A stretch of DNA of 64,000 bases, taken from Chloroflexota bacterium (lineage in GTDB: Bacteria; Chloroflexota; Dehalococcoidia; Lucifugimonadales; GCA-002723415). How positions within the stretch are numbered: position 1 is the first letter of the stretch; the number at the start of each line of letters is the position of its first letter. The stretch lies in the NCBI GenBank assembly GCA_002721445.1, contig PBKN01000014.1, positions 12,988-76,987 on the forward strand. The letters run 5' to 3'. The notes beneath the pieces were generated by a model. It saw nothing but the letters and a program-made list of their open reading frames with translations, ran no database searches and was not told the DNA's origin. Both the position numbers and the translations under genes were made by a program. Shown here piece by piece: positions 1 to 64,000 of this stretch.

Positions 1-1
1 T

Positions 2-121
2 GTAGAAATCAAACATCAAAAAGCTCCAAAACTTGGAGAACATGTAGAATATATATTAAAAGAATTTTTGAGTTTTTCACCAGAGCAAGTATCAGAATTT
101 TATAATGACAAAATAATTTAA
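2..121 (+). CDS. C-terminal fragment of a family III CoA-transferase (CaiB/BaiF-like); 5' end lies outside the window
   Basis: Frame is open from the window edge to TAA at 119-121. Translation VEIKHQKAPKLGEHVEYILKEFLSFSPEQVSEFYNDKII carries the AP-x-LGEH motif typical of the C-terminal region of CaiB/BaiF enzymes. Confidence 0.5.
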   Translation, partial: VEIKHQKAPKLGEHVEYILKEFLSFSPEQVSEFYNDKII

Positions 122-134
122 AATAGGAGTTATA

Positions 135-530
135 ATGAAAAAATCACGGAATAATTATCCAGATATTTACCCAGCAGGGCCTACATATATTAGAGGAATT
201 AAATCAGATAATACATTATATATATCAGGTATTACAGCAAATAATTCAAACGCTCAAAACAAAGACATAATGTCTCAGCTTGATGTGATATTAGATAGAA
301 TTACGAAAATAGTAGATTCAGAAGGGGGTAAACCTTCAGATATTGTTTCTGTCACAACTTACATAGTAGAATCAGAAATGCCAAAGTTTTGGCCTATAAA
401 TGATCAACAACAACAAATATGGACTAAATATTTTAAAGGAGAATGGCCCACAAACTCATATATAGGAATCCCATGCTTAGCAACTCCAGAAATGAAAATT
501 GAAATAACTGCTACAGCAATAATAGATTGA
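135..530 (+). CDS. RidA/YjgF/UK114-family reactive-intermediate deaminase-like protein
   Basis: 131-aa ORF with AGGAG upstream of the ATG. Size and the LYISGITA ... KIEITATAI layout fit the YjgF/RidA fold. Ends with TGA. Confidence 0.7.
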   Translation: MKKSRNNYPDIYPAGPTYIRGIKSDNTLYISGITANNSNAQNKDIMSQLDVILDRITKIVDSEGGKPSDIVSVTTYIVESEMPKFWPINDQQQQIWTKYFKGEWPTNSYIGIPCLATPEMKIEITATAIID

Positions 531-560
531 TCAATATATCCCAATTATATGGAGAAATAA

Positions 561-1772
561 ATGAAAAAGTTAGACTATTCTAGTTTGATATCAAAAAATG
601 CACCTTTACCTATAGAATCGCCACCTGGATTATCTATGGATGGGTCAAAAAAATCAAAATATATTTTTTCAATTACTTATACAAATCCACATACTTTTCA
701 GAAAAATAAAATGTCAGATGCTCTAAATACTGCTATAAACAAAGAATGGAACACTTTAACTAAATATCCAGACATCCAAGGGTATCCAAAATTAAGAAAC
801 TTAATATCCAATAATTTACAGCTCTATAGAAAATTAACTGTAAATCCCGAATTAGTATTTTTAAGCAGTGGCGCAGGAGGCGCAATAAAAACTATTTTAG
901 ATACTTTTATAGACTCAGGAGATATAGTCTTAGTTGAAGAGTTTACTTATTTAGGTACTTTAAACATGCTACTGGCAAAAGGTGCTAAAGTAATACATAT
1001 ACCAACAGATCAATATGGTATTGAAACTGAAAAACTAGAAAATACTCTAAAAGACCTAAAACTTAAAAATACTTTGCCAAAACTTATATGTACAATACCC
1101 GTTTACCAAAATCCAATGGGGATTACAATGAGTCTAGGAAGAAAAAAAAGTTTAATTAAGCTATCTGAAAAATACCAAATACCAATAATTGAAAATGAAT
1201 CCTATGCTGATTTCAGAATAGATGGTCCAAACTTGCCTCCAACCCTCATGAGCCTTGATACAGCTGGAACAGTAATTTATGTCTCTGCTTATACTAAATT
1301 ATTAGGCTGTGGCTTAAGACTAGGATATGCCGTATTACCAGCAAATATGCAAAATGTATTATCAAGATTTGACTCCGGGAATTCTCCGAGCCAACTTGCA
1401 TCAATATTAGTTTATGAATTTCTAAAAAATTACAGAAATGAACATGTAGTTTCTACAGCGGATTCATTAAAAATTAAACGAGATACTATGTTAAAGGCTC
1501 TGGAAAAATATTTCCCAAAAACTTGTTCATGGAGTAAACCAAATGGAGGAATGATGATATGGTTAAAATTGCCTTCAAATGCTAATACTTGGACAGCGCT
1601 GCCTCATGCTATAAAAAATAGTGTAGAATATAATCCTGGTCCTCAATTTCATGCTGGGAAATCAGGGAAAAATTTCCTTAGATTAACTTATAGTTATAAT
1701 TCTGCAGATGAGATTCAAGAAGGAATTAAAATTCTTTCTGAAGTATTTGATCAAGAAGAAATGTTTAAATAA
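561..1772 (+). CDS. PLP-dependent aminotransferase, class I/II fold
   Basis: 403 aa. The SAYTKLLGCGLRLGY segment matches the S-x-[ST]-K ... G-x-R-x-G-Y pyridoxal-lysine region of class I aminotransferases. GGAGA lies upstream of the ATG. Confidence 0.8.
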   Translation: MKKLDYSSLISKNAPLPIESPPGLSMDGSKKSKYIFSITYTNPHTFQKNKMSDALNTAINKEWNTLTKYPDIQGYPKLRNLISNNLQLYRKLTVNPELVFLSSGAGGAIKTILDTFIDSGDIVLVEEFTYLGTLNMLLAKGAKVIHIPTDQYGIETEKLENTLKDLKLKNTLPKLICTIPVYQNPMGITMSLGRKKSLIKLSEKYQIPIIENESYADFRIDGPNLPPTLMSLDTAGTVIYVSAYTKLLGCGLRLGYAVLPANMQNVLSRFDSGNSPSQLASILVYEFLKNYRNEHVVSTADSLKIKRDTMLKALEKYFPKTCSWSKPNGGMMIWLKLPSNANTWTALPHAIKNSVEYNPGPQFHAGKSGKNFLRLTYSYNSADEIQEGIKILSEVFDQEEMFK

Positions 1773-1794
1773 TAGACATTTTCTAAGGAAATTT

Positions 1795-3030
1795 ATGAAT
1801 AAATTATTTTATAACAGGTGGTGGATTAATAAAGAAGAAAGAAGTTTTCTTCTTTTTGCATCATTTTCTCACGCAATATCAGATGCATGGCATATGCTAT
1901 TTCCTATGCTCATATTTGTGATAGACAATGATTATAATGATTATATATTTTTAAGTTTCTTAATTACAATTACTATTATTACTAGAGCAATATCAGGTTT
2001 TTTATGCGGTATTCTTTCTGACAAAATAAATAGTAAATATATTTTTATATTATTCCCAATACTCACATCTTTAGGCTGCTTAATTGTTTTTCTTTCCCCT
2101 GATAAAATAATTTTAGGCATAGGCTTATCTTTACTTGGGCTAGGTACTGGTATATATCATCCTATTTCTTTATCTTTAATAAGTAAAAACCTAAAAAAAC
2201 AATCTGAAGCTTTAGGTTTCCATGAAGCTGGTGGGATACTCGGTCAATCAATTTTAATTCTTTCTCTTATTTCAGTAGCAGTGCAATTTGGCTGGAAAGA
2301 AGCATTTTTACTTGCAGCAATTATATCAATTTCACCCTTATTTTTAATGATAAAAATTAATGATAAATTTTTTCTTTCTAAAGCTAAATTAAACTTAAAT
2401 AAAATTGAAAATAAAATGAACCCACAAATATTTAATAAGTTTTCAATTTTAATAGTATCTATGGTGTTAATCTACTCAATAATAGTATTATTAGAAGGCT
2501 CTACAACTGCAACTGATTCATTTTTGTCAGCAATTATAGCTGACTTAGGTCAAATTGGAGAAACTACAATCTTTCAAATACCTAAAACAGCTATAATGTA
2601 TAGTTTAATAGTATTACTTGGTACTCCTGGAAGTATTTTAAGTGGAATCTTATCTGCGAAGATAGGCCCAGAAAAAGCTTTATTAATTGTAAGCCTACTA
2701 TGTATTCCAGTATTAATATTTTTATATGCACAAGAAAGTCTAATACTTTTAATTACCCTACCAGTACTTAGAGCTTTAATCTCTTCAAGATCACCTATTC
2801 AAAACGTGCTTATAGCAAAATATATACCTGATAATAAAAGAGGACTTGGGTTTGGTTTTATGTATGGAATATCACCTGTAATTGGAGCTATTATTGCAAT
2901 AATAGGAGGTTATACAATAGAAAATTACACACTGAATTCAGTTTTCTATTTGGCTTCAGTTATACTTATAATATCTTTACCATTACAGATATTATTACAA
3001 TCTTCAAAAATAAATAAACCTACTTCATAA
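1795..3030 (+). CDS. MFS-type transporter
   Basis: Multi-pass hydrophobic protein of about 12 helices. I start it at the internal ATG 1795 (MNKLFYNRWW). The ORF-track start at 1708 would overlap the aminotransferase by 65 nt. Confidence 0.65.
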   Translation: MNKLFYNRWWINKEERSFLLFASFSHAISDAWHMLFPMLIFVIDNDYNDYIFLSFLITITIITRAISGFLCGILSDKINSKYIFILFPILTSLGCLIVFLSPDKIILGIGLSLLGLGTGIYHPISLSLISKNLKKQSEALGFHEAGGILGQSILILSLISVAVQFGWKEAFLLAAIISISPLFLMIKINDKFFLSKAKLNLNKIENKMNPQIFNKFSILIVSMVLIYSIIVLLEGSTTATDSFLSAIIADLGQIGETTIFQIPKTAIMYSLIVLLGTPGSILSGILSAKIGPEKALLIVSLLCIPVLIFLYAQESLILLITLPVLRALISSRSPIQNVLIAKYIPDNKRGLGFGFMYGISPVIGAIIAIIGGYTIENYTLNSVFYLASVILIISLPLQILLQSSKINKPTS

Positions 3031-3042
3031 AGGCCAAAATAT

Positions 3043-3240
3043 ATGATTAACAATAAAAATAAATTAGAACAAATTTTATTGAAATGGATTTACCAACAAA
3101 GAATTTGCAATGAATGTGAAACTAGAATACGTTTTGGAGATATTGAATGCCCTCATTGCGGCCTTGATTTAGAAGAAAGTATTGATGAGTGGATAATCCC
3201 TTTAGCTAATCAAATTTCTTCTTTAGAAAATAGTAAATAA
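3043..3240 (+). CDS. small zinc-ribbon protein (hypothetical)
   Basis: 65 aa with CNEC-x11-CPHC, a four-Cys zinc-ribbon pattern. No other recognisable family. Confidence 0.4.
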   Translation: MINNKNKLEQILLKWIYQQRICNECETRIRFGDIECPHCGLDLEESIDEWIIPLANQISSLENSK

Positions 3241-3373
3241 GGAATTTAATTAAAACTATTCCAACTACAATTGTAGAAAGTTTACTTAGACCTGATTGTG
3301 TATTTGTTCATGCAATATCTAATGATATACACTTAGATGAAGCCTACAAAAAATTACAGAATGCAGTTGATTC

Positions 3374-4471
3374 TTAAACATTAAATCTAAATAAAATAAC
3401 GTCTCCATCTTGAACTTGGTAATCCTTTCCTTCAATCCTCATTTTACCGGCCTCTTTCGCACCTTGCTCTCCATTGAATTTAACATAATCTGAGAAAGAA
3501 ATTACTTCAGCCCTAATAAATCCTTTTTCAAAATCGGTATGAATTGCTCGTGCTGCTCTTGGCGCAGATGAGTTAGATGGGACAGTCCAAGCTCTGGACT
3601 CCTTGGGGCCGGACGTGAAATAAGTCATTAAGTTAAGTAAATCATACCCTTCATATATCATCCTAACTAAGCCGGGTTCTTTCAATCCTAGCTCTTCCAG
3701 AAATTCATATTGATCAGCAGCATCAAGTTGAGAGAGTTCAGATTCTATTTTGGCAGAAATTAAAACAGCCCCAGCACCTTCTTCTCTTGCCATATCAAAA
3801 ACTAATTCTGAATAATGGTTCCCTTTGGAAGCATCAGTTTCATTTACGTTACATACATAGAGAACTGGTTTAGCTGTTAGCAACTGAAGGCTTTTTAATA
3901 GTGCTTCTTCACTATCTTTAATTTCTATAGTACGAACTGGTCTGCCCTCCCGTAAAAGGTCTAAGGCTTTATTCACCAAGCCTATTAATTCCTGGGATTC
4001 CTTATCGCCGCTTTTGGCTTTCTTTGACAAGCTAGGTTCCCGTCTTTCCAGCGTTTCTAGATCTGCCAACATAAGTTCAGTTTCAACAATTTCAAGATCA
4101 GAAAGTGGGTCTATTTTACCTTCTACATGAACTATGTCTGAATCATCAAAGCAACGCAAGACATAGGCTATTGCATCCATCTCTCTAATATTAGCGAGAA
4201 ATTGATTACCCAATCCTTCCCCTTTAGAAGCTCCTTTCACCAAACCTGCAATATCCACAAATGTCATCCTCGTAGGAACAATATTTTCGGAGTTGGTTAT
4301 TTCAGCCAACTCATACAGTCTAGGATCTGGTATTGCGACTTCTCCCACGTTGGGTTCTATGGTACAAAAAGGGTAGTTCTCTGCCTGAGCCATAGCTGTC
4401 TTAGTAAGTGCATTAAAAAGGGTCGATTTGCCGACATTAGGCAATCCTACAATTCCACATTTAAATCCCAT
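3374..4471 (-). CDS. ychF: ribosome-binding ATPase YchF (Obg-like GTPase family)
   Basis: 365 aa. Has the P-loop GIVGLPNVGKSTLFNALT, a TGS-like C-terminus (ESRAWT ... VILFRFNV), and AAGGAA upstream of the ATG. Confidence 0.95.
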   Translation of the reverse strand: MGFKCGIVGLPNVGKSTLFNALTKTAMAQAENYPFCTIEPNVGEVAIPDPRLYELAEITNSENIVPTRMTFVDIAGLVKGASKGEGLGNQFLANIREMDAIAYVLRCFDDSDIVHVEGKIDPLSDLEIVETELMLADLETLERREPSLSKKAKSGDKESQELIGLVNKALDLLREGRPVRTIEIKDSEEALLKSLQLLTAKPVLYVCNVNETDASKGNHYSELVFDMAREEGAGAVLISAKIESELSQLDAADQYEFLEELGLKEPGLVRMIYEGYDLLNLMTYFTSGPKESRAWTVPSNSSAPRAARAIHTDFEKGFIRAEVISFSDYVKFNGEQGAKEAGKMRIEGKDYQVQDGDVILFRFNV

Positions 4472-4495
4472 GAGTTCCTTTCAAAATATTCATAA

Positions 4496-5539
4496 TCAAA
4501 TTGCAAGTATATTTGCAGGATTATTAATTATAATATTATCAATTTGCTTTCTTGACATACCTTTTTCTATCATATGAGGGATTACATTTTCAATTATATG
4601 GCTAAAGCCATGTCCTCCATATTTTTGTAGTCTATGTTTTGTACATATATCTTGGGCAATAACTATTTGTTTTTCGTAGCCTTTTGATATTAAATATATT
4701 AAATAATCAATTCGTTGTCCGTCGCTCAACATATCAAAATTTGATAGAGGATAAAAAGATGTTTCTTGACCGAATAAATCATATTCTAAGTAACAACCGT
4801 TCTCTGCTATTTCAATTAAAACATCATAGCTTGATACAGTTCTATCTAGATGTCCCATAATTGTTCTGGTGAGATCAGCTCCAGATTCTTTTAATATTTT
4901 AATAATTTCTTTTGGAGATTCTTCATCTCGTCCTGGGTGTATTAATATAGCAACTCCAGTCTCAGCTTGAGCTGCAGCAGAGGCTCTTAAAACTTTAGTT
5001 TCATTTTTTGTTAATGGCCAAGAGCAACCTATTTCACCAATAATTCCTGCTTTAATATTAGTATCCCCTACCCCATGGGTTATATCGTCTATAATCATTT
5101 GTGTAATTGTAGATTCTTTGATCTCATCCATATTTTTTGGATGAGATTTATCTACATAATAACTTGCACCCATAACAACATTAATATTTGTAGCACGTGA
5201 AACTCGTGCTAATGCTAATGGATCTCTGCCTATACCAATTGAAGTAGCATCTACTATTGTGCCTCCCCCTGCCCTTTTATATTTACTTGCTTCTGTTATA
5301 GTTATTTCTTCATCTGATATTAATAGATTGTCTAAATTACTAGTCCAGTTTCTTCTTATCCATCCTAAATTATCAAGTCGTATAGATTCATATGCTTTAA
5401 ATAATTCTGTTGACTCTTTAGGTTCAATAAGCATAGCTTTAAAATCTATAAATAAATGTTCATGAGTAGTCGTTATTCCCAAATCTTCAGGTTTAATTTT
5501 GCCAAGAACAGTTTGTATATACTTTGATGAATTAGTCAT
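4496..5539 (-). CDS. phosphotriesterase-family (PTE homology, amidohydrolase superfamily) protein
   Basis: 347 aa. Has the THEHL metal-binding motif near the N-terminus, GIIGEIG, and later His/Asp ligands (ILIHPGR, AQDICTKH). Confidence 0.85.
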   Translation of the reverse strand: MTNSSKYIQTVLGKIKPEDLGITTTHEHLFIDFKAMLIEPKESTELFKAYESIRLDNLGWIRRNWTSNLDNLLISDEEITITEASKYKRAGGGTIVDATSIGIGRDPLALARVSRATNINVVMGASYYVDKSHPKNMDEIKESTITQMIIDDITHGVGDTNIKAGIIGEIGCSWPLTKNETKVLRASAAAQAETGVAILIHPGRDEESPKEIIKILKESGADLTRTIMGHLDRTVSSYDVLIEIAENGCYLEYDLFGQETSFYPLSNFDMLSDGQRIDYLIYLISKGYEKQIVIAQDICTKHRLQKYGGHGFSHIIENVIPHMIEKGMSRKQIDNIIINNPANILAI

Positions 5540-5562
5540 TATATTCTGCCTTAAATATATTC

Positions 5563-6210
5563 TTAATTGTTAATATCTATACCATCTAACACAGGTAGTT
5601 TATCAAATATATTAGAATTTGGAGTTACATATATTAAACAATCTAAAGTTTCCGGGACAAATTCAGATATTTCAAAACTTTCAATATACCAATCCTTATC
5701 ACTACCTCTATCAATAAACCTCCAATATAACGCAGGATAACTAGTATACTGGTATGATAAAGATTCACCTTTATATAACCATTTAACAGATACAAAACCT
5801 TGCAAATGATTTACTGATTTGTAATTCCCTAATAATTTTTCGCCTTGTTCTATTTTTTCTTTTTCTTTTTGACTAGTCGGTTTTACAATTTTAATTCTAT
5901 CAATTGTAATAGATACATCTTTATCCCAATTAACAAAATCAGAATTCCTCTTCCAATTTTCCAATTCATTGTTATTAATATTTACAAAGTTGTCTAAATC
6001 ACATTTCTCCTTCATTCGATAGCTAATATATTTAGTGTAAATTTCTTCCATATTTCCATCTTGCCATGAATTTATAAATCCTTGTGAACGAGATGTAAGG
6101 TTTTTCAAATCATTATCAGAACAACTGATTAAAATAAATGATGAAATGAGTAAAAAAATAAACACCCCAAAAATCTTAGAATAATACTTTAAATTATATT
6201 TATTAAACAT
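5563..6210 (-). CDS. hypothetical lipoprotein
   Basis: N-terminal hydrophobic segment followed by the lipobox-like LISC. ATG at 6210 overlaps the TGA stop of the upstream gene (TGATG). The ORF-track start at 6213 is a TTG one codon earlier. Confidence 0.5.
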   Translation of the reverse strand: MFNKYNLKYYSKIFGVFIFLLISSFILISCSDNDLKNLTSRSQGFINSWQDGNMEEIYTKYISYRMKEKCDLDNFVNINNNELENWKRNSDFVNWDKDVSITIDRIKIVKPTSQKEKEKIEQGEKLLGNYKSVNHLQGFVSVKWLYKGESLSYQYTSYPALYWRFIDRGSDKDWYIESFEISEFVPETLDCLIYVTPNSNIFDKLPVLDGIDINN

Positions 6211-9200
6211 CAATTACTAATTCTTTCTTTTAAAGGATCTATTTCATCTATGATTAACGATTCAAATCTAGAAATTTCAGAATCTATTTTTAATTTAAGA
6301 TGTTCTAAAACATTATACGATTGAGCAGTCGGACGACCTTCTGCACTTGACACTGTACTGTCTAAATTAAATAAAGCATCGACCAGCCTAGAGAGCGGTT
6401 CTCCCATTTGACCAAGACCTTGATTTTTCCAAGAAGGTAACAACTCACCTTCAATCTTATCTAATTTTTCTAAGGCATTAATACAGTTCCCCTGATTTTG
6501 TTTGTCTAAATCTAATTGATCTAATATATTAACTAACTCTAATCTAATTTTTCTGATTTTATTAATATGTTTATAAGTATTAGATATTGTATCCCTAATT
6601 GAAATTAACAATTGAAATTGTTCTTTCATATCACTAATTGGAACATCAATATTATTAGCAGGTTGAATTTCGAATTTTTCAGAATAATCCTTTCCATCTA
6701 TATTAAGAATAACTTGATATTCTCCAGGGATAGCGATAGGACCTTTAGAGGGACTTCCCCCTAATAAATTCATAGAATCTATAGTAGCAAGAGATAAAGA
6801 ATCTTCATAACGCATATCCCAAATAAATCTATTTATCCCTTCATTAAATTTAAATTCATTATGGCTACTATCAAATTCCTTAATTAATCTCCCTTTATGA
6901 TCAAAAAAACTTAATTTCAATTTTGAAAATTCTTTTTGTATATAAAAGAAAAGTTCTACACCTGATAAATGATTATAGCCAGCATCTAAATAAACTCTAT
7001 TAGAGGGGCCATCTTTATAATTATTTTTATAAGCAACATGCACACCAAGTGCTAACTGATAGTTTATACCTTCAGCTATACGAACTTCAGAAGTTACACC
7101 AAGCATAGGAATAATGCGTTTTGCTGGCCTAGGTCTAAATAATAAATTATCTTCAATAAGTTTTGTAGGTAATTGCTGAAGAAAAGTAATATTATCTAAT
7201 ACCCAAAACGATCTACCATGTGTAGCTACAATTATATCCCCATCTTTAACAACTAAATCATGGATAGGAGATACAGGTAATCCTTCACCTAGTATTTGCC
7301 ATGAATCCCCATCATCTAACGAAAAAAATACATTAAATTCAGTTCCAATATATAATAACCCTTGTCTTTTCTCATCTTCTCTAATTACTCTTACAAATTC
7401 TTCTGAAAAAATATTTGAATCTAGTTTTTTCCAGCTCTTTCCATAATTTTCAGTTTTATATAAATACGGCGCATAATCATCTAATTTATATCTTATACCA
7501 GTTAAATATGCAGTGCCTGGATTAAATTCAGAAGGTTCAATCATGCTAATTGTGGTCCATTCAGGTAAATCAGGAGGTGTAATATCATTCCAAGTCTTTC
7601 CTGAATCATCTGATACATATACCAGTCCATCATCAGTCCCTACCCAAAACAAACCCTCTTTTAATGTAGATTCAGCAAAAGCAAAAATAGTACAATATAC
7701 TTCAGCGCCTGAAACGTCTCTACTGATAGGCTCCCCACCAGGTCCTCCTTTAGTAGGATCATTCTTAGTCAAGTCTGGGCTTATTACTTCCCAGCTCATA
7801 CCCTCGTCAATCGAACGAAAGACCCTATTTCCTGCTACATATAAAACTTTGGGATTATGTGGAGAAATAATAATAGGATAGGTCCATTGAAATCTATATT
7901 TCATTTTGTTTGCACCATGTCCATATGAAATTTCAGGCCAAACAGCAATTATACGTGTTTCACCAGATCTATGATCATATTTTAATAAGGTATTACTCCC
8001 TCCAGGGGCACTTCCAATTGCTCCAGAATATATTATATTAGAATCATTTGGATCTACTGCTATATACCCACTTTCTGATGGCCCAACTGAATAACAATCC
8101 TCCCATAATATAGCACCTTTCATTGAATAACTTGGGACACTAATAGCAGTGTTATCTTGTTGAGTACCATAAATTCTATATGGGTTTTGGTTGTCTACAG
8201 CGACATGATAAAACTGTGAAGTTGGCTGATTATGAATTGAGGACCAAGAAATACCTCCATTATAAGATACACAAGCTCCACCATCATTACCTTCAATCAT
8301 TCTATTGGTATCTTCTGGATCTATCCATAAATCATGATTATCACTATGTGGCATCCCTTGCATTTTAAAAGTTTCACCTCCATCTTCAGATTTCCATGCT
8401 TGTATAGGTAATGTCCACACAATATCAGGATTCTGTGGATCAGCAAAAATATGATGGTGGTAAAAAGGTCTTTGTTTTACAATTGAAGAATCATTTACAC
8501 AATCCCAATTATCTCCACCATCTTCAGATCTAAAAAGACCTCCATTTTCAGATTCAATTATAGCCCATACTCTATCTTTTTTTGCTGGAGAAACAGTTAC
8601 ACCAATTCTACCTATAATTTTGGTACCTAAATTAATATTATCTGTTATATTACTCCAAGAAGCCCCACCATCAATAGATTTATATAATCCGCTATCTTCT
8701 CCTCCACTAATTAAGCTCCAAGGAGTACGTAAAGTTTCCCATATTGCAGCATATAAGATATCCGGATCATTCGAATCCATACTGAGATCTATAGCACCAG
8801 CTTTGTCACTTTTAAATAAAATTCTGTCCCAAGTTTTACCTCCGTTTTTCGAACAAAACACACCTCTATCATTATTGCTCCCAAATGCATGCCCTAAAGC
8901 AGCTACATATACTAGGTCGGGGTTGTTAGGATGTATTCTTATTCTAGAAATATGTTTTGTATCTTCTAAACCAAGATGTACCCATGTATTTCCTCCATCC
9001 ATGGACTTGTAAACTCCATCACCATATGAAACATCACTTCTGATACAAGCTTCACCCATACCTGCATAAATAATATCTGGATTAGAGTTAGATATTGCCA
9101 ATGCTCCTACAGATGATGTTTTAAAAAATCCATCTGAAATATTCTCCCAATAATTACCTCCATCTATAGTTTTCCATACCCCTCCAGCACAAGCACCAAA

Positions 9201-9311
9201 GTAAAAAATATTTTTTTCTACAGGATGTCCTGCTACTGCAACAACTCTTCCTCCCCTAAAAGGTCCAATTGAACGCCATTTTAATTCCTGAGTAGAAATT
9301 TTATTTCCCAT
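6210..9311 (-). CDS. BNR/Asp-box repeat beta-propeller protein (sortilin/VPS10-like, glycosyl-hydrolase-like)
   Basis: 1033 aa with about ten S-x-D-x-G-x-[ST]-W Asp-boxes (SMDGGNTW, SKNGGKTW, SIDGGASW, SEDGGDNW, SYNGGISW, SIDEGMSW, SDDSGKTW, TENYGKSW, SLDDGDSW). No obvious signal peptide. Confidence 0.85.
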   Translation of the reverse strand: MGNKISTQELKWRSIGPFRGGRVVAVAGHPVEKNIFYFGACAGGVWKTIDGGNYWENISDGFFKTSSVGALAISNSNPDIIYAGMGEACIRSDVSYGDGVYKSMDGGNTWVHLGLEDTKHISRIRIHPNNPDLVYVAALGHAFGSNNDRGVFCSKNGGKTWDRILFKSDKAGAIDLSMDSNDPDILYAAIWETLRTPWSLISGGEDSGLYKSIDGGASWSNITDNINLGTKIIGRIGVTVSPAKKDRVWAIIESENGGLFRSEDGGDNWDCVNDSSIVKQRPFYHHHIFADPQNPDIVWTLPIQAWKSEDGGETFKMQGMPHSDNHDLWIDPEDTNRMIEGNDGGACVSYNGGISWSSIHNQPTSQFYHVAVDNQNPYRIYGTQQDNTAISVPSYSMKGAILWEDCYSVGPSESGYIAVDPNDSNIIYSGAIGSAPGGSNTLLKYDHRSGETRIIAVWPEISYGHGANKMKYRFQWTYPIIISPHNPKVLYVAGNRVFRSIDEGMSWEVISPDLTKNDPTKGGPGGEPISRDVSGAEVYCTIFAFAESTLKEGLFWVGTDDGLVYVSDDSGKTWNDITPPDLPEWTTISMIEPSEFNPGTAYLTGIRYKLDDYAPYLYKTENYGKSWKKLDSNIFSEEFVRVIREDEKRQGLLYIGTEFNVFFSLDDGDSWQILGEGLPVSPIHDLVVKDGDIIVATHGRSFWVLDNITFLQQLPTKLIEDNLLFRPRPAKRIIPMLGVTSEVRIAEGINYQLALGVHVAYKNNYKDGPSNRVYLDAGYNHLSGVELFFYIQKEFSKLKLSFFDHKGRLIKEFDSSHNEFKFNEGINRFIWDMRYEDSLSLATIDSMNLLGGSPSKGPIAIPGEYQVILNIDGKDYSEKFEIQPANNIDVPISDMKEQFQLLISIRDTISNTYKHINKIRKIRLELVNILDQLDLDKQNQGNCINALEKLDKIEGELLPSWKNQGLGQMGEPLSRLVDALFNLDSTVSSAEGRPTAQSYNVLEHLKLKIDSEISRFESLIIDEIDPLKERISN

Positions 9312-9356
9312 TTTGTAATTCCTTTATTTCTCTTTATATAAATATTGTTTATAAAA

Positions 9357-10790
9357 CTAAATAAATGATAAGTTTTCAACAATTTCAACCAGTAAATTAT
9401 TATCTCCAACATTGCCTGCAAATACAATAAACTTCATACTAGGAATGCTACTCTCAACACCTAATTCCCATACAGATACTCCTGGCGCAACTTGGCCTAA
9501 AACTATCGCTTTGCTGACATTAAAGTTATATTTTGAAATATAATCTGCAGTTGTAGATCCTTTACAAATAATATAATTTGGTTCAACTTCAACTTTATTT
9601 ATTATTGAAATTAAACATTCTAAAACTTTAACCCCAATTTCTCTCGAATCATAATTATTAAACTTTAAATTTTCTCTATTTGTGTACAATACCACATCTT
9701 TTTTTATGTTTAAATTTTGATCAATTAAATTTGCAATTTCATTTACTGCTACTAAATTTAATCCTTCATTTTCACATATAATATTATCAATATTGATTTT
9801 TATCGGAAAAATATTAGGTAACTCAAGTAATTTTTTCAATTGTTGATTAGTTTTATCAACATATGACCCAACTATAATCAAAGCACCCTTTTCTGATTTC
9901 AACCCAAGAGACTTTCTATTTAAAAGTGGCTTGTTCCTTTGTCCTAATAATGCTCTAATAAAAGAAGAAGCAGTAATATATAAAAAATTTTTGTTCCTTT
10001 TCTTAATTTTCAATATAGCATATGCAACAACTTCAATATCGCTCATAGAAATAGCATTAACAATGCAAATTTGATCTTTATATAATGAATCAAGAATAGA
10101 TACAATTCTATCAGGTCCACCTATTCTTATATCATCAATAGATATTGATTTTATTTTTTTTATATACTTATTACTGCCTAATTGTTCTGACACCCAATTT
10201 ATAAGATCAGAACTTTTATATGGGAAATTATGATCTTTAGAAAATTCACTGTCTGAAACTGGTATTAAAATTTCCTGGTTTTTATTCGAATCAAATTCTG
10301 AAACATATTGAATATTATCAATAGTATATCGTCTGCCTTCAAAAAAATATGGTATAAATAGAATACCATTTAATTTATTTTTTGTTTGTTTTAAATGAGA
10401 TTCTACTATCACTTTGAAATGCCCTCGTAAAGTAGAATCAAAACGATACAAAATATCTATATTACCCGATAACAAATCAGAAATTTCTTCAATTAATTCA
10501 ATTGTATTTTTAATAATTTTTTGTGCATCTTTTTGATTTAAAGTCCTATGGTTTGTATTAAAAAATAGCACTTTATTTAGCTCATTAAATTCTTGTAAAA
10601 CAGATTTGCAATTCCATTTATTCATAATAGTAACGTCCGAAACTGTTTGGGTTCCAGCAGGGTCATCATCTATTACTGCTAAACGAAAAGATGCATCTTT
10701 TAATATTTGTATTATTTTTGGGATTAAGTCTTCAGACCATTCATCAGGAAATTCTTTGATTGCTTTATTAAATCTTATATTTTGTCCCAT
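9357..10790 (-). CDS. four-carbon acid sugar kinase family protein (DUF1537-like)
   Basis: 477 aa. N-terminal VIDDDPAGTQTV resembles the ADDFTGA motif of the family. C-terminal KGSTTADY, APGVSVW and VFAGNVG resemble the GG-x-TA / PG-x-P / K-x-G-x-FG nucleotide-binding domain. Confidence 0.6.
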   Translation of the reverse strand: MGQNIRFNKAIKEFPDEWSEDLIPKIIQILKDASFRLAVIDDDPAGTQTVSDVTIMNKWNCKSVLQEFNELNKVLFFNTNHRTLNQKDAQKIIKNTIELIEEISDLLSGNIDILYRFDSTLRGHFKVIVESHLKQTKNKLNGILFIPYFFEGRRYTIDNIQYVSEFDSNKNQEILIPVSDSEFSKDHNFPYKSSDLINWVSEQLGSNKYIKKIKSISIDDIRIGGPDRIVSILDSLYKDQICIVNAISMSDIEVVAYAILKIKKRNKNFLYITASSFIRALLGQRNKPLLNRKSLGLKSEKGALIIVGSYVDKTNQQLKKLLELPNIFPIKINIDNIICENEGLNLVAVNEIANLIDQNLNIKKDVVLYTNRENLKFNNYDSREIGVKVLECLISIINKVEVEPNYIICKGSTTADYISKYNFNVSKAIVLGQVAPGVSVWELGVESSIPSMKFIVFAGNVGDNNLLVEIVENLSFI

Positions 10791-10799
10791 ATTTAAATA

Positions 10800-12116
10800 T
10801 TATTCACACGCACACTCGGATTGGAAATCACAAAATTTAAACATCCAAGGTGGACACTTTGGCAAATCACCATGAACAGCATTATTTTCCAATAAATCCA
10901 ATCTATGTTTTGATTCTTTTAATATATTATCCCGACTATGAAAAATAACATCATATACCATGAATTTATCATTTGGTATTTTGTCATAATAAAGTATTAA
11001 CCGCCCTTTCTGAATATTCATTATTGCACATTCTATTGCTAATCTATCGAAGTAATGAGGGAAAAATTCTGCTAATTTATTTCTATCAATCATAGATGAA
11101 TTACTATTAGTCCTTAAAATAGTTGGAATATCAAATAACAAATCAACCTTATCAATTATAGATTCTAATCTGACTTCTATAGTTTTATAATCCTCTTTGA
11201 ATCCATATTTTAAACTATCATTTAATGCAGCTCTGAATCCTTGTTTTTCAAGAGTATAAATATTATTAAATAGATAATCAGATTCTTCATTAACTTTGAC
11301 TTGGTTAGATTTTCTTTTTAATATTGCTTTTCTAGGAAATACCAAATCATTTATTATAAATTTATCTGTATCGCTATATTGTGGCATCTCATAAGATTTA
11401 ATTTCTTCAATTAAATCATCTCTTTCAACAATCTCTATTTCATCTTCCATAATAAGAGGCGAAGAATCTTGCATATCTTTACATCTACATATTGATCTAT
11501 AATCACAACCTTGGAAAAACCATTCACATTTTGGCAATTTTGAATTATCTTTAGTAGACAAAGCTTCTTTAAAATCATCTCGTATTTCAATTATTTCTTG
11601 TTGTATTTTTTCAATATTTAAAAATTCAACATCTATAATTTTTAATTTAGAATATTTATTATTATTTTTACGCTCATATATTATTAATCTACCTTTAGTC
11701 TCATTTGTCATGGCGCAATACATTCCCAGTTGATCGAAATAAGATGATCTATATTTATACAAATTAGAAGGAATTTTAGACGTAGTTTTAATTTCTATAG
11801 GAATATCATCATATATATCAATTTTACCTACTACACCTTGATATTCAACCAACTGTTCTAAAAATTCTTCTTCAGATATTACTTGCCCAAATAGGTCATG
11901 GAAACCAGTTCCTGCTAACATGTTTTGTACTTTATTCATAGATGGATTAATATCTGGCCGAGTACGTCTATAAAATGATTGCATAGGACTTACTAAGTCA
12001 GTCACTGAAACTCTAGACCTTGATCTATTAGAATAAATCGACTTAATAATTGAATCTTTTAAAGTACGGTTAGCATCAATAGATCTAATATACTTATTAG
12101 AAAAAGTATTACTCAC
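10800..12116 (-). CDS. tandem-duplicated PD-(D/E)XK (Cas4/RecB-like) nuclease-fold protein with two four-Cys clusters
   Basis: 438 aa with a GTG start. The first half has GFHDLF, GKIDIYDDIPIEIKT (D...E-x-K), YFDQLGMY (Q-x3-Y) and KCEWFFQGCDYRSICRC. The second half repeats the same blocks in degenerate form (DKVDLLFDIPTILRT, YFDRLAIE, KCPPWMFKFCDFQSECAC). Confidence 0.55.
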   Translation of the reverse strand: MSNTFSNKYIRSIDANRTLKDSIIKSIYSNRSRSRVSVTDLVSPMQSFYRRTRPDINPSMNKVQNMLAGTGFHDLFGQVISEEEFLEQLVEYQGVVGKIDIYDDIPIEIKTTSKIPSNLYKYRSSYFDQLGMYCAMTNETKGRLIIYERKNNNKYSKLKIIDVEFLNIEKIQQEIIEIRDDFKEALSTKDNSKLPKCEWFFQGCDYRSICRCKDMQDSSPLIMEDEIEIVERDDLIEEIKSYEMPQYSDTDKFIINDLVFPRKAILKRKSNQVKVNEESDYLFNNIYTLEKQGFRAALNDSLKYGFKEDYKTIEVRLESIIDKVDLLFDIPTILRTNSNSSMIDRNKLAEFFPHYFDRLAIECAIMNIQKGRLILYYDKIPNDKFMVYDVIFHSRDNILKESKHRLDLLENNAVHGDLPKCPPWMFKFCDFQSECACE

Positions 12117-12164
12117 TTATTTATATTCCTAAAATTAGTAATATATAGATACATTTAATATTTT

Positions 12165-13025
12165 TTATATTTTCTGAAATTTACTTACTCTATTTGCCGG
12201 AGAAAGTTCAGCAACATATATTGAACCTTGAGAATCTACACAAATCCCATGTCCAGATATTAAAGTTCCTTTTCCTTCTCCTTTATGTGCCCACCAACGT
12301 GTAATCAATTCTCCTTCGAGAGTCCATATGCTTACACCACCCACTTCTGTTTGTTCAACAATATACACAACATCGTTATCTATATATATATCACCAGGCA
12401 TATGTAGATCATTCCATTCCTCTAAATATTCCCCTTCAGAGTTAAATATTTGCACACGATTATTCTCTCTATCACAAACAAATACTCTGTCAAATCTATC
12501 AACTGTAAGGTTATGAACAATTGCAAATTCAGATTTACCCGTTCCAAATTTACCCCATGATTTATCTAGCAAGCCAAATCTATCAAATTTATGAACTCTT
12601 TTATTCCCATATCCATCAGATACATATATATCTCCTTTGGATGATATAGACAAACCTGAAGGCATATTAAAAGGATGCCCATAATACGTATCTGATGGGA
12701 TCATTTTTTCCCCTAGTGTAGTAAGTAAAGAACCATCCGGACTATGCTTTGTTACAAGATGATAATTAGCATCGACTAGCCATACACAATCATGTGAATC
12801 TATAAATATACCATGTTCATTATTTGAAAATTCACCTTCTCCCCAAGAAGAAATGAAGTTTCCCTCCAAATCCCATATGGTCAGAGGGTGTTTACCCCTA
12901 CTAAAAACATGAACTTCATCTGAAGAATTAACGTCCACGTCAGAAGTTGCACCAAAATCCCAATATTTTGGCAAATTAGGCCATACTGGGACTCTTTCAT
13001 ATTTAAAATCACCTGAACCTAACAT
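12165..13025 (-). CDS. NHL-repeat six-bladed beta-propeller protein
   Basis: Repeated D-x-x-N-x-R-[VI]-x-x-F blades (GYGNKRVHKF, DRENNRVQIF, SPANRVSKF). I use ATG 13025, which has GGAGG 9 nt upstream, rather than the TTG at 13031. Confidence 0.7.
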   Translation of the reverse strand: MLGSGDFKYERVPVWPNLPKYWDFGATSDVDVNSSDEVHVFSRGKHPLTIWDLEGNFISSWGEGEFSNNEHGIFIDSHDCVWLVDANYHLVTKHSPDGSLLTTLGEKMIPSDTYYGHPFNMPSGLSISSKGDIYVSDGYGNKRVHKFDRFGLLDKSWGKFGTGKSEFAIVHNLTVDRFDRVFVCDRENNRVQIFNSEGEYLEEWNDLHMPGDIYIDNDVVYIVEQTEVGGVSIWTLEGELITRWWAHKGEGKGTLISGHGICVDSQGSIYVAELSPANRVSKFQKI

Positions 13026-13156
13026 AATCAAAATCCTCCAAAAAATTAATTTATATATATGATGCCATACCTATCAAATATAGTATATTATATTCATATT
13101 AATACAATTCTCAATATATAAAGATTGTCAATTAAACTTTCTATTAGGAGACCAAT

Positions 13157-13489
13157 ATGCAAATAAATGAACTAATTAATAATTCATATGAAACTGCTAA
13201 AAGTAAAGGTTGGTGGGATGATAAAAATAGAAACATACCAGAACTTTTGGCATTAATTCATAGTGAAGTGAGCGAAGCTTTAGAAGAATATCGTGAAAAT
13301 GGCTATGAGAAAAAATATTATAGAGAAAATGATAATAAACCCGAAGGTTTCATATATGAATTAGCAGATATATTAATAAGAGTAGCAGATATGTCTGCTC
13401 ATTATAAATTGGATTTAGAAAATGCCCTTATAGAAAAAATGGATTTTAATAAGACAAGATCATACAGACATGGCAATAAAAAAGCCTAA
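13157..13489 (+). CDS. small MazG-like all-alpha NTP pyrophosphohydrolase
   Basis: 110 aa. IHSEVSEALEE and ELADILIRV form the E-x-x-E ... E-x-x-D metal-binding helices of MazG-like/dimeric dUTPase-like enzymes. AGGAG lies upstream. Confidence 0.75.
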   Translation: MQINELINNSYETAKSKGWWDDKNRNIPELLALIHSEVSEALEEYRENGYEKKYYRENDNKPEGFIYELADILIRVADMSAHYKLDLENALIEKMDFNKTRSYRHGNKKA

Positions 13490-14568
13490 CTCAAACCAAT
13501 TTCTAATTTAATTTCAGGTTCTATATAAGGTGATTCCTTTTGATAGACTTGAAGCCTACCACATATATCTGTAATAAATATTCTATTTTGATTATCTATA
13601 TCTAAACCTACTGGTCTAACAAATTTCCAAATAGGTGAAAAATCTTTTACTTTTCTATGGGCTCTTATAGTTTCAGGGTCTCTTCTAATAATATATTCAC
13701 CAGCCTTAGATAAGGTTTCAGCATCTCCATATAAAGAAGCTAAGAGGTCTCCATTAGCCTCAAATATTACTATTCTTTTATTCCCCCAATCACTAATGTA
13801 AACATCTCCTTCATTATCTACTGCAATAGAAGAAGGATGGTTTAAATCATCATAAGGAGGTCCAATTCTATTTCCAAAAGTCATTATAAATTCGCCTGAA
13901 TTAGAAAATTTTTGCACCCTATTATTACCCCAATCAGCAACATAAATATTGTCCTCATTGTCTATAGTAATACCCCAAGGTCTATCAAACTCACCTTCAT
14001 TTATTCCTTTACGGCCTAATTTAGTAATAAACTTTCCATCATGCGAAAATTTCTGAACTCTATTATTTCCTGAATCAACTACTAAAATGTCGTTGTTACT
14101 ATTAATTGATACTCCACTCGGTGAAATCAATTCACCATCAAGAGAACCCTTCTTTCCCCATTGACCTATGCGTTCACCATCTGGATTATAATCAGGATAT
14201 GGATAAATAACATCTGAAGGTAAAATCACAACAGTATTTTCATATTCATCAGTAACATAAAGTAAATTATCTTTAGATAATGCTATACTAGATGGCCAGG
14301 TAAATTCTCTACGTGCAAAATCACCAATATGGTTTTCATCAACAGTAGTCTTTCCAATTCTCCCGAAATCTTCAAATCCAGGGCCTGCACCATAACCAAG
14401 TCCTCTACTTAAAACAAATAAAATATCATCTGGAGCAACAACAACATCTACAGGATATCTATATCCACCAGTAGTTCCAAATTGGTGCCCTACGTTATGT
14501 TCATTGCTTGGCCTACCTAAAGCATGACTAAAATGCCAGGCCTTGCTTCCTGCTGTAGTTGTTATCAT
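13486..14568 (-). CDS. NHL-repeat beta-propeller protein
   Basis: 360 aa with DSGNNRVQKF, DWGNNRVQKF and DWGNKRIVIF blades. Its start lies 2 nt after the DUF1501 stop. Confidence 0.8.
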   Translation of the reverse strand: MITTTAGSKAWHFSHALGRPSNEHNVGHQFGTTGGYRYPVDVVVAPDDILFVLSRGLGYGAGPGFEDFGRIGKTTVDENHIGDFARREFTWPSSIALSKDNLLYVTDEYENTVVILPSDVIYPYPDYNPDGERIGQWGKKGSLDGELISPSGVSINSNNDILVVDSGNNRVQKFSHDGKFITKLGRKGINEGEFDRPWGITIDNEDNIYVADWGNNRVQKFSNSGEFIMTFGNRIGPPYDDLNHPSSIAVDNEGDVYISDWGNKRIVIFEANGDLLASLYGDAETLSKAGEYIIRRDPETIRAHRKVKDFSPIWKFVRPVGLDIDNQNRIFITDICGRLQVYQKESPYIEPEIKLEIGLS

Positions 14569-14570
14569 AA

Positions 14571-15707
14571 TTAAACAGCAACCTTAGAAATAAAATTAGA
14601 TTTTGAAAAATTTCCATTTAACAAAGGAATAGAGTCTAGACTGAACCAATCTTCTATTACTGTAGAATATAGACTTCTAAAATCAACATTATAAGCTAAA
14701 TCTCCATTTACTAATTCTTCAGCTCGAATCTTTGGATAGTCGCCATAAAATCCACCTTTAACTTGTGGCCCAATTGCAAATACTGCTCCAGCAGCTCCGT
14801 GATCAGTACCAGAACCATTTTCCTTAACTCTTCGTCCAAATTCAGAAAATATAACCATTAATACATTATCTACAGCAGAATGTTCATATAAATCATCCCA
14901 AAAGTCTGCTACTGATTTAGATACTTCATTCCATAATTTAGCATGATTAGGTGCTTGTGCAGCATGAGTATCAAAACCACCATGTTCAACATAAAATACT
15001 CTTGTCCCAAGGTCTGCTAATAATATTCTAGCAATATCTTTCATTTTTGTACCCAAACTATCAGAACCATATTCTACAGAACTAGAATAAGTTTCAGGCG
15101 CAATTTTCAATGTGTCTGCTCCTTTTAAAGCATCCAAACCTGTCTGTCCAAGATAATCCATTACGGGACCTGAACCAATAGCTGGTGCATACATACTTGC
15201 AAAACGATTTAGTAAATGTTCTCTTTGTTTTTGTTTATCAATCGAAGTCAACATACCATAATTATCTAGATCTGCAACTGAGGCCACTGACACATTAGGA
15301 GCAACCAATGCTCTAGGTAAACCATAACCAACATTTACTGCAGCTATAGGATTTTCTCCATTAGGATCAATCTCTCTTATAATCTTTGCAATCCAGCCTT
15401 CATGTCCTACTTTATCTGGTTCTGCAGTATGCCATATATCCATAGCTCTAAAATGAGACCTTGTAGGACTTTCCCATCCAACTCCATTTAATATTGCCAT
15501 ATTTCCTCTATCAAATATCTTTTTCATTGGCAACATAGAAGGATTAAAAGCAAAATCTGCATTCAATTTATGTATATTATTTTCGCCAAAATTTAAAGTA
15601 GGCCTGTTGTCATAGTAATTCGGGTCTTGATAAGGAATGACTGTATTTAAATAGTCATTACCACCTGTTAATTGCAACATAACTAATATAGGGTCTTTAT
15701 TTTTCAT
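14571..15707 (-). CDS. DUF1501-family protein (alkaline-phosphatase/sulfatase-like superfamily)
   Basis: 378 aa. LTGGNDYLN, HGGFDTHA and FSEFGRR are family-typical motifs. The N-terminus starts directly at the conserved core, with no twin-arginine leader. Confidence 0.85.
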   Translation of the reverse strand: MKNKDPILVMLQLTGGNDYLNTVIPYQDPNYYDNRPTLNFGENNIHKLNADFAFNPSMLPMKKIFDRGNMAILNGVGWESPTRSHFRAMDIWHTAEPDKVGHEGWIAKIIREIDPNGENPIAAVNVGYGLPRALVAPNVSVASVADLDNYGMLTSIDKQKQREHLLNRFASMYAPAIGSGPVMDYLGQTGLDALKGADTLKIAPETYSSSVEYGSDSLGTKMKDIARILLADLGTRVFYVEHGGFDTHAAQAPNHAKLWNEVSKSVADFWDDLYEHSAVDNVLMVIFSEFGRRVKENGSGTDHGAAGAVFAIGPQVKGGFYGDYPKIRAEELVNGDLAYNVDFRSLYSTVIEDWFSLDSIPLLNGNFSKSNFISKVAV

Positions 15708-15725
15708 TAATTACCTCTCTAAAAA

Positions 15726-17153
15726 TTAACCGAACTGATATTCTCTCGTGCCAGCTATCAAAGAAAAAACTTCTGCTAAATCTAGTCCAAATCTATTTTG
15801 ATTAATATCATTAAACTCCAATAAATTCCTTGAAATAATTTCAGCTTCAATTTCGGATCGGCTAGTGTCATTCAATGTAAAATATCCTACAAATTCTAAA
15901 CATTTATCTAGAAATTCAGTTTCTGATTGAATATTCGAATTCTTCAATCTAGTAATTAAATCTATAATCCCAGGTGAATTAATATTTTTAAATTGATCAG
16001 ACATAAAATTAACTCTATTAATAAAAGAACCACTATTAACCCATTCTTTGCCAGTATGCCAACCTTCTACAGATGGAGGATCAAATAAAGCTTGCCCCAT
16101 AAAAGTCGTTTGGTCAGCAAAATAAGACCATCTAGGGTCAGGACCATTCATATCTTCAGTAAGTTTAAAAGTTCCAACCACAACTTCAGCTGGAGATTTA
16201 ATCTTTTTAAACTTTGATTTTTTAAAAAATTCCGAATTGAACATTGCTCTCAAAACTGGTTTCATCTGAAAATTTTCTTTAACAAAAACATCACATAAAT
16301 AATCAATAGCATCTTGGTCTTGAGGAGGGTCAATAGGCCAAGCAGGTACCTGAGGTTCATCTGCAACAAAAAAATTATATAAATGCCTCATAATAAATTT
16401 ATGGCATGCTGGTTCCTGGACAATAATATCTATAATATCATCTCCATTAAAATTACCTTTCCTACCTAAAAATGTTTTTTCTCCATAATCATGATCTTCA
16501 GGTTTATATTCAAATTCCCATAAATGAGGCCCCCACAACAACCAATGAATTTTGGGACTTACTGTCCAGCCTGTAAATGCTCGTGAACATTCAAAAACAT
16601 CTTCCTCAGTGTAATTTCCAGCACCCATTGAAAAAAGTTCCAATAATTCTCTTCCCCAATTTTCATTAGGGGCTTTTTTGTGGTTTTCAGTATTATCTAA
16701 CCAATAAAGCATCGCAGGATCTCTTGCGAGTTTTTTTAATAAATCTCTATAACTTCCTAATCCATACTCACGAAACATTTTTATTTGTTCATTTAACTGA
16801 ATTGAACTTTCAACTTTTGAATTACCTGTAGCGAATACATAATGCCAAAATAAAGCCATTTTCTCTTCTAAAGGATTTGAAGTATTGACCATTCTATAAA
16901 GCCATTCTAAGCCAACATGATTATTACCAAGATGGCTAGGTCTATCAATCATCGGATGATATCTAGTTAGAGTAAATTCATCAATTGAATCTGACGAGTC
17001 AAAATCAATTAGAGAATCGACAAGATCTTCGTAAGGTATATTGATTAAAGACTCTAATTCTAATGGAGAAGCTCCAAAAGATGCTCTTCTCATCAAATGA
17101 GCTATTTCAGATAGTTTTTCAGAAGTTTTATTTTTATCTAGTAAATTTGTCAT
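15726..17153 (-). CDS. DUF1800-family protein
   Basis: 475 aa. LMRRASFG and WLDNTENHKKAPNENWGRELLELFSMG match DUF1800 signature regions. It is the usual upstream partner of DUF1501. Confidence 0.85.
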   Translation of the reverse strand: MTNLLDKNKTSEKLSEIAHLMRRASFGASPLELESLINIPYEDLVDSLIDFDSSDSIDEFTLTRYHPMIDRPSHLGNNHVGLEWLYRMVNTSNPLEEKMALFWHYVFATGNSKVESSIQLNEQIKMFREYGLGSYRDLLKKLARDPAMLYWLDNTENHKKAPNENWGRELLELFSMGAGNYTEEDVFECSRAFTGWTVSPKIHWLLWGPHLWEFEYKPEDHDYGEKTFLGRKGNFNGDDIIDIIVQEPACHKFIMRHLYNFFVADEPQVPAWPIDPPQDQDAIDYLCDVFVKENFQMKPVLRAMFNSEFFKKSKFKKIKSPAEVVVGTFKLTEDMNGPDPRWSYFADQTTFMGQALFDPPSVEGWHTGKEWVNSGSFINRVNFMSDQFKNINSPGIIDLITRLKNSNIQSETEFLDKCLEFVGYFTLNDTSRSEIEAEIISRNLLEFNDINQNRFGLDLAEVFSLIAGTREYQFG

Positions 17154-17302
17154 AATAAATTTCTTTAAAATATATACTTTTTCAGGTAATTATTATACAT
17201 AATAATGTTATATTTAATTATAATAGCAATGTAATATTAAAATATATATGCAATTATTTCAAGATTAAGTAAAAATAAATCTATATATTAAAGGTTAATA
17301 AA

Positions 17303-18199
17303 ATGAATTTTGGATTCGTATTACCAACTTTCACTCAAGCAGATGAAATATTAAATTTTGCTATAACTGCTGAAAACTATGGTGTTGAATCTATTTGGAT
17401 GCAAGATCATATCATCTTACCAAAAACAGATACTAAACAATACCCTTATACTAAAGACAAATCCTTCCCACTTAATCCAAAAACACCTATCCTTGATCCA
17501 TTAGTCACATTAGGCTTTATAGCATCAAAAACATCCAAAATAAAATTAGGCACAAGCATAATTGTTCTTCCTTACCGCAATCCAATAATATTAGCAAAAA
17601 ACTTTTCAACTCTTGATGTTTTATCTAATGGGAGAGCATTATGTGGCATTGGAGCAGGATGGTTAGAAAAGGAATTTGAAGTTTTAGGAGTATCTTATTC
17701 AGATAGAGGTAAAATAACTAATGAATATTTAGAAAAAATCAAAGAATTATGGAATGAAGATAAAAGCAGCAATTTAGATTATATTTTTGAACCTAAACCA
17801 ATACAAAAGCCCAGCATACCTATTTGGGTAGGTGGAAATTCTCAATTAGCAATAAAAAGAGCAGTTATATATGGTCAAGCGTGGCATCCTACTAGGTTAA
17901 CTCCTAAACAAGTTAAAGATAAGTTACCCTACTTAAAAGATTTACTATCAAAATTTGGTAAAGATACAAAATCATTTTCAATATCATTAAAAAGGAACCT
18001 TAATTTTACTGATCTGAAGCTACCTAATATAAATTTTCAAGAAAACCCATCATCCTTATCTGGAACAGCTTATGAAATAAAAAAAGACATACAGTATTGC
18101 AAAGAAATTGGAATAGACCAATTGACTTTCGATTTATCTACAAATAACATCAAAACCGCAATTGAAATTATTAAATACTTTATGAATACCAATAAATAA
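17303..18199 (+). CDS. LLM-class (luciferase-like) flavin/F420-dependent oxidoreductase
   Basis: 298 aa. MNFGFVLP ... ESIWMQDH ... KLGTSIIVLPYRNP ... GIGAGW is the canonical luciferase-like monooxygenase layout. Confidence 0.8.
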   Translation: MNFGFVLPTFTQADEILNFAITAENYGVESIWMQDHIILPKTDTKQYPYTKDKSFPLNPKTPILDPLVTLGFIASKTSKIKLGTSIIVLPYRNPIILAKNFSTLDVLSNGRALCGIGAGWLEKEFEVLGVSYSDRGKITNEYLEKIKELWNEDKSSNLDYIFEPKPIQKPSIPIWVGGNSQLAIKRAVIYGQAWHPTRLTPKQVKDKLPYLKDLLSKFGKDTKSFSISLKRNLNFTDLKLPNINFQENPSSLSGTAYEIKKDIQYCKEIGIDQLTFDLSTNNIKTAIEIIKYFMNTNK

Positions 18200-18225
18200 T
18201 ATTTAATATAAATGAGAAAATATAT

Positions 18226-19107
18226 ATGAATAGTAAAATAAATTGGCATACTACATTTTTAGAAATATTTGAAGAATTAAATCATATTGTTAAAAATATG
18301 TATTTAAAAAATGAAGGAAAAATTATCCTTGGAGATGTTGTCGGAAGAAATATTAAAGATGACCAGTTTTTAAAAATAGACGAAGTATGCCAAAATCATA
18401 TTATTGATTCATTAAAAAATATAGGAAAACCTATAAAGATATACTCTGAACATGGTGAGTTTTCTACCAATCAATCTAAAGATGAAGAATCCCCGTATAT
18501 TATTGCTCTTGATCCATTTGATGGGACTTCATTATATAAAAACAATATCCCTGGTGAATGGTGGTCAGTATTAACAATATTTAAATCTAACTCCTATAAA
18601 CCTATTGCTGCTGCTGCTTTTGATTTTATTAGAGAAGAATTCTATTTTTCTGATAATGAAATTTTTTCATACTACAACATAAATACAAAAAAAGTTATCC
18701 CTAATAAAATCAAAAGAAAAGTAGATTTAAATTCAGGAATAGTTATTGCAACTTACACAATGACTACAGGATATTCAATCCTTTGGAGTAAAAATACTAA
18801 AAACCTTATTAATTCATTACACCAACTTAAAAATCCGCCTTTAATTTGGCCAAACGGAGGTTCATGTATATATCCTTGGCTAGAAAGAGGAATAATTGAT
18901 GCGTATTTAATGTTCGATGAACCTAGAACAGAGATTGATCCTGGATTAGGATTTACTACAAAAAAGGATTTTACAACATTAGAATTTAATAAAAACAAAG
19001 AAATATCGATATATTCATTCAACCCTGAAAATAGACATGAAAAAATAAATTGTTACATAGCTTCAAACAACTATAAACTTGCTGAACAAATAATACAACT
19101 AATATGA
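18226..19107 (+). CDS. inositol monophosphatase / FBPase-family phosphatase-like protein
   Basis: 293 aa. ALDPFDGTS matches the DP-x-DGT metal-binding motif. The remainder is only loosely IMPase-like. Confidence 0.5.
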   Translation: MNSKINWHTTFLEIFEELNHIVKNMYLKNEGKIILGDVVGRNIKDDQFLKIDEVCQNHIIDSLKNIGKPIKIYSEHGEFSTNQSKDEESPYIIALDPFDGTSLYKNNIPGEWWSVLTIFKSNSYKPIAAAAFDFIREEFYFSDNEIFSYYNINTKKVIPNKIKRKVDLNSGIVIATYTMTTGYSILWSKNTKNLINSLHQLKNPPLIWPNGGSCIYPWLERGIIDAYLMFDEPRTEIDPGLGFTTKKDFTTLEFNKNKEISIYSFNPENRHEKINCYIASNNYKLAEQIIQLI

Positions 19108-19144
19108 TCTAAATTTAAAAATTAATAGACTATGAGATTCTAAC

Positions 19145-19816
19145 TTGAAACAAACTGAATGCGTAACAATTGATGGGCCAGTAGCCTCTGGTAAAACTAC
19201 TATCGGAAAAGAGTTGGCTAAAAGAATAAAATACCACTTTTTAGATACTGGTATTATGTACAGAGCAGTAACTTATTTGGCTTTAAAAAAACAAATAAAT
19301 CCAAATAATGAAGATTTACTTATGCAATCTATTAAAAATCTAAATTTTATATTTATCCCCAATTCAACTGAATATGAAATAAATTTAGATAATAAAACAA
19401 TTACTCAACATCTTAAAAATCCTGAAATAGAAAAACATGTATCCACAATAGCAACTAATTCATTGGTGAGATCAGAATTAGTTAAAATACAAAGAGAAAT
19501 AGCATTTTCTAATCATATAGTAATGGTTGGTCGTGATATAGGAACCATAGTAATTCCTAATGCAAAAAATAAATTTTTTTTACTTGCTTCATCTCAAACA
19601 AGAGCACAAAGAAGATACAAAGATTTTAAAAAACAAGGTATAAATTTATCTTTAGAACTAGTTAAATCAGAAATAGAAAACCGTGATAAAATAGATACTC
19701 AAAGAAAAGAATCCCCTTTAGAACCTGCTCATGATTCGATACAAATTAATAGTGACGATATGAATATAGATGAAGTTATTGAACTAATGCTTAATAATAT
19801 CGAGAAAAATAAATGA
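19145..19816 (+). CDS. cmk: cytidylate kinase
   Basis: 223 aa with a TTG start. Has the P-loop IDGPVASGKTT, DTGIMYRA and GRDIGTIV. Confidence 0.9.
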   Translation: MKQTECVTIDGPVASGKTTIGKELAKRIKYHFLDTGIMYRAVTYLALKKQINPNNEDLLMQSIKNLNFIFIPNSTEYEINLDNKTITQHLKNPEIEKHVSTIATNSLVRSELVKIQREIAFSNHIVMVGRDIGTIVIPNAKNKFFLLASSQTRAQRRYKDFKKQGINLSLELVKSEIENRDKIDTQRKESPLEPAHDSIQINSDDMNIDEVIELMLNNIEKNK

Positions 19817-20529
19817 ATAGATTTTTATTAAGAAAAATATGTAATTCAGCACAACGAGTTACTTTGTCATTATTTTCAAATTGGAATATATATGGAGCTG
19901 AAAACATCCCTGCTAGTGGGTCAATCATTGTGATATCTAACCATTTAAGTAATATAGATCCTTCAATTATAAGTGCTAGTCTACCTAGGCCTATATGGTT
20001 TTTAGCTAAGTCTTCACTTTTTAAAAACCCTATAGCAAGAGTGTTCTTAAATTTATATGGAGCTTTCCCGGTCAACAGATCAACTTCTGACATTTCAGCA
20101 ATTCAATGGATTCTGGATAGACTTAAAGAAGATCAAGCTGTAGTAATATTCCCTGAAGGCAAAAGAAACTATAATGGATTGCAAAAAGCAGATAATAGTT
20201 TCGCTAAATTAGCTATTAAATCAAATACATATATCCTCCCTATTGGCATAACAGGAACTGAAAATATGCAATATGTAACTAGAGTTTTTAACCCAACTGG
20301 TAAAATAACTATCAAATTTGGTAAGCCATTTAAAATTATATCCAAAAATGAGAAAATTACTAAAGAAAACATGAACTCAATCAATGAATCTATTATGATG
20401 GAAATTGCTCAACTCTTACCACCAAAATACCAAGGTATATATAAAGATAAATCGTATAAAGAAAAATTATCAAAAAATAAAATTTTTCAATACTACCGTA
20501 AGGATATGGAAAAATTATGTGTGGAATAA
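19813..20529 (+). CDS. plsC: 1-acyl-sn-glycerol-3-phosphate acyltransferase
   Basis: 238 aa. Has NHLSNIDP (H-x4-D) and FPEGKR motifs. The ATGA overlap with cmk suggests translational coupling. Confidence 0.85.
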   Translation: MNRFLLRKICNSAQRVTLSLFSNWNIYGAENIPASGSIIVISNHLSNIDPSIISASLPRPIWFLAKSSLFKNPIARVFLNLYGAFPVNRSTSDISAIQWILDRLKEDQAVVIFPEGKRNYNGLQKADNSFAKLAIKSNTYILPIGITGTENMQYVTRVFNPTGKITIKFGKPFKIISKNEKITKENMNSINESIMMEIAQLLPPKYQGIYKDKSYKEKLSKNKIFQYYRKDMEKLCVE

Positions 20530-22361
20530 TTGGATACGTAGGAAATAATTATGCCCCTGAAATATTAACTAATTCCTTGAAAAAGCTTGAATACAGAGGA
20601 TATGACAGTACAGGAGTTGCTTTATTAGACACCAACGCAAAATTAACTATTCAAAAGTCTTCAGGTACTGTTAATAATTTAAAAAAAAATTTAGAGAAAT
20701 ATGATGTTGACAGCAAAATAGGTATAGGGCATACAAGATGGGCAACACATGGAGAACCGAATAATATTAATGCTCACCCTCACACTGACTGTACTAAAAA
20801 AATCAGTATTGTTCATAATGGCATCATAGAAAATCATCAGGAAATTCGTAATTCATTAGAAAAATTAGGACATAAATTCTTGTCTCAAACTGATAGTGAA
20901 TGCATATCACATTTAATAGAAAACTATTTAGACAATAATGATGATATTGAAAAAGCAATAATAAAAACTGCAAATAAAATTAAGGGAGCAAATGTTGTAT
21001 TAGTTATATCTAACAAACATCCAAATAAAATATTTTGTTTTCGGATTGGTAGTGCTGGTGGCTTAATAATAGCTCATGGTAATGATGAAATGCTTGTATC
21101 AAGTGATATTCCTGCAATTATCCCTTACGCATCAAACATAACTTATTTATCAAGTAATGAAATAGCAATTATTTCATCAAAAAAAGTTGAATACAAAAAC
21201 ATTGACGGAATAAGTATATCTAAAAAAACTACTACTTTAGAATTAAATGAAGAATCTATATCTAAAGGTGAATTTAAGCATTTTATGCTAAAAGAAATTC
21301 ATGATCAGCCACAATCAATGACAGACGCAATAGGTTCTAGAGTTTCATTTATTGATAATAAAATTAAATTTGAAAAATTTCCATTTACGGACGATGAAAT
21401 CAAACAATTTTCAAAAATAATATTGATTGGTATGGGAACTAGCTTGCATGCCTGCATGGTAGCAAAAAGCTGGTTCGAATCAATAACAAAAATCCCGACT
21501 GAAGTAGATAACTCATCGGAATTTAGATATAGAGATCTTATATTAAATGAAAATCATCTTATAATATCTATCTCTCAATCTGGAGAAACTGCAGATACAA
21601 TTGCAGCAATGGAAAAATTCAGGCCATTGAATCCGAAACAGATCACATTATCAAATTCTCCTAAAGCACAAACTAGTCAAATTGCTGATTATACAATTGA
21701 TATAAGAGCTGGAATCGAAATTGGAGTAGCTTCGACCAAAACTTTTATGTGCTCATTGACTACTTTATATTTATTATCATTATTTATGGCAGAAAAAAGA
21801 AACTCTTTAACAAAAGCAAAAATGAATGCAAAATTATCAGAATTAGCAAAACTACCTGGAATTATTAGTAATATGCTAGATAATCAAAAACAATATAAAA
21901 TTATTGCAAATAAATATTATAACTATTCTAATTTCTTATATCTTGGACGTGGATTAAATTATCCATTAGCTATGGAAGGTGCATTAAAATTAAAAGAAAT
22001 CAGCTATATACATGCTGAAGGATATCCTGCAGGAGAAATGAAACATGGCCCTATAGCATTAATCGATCAAAATATGCCTGTTGTAATTTTAATACCTAAA
22101 GATAAAATGTTAGATAAAATGTTAATCAACCTTAATGAAGTTAAAGCTAGAAAAGGCACAATAATAGCTATTGCTACTGAAAATGAAAATTATATAAACA
22201 ATTTAGCAAAAGATATTATATTCATACCTAAAACATCTGATGATTTAACTCCAATTATAATGTCTATACCTATGCAATTTATTTCGTATTATATAGCTTT
22301 AAATAAAGAATGTAATATAGACATGCCTAGAAATCTAGCTAAATCAGTTACTGTGGAATGA
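20517..22361 (+). CDS. glmS: glutamine--fructose-6-phosphate aminotransferase
   Basis: 614 aa. Has the N-terminal nucleophile MCGIIGY, two SIS domains and the C-terminal SVTVE. Overlaps plsC by 13 nt. Confidence 0.97.
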   Translation: MCGIIGYVGNNYAPEILTNSLKKLEYRGYDSTGVALLDTNAKLTIQKSSGTVNNLKKNLEKYDVDSKIGIGHTRWATHGEPNNINAHPHTDCTKKISIVHNGIIENHQEIRNSLEKLGHKFLSQTDSECISHLIENYLDNNDDIEKAIIKTANKIKGANVVLVISNKHPNKIFCFRIGSAGGLIIAHGNDEMLVSSDIPAIIPYASNITYLSSNEIAIISSKKVEYKNIDGISISKKTTTLELNEESISKGEFKHFMLKEIHDQPQSMTDAIGSRVSFIDNKIKFEKFPFTDDEIKQFSKIILIGMGTSLHACMVAKSWFESITKIPTEVDNSSEFRYRDLILNENHLIISISQSGETADTIAAMEKFRPLNPKQITLSNSPKAQTSQIADYTIDIRAGIEIGVASTKTFMCSLTTLYLLSLFMAEKRNSLTKAKMNAKLSELAKLPGIISNMLDNQKQYKIIANKYYNYSNFLYLGRGLNYPLAMEGALKLKEISYIHAEGYPAGEMKHGPIALIDQNMPVVILIPKDKMLDKMLINLNEVKARKGTIIAIATENENYINNLAKDIIFIPKTSDDLTPIIMSIPMQFISYYIALNKECNIDMPRNLAKSVTVE

Positions 22362-22426
22362 GTTTGAGTGCAGGTTTGAAAAATAAATTTAATACTAAAC
22401 TTTTTTTCAGAAGGTGCACTCAAACT
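22361..22426. repeat. long imperfect palindrome / hairpin immediately after the glmS stop
   Basis: AGTTTGAGTGCA (22361-22372) is the perfect reverse complement of TGCACTCAAACT (22415-22426). The inner TTTGAAAAA can pair with TTTTTCA(G)AA. The element is GC-richer than its surroundings. Confidence 0.6.
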
Positions 22427-22486
22427 GAATCAGTCACGGTAGAGTGATTTCAACTGATAAAATAACTCTAGTAGAGCGAGAAGATT

Positions 22487-23878
22487 ATGTCCTTTTTAAA
22501 GAGACGTTGGTATAGAGAAAATGGATATAAACAAGTTCTTATAGTTGCATTCCCTCTCATTTTAAGTACTGGATCATGGTCTATCCAACAATTCGTGGAT
22601 AGAATGTACCTATCATGGTATTCACCCGATGCTTTGGCAGCCGCCGTGCCTACAGGGATCCTCAGTTTTACTATAGTCTCTTTTTTTCTTGGCACCTCCG
22701 GCTATGCCAGCACTTTTGTTGCCCAATATACTGGAGCCGGAAAATCCGAAAGGATAGGCCCTGCAATGTGGCAAGGAATTTATTTTGCAATTATAGGCGG
22801 TCTCGTAGTCGCATCAACTTTCTTTCTTGCCGATCCAATTTTTGATGCTGTTGGTCATGAGCCAGCAGTTAAAGCACTTGAAAAAGAATATTGGAAATAT
22901 CTGGCAATAGGAGGGTTTTTACCAATCGGTAAAGCAGCCGTATCATCATTCTTTAGTGGCAGGGGTCAAACATATCCCATCATGTGGTCAAGCCTAGCAG
23001 GTATGTCAATCAACGTAGTTTTAAATTATATATTAATTTTTGGAAAATTAGGTTTACCTGAAATGGGAATAGGCGGAGCCGGGCTAGCTACTATCATATC
23101 AGAACTAATTAGCTTCATTATACTTCTCTACTTGGCTCTTTCAGGAAAAAATAACGTTAAATTTAAAACAATTTCTGGGTACCATTTTGATAAACTATTA
23201 TTTTCCAGACTAATAAAATTTGGTATGCCGAACGGCATCCAGTTTTTTCTGGATATAGCTGCTTTTTCAATTTTTATTCTGCTTATTGGTAGGCTTGGCA
23301 CTCCAGAATTAGCAGCTTCAAATATAGCTTTAAATATTAGCATGCTCTCCTTCATGCCTATGCTAGGGATGGGAATTACCGTGTCAATATTGGTCGGGCA
23401 ATCATTGGGTGGGAATAGACCAGACATGGCGAAAAGAGCTACCTTCTCCGCACTACAAATGGCATTTGTATATATGGGCAGCATTGCTTGCTTGTATATA
23501 ATTGTGCCACAATTATTTATATATCCATTTTCAGCCAATGCAGATCTTGTTGAATTTCAAGAAATTAAAATCCACGCTATAACAGTTTTGAAATTTATTG
23601 CAGCATGGACTATCTTTGACTCCATAACGATAGTGATATCGTCAGCACTAAAAGGAGCAGGAGACACAAAATTTATTATGTTAGCAATAATCGGATTATC
23701 AATCACTTTTTTGATACTACCAACTTATATAGCTTTAGAAATATTTGATTTAGGTTTAAAAACTGCATGGTCAATAGGATCGGCTTATATAATCAGCCTG
23801 ACTCTTGTATTCATACTCAGATATAAAACTGGAAAATGGACATCAATGAGAGTAATAGAACATTCTAATCATTTTTAA
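22487..23878 (+). CDS. MATE-family efflux transporter
   Basis: 463 aa with 12 predicted helices. The N-terminal LILSTGSWSIQQFVDRMYL and the overall layout are typical of NorM/MATE. Confidence 0.85.
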   Translation: MSFLKRRWYRENGYKQVLIVAFPLILSTGSWSIQQFVDRMYLSWYSPDALAAAVPTGILSFTIVSFFLGTSGYASTFVAQYTGAGKSERIGPAMWQGIYFAIIGGLVVASTFFLADPIFDAVGHEPAVKALEKEYWKYLAIGGFLPIGKAAVSSFFSGRGQTYPIMWSSLAGMSINVVLNYILIFGKLGLPEMGIGGAGLATIISELISFIILLYLALSGKNNVKFKTISGYHFDKLLFSRLIKFGMPNGIQFFLDIAAFSIFILLIGRLGTPELAASNIALNISMLSFMPMLGMGITVSILVGQSLGGNRPDMAKRATFSALQMAFVYMGSIACLYIIVPQLFIYPFSANADLVEFQEIKIHAITVLKFIAAWTIFDSITIVISSALKGAGDTKFIMLAIIGLSITFLILPTYIALEIFDLGLKTAWSIGSAYIISLTLVFILRYKTGKWTSMRVIEHSNHF

Positions 23879-23987
23879 TAACCTGAGAAATTTTCCATTA
23901 TTGATATTTACACTTTAGATTAGAAATGATAAGTTAATTGCCTATTTAAAAAACTCAAAACATAGTATCAAAAAGGTTGTAAAAATT

Positions 23988-24935
23988 ATGCAATATAGAA
24001 AATTAGGAAATTCAGGATTAGATATATCTACTGTAGGTATTGGTACAAATAATTTCGGAAGAAGAATGGACCTAAATGCAACACAGAAAGTAATACATAA
24101 AGCTATAGATTTAGGCATTAATTTTTTCGACACCTCAAATACTTATGGAAATCAATTGTCTGAAGAATATATAGGTAAAACAATCACTAAAGATATAAGA
24201 AGAAATATCATAATAGCAACAAAATTTGGTATGGATATGGGTGGTATTCCAAATAACATTGGTGCATCCAGAAAACATATATTAGAACAAGTAGACGACA
24301 GTCTAAAAAGACTTAACTCAGATTATATAGATTTATACCAGATTCATGTCCCTGATCCTCATACACCTATACTAGAAACTCTTACAACTCTTAATGATTT
24401 AGTAAGAAGTGGAAAAGTAAGATATATTGGATGCAGTAATTTTGCAGGATGGCAAATAGCTCAAGCAATGGAGACATCAAGAAAAGAATCTTTAGAAGCA
24501 TTTGTATCAAACCAACCTGAATACAGCATGTTAAATAGAAGCATAGAAACTGAAATACTCCCAGCTTGCGAAAATTATAAATTAGGCATACTACCCTTTT
24601 TCCCTTTAGCTAATGGTTTTTTAACTGGTAAGTATAAAAGAAATCAACCTCCTCCATCAGGTACAAGATTATCTGAAAGCGCTGAAAGTGCAAATACTTA
24701 TTTTACTTCTAAGAATTTTGATATTATTGAAAAACTAGAACAGCTTGCTAATGACGCAAACCATACTGTTACAGAATTAGCAATTTCTTGGTTGTTAAGT
24801 AATAATAATGTTAGCTCTGTTATATCTGGAGCAACTAAAACTAGCCAATTAGAAATTAATGCAAAGGCTGCTGACTGGGATCTTGAAACTGATGTACTTG
24901 ATGAAATAGAAATCATATTAAATAGTAAAGGTTAA
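23988..24935 (+). CDS. aldo/keto reductase
   Basis: 315 aa. MQYRKLGNSGLDIS, GINFFDTSNTYG and YIDLYQIH are AKR family signatures. Confidence 0.9.
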   Translation: MQYRKLGNSGLDISTVGIGTNNFGRRMDLNATQKVIHKAIDLGINFFDTSNTYGNQLSEEYIGKTITKDIRRNIIIATKFGMDMGGIPNNIGASRKHILEQVDDSLKRLNSDYIDLYQIHVPDPHTPILETLTTLNDLVRSGKVRYIGCSNFAGWQIAQAMETSRKESLEAFVSNQPEYSMLNRSIETEILPACENYKLGILPFFPLANGFLTGKYKRNQPPPSGTRLSESAESANTYFTSKNFDIIEKLEQLANDANHTVTELAISWLLSNNNVSSVISGATKTSQLEINAKAADWDLETDVLDEIEIILNSKG

Positions 24936-24945
24936 AAATCAAACA

Positions 24946-25860
24946 ATGAATGATCAAGATTCTGAAGCTCCATTATCACTTTACCAGGCCGCAAGAAATA
25001 TGGGAGTTAAATTTACTAAAGAAAATTCTCCAACAGACAAATACATAGATGTTAATAATTTAAAAATTCATTACCTAGAATGGGGTGACATCCAAAATCC
25101 AACAATAATATTAGTCCATGGTATAGCACAAACTTGTCATTCTTGGGATTTTATTGCATTAGGATTATCTGAAAAATACAGAGTGATAGCTTTAGATCTT
25201 AGAGGACATGGAGATAGCGATTGGTCATCAGATAATAATTATACTCTTGAAGCATATTCAGATGACTTACATAAAATAATTGAAAAATTAAATATTACTA
25301 ATTTTATTATTATTGGATTATCAATTGGAGGCAAAACATCCTTCACTTATGCATCAAAACATACTGATAAAATACGTGCATTGATTATTGTTGATGCAGC
25401 ACCTGAAAATATGCAAGCTGGATATAAAAACATGTCTAAATTCATGAAACAAAAAGATGAACTAGATTCTATAGATGAATTTATAGATAGAATTTTAAAA
25501 TATAACCCTAGGCGAACTAGACAGCAAGCTAGAGGCAGTATAATCCATAACATTAAACAGCTAAAGAATGGCAAATGGACATGGAAGTATGACAGCTTTT
25601 TCAGATCCCCTCAAAGAGTTGTTCAAAACCCCGATCAAACTGCAAAAACACTATGGAATAGACTTGAAAATGTTACTTGCCCTGCATTAATTGTTAGGGG
25701 AGCCCAAAGTGATTTAGTAGCAGGTGAAATTACTGAAAAAATGGCTTTAAGAATGAATAACGCTACTCTTGTTACTGTTGAAAATGCTGGGCACTTAGTT
25801 CCAGGAGATAACCCTGCAGGATTCCAAATAGCTATAAATAATTTTTTAAATCAATTATAA
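24946..25860 (+). CDS. alpha/beta-fold hydrolase
   Basis: 304 aa. Has the HG oxyanion motif (LVHGIAQ), the nucleophile elbow GLSIGG and a C-terminal GH (NAGHLVP). Confidence 0.8.
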   Translation: MNDQDSEAPLSLYQAARNMGVKFTKENSPTDKYIDVNNLKIHYLEWGDIQNPTIILVHGIAQTCHSWDFIALGLSEKYRVIALDLRGHGDSDWSSDNNYTLEAYSDDLHKIIEKLNITNFIIIGLSIGGKTSFTYASKHTDKIRALIIVDAAPENMQAGYKNMSKFMKQKDELDSIDEFIDRILKYNPRRTRQQARGSIIHNIKQLKNGKWTWKYDSFFRSPQRVVQNPDQTAKTLWNRLENVTCPALIVRGAQSDLVAGEITEKMALRMNNATLVTVENAGHLVPGDNPAGFQIAINNFLNQL

Positions 25861-25877
25861 ATAACTATGCAATATAA

Positions 25878-25906
25878 TTGATAGATTCTCCATACCATGA
25901 TAAAAT
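25878..25906 (+). promoter_or_regulatory. sigma-70-type promoter candidate for rpsO-pnp
   Basis: TTGATA (25878-25883), a 17-nt spacer, then TAAAAT (25901-25906). The -10 ends 33 nt upstream of the rpsO start. Confidence 0.5.
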
Positions 25907-25939
25907 TTAAGTGAAATATAAATAAAACAGGAGATTTGG

Positions 25940-26203
25940 TTGGTAGAAGAATCAAAAAGTAGCATTATAGAAGATAACAAATTGCATGATACCGATACTG
26001 GTTCATCAGTAGTTCAAATAGCTTTACTTACGTCAAAAATAAATCAGTTAACTACACATCTGAGATTCCACAAACATGATCAAAGTACAAAACGTGGACT
26101 TCTTAAAATGGTTGGCAAAAGAAGAAGATTATTAAATTATCTAGATCGTCAAGATCGTTCCCAATATAGATCTCTAATAAGTAAGCTTGGATTAAGAAGA
26201 TAG
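25940..26203 (+). CDS. rpsO: 30S ribosomal protein S15
   Basis: 87 aa with a TTG start preceded by [34 protein letters not shown] is the S15 signature. Confidence 0.95.
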
Positions 26204-26254
26204 TATATTGTAAATAATACTATTTAATTTAATCCATGTAGGAGGTCTCCCCTA

Positions 26255-28348
26255 ATGGGTTTAGAAGAAGTAAGTATAAACATTAATGATCAAACTCTAA
26301 AGCTTGAAACAGGAAAACTAGCTAAGCAAGCAGATGGATCCGTAACTGTTCAATATGGAGATAATATAATATTATCTACTGCAGCAATGAGCGACCCCAG
26401 AGAAGGTATAGATTTTTTTCCTCTTTCTGTTGAATTTGAAGAAAGAATGTATGCTAGAGGAAAGATCCCTGGAAGTTTTTTCAAAAGAGAAGGACGCCCT
26501 AGTACACCAGCTATATTGATAGCAAGAATGACTGATCGTAGTATAAGACCATTGTTTCCAAAAGGATTCAATAATGAAGTTCAAGTAATTTCAACAACTC
26601 TTTCTTCAGATCAATCAAATACGTTTGATGTAATATCTATTATTGGTGCTTCAGTAGCCTTGTCTATATCTGATATTCCATTCGAAGGCCCAATATCAGC
26701 AACGCGAATTGGTTATAATAATAATCAATATATTGTAAACCCAACTTATAGTGAAATGGATGAATCTTCATTAGATCTTCTTATAGTTGGTAGCAAATCT
26801 GGTGTTGTAATGATAGAGTGTGGATCTAATGAAGTAGATGAAGAAATAGTAATTGAAGCAATTAAATTAGCACAAGAAACTAACAACAAAATAATTGAAT
26901 TACAAGAAGAGTTCATTAAAAAAGTTGGAAAAGCTAAAATAGATTTTAATACTGAGAAATATCCTGAAGAATTAAAAAACACAATTGAATCAAAAATCTC
27001 AAAAGATATAAATAATTTGCTAACATCTTCTCTAGGGAAATCTGAACTAGAAGACTCTCTTGATAATCTGAAAAAATCTCTTAAAGAAGAACTTAATGAA
27101 GAATATGAAGAAAACCATATTAAAGAAGTATTCGAAATTGTATTAGAAGAAGAATTTAAATCTATTGTATTAAGCGGAGGAAACAGGCCAGATGGACGCA
27201 CTCCAAAGGAAATAAGACCTTTATCATCTGAAATAAGTCTTTTACCTAGAACTCATGGTAGTGGCCTTTTCACTAGAGGTGAAACACAAGTTCTATCAGT
27301 TGCTACTTTAGGATCATTAGGTGATGCTCAAAGACTTGATACTTTAAATCCTGAAGATCAAAAAAGATTCATGTTGCATTATAACTTCCCTCCATATTCT
27401 GTAGGAGAAACAGGAAGAGTTGGATCTCCAGGAAGAAGAGAAATTGGGCATGGAGCATTAGCAGAAAAAGCTTTAGCACCAGTAATACCTAATGATAAAG
27501 ATTTTCCTTATACTATTCGGTTAGTTGCTGAATGCTTAGGGTCAAATGGTAGTACATCAATGGCTACAGTTTGTTCAGGTACTTTAGCTCTTATGGATGC
27601 AGGAATCCCAATAAAAACTCCAATTGCAGGTATATCTATTGGATTAATAACGAACGATAAAGATGAATATCTAACAATTACTGATATACAAGGACTTGAA
27701 GATCATATAGGAGATATGGATTTTAAAGTAGCTGGATCGAATAATGGAATTACTGCAATTCAATTAGATATTAAAGTTAAAAGTATAAATTTTGAAATGA
27801 TAAAAGATGCATTATATCAAGCTAAAGATGCTAGATTAGAAATATTAGAATTGATTAACCAAACTATTGAAAATCCAAGAGAAGACCTTAGCCCATATGC
27901 TCCTAGGATAACTAAAATAACTATACCTAAAGATAAAATCGGAATTGTAATTGGCCCTGGAGGTAAAACTATCCGTGGTATAGTAGAACAAACTGAAGCA
28001 ACAGTAGATATTGAAGATGATGGGACAATTAGCATTGGATCTTCTGATGCCAATGCAGCTGAATCAGCAATAAATATTATTAGAGGACTAACAAAAGACG
28101 TAGAAGTTGGAGACAAATATACTGGTAAAGTTGTTAAAATAACTAATTTTGGTGCATTCATAGAAATACTTCCTGGTAAAGATGGATTAGTACATATAAG
28201 TGAATTAGCTAATTACCATGTAAAAGAAGTCGAAGATGAAATTAAATTAGGTGAGAAAGTAGACGTATTGGTAAAAGCTATAGATAATATGGGTAGAATA
28301 AATTTATCTAGAAAAGCTTTATTAGACGACTCTGATACTGAAAATTAA
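26255..28348 (+). CDS. pnp: polyribonucleotide nucleotidyltransferase (PNPase)
   Basis: 697 aa with two RNase PH domains (NFPPYSVGE), then KH and S1 domains. GGAGG lies upstream. The rpsO-pnp synteny is conserved. Confidence 0.97.
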   Translation: MGLEEVSININDQTLKLETGKLAKQADGSVTVQYGDNIILSTAAMSDPREGIDFFPLSVEFEERMYARGKIPGSFFKREGRPSTPAILIARMTDRSIRPLFPKGFNNEVQVISTTLSSDQSNTFDVISIIGASVALSISDIPFEGPISATRIGYNNNQYIVNPTYSEMDESSLDLLIVGSKSGVVMIECGSNEVDEEIVIEAIKLAQETNNKIIELQEEFIKKVGKAKIDFNTEKYPEELKNTIESKISKDINNLLTSSLGKSELEDSLDNLKKSLKEELNEEYEENHIKEVFEIVLEEEFKSIVLSGGNRPDGRTPKEIRPLSSEISLLPRTHGSGLFTRGETQVLSVATLGSLGDAQRLDTLNPEDQKRFMLHYNFPPYSVGETGRVGSPGRREIGHGALAEKALAPVIPNDKDFPYTIRLVAECLGSNGSTSMATVCSGTLALMDAGIPIKTPIAGISIGLITNDKDEYLTITDIQGLEDHIGDMDFKVAGSNNGITAIQLDIKVKSINFEMIKDALYQAKDARLEILELINQTIENPREDLSPYAPRITKITIPKDKIGIVIGPGGKTIRGIVEQTEATVDIEDDGTISIGSSDANAAESAINIIRGLTKDVEVGDKYTGKVVKITNFGAFIEILPGKDGLVHISELANYHVKEVEDEIKLGEKVDVLVKAIDNMGRINLSRKALLDDSDTEN

Positions 28349-28445
28349 TATAAATCGATTCATATTGTTGACTCGAAGCTAAAATAATTATTTATATAAA
28401 GTTATATAATACACTTTATGTATAAATGCTTAGAGAGGGCTTTCT

Positions 28446-29252
28446 ATGACAAATAATAAAGAAATTAATGTCTTAATTAATGGTATTCATGGGAAAATGG
28501 GTAGCGAAGTCTTAAACGCAGTATGTAAAGACTCAAGTTTAAATTTAATTGCTGGAATAGATAAATTATCTTCAACAAAACCTTTGATAATTCCTGGCCA
28601 AACTAAAACTATTCAAATTGAAAATAATATAAATAAGATCACTGATTTAAGTGAAATAGATGTAATTATAGATTTCACAAATAAAGCCGGAGCTATGGAA
28701 GTCATAAGAACTGCTGTCCCGGAAGGGATACGAATAGTTAGTGGATCAACAGGTTTTGATAGCAATGATTACGAAGAAATTAATGATCTGGCTGAAAAAT
28801 TTCAAACAGGAATATTTATAGCACCTAATTTTACAACAGGCGCAATTCTATTAATGCATTTTGCAAAAATAGCTGCTCGGTTTTTTGATTATGCTGATAT
28901 TAATGAAGTTCATCACGAAGCAAAAATAGACTCCCCGTCTGGGACTGCAATAGCTATTGCAAAATCTATTATTGACGGTAAAAAAGAAAATTTATCTAAT
29001 AATATACCAGAAAAAGAAATTATAAAAAATTCAAGAGGAGCTAATTATAAAGGAATCAATATACATAGTGGACGTATGCCTGGTAGAGTAGCTCACCATG
29101 AACTTGTATTTGGAGCTCCTGGACAAACATTAACAATTAAACATGATTCAATAAATAGAGAAAGTTTTATGCCAGCTGTTATTGAATCAGTAAAATTTGT
29201 AATTAAGTCAAATAAATTTACAATTGGCTTAGAAAACATAATGAAATTATAA
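28446..29252 (+). CDS. dapB: 4-hydroxy-tetrahydrodipicolinate reductase
   Basis: 268 aa. Has the NAD site INGIHGKMG and the catalytic EVHHEAKIDSPSGTA. Confidence 0.9.
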   Translation: MTNNKEINVLINGIHGKMGSEVLNAVCKDSSLNLIAGIDKLSSTKPLIIPGQTKTIQIENNINKITDLSEIDVIIDFTNKAGAMEVIRTAVPEGIRIVSGSTGFDSNDYEEINDLAEKFQTGIFIAPNFTTGAILLMHFAKIAARFFDYADINEVHHEAKIDSPSGTAIAIAKSIIDGKKENLSNNIPEKEIIKNSRGANYKGINIHSGRMPGRVAHHELVFGAPGQTLTIKHDSINRESFMPAVIESVKFVIKSNKFTIGLENIMKL

Positions 29253-29267
29253 TTATTTAAATAAAAA

Positions 29268-30284
29268 ATGTTGAAAAAATATAACATAGCTGTAATAGGT
29301 GCCACAGGCGCAGTTGGTCAAGTCTTATTAGATTTAATTGAAGCACGAAATTTTCCATATAATTCTTTATACCTTTGTGCTTCTACACGTTCTGTCGGGA
29401 AAAAATTAGTAGTTAATGAAACTGAATATTTAGTAGAAGAAATAAAAGAAGAACTTTTTAATAATGTAGATTTTGTATTTATATCTGCTAATAATGAAAT
29501 TAGTAAAAATATTGGTCTATTGGCAAGCAAAAAAAACTGTATAGTAATAGATGATAGTTCTGTATTCAGAATGAATCCAGATGTCCCTTTAGTAGTTCCA
29601 GAAGTTAATGCTCATGCCCTAAAAGAGCATAAAGGAATTATATCTATTCCTAATTGTTCAACTACTCCTTTAGCAATGATACTTAAACCTCTACACAGTA
29701 TTAATCCTATTAAACGTGTAATTGTTGATACTTACCAATCCGTATCAGGTACAGGTGCTGCAGCAATCAAAGAATTAAATTTACAATCCTCCGAAATTTT
29801 AGATAACCTCAACCCAACAATTTCTGAATATCCTCACCAAATAGCTTTCAACTTAATCCCCCATATAGATAATTTCCATGAAAACGGATATACAAATGAA
29901 GAAATGAAAATGATAAATGAAACTAGAAAAATACTAGAGATACCAGATCTCCCAATTTCTGCAACTTGTGTAAGAGTTCCTGTTAAAATTGCTCATTGTG
30001 AATCAGTAAATATTGAATTATCTGAACCAATCGAATTAGAAACAGTAAATAATATTTTTTCTAACAATAAAGGTATTAAGATATTAGATAATCCACTAAA
30101 AAACCTCTATCCAACTCCTATAGAAGTTGAAGGAAAAGATGATGTATTAATAGGTAGAATTAGAAAAGATTTATCAAATAAAAATGGTATATCTCTTTGG
30201 CTTGCATCGGATAATTTACGTAAAGGAGCAGCTCTAAATGCAATTCAAATAGCAGAAGAAATTATATCAAATAATTATTTCTAA
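29268..30284 (+). CDS. asd: aspartate-semialdehyde dehydrogenase
   Basis: 338 aa. Has IGATGAVGQ and the active-site IPNCSTTP. Confidence 0.93.
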   Translation: MLKKYNIAVIGATGAVGQVLLDLIEARNFPYNSLYLCASTRSVGKKLVVNETEYLVEEIKEELFNNVDFVFISANNEISKNIGLLASKKNCIVIDDSSVFRMNPDVPLVVPEVNAHALKEHKGIISIPNCSTTPLAMILKPLHSINPIKRVIVDTYQSVSGTGAAAIKELNLQSSEILDNLNPTISEYPHQIAFNLIPHIDNFHENGYTNEEMKMINETRKILEIPDLPISATCVRVPVKIAHCESVNIELSEPIELETVNNIFSNNKGIKILDNPLKNLYPTPIEVEGKDDVLIGRIRKDLSNKNGISLWLASDNLRKGAALNAIQIAEEIISNNYF

Positions 30285-30302
30285 ACTATGAAGGAGTAGA
30301 AA

Positions 30303-32483
<2,181 letters not shown>

Positions 32484-32501
32484 CTAAATCCCTATCATAA
32501 T

Positions 32502-33848
32502 TTATTCTTGTTCTAATTCAAATAATACTTTGTCTAATTTAGTAATTATCTCATCAACTTGATTTTTATTAATACAAATTGGTGGCCCAAAATGAATAGT
32601 TTTACCATTAGTTCTTAATAAAAGACCTTCTCTAATCAATTTGGACTTAAGTTTATCTGAAAAGTTAGTATTTATATTTTTACTAACCGAGTCGTTATTA
32701 ATTAAACTAAGACCTAACATTAAACCTATCCCACCAATATCTCCAATCATATTATGTTTTGATTTCAAGTCATTTAATCTATTTAAAAAATATTTTCCTA
32801 CTTCAGCAGCATTGTTTACTAAATTTTCTTTTTCAATTATTTCAATATTTTTTAATGCAGCTGCAGCTGCAGCTGGATGACCTCCAAATGTTAGAGCCTG
32901 ACGAAATAAATTCTCCGAACCAACATATGCATCTGCAATATCTTCAGAAACAATTACTGCACCAAGTGGAACATAGCAACTCACGACTCCTTTAGCAACA
33001 GTCATAATATCTGGAGTTATACCAAAATGATCAATTCCAAACCATTTACCTGTTCTGCCAAATCCACATACTACTTCATCAACAATTAACAAAACCCCAT
33101 ATTTATTACATATATCTCTCAACATTTCCCAATATATAATGTTGGGAGGAGAAACAGCTTGGTCTGGTAATTGAGATACAATGGGCTCAGCTATTACAGC
33201 AGCAATAGTTTTAGGTGAATGATATAATATCATCCTCTCTACTTCATTAGCACATCTCACAGCATTATCGTAAGAACTTTCATTTTCATATTTATTACTT
33301 AAAGGATTAGGTTGTGATACATATACCATTCCAGGATAAGGCACTCCAAATTCTGAAACTTTATCTGGAGACCCTAGCCACATAACTCCGCCAGTTGCAC
33401 CATGATAAGATCCTTCACGACTAATAATTTTATATTTACCCTTATCACCTCTACGAGAATGATACCCTCTAGCAATTTTTATAGCTGTTTCATTTGCCTC
33501 TGATCCTCCTGTAACAGGATAAATCCTATTAAGATTTCCCGGAGTCATGCTAGCTAGTTTTTCTACTAATCTAATTAAAGGCTCAGTAGTTGAACCTTGA
33601 GGAAAATATGAAATAGCATTTAATTGTTCTTTCACAACTTGAGCAATTTCAGGCCTACCATATCCTAAGTTTACTGAGGAATAACCTCCATTACAGTCAA
33701 TAAAAGTATTCCCTTCTGAATCAGTAACATAAATCCCCTTAGCATCAATTATTATTCTAGGGCCATTTTCTTTATTTGATTGCAACCAACTTTTGCTATT
33801 CATCCAAAGATGTTCTATTGCAATATTTTTAAGATTATTGGTATTCAA
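32502..33848 (-). CDS. class III (omega-type) aminotransferase, paralog 2
   Basis: 448 aa with a TTG start and GGAG 7 nt upstream. Has DEVVCGFGRTGKW and DIMTVAKG (PLP lysine). Confidence 0.9.
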   Translation of the reverse strand: MNTNNLKNIAIEHLWMNSKSWLQSNKENGPRIIIDAKGIYVTDSEGNTFIDCNGGYSSVNLGYGRPEIAQVVKEQLNAISYFPQGSTTEPLIRLVEKLASMTPGNLNRIYPVTGGSEANETAIKIARGYHSRRGDKGKYKIISREGSYHGATGGVMWLGSPDKVSEFGVPYPGMVYVSQPNPLSNKYENESSYDNAVRCANEVERMILYHSPKTIAAVIAEPIVSQLPDQAVSPPNIIYWEMLRDICNKYGVLLIVDEVVCGFGRTGKWFGIDHFGITPDIMTVAKGVVSCYVPLGAVIVSEDIADAYVGSENLFRQALTFGGHPAAAAAALKNIEIIEKENLVNNAAEVGKYFLNRLNDLKSKHNMIGDIGGIGLMLGLSLINNDSVSKNINTNFSDKLKSKLIREGLLLRTNGKTIHFGPPICINKNQVDEIITKLDKVLFELEQE

Positions 33849-33888
33849 TAAATGTCTCCTTTATAAAAATATACAACCCTATAATAAT

Positions 33889-35259
33889 CTAATCATTAAC
33901 AGGTAGTCCAAGTTCCCCTTCAAGTTCCCATAAAGACAAATCTATAGCATGAACTATTTCATCAATTTCCGAACGGGTTATACTTAATGGAGGTCCAATA
34001 TTCAATATTTCATTACTTACTCTAAAAATTAAACCGTGTTTAAAAAATTTTTCTGTCAGTCTATCAGGAATTGACAAATCAGAAGAAAATAATGATTTAG
34101 TTTTTCTATCACTAACTATTTCAAAAGCTACTAATAGACCAATTCCTCTAACATCTCCAATAATTTGGTGGTCAGTTTTTAAAACTTCTAATTGCTCTTT
34201 TAAATATTTTCCCATTTTTGCAGAATTATCTATAATATTTTCATTTTCTAAAATTTCAATATTTTTCAATGCAGCTGCAGCAGATACCGGGTGGCCAGAA
34301 TTAGTTAATGTATGCTTGAAATAATTATTTTCATCAGCAAATTTATCAGCAACTTTTTTACTAACTATCGTAGCAGCTAAAGGTAGATAACTACTAATTA
34401 TCCCTTTAGCTACAGTCATAATATCCGGAGTTATACCCCAATGTTCTATAGCAAACATTTTACCAGTTCTTCCAAATCCACAAATTACTTCATCAGCAAT
34501 CAATAAAACACCATATTTATCACAAATCTCTCTTAACATCGGCCAATATTCATCTCCAGGAACTATAGCTCCTTGAGGTATAGCTATAGGTTCAGCTATA
34601 ACAGCTGCAATAGTATTTGGCCCATGAAATTTAATTAAATCTTCTATTGCATTGGCAGACTTAATCGCGCATTCAGAATTATTTAATGAATTAAATTCAC
34701 ACCTATATGAATTAGGTTGTGGGGCATGAAGCATATTAGGATACATTGGTTCAAAATCATCTCTTGAAGCTACAGGAGGCCCCCCACCTAACCACAATAC
34801 ACCTGCTGTAGTTCCATGATAAGACCCTCTTCGACTAATAATCTTATTCCTATTTATATCACCATTTTTAACATGATAAGCTCTAGCAATTTTTAAAGCT
34901 GTTTCATTTGCTTCTGATCCTCCACTAACAGGGAAAACTCTAGATAAATCCCCAGGGGTTAAATCAGATAATTTTTTAGCTAATTCTATAGTTGGTTTCG
35001 TAGTACTTCCTTCAGGAAAATAGTTTACTTCCAGCATTTGCTTATAAATTTCTTCAGCAATTTCACTACGACCGTAACCTACATTTACAGAGTTATAACC
35101 TGCATTAACATCAATATATGTATTACCTTCAGTATCTGTAACTCTTATACCTTCACCTTTAACAAAAACAGGAGGATCTCCTATCTCAGCCATCTGTGAC
35201 CAATCTCGATTTTGCATCCATAAATATTTTAATGCTTTATCTCTTAGTTCATTACTCAT
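33889..35259 (-). CDS. class III (omega-type) aminotransferase, paralog 1
   Basis: 456 aa. Has DEVICGFGRTGKM and DIMTVAKG. Colinear along its length with the downstream paralog. Confidence 0.9.
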   Translation of the reverse strand: MSNELRDKALKYLWMQNRDWSQMAEIGDPPVFVKGEGIRVTDTEGNTYIDVNAGYNSVNVGYGRSEIAEEIYKQMLEVNYFPEGSTTKPTIELAKKLSDLTPGDLSRVFPVSGGSEANETALKIARAYHVKNGDINRNKIISRRGSYHGTTAGVLWLGGGPPVASRDDFEPMYPNMLHAPQPNSYRCEFNSLNNSECAIKSANAIEDLIKFHGPNTIAAVIAEPIAIPQGAIVPGDEYWPMLREICDKYGVLLIADEVICGFGRTGKMFAIEHWGITPDIMTVAKGIISSYLPLAATIVSKKVADKFADENNYFKHTLTNSGHPVSAAAALKNIEILENENIIDNSAKMGKYLKEQLEVLKTDHQIIGDVRGIGLLVAFEIVSDRKTKSLFSSDLSIPDRLTEKFFKHGLIFRVSNEILNIGPPLSITRSEIDEIVHAIDLSLWELEGELGLPVND

Positions 35260-35272
35260 ATAATTCTTACTT

Positions 35273-36121
35273 TCAAATATTTTTATATAATTTAATCTTA
35301 TTAGCTATATCTTGTAAACTCTCAATAGATTGCTCAGAATCATAAGAGTATAAATCAATAATCAACCTATTAGCTCCAGCAAATTCAAATTCATTTATTA
35401 ATTCTAAATCCCTAGAAACATCTTTAGTTTTGATAGTTATATCAAAGTCCTTATTTGATTTTATAAATAAATTATCAAATAGAATTTTCTGACTAATTAA
35501 TTCATCAGGGCTTATATTTTCAAGTACAATACCATTACCCCATTTAGATATATATTCATATGATTTTTCATCATTTGTATAAACTAAAACTGGTGGATGC
35601 GGTTCACTTACAGAACTGGGAAAAGAAAATACTGGGGGAAATTTATAATAATTTCCTGAAAATTCACTTTTTGTTTCTGTCCACAACACCTTCATAGATA
35701 ATACAGCTTCTTCGATATTTGCCCATATATTATCGAAGTCTCCTCCCATTATAGAAATTTCTTCTTTAAATGGACTCATACCTATACCAAAGATAAACCT
35801 ACCTTTAGTAAACATATCCAGTGAAGCCACTTCTTTTGATAATAATAGAGGGTTTCTTTCAGTTATTAAGCATGGACCAGTAGCTAATTTCAATTTTTCA
35901 GTTACTGAAGATGCCCTAGCCAGTGAAACAAATGGATCTGCAACATCAGCAAAAATTTTTGGAATTCTAATACCATCTACAGGTTTTATAAAAGTATTTA
36001 CAGGTAGAATAGGACGATCTTCAACCCACAAAGATTCAAATTTCAATTCTTCTAATTCTTTTGCAATTAATGCAATATCCGGTGAATAATCTGTAGGCAA
36101 AACAGAAATTCCAATTTTCAT
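35273..36121 (-). CDS. LLM-class (luciferase-like) oxidoreductase
   Basis: 282 aa. The MKIGISV ... ESLWVEDR ... KLATGPCL layout is luciferase-like. GGAGA lies upstream. Confidence 0.7.
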   Translation of the reverse strand: MKIGISVLPTDYSPDIALIAKELEELKFESLWVEDRPILPVNTFIKPVDGIRIPKIFADVADPFVSLARASSVTEKLKLATGPCLITERNPLLLSKEVASLDMFTKGRFIFGIGMSPFKEEISIMGGDFDNIWANIEEAVLSMKVLWTETKSEFSGNYYKFPPVFSFPSSVSEPHPPVLVYTNDEKSYEYISKWGNGIVLENISPDELISQKILFDNLFIKSNKDFDITIKTKDVSRDLELINEFEFAGANRLIIDLYSYDSEQSIESLQDIANKIKLYKNI

Positions 36122-36253
36122 TTTATCTCCTAAGATATTCTAAAATTAAAGCCACCTCAAATTGTAAGTATACTAAATAACATATATATTAAACAATAAA
36201 TTATAAACTCCCAATTATAATTATGATATTATATTATCTATTGCATTAAAGTA

Positions 36254-36326
36254 GGCAACGTAGCTCAGTGGTTAGAGCGGGCGCTTCATAAGCGCTAGGT
36301 CACAGGTTCGAGTCCTGTCGTTGCCA
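36254..36326 (+). tRNA. tRNA with CAT anticodon (elongator Met, or Ile2 if lysidine-modified); no encoded CCA
   Basis: Hand-folded cloverleaf. Acceptor is GGCAACG/CGTTGCC, D arm is GCTC/GAGC, anticodon stem is GGCGC/GCGCT with loop TTCATAA, and T arm is ACAGG-TTCGAGT-CCTGT. The paired 1-72 position argues against an initiator. Confidence 0.9.
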
Positions 36327-36413
36327 CACCTCTAAATAATACTTTTATAATTATAAATAAACATTATATATTATTTAAATTAGTTAATAATGAAAAAATA
36401 AAGAATCAATCTT

Positions 36414-36489
36414 GCGCTTGTAGCTCAGTGGATAGAGCGCAGCCCTGCGGAGGCTGAGGTCGTGGGTTCGAATCCCACCAAGCGCGCCA
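36414..36489 (+). tRNA. tRNA-Arg (GCG anticodon), CCA encoded
   Basis: Acceptor is GCGCTTG/CAAGCGC, anticodon stem is CAGCC/GGCTG with loop CTGCGGA (anticodon GCG, G37), and T arm is GTGGG-TTCGAAT-CCCAC. The D-loop contains an A at the position-20 region used as an Arg identity element. Confidence 0.88.
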
Positions 36490-36598
36490 CATTTTTTTCA
36501 TTTAAATCAGAATATTTTATGTACTTTCAATAACATTACTATTTACAAAATCAAAGGGTAAATTGATTGATAAAGTATTAACGTATATAATAATTATG

Positions 36599-36630
36599 GA
36601 TGAAGTTATATATCCACATATAACTTCATC
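36599..36630. repeat. perfect 13-bp inverted repeat (hairpin) in the tRNA spacer
   Basis: GATGAAGTTATAT (36599-36611), loop ATCCAC, then ATATAACTTCATC (36618-36630). Confidence 0.7.
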
Positions 36631-36683
36631 TTAAAGAATTACCCTATTATGTACCTTTTTCAGTTGGTAATATATATATGTCA

Positions 36684-36956
36684 TTACTTTATAAAGAATT
36701 CCCAAATCAAAACTCTTAATGAAAACACAAACCATATAAACCCTAGTGCAGCTGATGACATACCATATTTTTTACCCATTACAGCAGTTATTAAGGGAAC
36801 TCCTAATGCACAAAACATTCCTGCGGCATAGAGTTGTGACCCATATAATACATTGACAACTGTCCATATAAACATGAGAACCAATATTAGTCTCATGATA
36901 TAGTGATTAGAAAATATTGCTCCTAACTTCTTGTATAATATAATTGCGGTTTCCAT
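36684..36956 (-). CDS. small hypothetical membrane protein
   Basis: About 90 aa from ATG 36956, with GGAG just upstream, and three hydrophobic segments. No recognisable family. It is the only plausible ORF between tRNA-Arg and tRNA-Val. Confidence 0.3.
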   Translation of the reverse strand: METAIILYKKLGAIFSNHYIMRLILVLMFIWTVVNVLYGSQLYAAGMFCALGVPLITAVMGKKYGMSSAALGFIWFVFSLRVLIWEFFIK

Positions 36957-37050
36957 TCTTCTCCAGACCAATTAGATCAATACTACAACGAATATAATTA
37001 AAAAACATACCACTAATTTGATTTAATGATGTACAATATATAAATTAAAA

Positions 37051-37127
37051 GGGCGATTAGCTCAGCTGGTTAGAGTGTCTGTCTTACACACAGAAGGTCC
37101 GAGGTTCGAGTCCTCGATCGCCCACCA
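37051..37127 (+). tRNA. tRNA-Val (TAC anticodon), CCA encoded
   Basis: Acceptor is GGGCGAT/ATCGCCC, anticodon stem is TCTGT/ACAGA with loop CTTACAC, and T arm is CGAGG-TTCGAGT-CCTCG. Confidence 0.9.
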
Positions 37128-37143
37128 TTGAAAAAATTATTTT

Positions 37144-37659
37144 ATGAAAATATTTCCCTGTTTTGACATAATACAAACAAAAATAGGTTCTATTCGTATT
37201 GAATACTCAGCAAATGGAATAAAAAAAATCACTTTACCGATCAAACCAGATTATAGATCGGCAAATAAAGATGATATCTATGCTAATACAAATAAATTTA
37301 AGATTCTAAAAATAAATCCTTTATATATAGATTTAATAGACTATTTCGAAGGCAAAAATAAAGACTTTTCAAATTATCAAATAGACCTATCAACCTTTTC
37401 TTATTTTGCTAAACTTGTTTTAAATTTATGTAGAAAGATACCATATGGTAAAACTAAAAGTTATCAATGGATTGCTAAAAATATAAATTCCCCATTATCT
37501 TATAGAGCAGTAGGTCAAGTTTTAGCAAAAAACCCCTGTCCTATTATTATTCCGTGCCATAGAGTGGTTTCTAAACAAGGTAAAGTAACAGGGTATTTAG
37601 GAAAAGAAAAAAAAATAGATTTAAAAAAATATTTTTTAAATCTAGAATCCTATTTCTAA
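37144..37659 (+). CDS. ogt: methylated-DNA--protein-cysteine methyltransferase
   Basis: 171 aa. Has the active site IIPCHRVV and YGKTKSYQWIA upstream of it. Confidence 0.85.
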   Translation: MKIFPCFDIIQTKIGSIRIEYSANGIKKITLPIKPDYRSANKDDIYANTNKFKILKINPLYIDLIDYFEGKNKDFSNYQIDLSTFSYFAKLVLNLCRKIPYGKTKSYQWIAKNINSPLSYRAVGQVLAKNPCPIIIPCHRVVSKQGKVTGYLGKEKKIDLKKYFLNLESYF

Positions 37660-37662
37660 AAA

Positions 37663-40600
37663 TCAATTAATATTTTCTACTTTTATACTCCCTTTATCAC
37701 CCAGAATATTTTCTAAATTATTTTTCAAATTATCAGAAATATTAATCTTCATCATAGGCCAACTCATTTTTATTATCTCTTGCCCAGATATTATTTTTAA
37801 TATAACTTCATCATCTCCATTATGGCCTAATAGTAAATCTTTCACTTCATTAAAACGATCTTCATCATTTTTAACACTATCTGTTTCAATTAAAGTTATA
37901 TTTAACTTTTTCATCTCTTGTTTATCTTCAATTTTACTTAAATGATTTCCATTTTGTTTTCCAATGCCTTTAATAGTATTAACTCCTAAGATAGTTTCTG
38001 GATTTATTGTAGGTTCAAATAATGGTTCAACAGATACAAAATCATTATCTTCAAGAGAAGAACTCGAATCATCTTCAAGATTATATCTACTAACAAAAGT
38101 TGCATGAAGAGTAACATCTTCATTTCTAAACTTTAAAGTCCCAAGTATATTGACTAAGTTTCCAACAGTCCAGAAACTCATACTTTCACTCATTAACTCT
38201 TCCCACACAAATACATCTATTGAGCCATCCAATAAAGCTAACGATACAATTAAAAAAGGTTTATCATTTTTTGTTCTTCTATGTATTACTGATGAAATCT
38301 GGCCAGCTAAATTCACCTTTTTTCCTTGAGGTATATCACTAATTTGATTCAAAAATACTATCATTTCAGAATCAGCTTTATTAATTAATAGATTCAAAGG
38401 GTTTTTAGATGATAAAGAAATACCCAGCATTTCTACTTCCCATAATAATTGTTCATGATCTGAAATTGTAGATAAGGGTAAATCAATTTTTGATAATGGA
38501 ACAGAAACTGATTCTCCAAAAAGATCAAACATTGAGGACTGGTTAGAATTTTTTAATTTAAGTTCACTTTGAGCCAGGGATAATATTCTGTCAATAGAAT
38601 CTAATAAGGCTCCACGATGTCCAAATTCATCCATACTTCCTGATTTAATTAAGCTTTCTAAATTCTTACGGTTAATCCCACTCATATCTCCTTCTCTGCA
38701 CATTTCTTCTAAAGAGCCAAATTTTCCGTATTTATTTCTAGCAATTAAAAATGAATCTATAGCTAAATCTCCCACATTTTTAATTGCTGACAAACCAAAC
38801 CTAATACCCTGTTTATCCTCACTAGTTCTAAAAATGGAGAACTTAGAATTACTAAAATTAATGTCTGGAGGCAATACTTTAATACCTAATCTACGACATT
38901 CCACTATTGCACTTCTTACTCTATCCATATTATCAATATACGCATTAAGTAAGGCAACCATATACTCCACTGTATAATTTGCCTTCATATAAGCTGTCCA
39001 ATAAGATATTAATCCATAACTGACACTATGTGCTTTATTAAAAGCATACCCTGCAAAAGGCTCTATCAGGTCAAATATCTTTTCAGCTAATTCATTTGAA
39101 TAACCATGAGATAATGCTCCTCCTATAAATTTTTCTCTTTCGGTAGCCATTATTCCAGGTATTTTTTTCCCCATTGCTTTACGTACTATGTCAGCTTCAC
39201 CTAATGTATAACCTGCAAATGCTTGTGCTATTAATAAAACTTGATCTTGAAATACTATTACTCCATATGTTTCTTCTAGTATTTCTTTTAGAGCTTCATG
39301 GGGATATTCAGGTTCAATGTGTCCATGCTTTGCTGAAATAAATGTATCTATATGCTCCATTGGACCAGGGCGATATAATGCAATCATTGCAGCTATATCA
39401 CCTAGAGAGGTAGGTTTTAACTCTTTAATATATCGCGTCATTCCACTACCTTCTAATTGAAATACCCCAGCTGTTTCTCCATTTCCAAGAAGATCAAATG
39501 TTGGCTTATCATATAAAGGTATATCTTGTAGTTTTATATCTATATTTTTCTCAATACTAATTTGTTTTTGAACATTAGATAAAATTGTTAAGTTAGATAA
39601 ACCTAAAAAATCCATCTTTAATAATCCTAAAGAAGCAATAGGATCCATAGCAAATTGAGTCATTGCTACTTTATGTTCAGTATCTTTCGTAGGCCTTTGC
39701 AAAGGAATAAGTTTATCTAATTCTTTTTTTGATATTAAAACACCTGCGGCATGTGTACTGGAATGTCTTTTTAATCCTTCTAATGATATAGCTGTATCAA
39801 TTAAATTTTTAACTTTCGAATCAGACTGATAAGAATAAGATAATTCAGAAGATTCTGATAATGACTCAGTTATACTAATATTTAAACGGTTTGGAATATA
39901 TTTAGCAATTACATCAACATCAGAATAAGGAATAGCTAAGGCTCTTCCTACATCCCTTATAGCAGCTTTAGCACCCATCGTACCAAAAGTAATTATTTGA
40001 GCAACATGATCAGATCCATATTTTTCTACAACATAATTTAATACTTCTTCTCTTCTATCATCTTGAAAATCCATATCTATATCCGGCATATCTTTTCTTT
40101 CTAAATTTAAAAATCTTTCAAATACCAGATTGTAATCTAAAGGATTGATATCAGTTACACCTAAACAATATAAAGTTAAGCTAGCAGCAGCGCTGCCTCT
40201 AACAGCAAAGAATATATGATTATCACGTACAAATTTTGCTATATCCCATACCACCAAAAAGTAATTTGCAAAACTTGTCTGTTTTATAACTTCTAATTCA
40301 TATTCAAGTCTAGATTTATGATGATCATTTTCTAAATTAAATGTTTTAAGGGCACTAAAGCAAATCTGATTTAAATATTCATCTGCATTTAGACCATTAG
40401 GCACTTCAAATTCAGGTAAATGCATTTGGTCAAAATCAATTTCTAAATCACACATTTCAGCTATTTTTTGAGTATTAGCAATTGCTTCTGGATATTTATC
40501 ATACATTTCGCTCATTTCATCATGGCTTTTCAAATAATATGAATCATCATCCATTTTCATTCTTTTTTCATCTAAAATATTAGTGTTTGTATGAATGCAA

Positions 40601-41253
40601 ATTAAGATGTCCTGAGCATAAGAATCCTCTTTATTTACATAATGACAATCATTAGTTGCAACTAAAGGTATATCCATTTCAGAGCTCAGTTCAATTAACT
40701 TTTGATTAATTTTATCTAGATTATCAACATTTGCATGATCCATTAATTCGAAATAATAATTTTGAAAATTGTTTTTGTACCAATGAGCTGTATTTCTTGC
40801 TTCATCCAATCTATTTTCAACAATTAATGTTGAAACCTCACTACTCGGACATCCTGATAAAACAATTAAACCTTCAGAATAATTTTCTAATAATTCTCTA
40901 TCTACTCGAGGTTTATAATAAAAGCCTTCTAAATGAGAAAGAGAAACAAGTTTAACTAAATTTTGATAACCTGTTATATTCTTTGCTAATACCGTTAAAT
41001 GATAAGGCTTTTTATATTGAGGTTTTTTTTCATGCCTACTATTCTGAGCAACATACATCTCGCACCCTATAATAGGTTTAATACCTGCTGACACAGCTGA
41101 TTTATAAAAATCAATTGCACCATATAAAACACCGTGGTCTGTGATTGCTAAGCTATCCATTCCTAATTCTTTAGCTTTTGCAATCATTTGATCGATACGA
41201 GATAATCCATCTAACATACTATTTTCAGTATGAACATGTAAATGTGTAAACAA
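37663..41253 (-). CDS. dnaE: DNA polymerase III alpha subunit
   Basis: 1196 aa with a TTG start. Has the PHP domain HLHVHTENSMLDG, followed by the palm/fingers, HhH and OB regions in the canonical order. Confidence 0.97.
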   Translation of the reverse strand: MFTHLHVHTENSMLDGLSRIDQMIAKAKELGMDSLAITDHGVLYGAIDFYKSAVSAGIKPIIGCEMYVAQNSRHEKKPQYKKPYHLTVLAKNITGYQNLVKLVSLSHLEGFYYKPRVDRELLENYSEGLIVLSGCPSSEVSTLIVENRLDEARNTAHWYKNNFQNYYFELMDHANVDNLDKINQKLIELSSEMDIPLVATNDCHYVNKEDSYAQDILICIHTNTNILDEKRMKMDDDSYYLKSHDEMSEMYDKYPEAIANTQKIAEMCDLEIDFDQMHLPEFEVPNGLNADEYLNQICFSALKTFNLENDHHKSRLEYELEVIKQTSFANYFLVVWDIAKFVRDNHIFFAVRGSAAASLTLYCLGVTDINPLDYNLVFERFLNLERKDMPDIDMDFQDDRREEVLNYVVEKYGSDHVAQIITFGTMGAKAAIRDVGRALAIPYSDVDVIAKYIPNRLNISITESLSESSELSYSYQSDSKVKNLIDTAISLEGLKRHSSTHAAGVLISKKELDKLIPLQRPTKDTEHKVAMTQFAMDPIASLGLLKMDFLGLSNLTILSNVQKQISIEKNIDIKLQDIPLYDKPTFDLLGNGETAGVFQLEGSGMTRYIKELKPTSLGDIAAMIALYRPGPMEHIDTFISAKHGHIEPEYPHEALKEILEETYGVIVFQDQVLLIAQAFAGYTLGEADIVRKAMGKKIPGIMATEREKFIGGALSHGYSNELAEKIFDLIEPFAGYAFNKAHSVSYGLISYWTAYMKANYTVEYMVALLNAYIDNMDRVRSAIVECRRLGIKVLPPDINFSNSKFSIFRTSEDKQGIRFGLSAIKNVGDLAIDSFLIARNKYGKFGSLEEMCREGDMSGINRKNLESLIKSGSMDEFGHRGALLDSIDRILSLAQSELKLKNSNQSSMFDLFGESVSVPLSKIDLPLSTISDHEQLLWEVEMLGISLSSKNPLNLLINKADSEMIVFLNQISDIPQGKKVNLAGQISSVIHRRTKNDKPFLIVSLALLDGSIDVFVWEELMSESMSFWTVGNLVNILGTLKFRNEDVTLHATFVSRYNLEDDSSSSLEDNDFVSVEPLFEPTINPETILGVNTIKGIGKQNGNHLSKIEDKQEMKKLNITLIETDSVKNDEDRFNEVKDLLLGHNGDDEVILKIISGQEIIKMSWPMMKINISDNLKNNLENILGDKGSIKVENIN

Positions 41254-41385
41254 ATGACCCCTGCTTCAAATTTTTTACTGATAATTAATTCATAATTTTT
41301 TTAATATACATTAATGAATAATACACTTATAATTTATAAAAAAACACAAATTTTAATACCAAATAAACTAAATATAAAGCACACC

Positions 41386-41425
41386 AAAAAAAAAAGGGAC
41401 TAACATTTAATGTTAGTCCCTTTTT
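41386..41425 (-). terminator. rho-independent terminator downstream of groEL (potentially bidirectional)
   Basis: Perfect 12-bp stem AGGGACTAACAT / ATGTTAGTCCCT (41395-41421) with a 3-nt loop. It is flanked by a 10-A run on the plus strand (a U-run for the minus-strand transcript) and by TTTT on the other side. Confidence 0.85.
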
Positions 41426-41437
41426 ATAAGTATTAAA

Positions 41438-43063
<1,626 letters not shown>

Positions 43064-43093
43064 CTATTTTTCGTTTATTAAAGAACTTAAAAT

Positions 43094-43399
43094 CTATTTA
43101 ACAAAAAGAATATCGTCTTCTCTCAAAACAAGATATTCAATTTCACCAACTTTATATTCTGTACCAGCATATTTCGAATACACTACGCTGTCACCAACTT
43201 TAAGTTCCATAGGTATTCTTTTACCATCATCAGTTATTTTGCCTGGTCCAACTGCTACTATAGTACCATCTTGCGGTTTTTCTTTTGCAGTATCTGGAAT
43301 ATATATTCCACCAGAACTCATTTGTTCTTCTGTATCAGACGGTTCTATAACCACCCTATTACCTAGGGGTTTGAATGAGATTTTGGCTTTTGTAGCCAT
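43094..43399 (-). CDS. groS: co-chaperonin GroES
   Basis: I use ATG 43399 (MATKAKISFKPLGNRVV), which has GGGAGGA upstream and gives 101 aa. The ORF-track start at 43468 adds 23 non-homologous residues that run through the operator. Confidence 0.95.
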   Translation of the reverse strand: MATKAKISFKPLGNRVVIEPSDTEEQMSSGGIYIPDTAKEKPQDGTIVAVGPGKITDDGKRIPMELKVGDSVVYSKYAGTEYKVGEIEYLVLREDDILFVK

Positions 43400-43448
43400 T
43401 AAACTATCCTCCCGATTTTCATAAATTTTGTTTATATAAAAAATAAAA

Positions 43449-43475
43449 CTAGCAGACAAAGTCTGCATCTGCTAA
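43449..43475 (-). promoter_or_regulatory. CIRCE-like inverted repeat (putative HrcA operator) of groESL
   Basis: The minus strand reads TTAGCAGAT-N9-GTCTGCTAG, against the CIRCE consensus TTAGCACTC-N9-GAGTGCTAA. The outer TTAGCA/TGCTA and the 9-nt spacer are kept. It begins 3 nt after the -10 box. Confidence 0.6.
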
Positions 43476-43478
43476 TAA

Positions 43479-43507
43479 ATTGTAAATTACTTAAATAAAT
43501 TTGTCAA
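43479..43507 (-). promoter_or_regulatory. near-consensus sigma-70 promoter of groESL
   Basis: The minus strand has TTGACA (43507-43502), a 17-nt spacer, then TACAAT (43484-43479). Confidence 0.7.
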
Positions 43508-43527
43508 CGAATAAGAATTTAAGCTTA

Positions 43528-43556
43528 TTGACTTGGGAAAAATATCTTAATATGAT
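43528..43556 (+). promoter_or_regulatory. near-consensus sigma-70 promoter directly abutting the UbiA-family gene
   Basis: TTGACT (43528-43533), a 17-nt spacer, then TATGAT (43551-43556). The ATG at 43563 lies 7 nt after the -10 box and has no Shine-Dalgarno sequence. Confidence 0.55.
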
Positions 43557-43562
43557 CTCGTA

Positions 43563-44480
43563 ATGGTAAATCAAACTAATCACCTTTTAAAAAATTTAAT
43601 CCTATCGTGTAGACCAAAACAATGGACTAAGAATCTATTAGTTTTCTTAGCTCTTTTCTTTTCTTTAAATGAAGCATGGGAGATTTCAAATCCAGATGAA
43701 TTAGTATTACTATTAAGTAATACAATTATAAGTTTTTTAATATTCTGTTTTTTAAGCTCAAGCGTTTATTTAATAAATGATTCTATAGATAAAAATAAAG
43801 ATATTTTACATCCTCAAAAGTTTAAAAGACCTATAGCTTCCGGCCATATATCTATAAAAACAGCAATTATAACTAGTATTATTTTATGCATACCATCTAT
43901 AATCTCAGCATTTTTTTTAAATAAAAACTTTGCAATTATATCGATGACCTATTTTTCAATAATGATTTTTTATTCTATCATTTTAAAAAAATTTATAATT
44001 TTAGATGTTTTAATTATTAGCTTAGGATTTGTTTTAAGAACAATTTCTGGCGCTATTGTAATTGATGTGCCAATATCAAATTGGTTATATATATGTACAG
44101 GAATTGGAGCTCTTTTTATTGCTTTATCAAAACGAAGGAGTGAATTAGATTCAGGAGGAGAAAATATAACTAAACAAAGACAAACTCTTCAGAAATACAA
44201 CACTCGACAATTAGATATTTCAATGTTAATTTGTGGAGTTTTAGTATTAATTTCTTACATACTATATACAATTCAAGCTACTAATTTACCATATAATAAT
44301 AGTATGCTTATTACAGTACCTTTTGTATTCTTAGGATTAATAAGATATTCTTATTTAACAATTTATAAAAAACTAGGGCAGGCTCCAGAAAATATAATTA
44401 CATCAGACATTGTTCTTATATCTATAATAATATTATGGCTCGTAACTTCTTCAGGAGTTCTATACATTTTTAGAAATTAA
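43563..44480 (+). CDS. UbiA-family prenyltransferase (decaprenyl-phosphate phosphoribosyltransferase-like)
   Basis: 305 aa with about 8-9 helices. Has the first Asp-rich motif NDSIDKNKD (N-D-x-x-D-x-x-x-D) and an N-terminal RPKQWTKN typical of the DPPR-synthase-like branch. Confidence 0.75.
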   Translation: MVNQTNHLLKNLILSCRPKQWTKNLLVFLALFFSLNEAWEISNPDELVLLLSNTIISFLIFCFLSSSVYLINDSIDKNKDILHPQKFKRPIASGHISIKTAIITSIILCIPSIISAFFLNKNFAIISMTYFSIMIFYSIILKKFIILDVLIISLGFVLRTISGAIVIDVPISNWLYICTGIGALFIALSKRRSELDSGGENITKQRQTLQKYNTRQLDISMLICGVLVLISYILYTIQATNLPYNNSMLITVPFVFLGLIRYSYLTIYKKLGQAPENIITSDIVLISIIILWLVTSSGVLYIFRN

Positions 44481-44520
44481 TTGAATATAAAATTATCTAA
44501 ATATTATAAAAAGGTTAAAT

Positions 44521-46542
44521 ATGTCCCCACCAATCCAAATTTTTGACATACCAACTTGGATAGGAGTCTACCTTTTAACTCTTCTCGCATTCAGCATATC
44601 TGGGTCAATTATTTATTATCGCTTCATACGTATTGTGTTAAAGGGGAAACCAATTAATATTTATCCAAATTTAAGAAACAGATTATTTGGTTCTTTAAAT
44701 TTAATTTTCGGCCAAAAAAAAGTTTTGCAAAGCGTATCTATAAAAAAAGACCTTGCAGGAATTGCTCATTTCTTTATTTTCTGGGGATTTTTATCCTTTT
44801 TATTAAGCTACATTTTATTTATATACGCTGATTCATTAATACCAAATTTTTCTTCAAAAATATTATCCGCAACTGGAGTTAAAATATTCCAGTGGTATTT
44901 AGATATAATTTCTGTTTTATTTATAATTACAATAATATGGGGAATTTATAGAAGGTGGGGAATAAAACCTAACAGGCTATCATTTGACATAACTCAAAAA
45001 TTAGAATCCGCATTAATACTAATATTAATTCTTATATTAATGTTGACTTCTTTGCTTTCAGAAGGTTTTTATTATGCTGCAAATAATACAAATAACACTC
45101 CTCCATTTGCATATATATTAAGTAAAATTATATTGAGTTTCGAATTAAGTTCAGTAAAATATTTAGATATTTATGCGGTAATATGGTGGGTTCATTTAAT
45201 TATAATATTATGCTTTTCTATATATATTCCAATATCTAAACACCTACATATTATAGCTGCACCTATAAACCTTTTTATAAGACCTATGGAAAACCCAGGA
45301 ACTTTATCAACTCCAGTTGACCTATTAAATCAAGATACTTTTGGAGCAAACAAATTAGAAGATTTTAATAGAAAAGAATTATTAGATGGCTATGCTTGTG
45401 CAGTTTGTGGAAGATGCACAGATGTATGCCCTGCTAATATAACAAATAAAATTCTTTCTCCTATGCATCTTATTAATAATATGAAAGATAAAATTATTGA
45501 AGATGTCGTAAGTAAAAAAGACAAAAATTCAAACTTGATAGGAGAAACTATACCAGAAGAAAGTTTATGGGATTGTTTAACATGTGGAGCATGTGTCCAA
45601 GAGTGCCCAGTAGGAATAACTCACATAGATACAATAGTAGATATGCGTAGGAACCTTGTAATGGAACAGGCAAAAGTTCCTGAAACTGCAATGAATGCTT
45701 TGATAAATATTGAACAGCGTGGACACCCTTGGAAAGGGACAACATTTACGCGTACCGACTGGGCAGAAGGGCTTAATGTTAAAAGATTAAAAGATTATCC
45801 AGAAACAAAGACACTTTTATGGGTAGGCTGTACTTCAGCACTTGAAGAACGAAGTCAAAAAATTGCTCAATCAATGGTATCTATATTAAATCACGCAAAT
45901 ATAGACTTTGCTATTCTAGGTGAAGAAGAAACATGTTCTGGGGATCCTGCTCGTCGTCTTGGAAATGAATACTTATACCAAACACTTGCACAAAAAAATA
46001 TAAACACTATAAATAAATATTCTCTAGACACTATACTTACTATGTGTCCTCATTGTTTTAATGTAATAAAAAATGAATATCCTCATCTAGGAGGAAACTA
46101 TAATGTTTTACATTATACAGAATATATTGATACTCTATTTCAAGAAAAAAAACTCAAACTATTAACTAAAATGGAAACAAGTATTACTTACCATGATTCA
46201 TGTTATTTAGGTAGGCATAATAAAATCTATGATCCTCCTAGAAATATTATTAATTCAATACCTAATAGTAATTTAATTGAAATGAAAAGATGTAAAGATA
46301 AAGGATTTTGCTGTGGCGCAGGAGGCGGGCACATGTGGTTAGAAGAAAGCAACAATCAAAAAATCAATCATGTAAGAGGTAAAGAATCTATAGAAACTGG
46401 AGCCGATACAGTTGCAGTTTCATGTCCATTTTGCTTGCAAATGTTTGAAGAAGCAATACAATCAAATAACCCTAAATCTAACTTTGAAGCTAAAGATTTA
46501 TTAGAAATAATTGACGAAAACATTGATAGAAATAAAATTTAA
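44521..46542 (+). CDS. membrane-anchored HdrD/DsrK-like (Fe-S)-binding CCG-domain oxidoreductase
   Basis: 673 aa. It has an N-terminal multi-helix membrane domain and two 4Fe-4S ferredoxin motifs (CAVCGRCTDVCP, CLTCGACVQECP). Two Cys-rich CCG-type domains follow, with GFCCGAGGG in the second. Confidence 0.8.
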   Translation: MSPPIQIFDIPTWIGVYLLTLLAFSISGSIIYYRFIRIVLKGKPINIYPNLRNRLFGSLNLIFGQKKVLQSVSIKKDLAGIAHFFIFWGFLSFLLSYILFIYADSLIPNFSSKILSATGVKIFQWYLDIISVLFIITIIWGIYRRWGIKPNRLSFDITQKLESALILILILILMLTSLLSEGFYYAANNTNNTPPFAYILSKIILSFELSSVKYLDIYAVIWWVHLIIILCFSIYIPISKHLHIIAAPINLFIRPMENPGTLSTPVDLLNQDTFGANKLEDFNRKELLDGYACAVCGRCTDVCPANITNKILSPMHLINNMKDKIIEDVVSKKDKNSNLIGETIPEESLWDCLTCGACVQECPVGITHIDTIVDMRRNLVMEQAKVPETAMNALINIEQRGHPWKGTTFTRTDWAEGLNVKRLKDYPETKTLLWVGCTSALEERSQKIAQSMVSILNHANIDFAILGEEETCSGDPARRLGNEYLYQTLAQKNINTINKYSLDTILTMCPHCFNVIKNEYPHLGGNYNVLHYTEYIDTLFQEKKLKLLTKMETSITYHDSCYLGRHNKIYDPPRNIINSIPNSNLIEMKRCKDKGFCCGAGGGHMWLEESNNQKINHVRGKESIETGADTVAVSCPFCLQMFEEAIQSNNPKSNFEAKDLLEIIDENIDRNKI

Positions 46543-47384
46543 AATTTAAAAAAAGATTTTATATCATCTATGAATTCTTCATTTTTCATAGATTGATGAA
46601 TAGAAGCTTTTAACAAACCTAAAGGTGTCCCAACATCAAAATGTACTTCAGGAAATTGATATCCTAAAACTCCTATATCTTTTATTAATGAATCAATTGC
46701 ATCTGTAAGTTGAATTTCTCCATTAATGCCTAAATTTGTTTTTTCTAAGGTCTCAAATATTTCGTAATGTAGAATATATCTTCCAATAATGGCTAAATCT
46801 GAAGGTGCGTCTTCAATTTTAGGTTTCTCAACCATATTTAAAATTTCATAAACTTTTGATTCAATCCTTTTTGCGTCTACAACTCCTAAATTAGGCAACA
46901 AAATACTTGGTACTTTCTTAATTGCAATTACTGATGATTTCTTTTGTGTATAAACTTTACTCATTTCAGAAATTATTGAATTATTTCCTAATATTAAATC
47001 ATCAGGAAGAATTACTCCAAAAGGTTCTCCATTAATAATATCTTTACATTGAAGAATAGCATCACCTAAACCACGAGGATTATCTTGGTATACTATATTT
47101 AGTGAAACATTATTATTTATATATGAAATTTCATCCATCTTTTGATTATAATTTGAATTTCTGTCAGATTTAAGCGAATTATTAAAATATTCTATTATTG
47201 CCTCTTGCCCTCTAGACATTACAATAATTACTTCTTTCATTCCTGCAATCATTGCTTCTTTTACTGCATAATGAATTGAAGGAGTATCAAAAATTGGTAT
47301 CATTGCTTTTGGAATAGATTTAGTAACTGGTAAAAACCTAGTCCCCAGTCCTGCTACAGGTATAATAACTTTAGTAATATCCAA
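46539..47384 (-). CDS. galU: UTP--glucose-1-phosphate uridylyltransferase
   Basis: 281 aa with a TTG start and GAGG upstream. Has PVAGLGTRFLPVTKSIPKAM. Confidence 0.88.
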   Translation of the reverse strand: MDITKVIIPVAGLGTRFLPVTKSIPKAMIPIFDTPSIHYAVKEAMIAGMKEVIIVMSRGQEAIIEYFNNSLKSDRNSNYNQKMDEISYINNNVSLNIVYQDNPRGLGDAILQCKDIINGEPFGVILPDDLILGNNSIISEMSKVYTQKKSSVIAIKKVPSILLPNLGVVDAKRIESKVYEILNMVEKPKIEDAPSDLAIIGRYILHYEIFETLEKTNLGINGEIQLTDAIDSLIKDIGVLGYQFPEVHFDVGTPLGLLKASIHQSMKNEEFIDDIKSFFKF

Positions 47385-47479
47385 TATAACCTCACATATT
47401 ATTGATTTATTATATAAAAAATATTACATTCAGTATATTACAAACAATTTTAATGAAATTAATGATATTATTATAAATT

Positions 47480-47752
47480 ATGATTAAAGTTAGCAATAAA
47501 GCAAAATCTGAATTATCTAATATAATTAATTCAAGAAAACTTAATCCAGATCAGTGTATTAGGTTATCAGTACCGCCTGCCTGGAAAGGAGAAGGAGATT
47601 TCGGTTTAGTTATAAGTAATTATGGAGTCTCTGATAGCATAATAGAATTCAATAATAAGAAAATATTACTTATAGATGCAGATTTAACAAACCAATTATC
47701 TAAATCAAATTTAGATTTTAAAGATGGAAGATTTACTTTAGATATATATTGA
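47480..47752 (+). CDS. small hypothetical protein, HesB/IscA-like layout without cysteine ligands
   Basis: 90 aa. The pattern I-x-V-S-x-x-A ... IRLSV ... F-x-L ... ILLIDADL ... LDF resembles the IscA/HesB fold order. The only Cys (DQCIRL) is not at the ligand positions and the C-terminal C-G-C motif is absent. Confidence 0.3.
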   Translation: MIKVSNKAKSELSNIINSRKLNPDQCIRLSVPPAWKGEGDFGLVISNYGVSDSIIEFNNKKILLIDADLTNQLSKSNLDFKDGRFTLDIY

Positions 47753-47791
47753 AACAAAAACACCTGCAAATATTTTAACAGGGGGAATTAT

Positions 47792-48973
47792 TTGAAGGAT
47801 ATAATAATAATTGGAGCAGGGCCAGCAGGTAACATTGTTGCAGAAAAAACGGCAGAAGCCGGATTAGATGTTCTCGTGTTAGATTGGAGACAAATTATTG
47901 GAGACAAATTATGCACAGGGATTATTGGGAAAGAATGTTTAGACAAATTCCCACCCAGAGAAGAAGATATATTCCACGAGGTTAAATCAGCTACATTAAT
48001 ATCTCCAAATAACAAAACATATAGAATTACACGAAGCAATACTCAAGCAGCTATATTAAATAGAGTTTCATATATACAATCTTTTGCAAATAAAGCTAAA
48101 AAATATGGTGCTAAATATGATTTAGAACATAGAGTTACAGAAATTAAGCAAAATACTGATCATATTAGCATTAAAGCTAAATATAAAGAGGTTTTAAAAA
48201 CTTATAAGTGTAAACTCCTTATCATTTCAAGTGGTTTTAATACACCTTTATTAAGAATGGTAGGTATAGAAACTCATAATAATAAATCTTTAATGGGTTC
48301 ACAAATTGAAGTAGAAGTAGAAAAACCACTTGAAACTCAAGTTTATTTTGGAAAAGAAATTTCTCCTGGATCTTTTGGTTGGTTAGTTCCTTTATCTAAA
48401 TCAAGAGCACTATTAGGAGTAATATCCAAAGAAAAAACCCAAGAAAATATAAAGTATTTTTTGAATAAATTAATTAATGAAGGAAAAATTCTAGATCTTA
48501 ATTACAATATTAAAAGCTGGGGAATACCAATTAGCCCAATAAATAAAACATATAAAAATCGAATTTTAATTACTGGTGATGCAGCCGGCTTAACAAAACC
48601 TACAACTGGTGGAGGAATATATTATTCATTATTATCTGGTCAATTAGCTGCAAAAACTTCGATTGAAGCTATAAAAAGTAACAACCTTTCGGAAAATAAA
48701 CTAAAAGAATACCAGTCAGCATGGAAAAACATTTTTGGTAAAGAAATTAGTATTAGCCATTATTCTAGATTGTTTTTTGAAACTTTAAATGATGAACAAA
48801 TAGAAAAAATCATTTCACTTGGATTTGAATTCCAAAAAGAACTGATCAACGAATCAGATTTTTCTTTTGATTGGCACAGTAAAGTTATTTTGAAAGCATT
48901 TAAAATTAAAAAAATGCGCGAATCATTAATGAAACTTGTTCCCATCATTCCATCAATATTATTAAAAAAATAA
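47792..48973 (+). CDS. geranylgeranyl-reductase-family FAD-dependent oxidoreductase
   Basis: 393 aa with a TTG start and GGGGGA upstream. Has IIIIGAGPAGN, DKLCTGII and TGDAAGLTKPTTGGGIYYS. Confidence 0.78.
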   Translation: MKDIIIIGAGPAGNIVAEKTAEAGLDVLVLDWRQIIGDKLCTGIIGKECLDKFPPREEDIFHEVKSATLISPNNKTYRITRSNTQAAILNRVSYIQSFANKAKKYGAKYDLEHRVTEIKQNTDHISIKAKYKEVLKTYKCKLLIISSGFNTPLLRMVGIETHNNKSLMGSQIEVEVEKPLETQVYFGKEISPGSFGWLVPLSKSRALLGVISKEKTQENIKYFLNKLINEGKILDLNYNIKSWGIPISPINKTYKNRILITGDAAGLTKPTTGGGIYYSLLSGQLAAKTSIEAIKSNNLSENKLKEYQSAWKNIFGKEISISHYSRLFFETLNDEQIEKIISLGFEFQKELINESDFSFDWHSKVILKAFKIKKMRESLMKLVPIIPSILLKK

Positions 48974-49017
48974 TTTGAAAGAATTGATAAATTTATTTAT
49001 TCAAAAAATATTCTAAT

Positions 49018-50211
49018 GTGTTCCCTGGTTGGTGGATAGTAATTAGCGGAGCAATTATATTTGCATATACATCAGGTACTTTTTGGCAAGGCTTTGGTGC
49101 ATTTTTTGACCCTATAGTTATACACTTTGGATGGAGTAGAGCAATAACATCAGGAGTTATATCTATACAAAGAACTGAATCTGGTATGATATCTCCATTC
49201 GTAGGATTTTTCATAAATAAATTCGGTCCTAGAAACGTAATGCTTATCGGAATAATTATTACTGGATTCGGATTTATTTTTTTAAGTAAAATTAACTCCA
49301 TAATAAGTTTTTATATTTCTTTTGCATTAATTAGTCTTGGAGTTTCTTTTGGCACTTGGATAGTAATTAACACCTCTATTACTAATTGGTTTAATAAAAA
49401 AAGAAGTAAAGCTTTAGCTTTTAGCTCTGCAGGATCCGCATTCGGAGGGTTATTTGTACCTATTATAATATGGTTAATTAATGTTACAGATTGGAGAACA
49501 AGTCTCCTGATTATAGGAATTGGATTTTGGATTATAGGTATTCCTGCAGCGTTTTTTATGAAGTCGAATCCTGAAGATTACGGATTGATGCCAGATGGCA
49601 AAAAAGATACTGATAAGTTAGATAAGCTTAATGCTTCATATAAAGAATATTCTTTATATGAAGCATTAACAAGCAGATTATTCTGGCAAATGAGTTTTGC
49701 ATTTGGAATAGGACAATTAGTCTTGTCAGCATCAGTTCATCAAATACCAGCGATTAGCTCATTTGGTTATTCAAGAGAATTTGCTGGAATAACAATGGTA
49801 ATAATATCTATAACGAGCTTATTAGGCAGATTAGGTGGAGGAATATTAGGAGACAAGTTCAATAAAATATATTTAATTTCAGTCGCATTCGCACTGCAAT
49901 TTATATCAACAATAATTTTTGTTTATGCTACTAACAAATTTTATCTAATAATATTTGCACTTTTATGGGGATTAGGTTTTGGGAGTTCAATCCCAATGAG
50001 ATTTGCAATAATTGCTGATTTCTTTGGGAGGAAAAATTTCGGCACTATAATGGGAATTAGTATGACCATAAATGCAATAGTTGGAATTGCCGGACCAGTA
50101 TTTGTAGGCTGGATGTTTGATATTAATCAAAATTATCAAACACCTTACTTAATTTTGTCTACATCCCTACTATGCGCAATACCCCTAACATTAAACTTAA
50201 AAGCTAAATAA
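49018..50211 (+). CDS. MFS transporter (oxalate/formate-antiporter-like)
   Basis: 397 aa with a GTG start and 12 hydrophobic segments in a 6+6 arrangement separated by a charged central loop. Confidence 0.75.
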   Translation: MFPGWWIVISGAIIFAYTSGTFWQGFGAFFDPIVIHFGWSRAITSGVISIQRTESGMISPFVGFFINKFGPRNVMLIGIIITGFGFIFLSKINSIISFYISFALISLGVSFGTWIVINTSITNWFNKKRSKALAFSSAGSAFGGLFVPIIIWLINVTDWRTSLLIIGIGFWIIGIPAAFFMKSNPEDYGLMPDGKKDTDKLDKLNASYKEYSLYEALTSRLFWQMSFAFGIGQLVLSASVHQIPAISSFGYSREFAGITMVIISITSLLGRLGGGILGDKFNKIYLISVAFALQFISTIIFVYATNKFYLIIFALLWGLGFGSSIPMRFAIIADFFGRKNFGTIMGISMTINAIVGIAGPVFVGWMFDINQNYQTPYLILSTSLLCAIPLTLNLKAK

Positions 50212-50215
50212 ATTA

Positions 50216-51364
50216 TTACACATTCTTATCATAATCTGTCTTTGCTTTATCTAAAACGGATTGCCTGATTGTTGCAAGTCTATCTTTCATATTCGAAGAC
50301 CATAACTGTGATTTCTCTAAATTCTCAAGTGAACCATTAAATTGAGGGATTACATAACGTGCAATTAATTCATAACTATGTAAGACTTGTTCTCTAGTCC
50401 CCCACTCAGTAACTTGAAACATTATCCCACCTATCCCACCTGATTCTTTCTCCAAATCGTTGATTTTTGCAATTAAATCATCAGGAGTTCCGACAACCCA
50501 AACCCCTTTCTCCACTTTATCATCTACAATATTTTCTATGGGCCCATCATAGTCTAAATCATGACCAATTGTATTAGCAAAATAGTCATTTTGATATTTA
50601 GATGCACCTATTCTTACTTGTTCGATTGCTTCAGCTTTAGTATCAGCTAAATGTACATGCAGAACTAATCGCCACTCATTTCTATCAACTTTCCTATTAT
50701 TTTTAGAAGCAGATTCTTCTACCATATTCCAAAAATCTGCAAGAGTATTTTTTCTCTGTACCCCTCCAGGAGTTGAAGTCAAAGATAGTAGACCTACACC
50801 ATATTTACCAGCTAATACAAAACCAGATGGTGATTGAGCAGCTGCAACCGCAATAGGAAAATGAGGCTTAGAGTATGGCAACAAATGAACTCTTGCTTCA
50901 TTCAAATTAAACCAATCACCATGATAAGTTATAGGTTCATCTTCCGTAAGCAACTTTAATATTATGCCCAAAGACTCATCCATCTTATGTCTTTGAGTTT
51001 TTGGGTCTATCCCTAGCATATAAGCATCAGTTACTAAAGCCCCTGGACCGACTCCTAACATAACTCTTCCTTTAGTTAAATGATCGAGAAGAATCATTCT
51101 GTTAGCAACCATAAGAGGATGATGATAAGGTAAACTAATAACTCCTGTTCCAAATTTTATATTCTTAGTTCTTTCTGCAGCTGTTGCAATAAAAATTTCA
51201 GGAGAAGATATAGTTTCCCAACCAGCGCTATGATGTTCCCCAATCCATGCTTCATCAAAACCTAAATAATCTAACCAAGACATAAGCTCCAAATCACGAT
51301 GTAAAGCTAACGTAGGATTCTCACCCAAAGGATGAAATGGAGCCATAAAAACACCAAATTTCAT
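50216..51364 (-). CDS. LLM-class flavin-dependent oxidoreductase
   Basis: About 382 aa from ATG 51364 (MKFGVFMAP). Also has FDEAWIGEHH and KFGTGVISLPYHHP. The ORF-track GTG at 51370 is two codons upstream. Confidence 0.8.
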   Translation of the reverse strand: MKFGVFMAPFHPLGENPTLALHRDLELMSWLDYLGFDEAWIGEHHSAGWETISSPEIFIATAAERTKNIKFGTGVISLPYHHPLMVANRMILLDHLTKGRVMLGVGPGALVTDAYMLGIDPKTQRHKMDESLGIILKLLTEDEPITYHGDWFNLNEARVHLLPYSKPHFPIAVAAAQSPSGFVLAGKYGVGLLSLTSTPGGVQRKNTLADFWNMVEESASKNNRKVDRNEWRLVLHVHLADTKAEAIEQVRIGASKYQNDYFANTIGHDLDYDGPIENIVDDKVEKGVWVVGTPDDLIAKINDLEKESGGIGGIMFQVTEWGTREQVLHSYELIARYVIPQFNGSLENLEKSQLWSSNMKDRLATIRQSVLDKAKTDYDKNV

Positions 51365-51448
51365 TGTCACTACCTTAAACTAAAAATATTTTTTGTTCAA
51401 AGTTTAACATAGCAACAAAAAAAAAATAATTCAATAAAATACCATAAA

Positions 51449-53152
51449 CTAATTCAAAAATTCTTTAATTTTATTTATAAGATCATCAGTTTTTACAGCT
51501 AAATTATTTTTGTCTGTTCTTTTAGCAACTTCAACAACATCATTTTTTAAATTTCTAGGACTAACTATAACTCGTATAGGAATCCCAAGTAAATCTGCAT
51601 CATTGAATTTAACTCCTGCAGACTCATAACGATCATCAAAAAGAACTTCGAATCCAGCTTTATTTAGTTGAGAGTATAATAATTCAGATTCTGCTGAAAC
51701 ATTTTCATCTTGCATATTTATAGCTATTAAATATACTTGATAAGGTGAAATTGCATTAGGAAAAATGATTCCTTTTTCATCATTGTGCTGTTCTATAACT
51801 GCAGATAACAAACGTCCAACACCAATTCCATAGCAGCCCATTATTATTGGTTTTCTAGCACCTTCTTGATCTGGGTATTTAGCATCAAAAACTTCACTAT
51901 ATTTTGTACCTAATTTAAAAGTATGACCAACTTCTATGCCACGATACATCTTTAATTTAGAATTACAATTTAAACAATATGAATTTTCAGATGACAATGA
52001 TATATCACCCAATAAATCAGCTCTAAAATCTCTTTCAAAGTTGACGTTAAGAAAATGATGATTTTCTTCATTTGCACCAACAACAAAATTGGATCCATAA
52101 TTTACTGAATCGTCAACAATAATTTTTGCATTAACAGAACTTACAGGAGATGAAAATCCTGGAACGAACCCACTATTTAAAACTTCAGATTTGTCTGCTA
52201 TTCTAAGCTGCCGTGATCCACCTAAAATATTTGACAATTTCACTTCATTAACATCTAAATCACCACGAATAACAACCATTAACAAATCAGATTCATTAAT
52301 ATAAAAAACAACTTTTAAAGTCTTATTTTTAGGAACATTCAAGTATGCAGACAAATTATCAATAGTTTTTACATTAGGTGTATATACTTTCTCCATTTCT
52401 AATAACTCAGATTCTTTTTCAATTCCAAAAGATTTATTGGATTGAGCTTTTTCTTCATTTGCTGCATAATTACAAGATTCACATATAATTATTGAATCTT
52501 CTCCTGATTCAGAAATCAATACAAATTCATGGGAATCTTTACCTCCTATAGCCCCACTATCAGCTTCAACTATTATTATATCTAAGCCACATCTTTTATA
52601 AATTTGTTTGTAGGCTTCTTGTATAAGCTCATATTGTTGATCTAATCCATCTTGATCAAAATCAAAACTATATGCATCTTTCATATCAAATTCTCTAACC
52701 CTTATAAGCCCTCCTCTAGGCCTAGGCTCATCTCTGAATTTTGTTTGTATTTGATAAACCAAAATTGGTAAATCTTTATAACTAAGTACATTTGTTTTTA
52801 TTATATTTGTTAATAATTCTTCATGAGTAGGAGCTAAAACTAAATCTCTATCTCGACGATCCTGCACCCTAAATAAATCAGACCCATAAGCATCAGCTCT
52901 ACCAGAAATATCCCAAATATCTAAAGGCTGTAAAACCGGCATTCTAATTTCTTGACCATTAACCCTATCCATTTCTTCACGAATTATAGATTCTATTTTC
53001 TTTATAGATTTCCAAGCAAGAGGCATATAAGTATAAACACCTGATGCAACTTGATGAATCATACCCGATTTTAACATTAATTTATGACTTAAAATCTCAG
53101 CATCTGATGGAGTTTCTCTAGTAGTTCTACTAAAAAGTTTCGACCGCCTCAT
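51449..53152 (-). CDS. proS: proline--tRNA ligase (bacterial type with editing insertion)
   Basis: 567 aa. Has class II motifs (FRDEPRPRGGLIRVREF, GCYGIGVGR) and an INS domain in the middle. Confidence 0.95.
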   Translation of the reverse strand: MRRSKLFSRTTRETPSDAEILSHKLMLKSGMIHQVASGVYTYMPLAWKSIKKIESIIREEMDRVNGQEIRMPVLQPLDIWDISGRADAYGSDLFRVQDRRDRDLVLAPTHEELLTNIIKTNVLSYKDLPILVYQIQTKFRDEPRPRGGLIRVREFDMKDAYSFDFDQDGLDQQYELIQEAYKQIYKRCGLDIIIVEADSGAIGGKDSHEFVLISESGEDSIIICESCNYAANEEKAQSNKSFGIEKESELLEMEKVYTPNVKTIDNLSAYLNVPKNKTLKVVFYINESDLLMVVIRGDLDVNEVKLSNILGGSRQLRIADKSEVLNSGFVPGFSSPVSSVNAKIIVDDSVNYGSNFVVGANEENHHFLNVNFERDFRADLLGDISLSSENSYCLNCNSKLKMYRGIEVGHTFKLGTKYSEVFDAKYPDQEGARKPIIMGCYGIGVGRLLSAVIEQHNDEKGIIFPNAISPYQVYLIAINMQDENVSAESELLYSQLNKAGFEVLFDDRYESAGVKFNDADLLGIPIRVIVSPRNLKNDVVEVAKRTDKNNLAVKTDDLINKIKEFLN

Positions 53153-53197
53153 TAAAAAATCTCTCTTTTATTATTCAATATATTGATAATTTATTAA

Positions 53198-54331
53198 TTA
53201 ATTTAAAGATGCTTCTATCTTTTTTACTTCTTGAGTTAAAGCTTCCAACATTTCTTCTTCTTTTACTACTCTTAATTTTTCACCTTTACGAAATATTATT
53301 GCTCTACCATTTCCAGCAGCTATGCCAACATCAGCATCTTTAGCTTCTCCAGGACCATTAACTTCGCAACCCATAACTGCAACTTTAATAGGACTTTTTA
53401 TTTGTCTCAACATATTATCAACATCATTAGCAAGCTTTCTTATATCTACATCTGCTCTACCGCAACTAGGACAAGCAGCCAAAACGGCACCTTCTTTACG
53501 AAGATCTAATGATTTTAGTATTTCTATACCTGATATAATTTCCTCTACTGGAGAATCACTTAAAGAAACTCTAATAGTATCTCCAATACCTTCATATAAT
53601 AAAACTCCTAATCCTACAGCACTTCTTATACTGCCTGATTTTGCAGTGCCAGCTTCAGTAATACCTAAGTGTAAGGGGTAAGGCACTAAAGAAGCCATTT
53701 TTCTATAAGCCTCCACTGTAGTAGCAACATCAAAAGATTTTAATGATATTTTTATCATATCAAAATCTAAATCTTCCAAAATTCCAATTTCCCACAAACC
53801 TGTATTCACCATATGATCTACAACTGAATATTCTTTATTGCTTGCCTCAGCAAATTTCGGCAACAAATTTACTCCATCTTTGTGTCTTGACATGCCTTTA
53901 GTTTTACCTATTCCTCCTACTGGAGGCAAACTGCCAAAATTGACACCTATCCTTATAGGTATTTGTCTTTGTTTAGCTTCTTCTACAACAATTTTAACTT
54001 TATCTTTATCTCTGATATTACCAGGGTTCAAACGTAAACAATCAACTCCATTTTTTAAAGAAGCTATTGCCAATTCATAATGAAAATGTATATCAGCAAC
54101 CAATGGAATAGATATTTGTTTACGAATTTGACTTAAAGCATTAGCAGCCTCCATATCTGGCACAGCACAACGCACAATTTCACAACCTACATCTTCTAAT
54201 TCTTTGATCTGATTAACAGTAGAAGTAACATCTCTAGTATCCGTCTTAGTCATAGATTGAATACTTATGTTAGCATCTCCTCCAACCTTAACTTCACCTA
54301 TATATATGGGTTTTGTTATACGTCTATACAT
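53198..54331 (-). CDS. ispG: 4-hydroxy-3-methylbut-2-en-1-yl diphosphate synthase
   Basis: I use ATG 54331 (MYRRITKPIYIG), which has GGAG 7 nt upstream. The ORF-track start at 54343 is a TTG. Has the CPSCGR cluster motif. Confidence 0.95.
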   Translation of the reverse strand: MYRRITKPIYIGEVKVGGDANISIQSMTKTDTRDVTSTVNQIKELEDVGCEIVRCAVPDMEAANALSQIRKQISIPLVADIHFHYELAIASLKNGVDCLRLNPGNIRDKDKVKIVVEEAKQRQIPIRIGVNFGSLPPVGGIGKTKGMSRHKDGVNLLPKFAEASNKEYSVVDHMVNTGLWEIGILEDLDFDMIKISLKSFDVATTVEAYRKMASLVPYPLHLGITEAGTAKSGSIRSAVGLGVLLYEGIGDTIRVSLSDSPVEEIISGIEILKSLDLRKEGAVLAACPSCGRADVDIRKLANDVDNMLRQIKSPIKVAVMGCEVNGPGEAKDADVGIAAGNGRAIIFRKGEKLRVVKEEEMLEALTQEVKKIEASLN

Positions 54332-54363
54332 AAATTTCTCCAATAATTAACTATAACATCTAA

Positions 54364-55563
54364 CTAGTAATCAAAAACACTTTTACCATCAAGTATACGT
54401 GAAATATCTAAATATAATGGGAAAAATATAAAAAATACTATTACAAATATTATACCAATTAACATTATGATTTTTTCTCTTTCAGCAGTTAATATTCCTC
54501 CATTAATATATTCAACAATTAATAAAGCAATTCTCCCTCCATCCAGAGGAGGAATAGGTAATAAATTTAGTATTCCTAAACTAATACTTAGCAATGCAAT
54601 CAACTCGATTACAGGAAGAATTCCTTCTTTTGCAACTTCGCCTGTAACTTGTGCAACTCCAATAGGTCCACCTAAAGGAATTGGCCCTCCATTAAACCAC
54701 TGAAAAAATACATTTTTCAAAGTAATTAAAACAGAATAAGTTTTACTTAAAGACATATTCAAAGCTTCGGTAAATGAATAATTTCTGTTAACAGACTTTA
54801 AATTTGATGTCCCAATCATTATACCTAGAGGACCTTGAATAATTTCATCACCTAATAATAAATTCGGATCATATATTTTTGCTCTATCAATTGATACTTC
54901 CGTTGAAGAGTCTATAACTTTTTCAACTACAATCTTAGTTGGCGGATTTAGCCTAGCTAATAAACTTATGTTTGTTGTACTAATATATTCTTGGGATACA
55001 GATATTCCTTTTACATTAGATCCTTTACGTATACCCAAATCCACTTCAGATCCAAGATTTGACATAACCTTTTGCACTAAGTCCATATGGTTATCAATTT
55101 TATCCCCGTTAATACTTGTAATTTGATCTCCAGAATTTAACCCTGCTAATTCTGCTGGTGAACTAGGAGCTACACTAGATATATATACTTCACCAACAGC
55201 ATAATCTCTTGGCAGCATAAATAATATAATAAAAATTAATATTGGGAACAAAAGATTTACTATAGACCCTGAGGATAAAATAATTGCCCTAATTAAAATA
55301 TTTTTTTCTTTAAAATCTCCTTGACCTACTATTTCTCTGTCCGACATACCTGATAATTTAACAAAGCCACCTAAAGGTATATAATTGATTGAATATATAG
55401 TTCCTTTAAAACATTTCCCAAAAATCCTAGGGGGAAATCCTATTCCAAATTCATCTACTTTAACCCCTGATAATTTAGCTGTAACAAAATGTCCAAGTTC
55501 ATGAATTATTACCAAAAACATTATCAAAGGAATAAATAACAACCAATATGAAATTTGAATCAT
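54364..55563 (-). CDS. rseP: RIP metalloprotease RseP/site-2 protease (M50)
   Basis: 399 aa. Has HELGHF in the first helix, a central PDZ-like region, and a C-terminal LLPIPPLDGG motif. Confidence 0.88.
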   Translation of the reverse strand: MIQISYWLLFIPLIMFLVIIHELGHFVTAKLSGVKVDEFGIGFPPRIFGKCFKGTIYSINYIPLGGFVKLSGMSDREIVGQGDFKEKNILIRAIILSSGSIVNLLFPILIFIILFMLPRDYAVGEVYISSVAPSSPAELAGLNSGDQITSINGDKIDNHMDLVQKVMSNLGSEVDLGIRKGSNVKGISVSQEYISTTNISLLARLNPPTKIVVEKVIDSSTEVSIDRAKIYDPNLLLGDEIIQGPLGIMIGTSNLKSVNRNYSFTEALNMSLSKTYSVLITLKNVFFQWFNGGPIPLGGPIGVAQVTGEVAKEGILPVIELIALLSISLGILNLLPIPPLDGGRIALLIVEYINGGILTAEREKIIMLIGIIFVIVFFIFFPLYLDISRILDGKSVFDY

Positions 55564-55567
55564 GAAT

Positions 55568-56707
55568 TCACCTTATCAATAAATCCCCTCGATCACGAGC
55601 GCTATTAGCAGCATCCAAAATCTGATCAATATTAGGATTGAGGATATTATTATGCGAGCTTAAAATTTCTGAAATAAAACTACTAATTTCCAAAAAACTT
55701 ATTTTACCTTTTAGAAAACTTTCCACAGCAATATCATCTGCTCCAGATAATGCTGCAGGCCAAGTTCCACCTTTCATTGCAGCATTAAGTCCTAATTTAA
55801 AACAAGGATAACGTTCATAATCAATATCAATAAAATTAAGTGCTCCAGTGCTAATAGGGTCAAACCTTTTTATATTTTTATTATTTTTTCTGTTTGGATA
55901 CATCAAAGCATACTGAATAGGTAATCTCATATCTGGATTACTAATTTGAGCTTTAATAGATCCATCATCAAATTCAACTAATGAATGAATCATACTTTCC
56001 GGGTGAACAACTACGTCAATTTTTTCCCAAGGTACATCAAACAACCAATGAGCTTCAATAACTTCAAATACTTTATTCATCATTGTTGCTGAATCGACCG
56101 TTATTTTATCACCCATATTCCAATTTGGGTGCTTTAATACTTGATCAGGAGTAAGATTTTTCATTTCTTTTAGAGATGTAGACCTCACAGACCCCCCAGA
56201 TGCAGTAATTATCAATTTTGAAATATTATTATCTTCACCTCTTATACATTGCCAAATGGCATTAGGTTCACTATCAATAGGAAATAAATTCACTTTATTA
56301 CTCTTTACTGAATCCATTAATATATCACCTAACATTACAATAGTTTCTTTATTAGCTAATGCAATACTAACTCCAGAATTAATAGCACTCATGGTATGAA
56401 GAATGGAAACATCTCCACTTGTAGCTGAAACCAATAAATCAACTTCAGAATCCGTAATCATTGTTTCAATATCAGAATATATAGAATCAGTACCATCAAA
56501 TAATTGATCATATGATTCTATTTGATCACAATAAGCAAATTTAGGATTAAATTCTTTAATCTGACTTTTTAATAAATTCTTATTTTTGCCAGCCACTAAC
56601 CCTATGACCTTAAAATGGTCAGAAAAAACCCTAATGACATCTAGAGTCTGAGTACCTATAGACCCAGTTGACCCAAGTAATACTATTCCTTTACGTTTTA
56701 ATACCAT
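55568..56707 (-). CDS. dxr: 1-deoxy-D-xylulose-5-phosphate reductoisomerase
   Basis: 379 aa. Has LGSTGSIGTQTLDV, and later HPNWNMG and VHPES. Confidence 0.95.
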   Translation of the reverse strand: MVLKRKGIVLLGSTGSIGTQTLDVIRVFSDHFKVIGLVAGKNKNLLKSQIKEFNPKFAYCDQIESYDQLFDGTDSIYSDIETMITDSEVDLLVSATSGDVSILHTMSAINSGVSIALANKETIVMLGDILMDSVKSNKVNLFPIDSEPNAIWQCIRGEDNNISKLIITASGGSVRSTSLKEMKNLTPDQVLKHPNWNMGDKITVDSATMMNKVFEVIEAHWLFDVPWEKIDVVVHPESMIHSLVEFDDGSIKAQISNPDMRLPIQYALMYPNRKNNKNIKRFDPISTGALNFIDIDYERYPCFKLGLNAAMKGGTWPAALSGADDIAVESFLKGKISFLEISSFISEILSSHNNILNPNIDQILDAANSARDRGDLLIR

Positions 56708-57531
56708 AATAAAAAATAATACAAAAGTAGTAAGTTTAAAGCAACTGAATCTAATCTATCTAACACACCTCCGTGTCCAGGAAGTATCTCACTAGAATTA
56801 GTTAAATTTGCCCTTCTTTTAAATTTAGACTCTAGAATATCACCTGTTTGTGCAATTATACCAATTAATATACCTAACAAAATAACATATATAAATCTTA
56901 TATTAAGTTCGAAATATAATGACGCTGAGAAAGCCATTATTGAAGCTGCTATTACTCCTGCAATTGCACCTTCATAGGTCTTAGAAGGACTAATTTTTGG
57001 CGCCAATTTCCTCTTTCCTAAAGTTTTACCAAATAAAAATGCACTAGTATCTGATGCAAAAATTACTAACATAACAAATAAAATAATATTTATACTATTT
57101 TCCATATACCTAGCTAACAACAAATGAGACAAAATTCCCGAGATATATATTACGAGAGCAATATTGAATAAATAATCTTTTATTTTTAATTGAATTAAAT
57201 TTGGTTTAAGAAAACAAATTAAAGATATAAATATACCAATTTGAAGAGTTAATATTAGCCAAATATTCTCGTTGAATGAACTTGCATTGAAGTGAATTAT
57301 AGATGTCAATAATACAGATAAAACAACACTCCAAAATGAAGATATATCATAACCCCATAAACGTACTACTCTAGACATTTCATAACTAGCAAATGCGACT
57401 AACAATAAAATTGATATGAAAAATAGATATGAACCTAATATAATCACAGATATGACAATAGGTAATAAAATTAAAGAAGTAACAATACGTTTAATTAAAT
57501 CAAATTTAACCAAGTTTTTTCCTGTTATCAA
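56698..57531 (-). CDS. cdsA: phosphatidate cytidylyltransferase
   Basis: 277 aa with a TTG start. It is a polytopic protein with the C-terminal SKFKRR ... LPGHGGVLDRLDS signature. Confidence 0.85.
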   Translation of the reverse strand: MITGKNLVKFDLIKRIVTSLILLPIVISVIILGSYLFFISILLLVAFASYEMSRVVRLWGYDISSFWSVVLSVLLTSIIHFNASSFNENIWLILTLQIGIFISLICFLKPNLIQLKIKDYLFNIALVIYISGILSHLLLARYMENSINIILFVMLVIFASDTSAFLFGKTLGKRKLAPKISPSKTYEGAIAGVIAASIMAFSASLYFELNIRFIYVILLGILIGIIAQTGDILESKFKRRANLTNSSEILPGHGGVLDRLDSVALNLLLLYYFLLWY

Positions 57532-57550
57532 ATAATTAATTCAAAGATTT

Positions 57551-58267
57551 CTAAGATTCTAATTTTCCAAACCGTCTTACACGTTCTGAATAAGCTTTTA
57601 TAGATTTTTCAATTTCAATTCTTCCAAAATCAGGCCACAATACATCTGTATAATAATACTCTGAATATGCTGATTGCCACAATAAGAAATTACTGATTCG
57701 CATCTCGCCTGCAGTTCTAATTATTAAGTCAGGATATGGAGTATCTTTAGTATAAAGATATTTATTAAATAATTGTTCAGTTATGTTTTCTGGAGAAATA
57801 TTATCTAAACGGATCCTTTTTACTGCATCAATGATTTCATATCTACCTCCATAATCAAAGGCAACATTAACCACAATCCGTGAGTTATTTTTAGTTAATT
57901 CAATCCCATTTTCAATAGCTTTCTTTAGTTTAGAGGATATTCTATCTAATCTACCAATATGCTGAATTTTAACGCCATTATCATTAAGGTCACTTAACTC
58001 TTTAGAGATTGTTTTAAACATAAGTTCCAAAAGCCAAGACACTTCTTTATTCGGGCGGTTCCAATTCTCTGTAGAAAAAGCAAACAATGTTAGGTATTTA
58101 ACATTTAAACTAGCAAAAACTTCAATTATATTTCGAATATTATTAGTTCCAGCTTGATGCCCAAAAATCCTAGATTTACCTTTAGACTTAGCCCATCTAC
58201 CATTCCCATCCATAATTATAGCTACATGGTTAGGTGTTTTTTTAACATTTTCTTCACTGCAAGTCAT
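57551..58267 (-). CDS. uppS: isoprenyl transferase (undecaprenyl-diphosphate synthase family)
   Basis: 238 aa. Has HVAIIMDGNGRWA, LTLFAFSTENW and RTAGEMRISNFLLWQ. Confidence 0.95.
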   Translation of the reverse strand: MTCSEENVKKTPNHVAIIMDGNGRWAKSKGKSRIFGHQAGTNNIRNIIEVFASLNVKYLTLFAFSTENWNRPNKEVSWLLELMFKTISKELSDLNDNGVKIQHIGRLDRISSKLKKAIENGIELTKNNSRIVVNVAFDYGGRYEIIDAVKRIRLDNISPENITEQLFNKYLYTKDTPYPDLIIRTAGEMRISNFLLWQSAYSEYYYTDVLWPDFGRIEIEKSIKAYSERVRRFGKLES

Positions 58268-58285
58268 AATATTTAAATTATACAG

Positions 58286-58849
58286 TTAAACTTCTAATAC
58301 TTCAGTTTCTTTTTCCTTTTTCAAATCATTAACTTGATTTGTAAATGAAGAATAAATGTCTTGAAGTTCGTTTTGTGCACTCTTACTTTCATCAATAGAT
58401 ATTTCTTTATTTTTTTCTAATTGACGAATTTTTTCAATGGAATCTTTTCTACTATTTCGTAATGAGATATGAAAATCTTCTGTTATCTTCCCAACTAATT
58501 TAACTAAATCCTTCCTTCTTTCTTCTGATAAAGGAGGGATATTTATTCTAATCAAATTACCTTCAGCTTTAGGTGTCAACCCAAGTTCAGATTTCAAGAT
58601 AGCTTTTTCTGTATCAATCACTGCTTCTTTATCCCAAAGCTGTATTGCTATAGTTTTAGAATCAGGAATTGAAATCGAAGCAATTTGACTTAATGGTGTA
58701 GATACACCGTAATATTCTACTAATAGCCCTTTAACTAAAGCTGGAGAAGCTCTTCCAGTACGAACCGAGGAAAACTCATTTTCAAGAGAGATAACTGTTT
58801 TTTCCATCTTATCTTTTGTATCAGTAAATATTGTTTTTATTGCAGACAT
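58286..58849 (-). CDS. frr: ribosome recycling factor
   Basis: 187 aa. Has SVRTGRASPALV, IPPLSEERRKDL and a canonical size. Confidence 0.95.
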   Translation of the reverse strand: MSAIKTIFTDTKDKMEKTVISLENEFSSVRTGRASPALVKGLLVEYYGVSTPLSQIASISIPDSKTIAIQLWDKEAVIDTEKAILKSELGLTPKAEGNLIRINIPPLSEERRKDLVKLVGKITEDFHISLRNSRKDSIEKIRQLEKNKEISIDESKSAQNELQDIYSSFTNQVNDLKKEKETEVLEV

Positions 58850-58882
58850 ACTTACACACCTATAATTAATAGAAATTAATAT

Positions 58883-59626
58883 TTATTCCGATGTAACTAG
58901 AGACCCTATAGAATCTCCTAAAGCTATTTTTTTTAAACTTTCTGGATTAAACAAGTCAAAAACAATCAAAGGTAGATTATTATCCATACACAAAGAAAGT
59001 GCAGTTGAATCCATAACACCAAGCCTCTTCTGTAAAGCTTCAAAATAAGTCAAAGATTCAAATTTTATTGCTTTAGGATCTAATTTTGGGTCAGATTCAT
59101 ATATACCATCAACATCATTTTTAGCCATCAAGACCACATTAGCATCTATCTCAATAGCACGTAAAGCTGCTGCTGTGTCTGTAGACATAAAAGGGTTCCC
59201 TGTACCTGCGGCAAATATAACTACCCTATTTTTTTCAAGATGCCTTATTGCTCTTCTTCTGATATATGGTTCAGCTACCTCAGTAATATTTAAAGCACTT
59301 TGTATACGAGTATCTATTTTATGTATTTTTTCTAAAGAGTCTTGTAACAATAATGCATTAATTACAGTTGCTAGCATTCCAGCATGGTCAGCTGAAGCTC
59401 GATCCATACCTTGCATTTCAGCTTCAGAACCTCGTATTATGTTACCTCCTCCAACTACAATACCAATTTGAACTCCTAAATCAAATATATCTTTAATCTG
59501 ATTAGACATAAATGACAGAACAGAAGAATCTATACCATAATTTTTTTCCCCTCTAAAAGATTCTCCACTTAATTTAAGTAGAATTCTATTATATTTCAAA
59601 GGTTTTGAGGGCACAGTTTTATTCAC
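58883..59626 (-). CDS. pyrH: UMP kinase
   Basis: 247 aa with a GTG start. Has [18 protein letters not shown] and [13 protein letters not shown]. Confidence 0.95.
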
Positions 59627-60122
59627 CTAACGCAAAACGCGAAAACCTTCTAATACGTATATTCTCTCCTAGCTTGCCAACTGATTCGTTAACTAGAGTT
59701 TCAATATTTTTAGAAGGGTCTTTAATAAAGCTCTGCTTTATCAAACAAACTTGTTCAGGGTCTTGGGAATCATCAAATTTAGCGTCAGATTCATCAACAT
59801 ATAATGGAGACATAGCAGCAACTTGCATTGATAAATTATGAACTAATTCTTTAAAACCTTCAGTTCTGGCAACAAAATCAGTTTCACAATTAACTTCAAC
59901 AATTGCACCTATTTTACCACCAGCATGAATATATGATCCAACAATACCTTGTTCAGTATCTCGTGATGATTTTTTTGCTGCCTTAGCTATACCTTCTTTT
60001 CTTAGAATTTCTTCTGCAAGGTCAATATCTCCAGAAGCTTTTTGCAAAGCCTCTTTACAATTCATAATACCAGCCTCTGTTCTATCACGAAGAATTTTAA
60101 TAGATTCAACTATATTTGCCAA
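59619..60122 (-). CDS. tsf: elongation factor Ts (short form)
   Basis: 167 aa with a TTG start. Has a UBA-like N-terminus ([16 protein letters not shown]) and CETDFVA. Overlaps pyrH by 8 nt. Confidence 0.9.
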
Positions 60123-60158
60123 CTTTTTTTATCCTTATAAATCCAAAATGAATAGTAA

Positions 60159-60977
60159 CTACTCTTTATTAGCTGATGACTCAGTAACATTTTCTTCTAA
60201 ACTATCAGAAACTTCAGCAGAACCAATTAACTCTTCAGTCATTTCTATATCTTCTTTATTACTAGCAGCACTCACACCTTCTAAATAGGCGTCAGCTAAT
60301 CTACTTGTAACTAATTGTATAGATCTAATAGCATCGTCATTTCCAGGTATAGGGTAATCAATATTCTCAGGATTTGAATCTGAGTCAACTAATCCAACAA
60401 TTGGAACCCCAACACGCTTAGCCTCAGAAATTGCTATATGTTCATTCCTAACATCAATAACGATGATTGCCCCAGGCAATTCTTTCATTTCTTTAATACC
60501 ACCTAAGAATCGATTCAATTTATTAATCGATTCTTCTAATTTCAATGATTCTTTTTTTGTTATCTGATCAAATTCCCCTTTTTCTTTCCGTTCTTCTAAT
60601 TCATACAAATAATCTATTCTTTGTTTAATTGTTTTAAAATTAGTTAAAGTACCTCCAAGCCAACGTGTAATTACATAGAAAGCCCCAGAACGAGCAGAAT
60701 CTTTTAGTATTGAATCATGAGCCTGCCTTTTAGTACCCACTATCATAATCTTCTTACCTTGCGACCCTATTTTTGAAATAAAATCAGCAGATTTATCCAG
60801 CATACGATATGTTTGACGAAGGTCAATTATATGTATACCATTTCTTTGTGTAAATATAAATGACTTCATCTTAGGATTCCAATGACTCTTTTGATGCCCA
60901 AAATGGACACCTGCATCATATAAATCTTTCATAGATGTAGAATTTACAACTCTATCTTGAATTGCCTCTTCAACCAT
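60159..60977 (-). CDS. rpsB: 30S ribosomal protein S2
   Basis: 272 aa. Has AGVHFGHQKSHWNPKM and an acidic C-terminal extension. It heads the rpsB-tsf-pyrH-frr array. Confidence 0.95.
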   Translation of the reverse strand: MVEEAIQDRVVNSTSMKDLYDAGVHFGHQKSHWNPKMKSFIFTQRNGIHIIDLRQTYRMLDKSADFISKIGSQGKKIMIVGTKRQAHDSILKDSARSGAFYVITRWLGGTLTNFKTIKQRIDYLYELEERKEKGEFDQITKKESLKLEESINKLNRFLGGIKEMKELPGAIIVIDVRNEHIAISEAKRVGVPIVGLVDSDSNPENIDYPIPGNDDAIRSIQLVTSRLADAYLEGVSAASNKEDIEMTEELIGSAEVSDSLEENVTESSANKE

Positions 60978-61096
60978 ATCAACCTTTCATTCATTTTCCG
61001 GGTTTAGAACATAAAAATCCACACTAAATCATAGCATAAATTCCAATATGATTCAATGATCAAATATACTTAATTATCAATTAACAGTTATATAAG

Positions 61097-62089
61097 CTAT
61101 GCTGGCAACACAACTGAGCTTGGGCTTAAACCATCTAAAACCATTCTAACATTTGACAAAGCAAATCTCCTACTCTTTATTAAAGCTTCTTCAGAAAAAC
61201 CAGCCAAATGTGGAGTAATTATTACATTATCCATTGATAACAATTCATTGTTTGCTAATATAGGTTCATCTTCAAGTACATCTAGTCCAGCCCCGAATAT
61301 TAAACCTTCATTTAAAGCTCTAATAAGGTCTGACTGATTTACGACTTCACCACGAGAAGTATTTATTAAAACTGATGATTTTTTCATTTTTAAAATGTTA
61401 TCATATCTAATTAAGTTTTTAGAAATACGGTCAAGAGGAATGTGTAGCGTAACAATATCAGAATTTTCTAGTAATTCTAATATTGAACATTGAGTTACAT
61501 TTAATTCATTTTCCTCAATATGCTTTAAATCATTATATATAATATTACAATCCCAACCAGATAACCTTTTAGCAACATTTCTTCCAATCCTGCCAAATCC
61601 TATTATACCCACAGTCTTCCCTGCCAATTCAAATGTACTAGCATCGGTTTTAGAATTTGGTGAACCATAATTACTTCTTAAATTCTTTTGCCATAACAAA
61701 TTTTTTACAGAACTAAACTGAATGTCTATTTTTCTATAAACTGAAACCATTAAAGAAATAGCATGTTCTGCAACTGCTACAGAATTTCCTCCTCCATTAT
61801 TAGCAACTTTAATACCCAAGTCTTGTAAAGATACTTTATCAATCCAATCAGTTCCTGCGCTTATAGTTTGAACTAATCTTAAATCCTTACATTGTTTTGC
61901 AAGTTCTATTGGAAAAACTGAAGGTATTACAATTACTCCAACTATACCATTCATTGATTCAGACTGAACATCTAATGGTTGATTGGAATCTATCCATCTA
62001 ATACCTATATTTTCATTTATTGAATCTTTTAAAAATTCAATTTGGGAAGAATCTGGAGAATAAACTCCTATCAAATCTGAATTGTTCAC
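61097..62089 (-). CDS. D-isomer-specific 2-hydroxyacid dehydrogenase family protein
   Basis: 330 aa with a GTG start and GGAG upstream. Has the NAD site GIIGFGRIGRNVAKR, NTSRG and the catalytic-region ITPHLAG. Confidence 0.85.
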   Translation of the reverse strand: MNNSDLIGVYSPDSSQIEFLKDSINENIGIRWIDSNQPLDVQSESMNGIVGVIVIPSVFPIELAKQCKDLRLVQTISAGTDWIDKVSLQDLGIKVANNGGGNSVAVAEHAISLMVSVYRKIDIQFSSVKNLLWQKNLRSNYGSPNSKTDASTFELAGKTVGIIGFGRIGRNVAKRLSGWDCNIIYNDLKHIEENELNVTQCSILELLENSDIVTLHIPLDRISKNLIRYDNILKMKKSSVLINTSRGEVVNQSDLIRALNEGLIFGAGLDVLEDEPILANNELLSMDNVIITPHLAGFSEEALIKSRRFALSNVRMVLDGLSPSSVVLPA

Positions 62090-62248
62090 AATATAACTCC
62101 TTATAAATTAACATATTATTTATCTTAAAATTTAAATAATAACTATTATAATACTAACAAAGACAATTAATATATTTATAGTTGATAATAGTGTTATGAT
62201 GTTATTTATTTAATTAGAATATGCTAAATTATATAAATGGAGACATAA

Positions 62249-62467
62249 GTGCATACAAAACCAATTCTTTTCACCCATCCAGATTGTACTTATTCTGATA
62301 TTTTTAGATCCGAACTTAATGAGGACAATATAGATTTTGATGAAATTGACTTGTCTAAGCATCCAGAAAAATGGAATGATTTATTAAAATTAACAGATGG
62401 AGAAAAAATAACCCCTGTCTTGCTAGAAGATGGTAAGGTTACAATTGGATATGAAGGTGTTGGCTGA
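62249..62467 (+). CDS. glutaredoxin/NrdH-like small thioredoxin-fold protein with a C-x-x-S motif
   Basis: 72 aa with a GTG start and GGAG upstream. Has ILFTHPDCTYSD (Cys-Thr-Tyr-Ser) at the end of the first strand, then TPVL ... G-x-x-x-G-Y as in the glutaredoxin cis-Pro/GG region. Confidence 0.55.
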   Translation: MHTKPILFTHPDCTYSDIFRSELNEDNIDFDEIDLSKHPEKWNDLLKLTDGEKITPVLLEDGKVTIGYEGVG

Positions 62468-62543
62468 GTAATTTGAATTCTAGGCAGTTTGCTTAGACCT
62501 CTATACATAATATTTGTAAAAAAATAATAAAGTAGTAATAAAA

Positions 62544-63233
62544 TTGAATAATTCTAAAAACCAAATTAAAAATCCAAAATTCTCATTACTCTCTACAGAG
62601 GGCAAGTATATAGACATATCCGATTACTATGGAAAAAAAATTATCTTATTTATTTGGGCTTCATGGTGAGGATGCAGAGAGCAATTGCCTGTATGGCAAG
62701 AATTTTATGATGAATACAAGCAATATGTAGAAATTTTATCTATAGCTATAGATTTTCAAGGTAAATCAAAAGTAATGCCCTATATTGAGAAATTCAATTT
62801 AAAATTCCCAACTTTAATTGATCAAAAAAACCTTACAGGCCAATTATATAATTTTAAAGCGGTCCCAAATGGAATAATGATTGATGAAGAAGGAAATATA
62901 GCCTTAAAAAAAATAGGCGGATTTGATATACGCAACAAAAAAATTAATAATCAGTTAGTTAACTGGATTACAAAATCATTCCCTGTAGAACCGATCCAAA
63001 ATAAAACTTTAGACATAAAAAAAGAAGCTGTAAATTTATTTGAAAAAGGGATGACATATTTTGAATCTAATAACATCAAACTTGCTATAAAATATTGGAA
63101 AAAGAGTGTTGAAATTGATCCGGATAATTATATAATTAGAAAGCAAGTTTGGGCAATTGAAAACCCTGAAAAATTCTACTCTGGAAAAATAGATTATGAT
63201 TGGCAAAACAATAACATAAAACAAAATAAATAA
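62544..63233 (+). CDS. TlpA/redoxin-like thioredoxin-fold protein with C-terminal TPR-like region, containing an in-frame TGA (candidate selenocysteine) at 62667-62669
   Basis: A single frame runs from TTG 62544 to TAA 63233 and is interrupted only by TGA 62667-62669. The translation is ...FSLLSTEGKYIDISDYYGKKIILFIWASW-[TGA]-GCREQLPVWQEFYDEY..., which is the FWASWC-x-x-CR-x-x-x-P redoxin active-site context. The ORF track reports only the downstream 182 aa from an internal TTG at 62685. Confidence 0.55.
62685..62699 (+). other. small hairpin downstream of the in-frame UGA (weak SECIS candidate)
   Basis: TTGCC (62685-62689), loop TGTAT, then GGCAA (62695-62699). It begins 15 nt after the UGA. 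The stem is only 5 bp, so this is weak on its own. Confidence 0.2.
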
Positions 63234-63246
63234 TTAAGGCAATAAA

Positions 63247-64000
63247 ATGTTTTTACTTAAACTACCAATACTACTTTTTAAAACTATATCAATATCACTT
63301 GTATCAATTATAATCACAGTTTTTTTATTATTAACATTTATATTACTTCAACTAAATTCAACAGTCTTAAATCCAGACTATATTGGAGACACATTTGAAG
63401 AAAACCAAATACCTAATTTCCTCTTAGTAGAACTACCAACATCAATTATTAATGAAGCAAAAGATATCCCTGATGATTCTAAATATAGCCGTAACCAAAA
63501 AAATATAGTAAATGATGCTGGTCTGGAAACTGAAGATTATATAAAAGTTTTAAACGCTCTGATATCCCCCGAATTATTGCAAGAAACTATAAGTGATAAC
63601 TCTTCACAGTTGGTAGATTATTTAACAGGTGGCTCGGATGAGTTTGAATTGAAGGTTAGTTTAAAAGATCGAATACCTATTTTAACAGATGAAATCATAG
63701 TTTTACTAAATAAATCAGAATATTACAATCTATTATTTGAAAGAGGTGTAGATCCATATATAGATTCAACACTAGAAAAACAAAATTTACCTTTAGGCCT
63801 TGAACTAACTTCTGAAGAACTATCTGAATTTTTACAAAAAGTAATACCTGAACAGTGGATTAATGATCAAATTGATGATACTTTATCTTCAATTACACCA
63901 TATGCTACAAAAGATTCAGAAGCTTTTGAAATTAAACTTATACTAAGTCCTATAATAAAAAATTCACTCACTGAAACAAAAATATTATTAGCAAAAAAAG
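63247..64000 (+). CDS. hypothetical membrane-anchored protein, 3' end outside the window
   Basis: ATG 63247 opens a frame that stays open to the window end, which is why it is absent from the ORF track. It has an N-terminal hydrophobic helix (ISLVSIIITVFLLLTFILL) followed by a polar, acidic region. No family recognised. Confidence 0.4.
   Translation, partial: MFLLKLPILLFKTISISLVSIIITVFLLLTFILLQLNSTVLNPDYIGDTFEENQIPNFLLVELPTSIINEAKDIPDDSKYSRNQKNIVNDAGLETEDYIKVLNALISPELLQETISDNSSQLVDYLTGGSDEFELKVSLKDRIPILTDEIIVLLNKSEYYNLLFERGVDPYIDSTLEKQNLPLGLELTSEELSEFLQKVIPEQWINDQIDDTLSSITPYATKDSEAFEIKLILSPIIKNSLTETKILLAKK

Follow-up and report, generated by a model that had tools for sequence, protein, structure and literature searches.

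A tandem Cas4/RecB-like nuclease with one intact and one degenerate site in uncultured Chloroflexota, and its possible role in DNA repair

Results

Gene and immediate surroundings

The gene described here occupies positions 10800 to 12116 of the minus strand of the window (the whole 64 kb stretch of DNA that was analyzed) and encodes 438 amino acids plus a stop codon, running from a GTG start at 12116 to a TAA stop at 10800–10802. The plus-strand reading of 10800–12116 contains stops throughout; the coding strand is the minus strand, and all gene and protein features given below lie on it. By direct reading of the sequence, an AGGA ribosome-binding-like site is present at 12127–12130, 10 nt 5' of the GTG, and in the family alignment the N-terminus of the ORF lines up with 120 full-length homologs.

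Upstream, across a 48-nt gap, lies an NHL-repeat beta-propeller gene (12165–13031); the best promoter-like site of the minus strand is found at 13087–13114, upstream of this gene. Downstream, 9 nt beyond the nuclease stop, is a DUF1537-type kinase gene (9357–10790) with matches to SBD_N (E = 4.8e-38) and NBD_C (E = 9.8e-23). The kinase and nuclease genes are probably co-transcribed: metatranscriptome contigs cover parts of the nuclease gene and cross the kinase junction, although these contigs are short and of low depth, with DNA carry-over possible. The genome is compact, and short same-strand gaps are numerous. GC content is ~0.30 and uniform over the 64 kb window, and the nuclease gene has the same composition as the surrounding genome. 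No helicase, cas or addA-like gene was found within ~6 kb of the nuclease gene, and the window contains neither a CRISPR-like repeat array nor a paralog of the tandem nuclease. These results agree with the first-pass annotation of this DNA, which had not named the strand, had placed a DUF1537-type kinase 9 nt downstream and had seen no helicase, Cas or AddA-like partner nearby; the peptide blocks that it had quoted from the two copies were all recovered, at the residue numbers given below.

Internal duplication and fold

The protein had been described at first pass as two copies of one Cas4/RecB-like PD-(D/E)XK module, and both parts of that description are upheld by the comparisons made here. 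Residues 1–219 and 220–438 are 30% identical across 189 aligned residues by BLASTP (E = 2e-17), and the family alignments of the two halves match by hhalign with a probability of 99.5% and E = 5.8e-23 over 198 columns, a match that takes in the entire module, beginning at the N-terminal strand and ending with the Cys motif. The two halves are evidently homologous, and the duplication signal stands far above chance expectation. Each half is closer still to a set of single-module PDDEXK_1 relatives from metagenomes (hhalign E = 3.7e-47 for the N-module and 9e-29 for the C-module) than to the other half. These relatives are ~205–235 aa long, carry one catalytically intact module, and are presumably homo-oligomeric.

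The top PDB match of a full-length AF2 model (pLDDT 84) is the Cas4 protein SSO0001 (4ic1; Foldseek E = 1.6e-5, probability 1.0), and the C-half modelled alone (m483380694a41, pLDDT 79) likewise finds 4ic1 first (E = 4e-6, probability 1.0). TM-scores against Cas4 are modest, at ~0.5. Lambda exonuclease, MGME1, RecE, RecB, AdnA and Exo5 follow below 4ic1, and CinB and CidB, proteins with PD-(D/E)XK domains in tandem, are matched over two domains at low TM-scores. On these models, the PD-(D/E)XK superfamily fold is predicted for both halves.

Among sequence profiles, the best named match is PHROG 1706, a phage family annotated as 'CRISPR/Cas system associated' (residues 26–214, E = 5e-19). The PADLOC Cas4 profile matches at E = 5.5e-5, and PADLOC returned nothing beyond weak Cas4 and PD-(D/E)XK matches. 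Pfam PDDEXK_1 (PF12705) scores 18.8 bits against the N-half and 16.9 bits against the whole protein, both under the cut-off of 22; it reaches E ≤ 0.01 in 9 of 35 core members, none of which passes the cut-off. The single-module relatives do pass it, at 27–38 bits, and one of them, P0265, scores 22.5 bits against Cas_Cas4, for which the cut-off is 22.7. The tandem nuclease itself has no match to Pfam Cas_Cas4 (PF01930) at E ≤ 1, and when the full-length and N-half alignments were searched as profiles against PDB sequences, only chance-level matches came up. NCBIfam matches to YcgN-type 'cysteine cluster' proteins were weak, far under their cut-offs, and were taken as noise from the Cys-rich linker.

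An intact site and a degenerate site

Conservation counts refer to 328 full-length family members. The N-terminal Cas4/RecB-like module (residues 1–219, 11460–12116; identified by PHROG 1706, PADLOC Cas4 and hhalign) has its catalytic motifs intact. Near its start are IDANRTLKD (residues 13–21, 12054–12080), which is near-invariant in the core subfamily and unconserved in the wider family, and VSVTDLVSP (residues 36–44). The GTGFH motif (residues 69–73, 11898–11912), overlapping the block GFHDLF at 71–76, supplies a predicted metal-ligand histidine, H73, kept in 321/328 members. Ligation of the active-site metal in Cas4 is by His, Asp and Glu, and the spacing of 14 residues from H73 to E87 equals that from His44 to Glu58 in LinCas4 (PMC8610317). 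E87 (11856–11858), the RecB motif I glutamate, is found in 327/328. Motifs II and III, D100...E108-I-K110, lie at 11787–11819 within GKIDIYDDIPIEIKT (residues 97–111); D100 and K110 are each present in 328/328 and E108 in 327/328. The QxxxY motif follows as Q129-LGM-Y133, directly before C134 (11715–11732, inside YFDQLGMYCAM at 126–136), with Q129 and Y133 each at 328/328. Together, H73, E87, D100, E108-x-K110 and Q129-x3-Y133 make up a complete predicted RecB-type active site.

The C-terminal module (residues 220–438, 10803–11459; identified by BLASTP, hhalign and the model) is Cas4-like and without catalytic motifs. The counterpart of the N-half VTDLVSP is NDLVFPR (residues 256–262, 11331–11351; block FIINDLVFP at 253–261), in which P261 is kept in 321/328 and R262 in 325/328; GFRAAL lies at residues 293–298. 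In the degenerate motif II/III, DKVDLLFDIPTILRT (residues 322–336, 11109–11153), I333 is the equivalent of the motif glutamate and R335 that of the lysine. At position 333, 317/328 members have I, L or V, with no acidic residue among those listed; at position 335, 316/328 have R or K; and position 325, equivalent to D100, is unconserved. The former QxxxY helix reads YFDRLAIECA (residues 355–364, 11025–11054; block YFDRLAIECAIM at 355–366), with R358 and E362 preceding C363. Positions 358/362 are R-E in 115/120 core members and E/D-R in 112/112 Thermoplasmata members, the pattern of what appears to be a charge-swapping salt-bridge pair.

In 328/328 members the C-half has no counterpart of H73, of motifs I–III or of QxxxY. 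This apparently dead half is held under strong constraint, with a mean column identity of 53% (67% for the N-half) and several residues that are kept almost universally: D/E257, Pro261, Arg262, Pro331 and Arg/Lys335. The D...E-x-K and Q-x3-Y motifs that had been read in the first copy thus prove to be conserved in 327 or 328 of the 328, and the suggestion that the second copy is catalytically dead is matched, at the level of sequence, by I/L/V at the E108 equivalent, loss of conservation at the D100 equivalent, and exchange of Q/Y for the salt-bridge pair.

Cysteine motifs

The protein contains ten cysteines, five per half, of which residue 134 is the first. Four in each half form a C-terminal motif. 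In the N-module this is LPKC197-x6-C204-x5-C210-x-C212 (LPKCEWFFQGCDYRSICRC, residues 194–212, 11481–11537), each of whose cysteines is present in at least 327/328 members; in the C-module it is LPKC421-x7-C429-x5-C435-x-C437 (LPKCPPWMFKFCDFQSECAC, residues 418–437, 10806–10865), with C421, C429 and C435 each present in at least 326/328, and C437 swapped out in members that still have C-x4-C-x2-C-x5-C. The first-pass annotation had reported these C-terminal clusters and their non-canonical spacing, and their conservation across the family is in its favor, but it had overlooked a fifth cysteine per half, C134 or C363, directly following the residue (Y or E) that closes the Q-x3-Y position. C134 occurs in only 66 of 96 representatives at 50% identity. 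C134 and C363 were ruled out as cluster ligands; they are probably not ligands because they vary across the wider family and in the single-module relatives.

The annotation had also not recognized the spacing from the characterized families. It is indeed non-canonical, but it can be derived from the canonical pattern by way of the single-module relatives. The ligand arrangement and catalytic motifs of canonical Cas4 have been described previously (PMC8610317, PMC5704561). In the hhalign column mapping, the single-module relatives show LPxC-x4-C-x2-C-x5-C, and three of the four ligand columns of the tandem protein match their cysteines column for column. P0265 has the canonical Cas4 layout of one N-terminal Cys plus CxxCx5C, and alignment to it places the canonical N-terminal Cys site at Pro44/Pro261 of the tandem protein. 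Since the Cys pattern can be traced through these relatives, it appears to be related to the canonical one. The canonical N-terminal Cys appears to have been replaced by the LPxC cysteine, which would leave the ligand set wholly C-terminal; next, the middle Cys of CxxC appears to have given way to a new one, two residues beyond the last ligand. Homology with Cas4, AddB and Dna2 makes an iron-sulfur cluster, structural or DNA-binding in function, the most likely occupant of each four-Cys motif.

Family distribution and gene neighborhoods

The tandem family, for which neither Pfam nor NCBIfam has a model, comprises at least 689 clusters at 50% identity. A survey of phylogenetic distribution recovered members, bacterial and archaeal and all uncultured, from Chloroflexota, Gemmatimonadota, Armatimonadota and Thermoplasmata only. 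Mean column identity across phyla is 58% in the full-length alignment. No match was found by tblastn against 50,697 phage records and 72,556 plasmid records, nor was the family found among IMG/VR viral contigs; a phage or plasmid origin was ruled out on these results. We found no described tandem Cas4-like family in the literature.

Partner genes were sought by all-against-all clustering of flanking ORFs from 58 loci and a Pfam census of 69 operon-like neighbors. No family-wide partner emerged from these 58 loci and 69 neighbor ORFs, and the neighborhood is unconserved; of the 25 Pfam families found most often in the 69 neighbor ORFs at other loci, none is a cas domain. This neighborhood survey finds the kinase beside the nuclease only in the window and in its closest relative, L008 (77% identical), and at none of ~50 other loci. 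Because it is so confined, the linkage says little about function, and the kinase was rejected as a functional partner.

At six distinct loci (L004, L028, L029, L031, L034 and L038), the nuclease gene directly follows mrfA-mrfB on the same strand, and the tandem nucleases of these loci are 55–66% identical to each other across lineages. The linkage is limited to one related clade and is missing in the window and the other ~40 loci. The upstream partners in this clade are MrfA, a helicase of SF2, and the exonuclease MrfB; YprA helicases associated with MrfB sit in the DNA-repair branch of their family (PMC12458937). We found no Cas4-type partner of MrfAB in the literature, and the MrfAB literature searched contained no statement that the pathway is missing an incision nuclease. 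MGMT, Ada-AlkA and ERCC4 are sporadic neighbors. DUF763 lies upstream in five Dehalococcoidia loci, the DUF763 proteins being 87–94% identical; with no literature found and no PDB relative, it was set aside as uninformative.

In Thermoplasmata, the gene shows stable synteny beside the PRPP synthetase and eIF2-gamma genes. Other homologs lie beside transposases and an integrase (L001, L003), beside PIN/RHH toxin–antitoxin pairs (L004), 4 nt upstream of a PLD/NgoFVII-like nuclease gene (L002), and within a region that resembles a conjugative element and contains TrbL/TrbC, Hjc and an integrase (L058).

Discussion

Read jointly, these observations make it probable that the gene encodes a stand-alone Fe-S nuclease of the Cas4/RecB branch, tandem-duplicated and with a single active site, that may serve chromosomal DNA repair. 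A single-module Cas4-like protein of ~220 aa would have undergone tandem duplication and fusion to give a single-chain pseudo-dimer with one catalytic centre per polypeptide, in which the dead module may act as a built-in non-cutting partner for DNA binding or scaffolding. With one catalytic centre per chain, such an enzyme would therefore cut one strand or one end only; it may be a Mg/Mn-dependent nuclease of the ssDNA, 5'-end or flap type, and not a symmetric double-strand cutter. With lower confidence, we place its role in the cell in the repair or recombination of chromosomal DNA and not in CRISPR adaptation or phage defence. The points taken for a chromosomal, housekeeping-like character were the uniform GC, the lack of phage, plasmid or IMG/VR matches, and the stable Thermoplasmata synteny; those taken for a repair link were mrfA-mrfB upstream in six loci, the place of MrfB-associated YprA helicases in the DNA-repair branch, and the scattered MGMT, Ada-AlkA and ERCC4 neighbors.

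The alternative that we weigh most seriously, although we think it unlikely, concerns the metal: the four-Cys motifs may bind zinc or nothing and be purely structural knuckles, in which case this would not be an iron-sulfur enzyme. All four ligands fall within 16–17 residues, which resembles the compactness of a zinc knuckle, the tandem nuclease no longer has the N-to-C 'staple' geometry that defines Cas4 and AddB, and the sole NCBIfam matches are the weak ones to YcgN-type 'cysteine cluster' proteins. It is also established that LinCas4 and PcaCas4 are active without the cluster (PMC8610317). However, three of the ligand columns are homologous to cysteines of the single-module relatives, one of which, P0265, retains the canonical Cas4 layout. 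The ligand count, moreover, stays at exactly four despite the swapping of ligands, as would be expected if a cluster must be kept. Zinc ribbons and knuckles use paired CxxC...CxxC motifs, unlike the x6/7, x5 and x1 spacings found here, and this too was counted against zinc.

A nuclease of a mobile element or of anti-phage defence seems distinctly improbable, even though 'solo Cas4' proteins are common on mobile elements and several defence systems have a YprA helicase at their core (PMC12458937), so that the protein could be one such solo Cas4 or part of a YprA-helicase defence system. This explanation draws on the phage family PHROG 1706 as best named match and on those homologs found by transposases, integrases, PIN/RHH pairs, a conjugation module or the PLD/NgoFVII-like nuclease. 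Against it, PADLOC gives only the weak Cas4 and PD-(D/E)XK matches, phage, plasmid and IMG/VR data give none, composition equals that of the surrounding genome, and the Thermoplasmata synteny is stable among housekeeping genes. The helicases found with the tandem nuclease belong to the MrfB-linked type, assigned to the DNA-repair branch in the YprA survey (PMC12458937), and a mean column identity of 58% is unlike that of fast-evolving defence genes.

It is very unlikely that the C-terminal module is no decoy and has another catalytic or ligand-binding function of its own, through D/E257, R262 and R/K335. The strong purifying selection on this half and its own near-universal residues (P261, R262, P331 and the Cys set) would fit such a function. 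Yet the motif I–III and QxxxY equivalents are missing in every member, the former Q/Y positions appear to act as a charge-swapping structural salt bridge, and D/E-L-V-x-P-R also occurs in the N-half (VTDLVNPR), so that it would be a feature of the module and no new active site. Least credible of all is a metabolic pathway shared with the adjacent DUF1537 kinase, with the nuclease ancestry now irrelevant: the 9-nt same-strand gap and the RNA contigs across the junction speak for it, but the adjacency is confined to the window and L008 in a compact genome full of short same-strand gaps, and the catalytic residues of the nuclease are invariant.

The reading of a tandem Fe-S repair nuclease can be taken further, to a version that we offer only tentatively and consider doubtful: the family could be an unrecognized housekeeping repair nuclease of several uncultured phyla, with two iron-sulfur clusters and one active site, making lesion- or structure-guided incisions. 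The dead, cluster-bearing module would then recognize DNA structure or lesions, or sense redox via its cluster, and would position the live module for a single directed incision. In some lineages the protein could work with the MrfA helicase and the MrfB 3'-5' exonuclease, supplying incision or 5' processing.

If the interpretation is correct, a large bacterial and archaeal protein family lies outside all curated libraries, and two events uncommon in a well-studied enzyme class are recorded in it: the conversion of a homo-oligomeric Cas4-type nuclease into an asymmetric enzyme of one chain, with a live site and a dead one, and the stepwise relocation of metal-cluster ligands with the count constant at four. 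Because the dead module retains a cluster site without catalysis, the protein would offer a compact natural model for the purpose of the Fe-S cluster in Cas4-, AddB- and Dna2-type nucleases. It would also be a candidate DNA-repair component, possibly tied to the MrfAB pathway, in groups that are abundant yet uncultured: marine Chloroflexota, soil-dwelling Gemmatimonadota and Armatimonadota, and Thermoplasmata. The tandem nuclease opens no new category of system.

Comparison with known systems

Cas4 (SSO0001, 4ic1; PF01930/DUF83) is the best structural match for both the full-length and the C-half models. It consists of one module, whereas the tandem nuclease is two fused modules, the second lacking catalytic motifs; its ligands are arranged as Cys(N)...C-x2-C-x5-C, in contrast to C-x6/7-C-x5-C-x-C with no N-terminal Cys. 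CRISPR-associated Cas4 is encoded with cas1 and cas2, and the gene described here is without cas genes (~6 kb) or an array (64 kb).

The 'iron-staple' domains of AddB, AdnAB and Dna2 are likewise RecB-family nucleases; theirs is a four-Cys Fe-S cluster for which a structural or DNA-binding function is presumed. They are fused to a helicase or helicase-like motor and their staple spans the domain, whereas the tandem nuclease has no motor and its ligands are local. Similarly, the nuclease of AddAB and RecBCD is fused to, or sits beside, an SF1 helicase subunit, while the tandem nuclease has neither a helicase domain nor a helicase neighbor in the window. Precedents for the pairing of PD-(D/E)XK modules exist in RecB–RecC, where RecC has a degenerate nuclease-like domain, and in Wolbachia CidB/CinB. 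These have no detectable sequence relation to the tandem nuclease and no Cys clusters, and they differ from it in partners and biology, RecB–RecC forming large helicase complexes and CidB/CinB being eukaryote-targeting toxins.

The closest sequence kin outside the tandem family are PHROG 1706 and the single-module metagenome relatives (P0210, P0211, P0228, P0265 and others), the latter sharing with the tandem family the motifs HVSDLxxPR, GxIDxxxDxPxExKTTR, QLxYY and LPxCPxWM.

Two Cas4-type modules in one chain

The reverse-strand ORF at 10800–12116 of the window encodes a 438-aa protein, here termed the tandem nuclease, in which two homologous Cas4-like modules are joined in one chain. Residues 1–219 (the N-half) align with residues 220–438 (the C-half) by BLASTP (E = 2e-17; 30% identity over 189 residues), and the family alignments of the two halves, A3 and A4, match each other with an hhalign probability of 99.5% (E = 5.8e-23; 198 columns). 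Because this match extends from the N-terminal strand and helix through the Cys motif, the entire module was duplicated, as the first-pass annotation had proposed; the peptide blocks it quoted are all present in the translated ORF, in the order given. The reading frame opens with a GTG at 12116, 10 nt upstream of which an AGGA can be read on the same strand, and closes with a TAA stop at 10800–10802; the forward-strand translation of this interval is full of stops.

Structural comparison places both halves near Cas4. For the AF2 model of the full-length protein (35 homologs as input; mean pLDDT 84, pTM 0.72), the top PDB match is Cas4 SSO0001 (4ic1; E = 1.6e-5, probability 1.0, TM ~0.55 on target), followed by LHK-exonuclease, lambda exonuclease, MGME1, RecE, RecB and AdnA; the two-domain proteins CinB and CidB are recovered as low-TM full-length matches. 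The C-half modelled alone (pLDDT 79) again recovers 4ic1 first (E = 4e-6), then MGME1, LHK-exonuclease, RecE, lambda exonuclease, AdnAB and Exo5. Among predicted viral structures, the top matches are archaeal-virus Cas4-like nucleases and phage nucleases of the YqaJ/lambda-exonuclease type. At the profile level, residues 26–214 of the N-half match PHROG 1706, annotated as "CRISPR/Cas system associated" (E = 5e-19), and the N-half also matches PADLOC Cas4 (E = 5.5e-5); it reaches 18.8 bits against Pfam PDDEXK_1, under the cut-off of 22. The tandem nuclease has no match to Pfam Cas_Cas4 and no NCBIfam model, and the C-half alone matches nothing in Pfam, NCBIfam, PADLOC or PHROG. By their models, both halves are Cas4-type PD-(D/E)XK folds, in agreement with the Cas4/RecB-like assignment made at first reading.

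An active and an inactive half

Conservation was counted over 328 full-length members aligned to one HMM: the 120-member core subfamily, 96 representatives at 50% identity, and 112 Thermoplasmata proteins. The first module carries a complete RecB-type active site, with D100, K110, Q129 and Y133 each present in 328/328 members, E108 and E87 in 327/328, and H73 in 321/328; the His-to-motif-I spacing of 14 residues equals that of LinCas4. The second module has no such site. In 317 of the 328 members an I, L or V stands at the counterpart of E108, with no acidic residue among those listed; the counterpart of D100 is unconserved, and that of K110 is R or K; the suspected loss of activity in the second copy is thus a family-wide property. 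The positions equivalent to the Q/Y pair (residues 358 and 362; window 11025–11054) read R...E in 115/120 core proteins and E/D...R in 112/112 Thermoplasmata proteins. Charge-swapped, covarying i,i+4 pairs of this sort are a hallmark of structural salt bridges, not of catalysis. The C-half is nevertheless well conserved (mean column identity of 53%, vs 67% for the N-half), and P261, R262, P331, L418, P422, W424 and the Cys set are near-universal in it; it is therefore a maintained non-catalytic module rather than a decaying copy. A separate segment, IDANRTLKD (residues 13–21; window 12054–12080), is near-invariant in the 120 core proteins across phyla and is not conserved in the wider tandem family.

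Origin of the cysteine sites

The protein contains ten cysteines (134, 197, 204, 210, 212, 363, 421, 429, 435 and 437), and each module has a conserved four-Cys site. C197, C204, C210 and C212 are each kept in at least 327/328 members, and C421, C429 and C435 each in at least 326/328. C134 and C363 vary little or not at all in the core, are present in 66/96 and 73/96 of the representatives, respectively, and are variable in single-module relatives; their variability makes them unlikely metal ligands. The four-Cys sites described in the first-pass annotation are therefore both present and conserved, although C134 and C363 had been overlooked, and the pattern, taken there as non-canonical, can be derived from the Cas4 site.

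This derivation is traceable through complete single-module relatives of 203–234 aa recovered by exhaustive search (P0210, P0211, P0225, P0228, P0264, P0265, P0266 and P0269). Some of these score above the threshold of Pfam PDDEXK_1; for Cas_Cas4, P0265 scores 22.5 bits where the cut-off is 22.7. Each half of the tandem nuclease is closer to the single-module group (N-half E = 3.7e-47, C-half E = 9e-29) than to the other half, as duplication of such an ancestor predicts. Most single-module relatives carry the C-terminal pattern LPxC-PxWM-C-xx-C-x5-C. P0265 lacks the LPxC cysteine and instead has one in an N-terminal helix (SELVYC), 30 residues ahead of the His, as is canonical for Cas4. By column mapping, the LPxC cysteine aligns with C197 and C421, Phe or some other residue takes the place of the "WM-C" cysteine in the tandem protein, the last two cysteines align with C204/C429 and C210/C435, C212 and C437 are new (two residues past the last ligand), and the canonical N-terminal ligand position is occupied by Pro44/Pro261. 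The C-half of some tandem members (P0133, P0182, P0217, P0222 and P0261) still retains C-x4-C-x2-C-x5-C. Together, the mapping and this retained pattern indicate a derived Cas4 site with two ligand relocations and the count held at four. By homology, the occupant is more likely an Fe-S cluster than Zn.

Distribution and genomic context

A word-indexed search recovered 589 relatives, all of them full-length proteins of ~440 aa that have neither a name nor a Pfam domain. Used for an exhaustive HMM search, the N-half profile returned 689 clusters at 50% identity (E <= 1e-3; 333 of them at E <= 1e-10), most being 440–500 aa with two matched stretches, i.e., tandem. In GTDB, sampled at one genome per species, 50 loci were found, every one from MAGs, in Chloroflexota/Dehalococcoidia, Gemmatimonadales, Armatimonadota, "ANGP1", one Thermoplasmata archaeon and one Acidobacteria genome; uncultured Thermoplasmata are the source of a second large clade.

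In the window, a DUF1537-type kinase begins 9 nt past the TAA stop (Pfam SBD_N E = 4.8e-38, NBD_C E = 9.8e-23), as noted at first reading. Near-identical DNA occurs in many marine metagenomes, and four marine RNA runs contain short metatranscriptome contigs that map to the gene, two of the contigs spanning its junction with the kinase; this is weak evidence that the gene is transcribed, and co-transcribed with the kinase. An 89-aa antisense ORF overlapping that junction (10606–10875, +) is probably a spurious frame of this AT-rich DNA. Upstream, after a 48-nt gap, lies an NHL-repeat propeller gene (12165–13031, −), followed by a second (13486–14568, −); between them is a 110-aa ORF (13157–13489, +) with weak MazG-like similarity (E = 0.03). 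Beyond is an adjacent DUF1501/DUF1800 pair (14571–17153, −; E = 1e-26 and 1e-96), and a DUF1800 gene likewise lies near the homolog at locus L003. Other neighbours include a Sortilin/BNR protein and a luciferase-like oxidoreductase. The annotated neighbours include no helicase, Cas or AddA-like protein, consistent with the first reading, and the 64-kb window holds neither a CRISPR-like array nor a paralog. A three-tRNA cluster (Met-CAT, Arg-GCG, Val-TAC) lies at 36254–37127 (+).

No partner gene conserved across the family was found in the flanks of homologous loci; kinase adjacency is confined to the window and L008, from a Chloroflexota MAG, where the protein shares 77% identity. In Thermoplasmata, the gene is a single unit between an FAD oxidoreductase on one side and acetyltransferase, PRPP synthetase and eIF2-gamma genes on the other, a stable housekeeping synteny that holds across proteins 54–100% identical. 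An IS605 OrfB/Cas12f1-like TnpB gene ~5 kb from one Thermoplasmata homolog (L062 12329–13371) is probably incidental.

Six loci of an Armatimonadota/ANGP1-like clade carry mrfA and mrfB upstream of the gene and in the same orientation (L004 1759–5122; L028 209–3642; L029 1798–5393; L031 2445–5904; L034 2535–5989; L038 about 2514–5801), directly so in L029, L031 and L034. MrfA has DEAD, Helicase_C, WHD_HRQ1 and MZB domains; MrfB belongs to the RNase_H_2 type of exonuclease. The tandem proteins of these lineages are just 55–66% identical, so the synteny has survived substantial divergence. Lying in a row on one strand, the three genes may form a repair module in this clade. MrfAB pairs a helicase with a 3'-5' exonuclease and deals with mitomycin C damage, and YprA helicases linked to MrfB fall in the DNA-repair branch of that helicase family (PMC12458937). 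Sporadic neighbours elsewhere include Ada-AlkA (L006), MGMT-like genes (L022, L024, L025, L054) and an ERCC4-domain protein. In a Dehalococcoidia subclade, a DUF763 protein (Pfam E down to 2e-135) lies just upstream (L046 4752–5837; L050 4426–5511; L051 4688–5836; L041 3988–5079; L042 2764–3852); neither functional literature nor a PDB sequence relative was found for DUF763.

Possible function and relation to known nucleases

The tandem nuclease would cut DNA in a metal-dependent manner, each polypeptide having just one catalytic centre. The dead module may stand in for the second subunit of an ancestral oligomer, providing DNA binding or positioning such that only one strand or end is cut, and the Cys sites may carry Fe-S clusters with a structural or DNA-binding role. 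More tentatively, the protein could process 5' ends, flaps or gaps during repair or recombination of the chromosome, jointly with MrfAB in some lineages. A minority reading is a role in mobile elements or defence, since some members lie near transposases, integrases, PIN toxin–antitoxin pairs, a PLD/NgoFVII-like nuclease or a conjugation module. The family has no match among phages (50,697 records), plasmids (72,556 records) or IMG/VR contigs. GC content across the window is uniform (0.29–0.33), so the gene does not lie in a compositionally foreign island. The distant tandem member P0261 occurs in a conjugative-element-like region (L058 1–9944) with TrbL, TrbC/pilin, Hjc resolvase and a tyrosine integrase, unlike the chromosomal settings elsewhere. 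In one Dehalococcoidia genome only, a 684-aa protein with an NgoFVII-type PLD nuclease domain starts 4 nt past the gene (L002 9357–11411, the same locus as L009 7357–9408), and the two could form a two-nuclease pair.

A chromosomal repair or recombination nuclease remains the preferred, if tentative, reading. The protein would work in the manner of Cas4/RecB-family Fe-S nucleases. It falls outside Cas4 proper, since cas context, an N-terminal Cys staple and a PF01930 match are all missing, and its PDDEXK_1 score is also under the Pfam cut-off. Tandem active/dead nuclease pairs and Fe-S nucleases are each already known kinds. Literature searches recovered no described tandem Cas4-like family. 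The novelty lies in combining a Cas4-like pseudo-dimer made of one chain, two Cys sites whose ligands are all C-terminal and whose relocation can be traced, and a large, as yet uncharacterised family from exclusively uncultured organisms.

Follow-up and report, generated by a model that had tools for sequence, protein, structure and literature searches.

In the analysed stretch of DNA (64,000 nucleotides, hereafter the window), a plus-strand reading frame resembling a redoxin gene is interrupted by one in-frame TGA, which raises the question of whether this codon ends translation, specifies a standard amino acid or is recoded as selenocysteine (Sec). The frame runs from TTG at 62544 to TAA at 63231-63233 and, on translation, contains a single internal stop, TGA at 62667-62669, preceded by 41 codons and followed by 187. 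These coordinates and the peptide strings quoted in an earlier, sequence-only reading of the window were reproduced, as was the 182-residue ORF which that reading had called from an internal TTG at 62685; the same ORF appears in the callers' lists and in public databases. The 182-residue piece is present on 19 contigs, and public records hold the redoxin as a 182-193-residue ‘hypothetical protein’, ‘redoxin domain-containing protein’ or ‘TlpA family protein disulfide reductase’, with the Sec site given as Trp in some records and as Arg in one. Six independent assemblies matched the window gene with no mismatches, the TGA included.

The interrupted frame and its redox centre

Comparative evidence shows 62544-63233 (plus strand) to be a single gene, predicted to yield one 229-residue protein from 229 codons including that for Sec42, with the motif W-A-S-W-U-G-C at its redox centre. 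Relatives were found to be encoded in 156 species genomes, from which 80 loci of different species, with locus GC contents of 30-66%, were kept. TGA was present in 80/80 of these homologous loci, in the context W-[AGS]-S-W-TGA-x-C-R-x-Q-L-P-x-W-Q, and the flanks were conserved on both sides of it, with G-K-K-x-I-L-F-x-W-A-S-W upstream and C-R-x-Q-L-P-x-W-Q downstream. The 40-46 codons before the TGA were conserved as protein in all 80 species, with no further stops and no frameshifts; homologs starting downstream of the codon, or with scattered stops or frameshifts, which the sequence-only reading had named as signs of a pseudogene, did not occur among the 80 loci.

Other relatives carry Cys at the Sec position, either as CGC (P0034, P0042, P0044 and P0141) or with a different residue between the two Cys (CTC in P0181 and P0233, CIC in P0195, CYC in P0236 and CHC in P0252). 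These Cys relatives are full-length, keep the same C-x-C spacing and are read as single proteins, and across the loci and searches examined they were far outnumbered by Sec forms. PDB alignments with ResA/Etrx paired the TGA with the first, nucleophilic Cys of WCGPC, left a gap of one residue at the place of the Pro, and did not point to a redox Cys pair elsewhere in the protein. The codon of Cys44 (TGC, 62673-62675, plus strand), presumed to be the resolving Cys of a U-x-C centre, was TGY in all of the 81 sequences of alignment A2 (columns 13-15), and the middle residue of U-x-C in the short clade of the window protein was A in 42/80, G in 22/80 and another residue in 16/80. The earlier proposal that the TGA occupies the nucleophilic Cys site of a TlpA/ResA-type redoxin, together with its expectation that homologs would align Cys with the TGA or retain the codon between conserved flanks, is borne out by the invariant TGA, by the Cys relatives and by the alignment with WCGPC.

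With U replaced by C, residues 10-136 (62571-62951, plus strand) matched the Pfam families AhpC-TSA (PF00578, 2.7e-15) and Redoxin (6.5e-15), and this thioredoxin-fold Redoxin domain is likewise indicated by PDB matches, Foldseek and invariant columns. Foldseek gave target-normalised TM-scores of 0.80-0.87, with an rmsd of about 2 Å, to ResA, 3kcm and 4nmu, and the cis-Pro loop P108-N109-G110 is invariant in relatives. The N-terminal domain is shown by comparative evidence to have the ResA/TlpA thioredoxin fold, TlpA-type insertion included, with a centre, U42-G43-C44, that is one residue shorter than C-x-x-C. A peroxiredoxin assignment (AhpC/TSA, BCP/PrxQ) was rejected because the peroxidatic motif P-x-x-x-T/S-x-x-C(U) is missing; the site reads F-I-W-A-S-W-U, with Ser at -2 instead of -3 and no Pro at -7, and PrxQ models scored 18.6 and 29.7 bits.

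The C-terminal part of the protein (63036-63206, plus strand) comprises TPR-like helices (residues 165-195) followed by a family-specific motif (residues 192-221; DPDNYIIRKQxWAxENPEKFY...WQ), within which P193, N195, K200, Q201, W203, P208, F211, W220 and Q221 are invariant. The TPR-like segment noted in the sequence-only reading was recovered with the Pfam model TPR_1 at 26.0 bits, slightly below its 27.8-bit cutoff, and the C-terminal region is helical in an AF2 model (pLDDT 89.9, pTM 0.87). The modelled sequence was that of P0111, which is 98% identical and has Trp at the Sec site, and active-site geometry was left uninterpreted on that account. The N-terminus, MNNSKNQIKNPKFSLL, is hydrophilic by inspection and has no signal peptide, in agreement with the sequence-only reading; in most family members U is preceded by 43-46 residues. 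This short, hydrophilic N-terminus without a signal peptide makes a cytoplasmic location of the redoxin likely.

Hairpins behind two in-frame TGA codons

Directly upstream, at 62249-62476 on the plus strand, lies a glutaredoxin-like gene of 75 codons, with an N-terminal C-T-Y-S motif and the ending G-V-G-U-V-I-stop, in which U corresponds to a predicted Sec codon, UGA at 62465-62467, for the third residue from the C-terminus and the true stop is the TGA at 62474-62476. This second Sec codon, in the ORF adjoining the redoxin, was absent from the sequence-only reading. The upstream protein scored 107.4 bits against NF041211 (NCBIfam, UXX-star family 2), above the 100-bit cutoff; it shares with that family G-x-G-U and the position of Sec third from the C-terminus, and nothing sets it apart. 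The UXX-star families were reportedly defined by Haft & Tolstoy in mSystems in 2025. In 29/80 loci the redoxin has a glutaredoxin-like gene directly upstream of it and in the same orientation; in 27 of these that gene has TGA followed by two codons and a stop, the other two (L073 and L074) having Cys (TGT/TGC); public records of the gene are three residues short. In neighbourhood clustering with naive ORFs, in which GC-rich loci were flooded by spurious antisense ORFs, it was the only robust neighbour.

The 67-nt intergenic spacer between the two genes contains a hairpin at 62480-62496 (plus strand; stem CUAGGCA/UGCUUAG, loop GUU). Across 28 sequences, 7/7 of its pairs showed compensatory changes and 96.9% of cells were paired, with a covariation score that was reached by 0/500 shuffles. 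When the window was searched with a covariance model made from the sequences of 27 other genomes, 62462-62505 (30.5 bits, E=5.8e-5) was the sole significant match in the 64 kb, and the hairpin is absent in the Cys forms of the glutaredoxin-like gene. Comparative evidence shows the gene at 62249-62476 to have a SECIS of its own and to encode a second predicted selenoprotein, which combines a C-x-x-S site with a C-terminal tail of the form G-U-x-x.

The redoxin TGA is followed, within the coding sequence (codons L-P-V-W-Q), by a putative SECIS, a hairpin at 62685-62699 (plus strand; stem UUGCC/GGCAA, loop UGUAU) which starts 15 nt after the TGA; its loop G lies 24 nt downstream of the U in UGA. 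RNAalifold recovered the 5-bp stem from 81 sequences, and across the 79/79 distinct sequences the stem is paired throughout, save for one broken G-C cell. Pair 25-39, which joins the first base of the Leu codon to the third base of the Gln codon, was C-G in 53 sequences, U-A in 22, U-G in four and unpaired in none, C-A being observed in 0/79 against about 15 expected. The covariation of this pair (Fisher p=8e-16, compared with p=0.32 for a neighbouring, uncorrelated control pair of synonymous sites and a far weaker p=0.002 for another) is to be read in light of a stem of only 5 bp in an AT-rich genome, with its sole covarying pair in coding sequence and among phylogenetically related sequences; the remaining four of the five pairs are uninformative either way because they are invariant. 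The hairpin is absent in the Cys form L087 and the Ser form L089, in both of which Pro is replaced (Q-L-A-A-W-Q and Q-L-V-D-W-Q). The sequence-only reading had located this hairpin and its 15-nt distance from the TGA correctly, but its description of the structure as weak does not hold for what appears to be the conserved core of a SECIS.

In both its distance from the TGA and its GU loop, the redoxin hairpin matches the non-coding SECIS of the upstream glutaredoxin-like gene. Searches of the window with Rfam, by gathering threshold and by E-value, returned three tRNAs and sub-threshold noise only, with no match to a SECIS family, and the covariance model of the UXX-star SECIS, run over the window, gave no match at the redoxin hairpin; because of this lack of cross-detection, the SelB-binding core GCC-(N)GU(N)(U)-GGC that the two hairpins seem to share is a by-eye observation only. 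The two strands of the window together contain 2,500 TGA triplets; a scan for hairpins of at least 5 bp with at least 3 G-C pairs and a loop GU located at +18 to +28 found such a hairpin after five of them, and only two of the five come after at least 40 open codons, namely the 62667 TGA and the TGA ending the upstream glutaredoxin-like ORF. The combination of TGA and hairpin is more than chance would produce, and the hairpin-based scan found no selenoprotein genes in the 64-kb window beyond these two.

The hairpin at 62685-62699 might instead represent an intrinsic terminator or attenuator, or be a by-product of the L-P-x-W-Q peptide. It is the sole terminator-like site that a consensus scan detected in 62050-63400, and was scored as such because GAATTTTATG follows it, but the T-rich tail is missing in GC-rich homologs (alignment A2). 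Conserved codons do fix 4/5 of the pairs, whereas the positions left free by the peptide, in the first base of the Leu codon and the third base of the Gln codon, are paired in every sequence while the neighbouring synonymous pair is uncorrelated, and the stem is destroyed, along with its Pro codon, in L087 and L089. With the distance and GU loop also matching those of the neighbouring gene's non-coding SECIS, either of these explanations is very improbable, and a SECIS function is preferred.

Stop, standard amino acid or selenocysteine

TGA ends 8/45 of the window ORFs of at least 200 aa, and the sequence-only reading was right to treat it as a genuine stop elsewhere, since the examples at 528-530, 22359-22361 and, on the minus strand, 6210-6212 are all real stops. 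Scanning of the window turned up a single further same-frame TGA junction, at 47750, where it separates two adjacent genes. Genome-wide reassignment of TGA was rejected on this stop-codon usage.

Decoding of the UGA as a standard amino acid, whether because the code is reassigned (to Trp as in table 4 or to Gly as in table 25) or through near-cognate read-through (Trp or Cys), would accord with the table-4 translations that place W at the site in P0001, P0006, P0007, P0011, P0111, P0113 and P0153, and with the lack of Sec machinery in the window and in the flanks of related loci. ARAGORN found no tRNA-Sec in the window and 60 related loci, and tblastn with E. coli queries (NC_000913.3) for SelA, SelB and SelD gave no match at 1e-3 in the window and all loci, these searches covering the window and, for related loci, about 1 Mb of flanking sequence. 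The presence of Sec machinery is documented, from the literature, only at the level of the lineage: two marine Dehalococcoidia MAGs are among the top ten bacteria by number of selenoprotein genes, with 49 and 46, in a study whose species were chosen for having at least two of SelA, SelB and SelD (PMC13326102). Decoding as a standard amino acid is also at odds with the stop-codon usage of the window, including the single other same-frame junction, and with the location of the site at the catalytic nucleophile, where relatives have Cys and not Trp or Gly. A SECIS-type hairpin, moreover, occurs in Sec forms only and does so in two different genes. Taken with the documented use of Sec in the lineage, these observations make a standard amino acid highly unlikely. 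The weakest reading, that the TGA is a true stop which leaves either a pseudogene or a 41-codon leader and an independent 182-residue protein initiated at TTG 62685, fits the normal use of TGA as a stop in this genome and the listing of just the 182-193-residue piece by ORF callers and public records, but its probability is close to negligible, given that the product would have neither the initial strands nor the active site of a fold which Pfam, PDB matches and AF2 all place across the TGA, as the sequence-only reading had anticipated, that the 40-46 upstream codons are conserved as protein in every one of the 80 species, that Cys relatives run through as single proteins, and that in a pseudogene a single TGA, always in the same place, would not persist across GC contents of 30-66%.

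Selenocysteine is the best explanation of the TGA at 62667-62669, and very probably the correct one, because the codon is conserved in 80/80 loci, has Cys relatives, is followed by a conserved hairpin, is identical in six assemblies and belongs to a genome in which TGA is otherwise a normal stop.

A possible two-selenoprotein module and its known relatives

Insertion of Sec42 would be directed by the hairpin at 62685-62699, acting as a SECIS bound by SelB-GTP-Sec-tRNA(Sec). Sec42 would serve as the attacking nucleophile and Cys44 would resolve the intermediate to a strained intramolecular selenenylsulfide, with the one-residue spacing moving the couple to a more oxidising, isomerase-like potential than that of C-G-P-C. 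The glutaredoxin-like and redoxin genes may form one transcription unit, and their products may work as a Sec-to-Sec relay, the small protein using its mobile Sec tail either to re-reduce the redoxin's U-x-C centre or to exchange with it, a partnership to be weighed against the adjacency of the glutaredoxin-like gene in only 29/80 loci. The TPR and C-terminal domain would recruit the substrate. Thioredoxin reductase carries Sec on a flexible C-terminal tail (G-C-U-G) and may be regarded as a precedent for such a tail, although its family and motif differ. For the mechanism only, a possible precedent is the action of a clostridial selenoprotein glutaredoxin on the selenoprotein MsrA, again with different families and motifs; reduction of a selenoenzyme by a selenoprotein glutaredoxin is credited to Kim et al. 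2011, as cited in the review PMC13188914. That review makes no mention of a pairing of UXX-star family 2 with a WAxxUxC redoxin.

It is conceivable, if on balance somewhat doubtful as a whole, that a short, signal-less W-A-x-x-U-x-C redoxin-TPR clade, distinct from the WAxxUGC ‘long’ family and almost always containing Sec, forms with its UXX-star family 2 partner a dedicated two-selenoprotein cytoplasmic relay in which the Sec tail acts on the U-x-C selenenylsulfide. Such a module would be characteristic of SAR202 and other marine Dehalococcoidia and may be undescribed as a module, with both of its genes systematically mis-annotated as truncated. The locus very probably represents a genuine recoding event that is recognisable from raw sequence, with both genes of the pair truncated or mislabelled in public databases. 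For SAR202-type bacteria, an abundant group of the dark ocean, it provides a well-supported case of neighbouring genes that both encode predicted selenoproteins. The family also provides a natural U-x-C/C-x-C series on the ResA fold, with A, G, V, S, T, K, R, M or D as the middle residue, that could be used to learn how spacing and selenium tune redox potential.

No new category is called for, the motif and both families being already catalogued. The redoxin, almost certainly a Sec-containing thioredoxin-fold enzyme from marine Chloroflexota, is a mis-annotated member of an already known kind of selenoprotein and not a new one, because U-G-C selenoproteins were catalogued in 2008, when the GOS survey listed ‘Prx-like (UGC-containing)’ proteins with 46 Sec sequences and 855 Cys homologs (PMC2398784, Table 2); a UGC-containing Prx-like/TlpA-family selenoprotein is also defined in Table 1 of PMC13188914. 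These definitions call for a UGC Sec motif on either an AhpC-TSA (pfam00578) or a TlpA-like (cd02966) domain, and the window protein has the motif on an AhpC-TSA domain. The sequence-only reading had considered the U-G-C spacing odd for a selenoprotein, but in the literature this spacing already serves as the hallmark of an established family.

The best NCBIfam match of the window protein and of 13 relatives tested was NF041054 (‘ResA-like WAxxUGC’, WAxxUGC_long), against whose 300-bit cutoff the window protein scored 132.2 bits and the relatives, including long forms of ~400 aa, 102-166; at 132 bits, the window protein therefore lies outside the curated equivalog. The two have in common W-A-x-x-U-G-C (W-A-S-W-U-G-C, residues 38-44) on an AhpC-TSA/TlpA thioredoxin fold, a TPR-containing C-terminal part, with longer relatives reaching profile positions about 326-336, and the existence of Cys homologs. 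They differ in that the window protein has 229 aa compared with a 354-position profile and matches, through residues 8-120, profile positions 82-195 only, lacking the N-terminal ~80 positions that in long relatives comprise the signal peptide and an extra domain. Unlike in the published UGC kind, the middle residue of the short clade is not fixed as Gly. The window protein belongs to the described UGC-containing Prx-like/TlpA kind as a short subfamily with a variable middle residue.

With ResA, TlpA, StoA and Etrx the window protein shares the fold, the F-W-A-S-W lead-in, R-x-x-x-P after the motif and the cis-Pro loop, but these are membrane-anchored or secreted reductases with C-x-x-C (WCGPC, WCEPC), whereas the window protein has U-x-C, lacks both a signal peptide and an anchor, and carries at its C-terminus a helical domain with no match among PDB entries. 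One residue between the redox chalcogens is likewise found in C-x-C motifs, including the PDI-mimicking Cys-Gly-Cys peptide, and the window motif amounts to WCGPC minus its Pro; the C-x-C examples compared are Cys-only peptides or engineered proteins. The Cys-Gly-Cys peptide has an E0' of -0.167 V compared with -0.270 V for thioredoxin (bioRxiv 10.64898/2026.01.27.701630), and it is from this C-x-C potential that we infer that of the Se-S couple in the window protein.

The redoxin frame and its internal TGA

The redoxin gene (window 62544-63233, forward strand) is open from TTG to TAA apart from a single internal stop, TGA 62667-62669, with 41 codons 5' and 187 codons 3' of it, and translation reproduced the peptides quoted in the earlier sequence-only reading. 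In an ORF listing this frame falls into two parts, of 41 aa and, from TTG 62685, 182 aa, the latter being the truncated call described in that reading. With the TGA read as Cys, residues 10-136 match Pfam AhpC-TSA (2.7e-15) and Redoxin (6.5e-15), and in alignments with the solved structures of ResA, StoA, Etrx and TlpA the TGA coincides with the first Cys of WCGPC and a one-residue gap in redoxin lies opposite the Pro, in agreement with the proposed redoxin fold and nucleophilic position. The TPR-like C-terminal segment was also recovered, as a TPR_1 match to residues 165-195 slightly under the Pfam cutoff. Within the window (30.6% GC), TGA ends 8 of the 45 ORFs of at least 200 aa, including the three sites previously named as genuine stops, and the code is therefore not reassigned. 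At the sole other same-frame TGA junction with sizeable flanking ORFs in the window (47480-48973), a 90-aa ORF ends at TGA 47750-47752 and an ORF of 393 aa, carrying a GAGPA dinucleotide-binding motif, begins 40 nt later; nothing there pointed to recoding, and the junction was set aside as a pair of neighbouring genes.

The 690 nt of the redoxin gene, TGA included, are identical in six independent assemblies (ENA, NCBI, Logan, Tara), and the 182-aa piece is present on 19 contigs; the TGA is not a sequence error. A protein search returned 79 relatives, mostly called as 160-195 aa starting right 3' of the TGA, typically with 'MPVWQ...' or 'MCREQLPVWQ...', and the few full-length calls with Trp at the site indicate translation with table 4. 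Database entries of this type (P0001, P0006, P0007, P0011, P0111, P0113 and P0153; WASW-W-GC) resemble full-length non-Sec homologs but are not, the Trp resulting from genetic code 4 being applied to short contigs. The homolog search suggested by the sequence-only reading was conducted with one genome per species, giving 156 genomes with a relative and 80 kept loci. The codon is TGA in 80/80, within W-[AGS]-S-W-TGA-x-C-R-x-Q-L-P-x-W-Q, with coding conserved on both sides, and Cys homologs align at the site. These loci derive chiefly from Dehalococcoidia/SAR202 MAGs, with others in bins labelled Caldilineaceae, Anaerolineae, Promineifilaceae, Chloroflexia, Latescibacterota, Poribacteria and Marinimicrobia, and range from 30 to 66% in locus GC. 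The middle residue of U-x-C is A in 42, G in 22 and V, S, K, R, T, M or D in the other 16, and the proteins are mostly 228-250 aa, with 43-46 residues preceding Sec and no signal peptide.

Full-length relatives carry CGC (P0034, P0042, P0044, P0141), CTC (P0181, P0233), CIC (P0195), CYC (P0236) or CHC (P0252) in place of U-x-C, which, as read from the alignment, is the classical signature of a Sec/Cys pair. Since these Cys relatives keep the one-residue spacing of the redox pair, C/U-x-C is native to the family, with no local deletion, and the spacing is not the oddity it was first taken to be. In other relatives one or both redox residues are gone (SSC, DSC, CGS, SGS, SES, SPC). In a set of long relatives (L086 from a Poribacteria bin, P0141, P0165, P0205 and P0229; 370-422 aa), the same redoxin-TPR core comes after a signal peptide and an additional N-terminal domain (~130-190 residues). 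Both redox residues are missing from some of them (SES, DQS), and all match the NCBIfam model NF041054 over most of the model, with scores below cutoff.

The SECIS-like hairpin and competing explanations

The hairpin TTGCC-TGTAT-GGCAA (62685-62699, forward strand, 5 bp) lies where the sequence-only reading placed it, starting 15 nt after the UGA; the element described there as weak is conserved, contains a covarying pair and is destroyed in two non-Sec forms. RNAalifold on 81 aligned sequences (79 distinct) gives a stem YUGCC / GGCAR, in which Leu-Pro codons pair with Trp-Gln codons, closing an N-G-U-N-U loop whose G is 24 nt past the U of UGA. Four pairs are set by the conserved peptide and hence uninformative. 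The fifth, between Leu codon base 1 and Gln codon base 3, is C-G in 53, U-A in 22, U-G in 4 and C-A in 0 against ~15 expected (Fisher p=8e-16, computed over phylogenetically related sequences). As no correlation is seen between the third bases of the two Gln codons, which lie 15 nt from each other (p=0.32), and the Cys and Gln third bases reach only p=0.002, the covariation exceeds a GC-content effect. A sixth pair is G-C in 39 sequences; in 34 others, A faces G. The one Cys form (L087, CAGCTAGCCGCCTGGCAG) and one Ser form (L089, CAGCTTGTTGATTGGCAG) examined as DNA have another residue in place of the Pro and no longer form the stem. A comparable hairpin follows 5 of 2,500 window TGA triplets, only two of them after at least 40 open codons.

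A terminator would be the alternative reading of this hairpin, its one favourable feature being the T-rich tail 3' of the stem, which occurs in an AT-rich genome and is missing from GC-rich homologs. Code reassignment or near-cognate read-through at the UGA is unlikely, because TGA stops occur within the window, relatives carry Cys at the site and the SECIS is confined to Sec forms. A true stop or a pseudogene is excluded by the retention of the single TGA, and of coding on either side, at every kept locus. The interpretation as a real selenoprotein gene holds and is well supported by this comparative evidence.

A second candidate Sec codon in the upstream gene

A glutaredoxin-like ORF called at 62249-62467 (forward strand; Pfam PF00462, C-T-Y-S motif) precedes the redoxin gene, and its homolog lies immediately 5' on the same strand in 29/80 loci. 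In the window and 27 of these 29, the apparent stop is a TGA followed by two sense codons and the real stop (...G-[VI]-G-TGA-x-x-stop), here the predicted Sec TGA at 62465-62467 and the true stop at 62474-62476. Two loci (L073, L074) have Cys at this position (GIG-C-SFYE/D) together with an N-terminal C-x-x-C (C-T-I-C) rather than C-x-x-S, two cases suggesting that Sec on the tail may be interchangeable with a second Cys in the active site. In both, the redoxin gene still has its TGA, ~400 nt downstream of the glutaredoxin-like site.

A few bases past the true stop is a covarying 6-8-bp hairpin with a GUN triloop, in the window CUAGGCA-GUU-UGCUUAG (62480-62496, forward strand). Across 28 sequences, compensatory changes occur at 7/7 pairs with 96.9% of cells paired; the observed covariation score is reached by 0/500 shuffles, and slid controls collapse. 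Because this stretch does not encode protein, codon constraints do not confound the result. The hairpin is absent from both Cys forms, and a covariance model built from 27 other genomes has its sole significant match in the 64 kb at 62462-62505 (30.5 bits, E=5.8e-5). The 75-aa protein, with U as C, scores 107.4 bits against NF041211 'UXX-star (seleno)protein family 2' (cutoff 100 bits). By profile and hairpin, this is a selenoprotein gene of that family, which the sequence-only reading had not flagged. Two Sec codons, separated by 200 nt and each accompanied by a separate SECIS, are thus present in the window and provide independent evidence that UGA is decoded as Sec in this organism. Among public calls of the glutaredoxin-like protein (P0110 and P0107, cluster of P0002) are a 75-aa form on two contigs that ends GVG-R-VI, where Arg (presumably CGA) takes the place of Sec, and a 92-aa form with Trp, read through under table 4. 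The Arg form may reflect natural variation or faulty assembly.

No tRNA-Sec was found in the window or 60 related loci, nor SelA, SelB or SelD homologs in ~1 Mb comprising the window and the flanks of related loci. In BSepDB, whose species were chosen by at least two of SelA/SelB/SelD, two marine Dehalococcoidia MAGs are among the top ten bacteria by selenoprotein genes (49 and 46) (PMC13326102). Literature on SAR202 and selenocysteine yielded single mentions of selenocysteine only.

Predicted function and place among known families

A confident AlphaFold2 model of P0111 (98% identical to the window redoxin, Trp at the Sec site; pLDDT 89.9, pTM 0.87) has five helices after its thioredoxin-fold domain. 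Foldseek matched its first ~138 residues to ResA, 3kcm, 4nmu, DsbE and TlpA (target-normalised TM-score 0.80-0.87), and no PDB chain covered the helical C-terminal domain. Invariant positions are the cis-Pro loop P108-N109-G110, F127-D128-I129-R130 and a C-terminal block (P193, N195, K200, Q201, W203, P208, F211, W220, Q221). In the proposed mechanism, Sec42 would attack the substrate and Cys44 would resolve the intermediate, closing a tight ring through an intramolecular selenenylsulfide. If C-x-C chemistry is a guide, this couple should be more oxidising than C-G-P-C and more like that of an isomerase; a Cys-Gly-Cys peptide has E0' -0.167 V versus -0.270 V for thioredoxin (bioRxiv 10.64898/2026.01.27.701630). 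The protein is presumably cytoplasmic, and its TPR and C-terminal domain probably bind a client protein. The glutaredoxin-like protein, with one active-site Cys and Sec on its C-terminal tail, may be its redox partner; a review cites a precedent from clostridia, in which a selenoprotein glutaredoxin reduces selenoprotein MsrA (Kim et al. 2011, cited in PMC13188914).

Elsewhere in the neighbourhood, a tRNA-Asp(GTC) gene lies directly downstream, 50-200 nt past the redoxin stop, in ~20 of 60 scanned loci (L040-L062 and others), a local arrangement conserved in one Dehalococcoidia subgroup. In 14/80 loci, noisy ORF clustering placed a large ORF (e.g. L049 1263-3852) ~3.5 kb upstream of the redoxin TGA. 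This ORF contains several copies of an M-T-C-A-S-C metal-binding motif and resembles a P-type ATPase for copper or heavy metals. As TlpA proteins serve copper-centre assembly, its presence could hint at a metal-related role.

The top NCBIfam match of the window redoxin is NF041054, 'ResA-like WAxxUGC motif-containing protein' (WAxxUGC_long, 354 positions); the score is 132 bits, for a cutoff of 300 bits, with residues 8-120 on profile positions 82-195. Seven further short or 301-aa relatives score 126-159 bits, and the 396-422-aa relatives with signal peptide and extra N-terminal domain cover profile 25-326 at only 102-166 bits. By its defining motif, shared with the WAxxUGC family, the redoxin gene is of a known kind; its score and partial profile coverage place it in a short, N-terminally unextended sister clade outside the curated equivalog. 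The selenoprotein-operon section of the review PMC13188914 does not mention a UXX-star/WAxxUGC pair. Both the U-G-C redoxin and its UXX-star partner are already catalogued and do not represent a new kind. The additions made here are the tandem pair, recognised in the window and in 29/80 related loci, a SECIS defined within the redoxin coding sequence, and a short clade below the curated model, misannotated in public records, in which the motif is U-x-C rather than strictly U-G-C, with 'A' mostly standing where the WAxxUGC family has 'G'.
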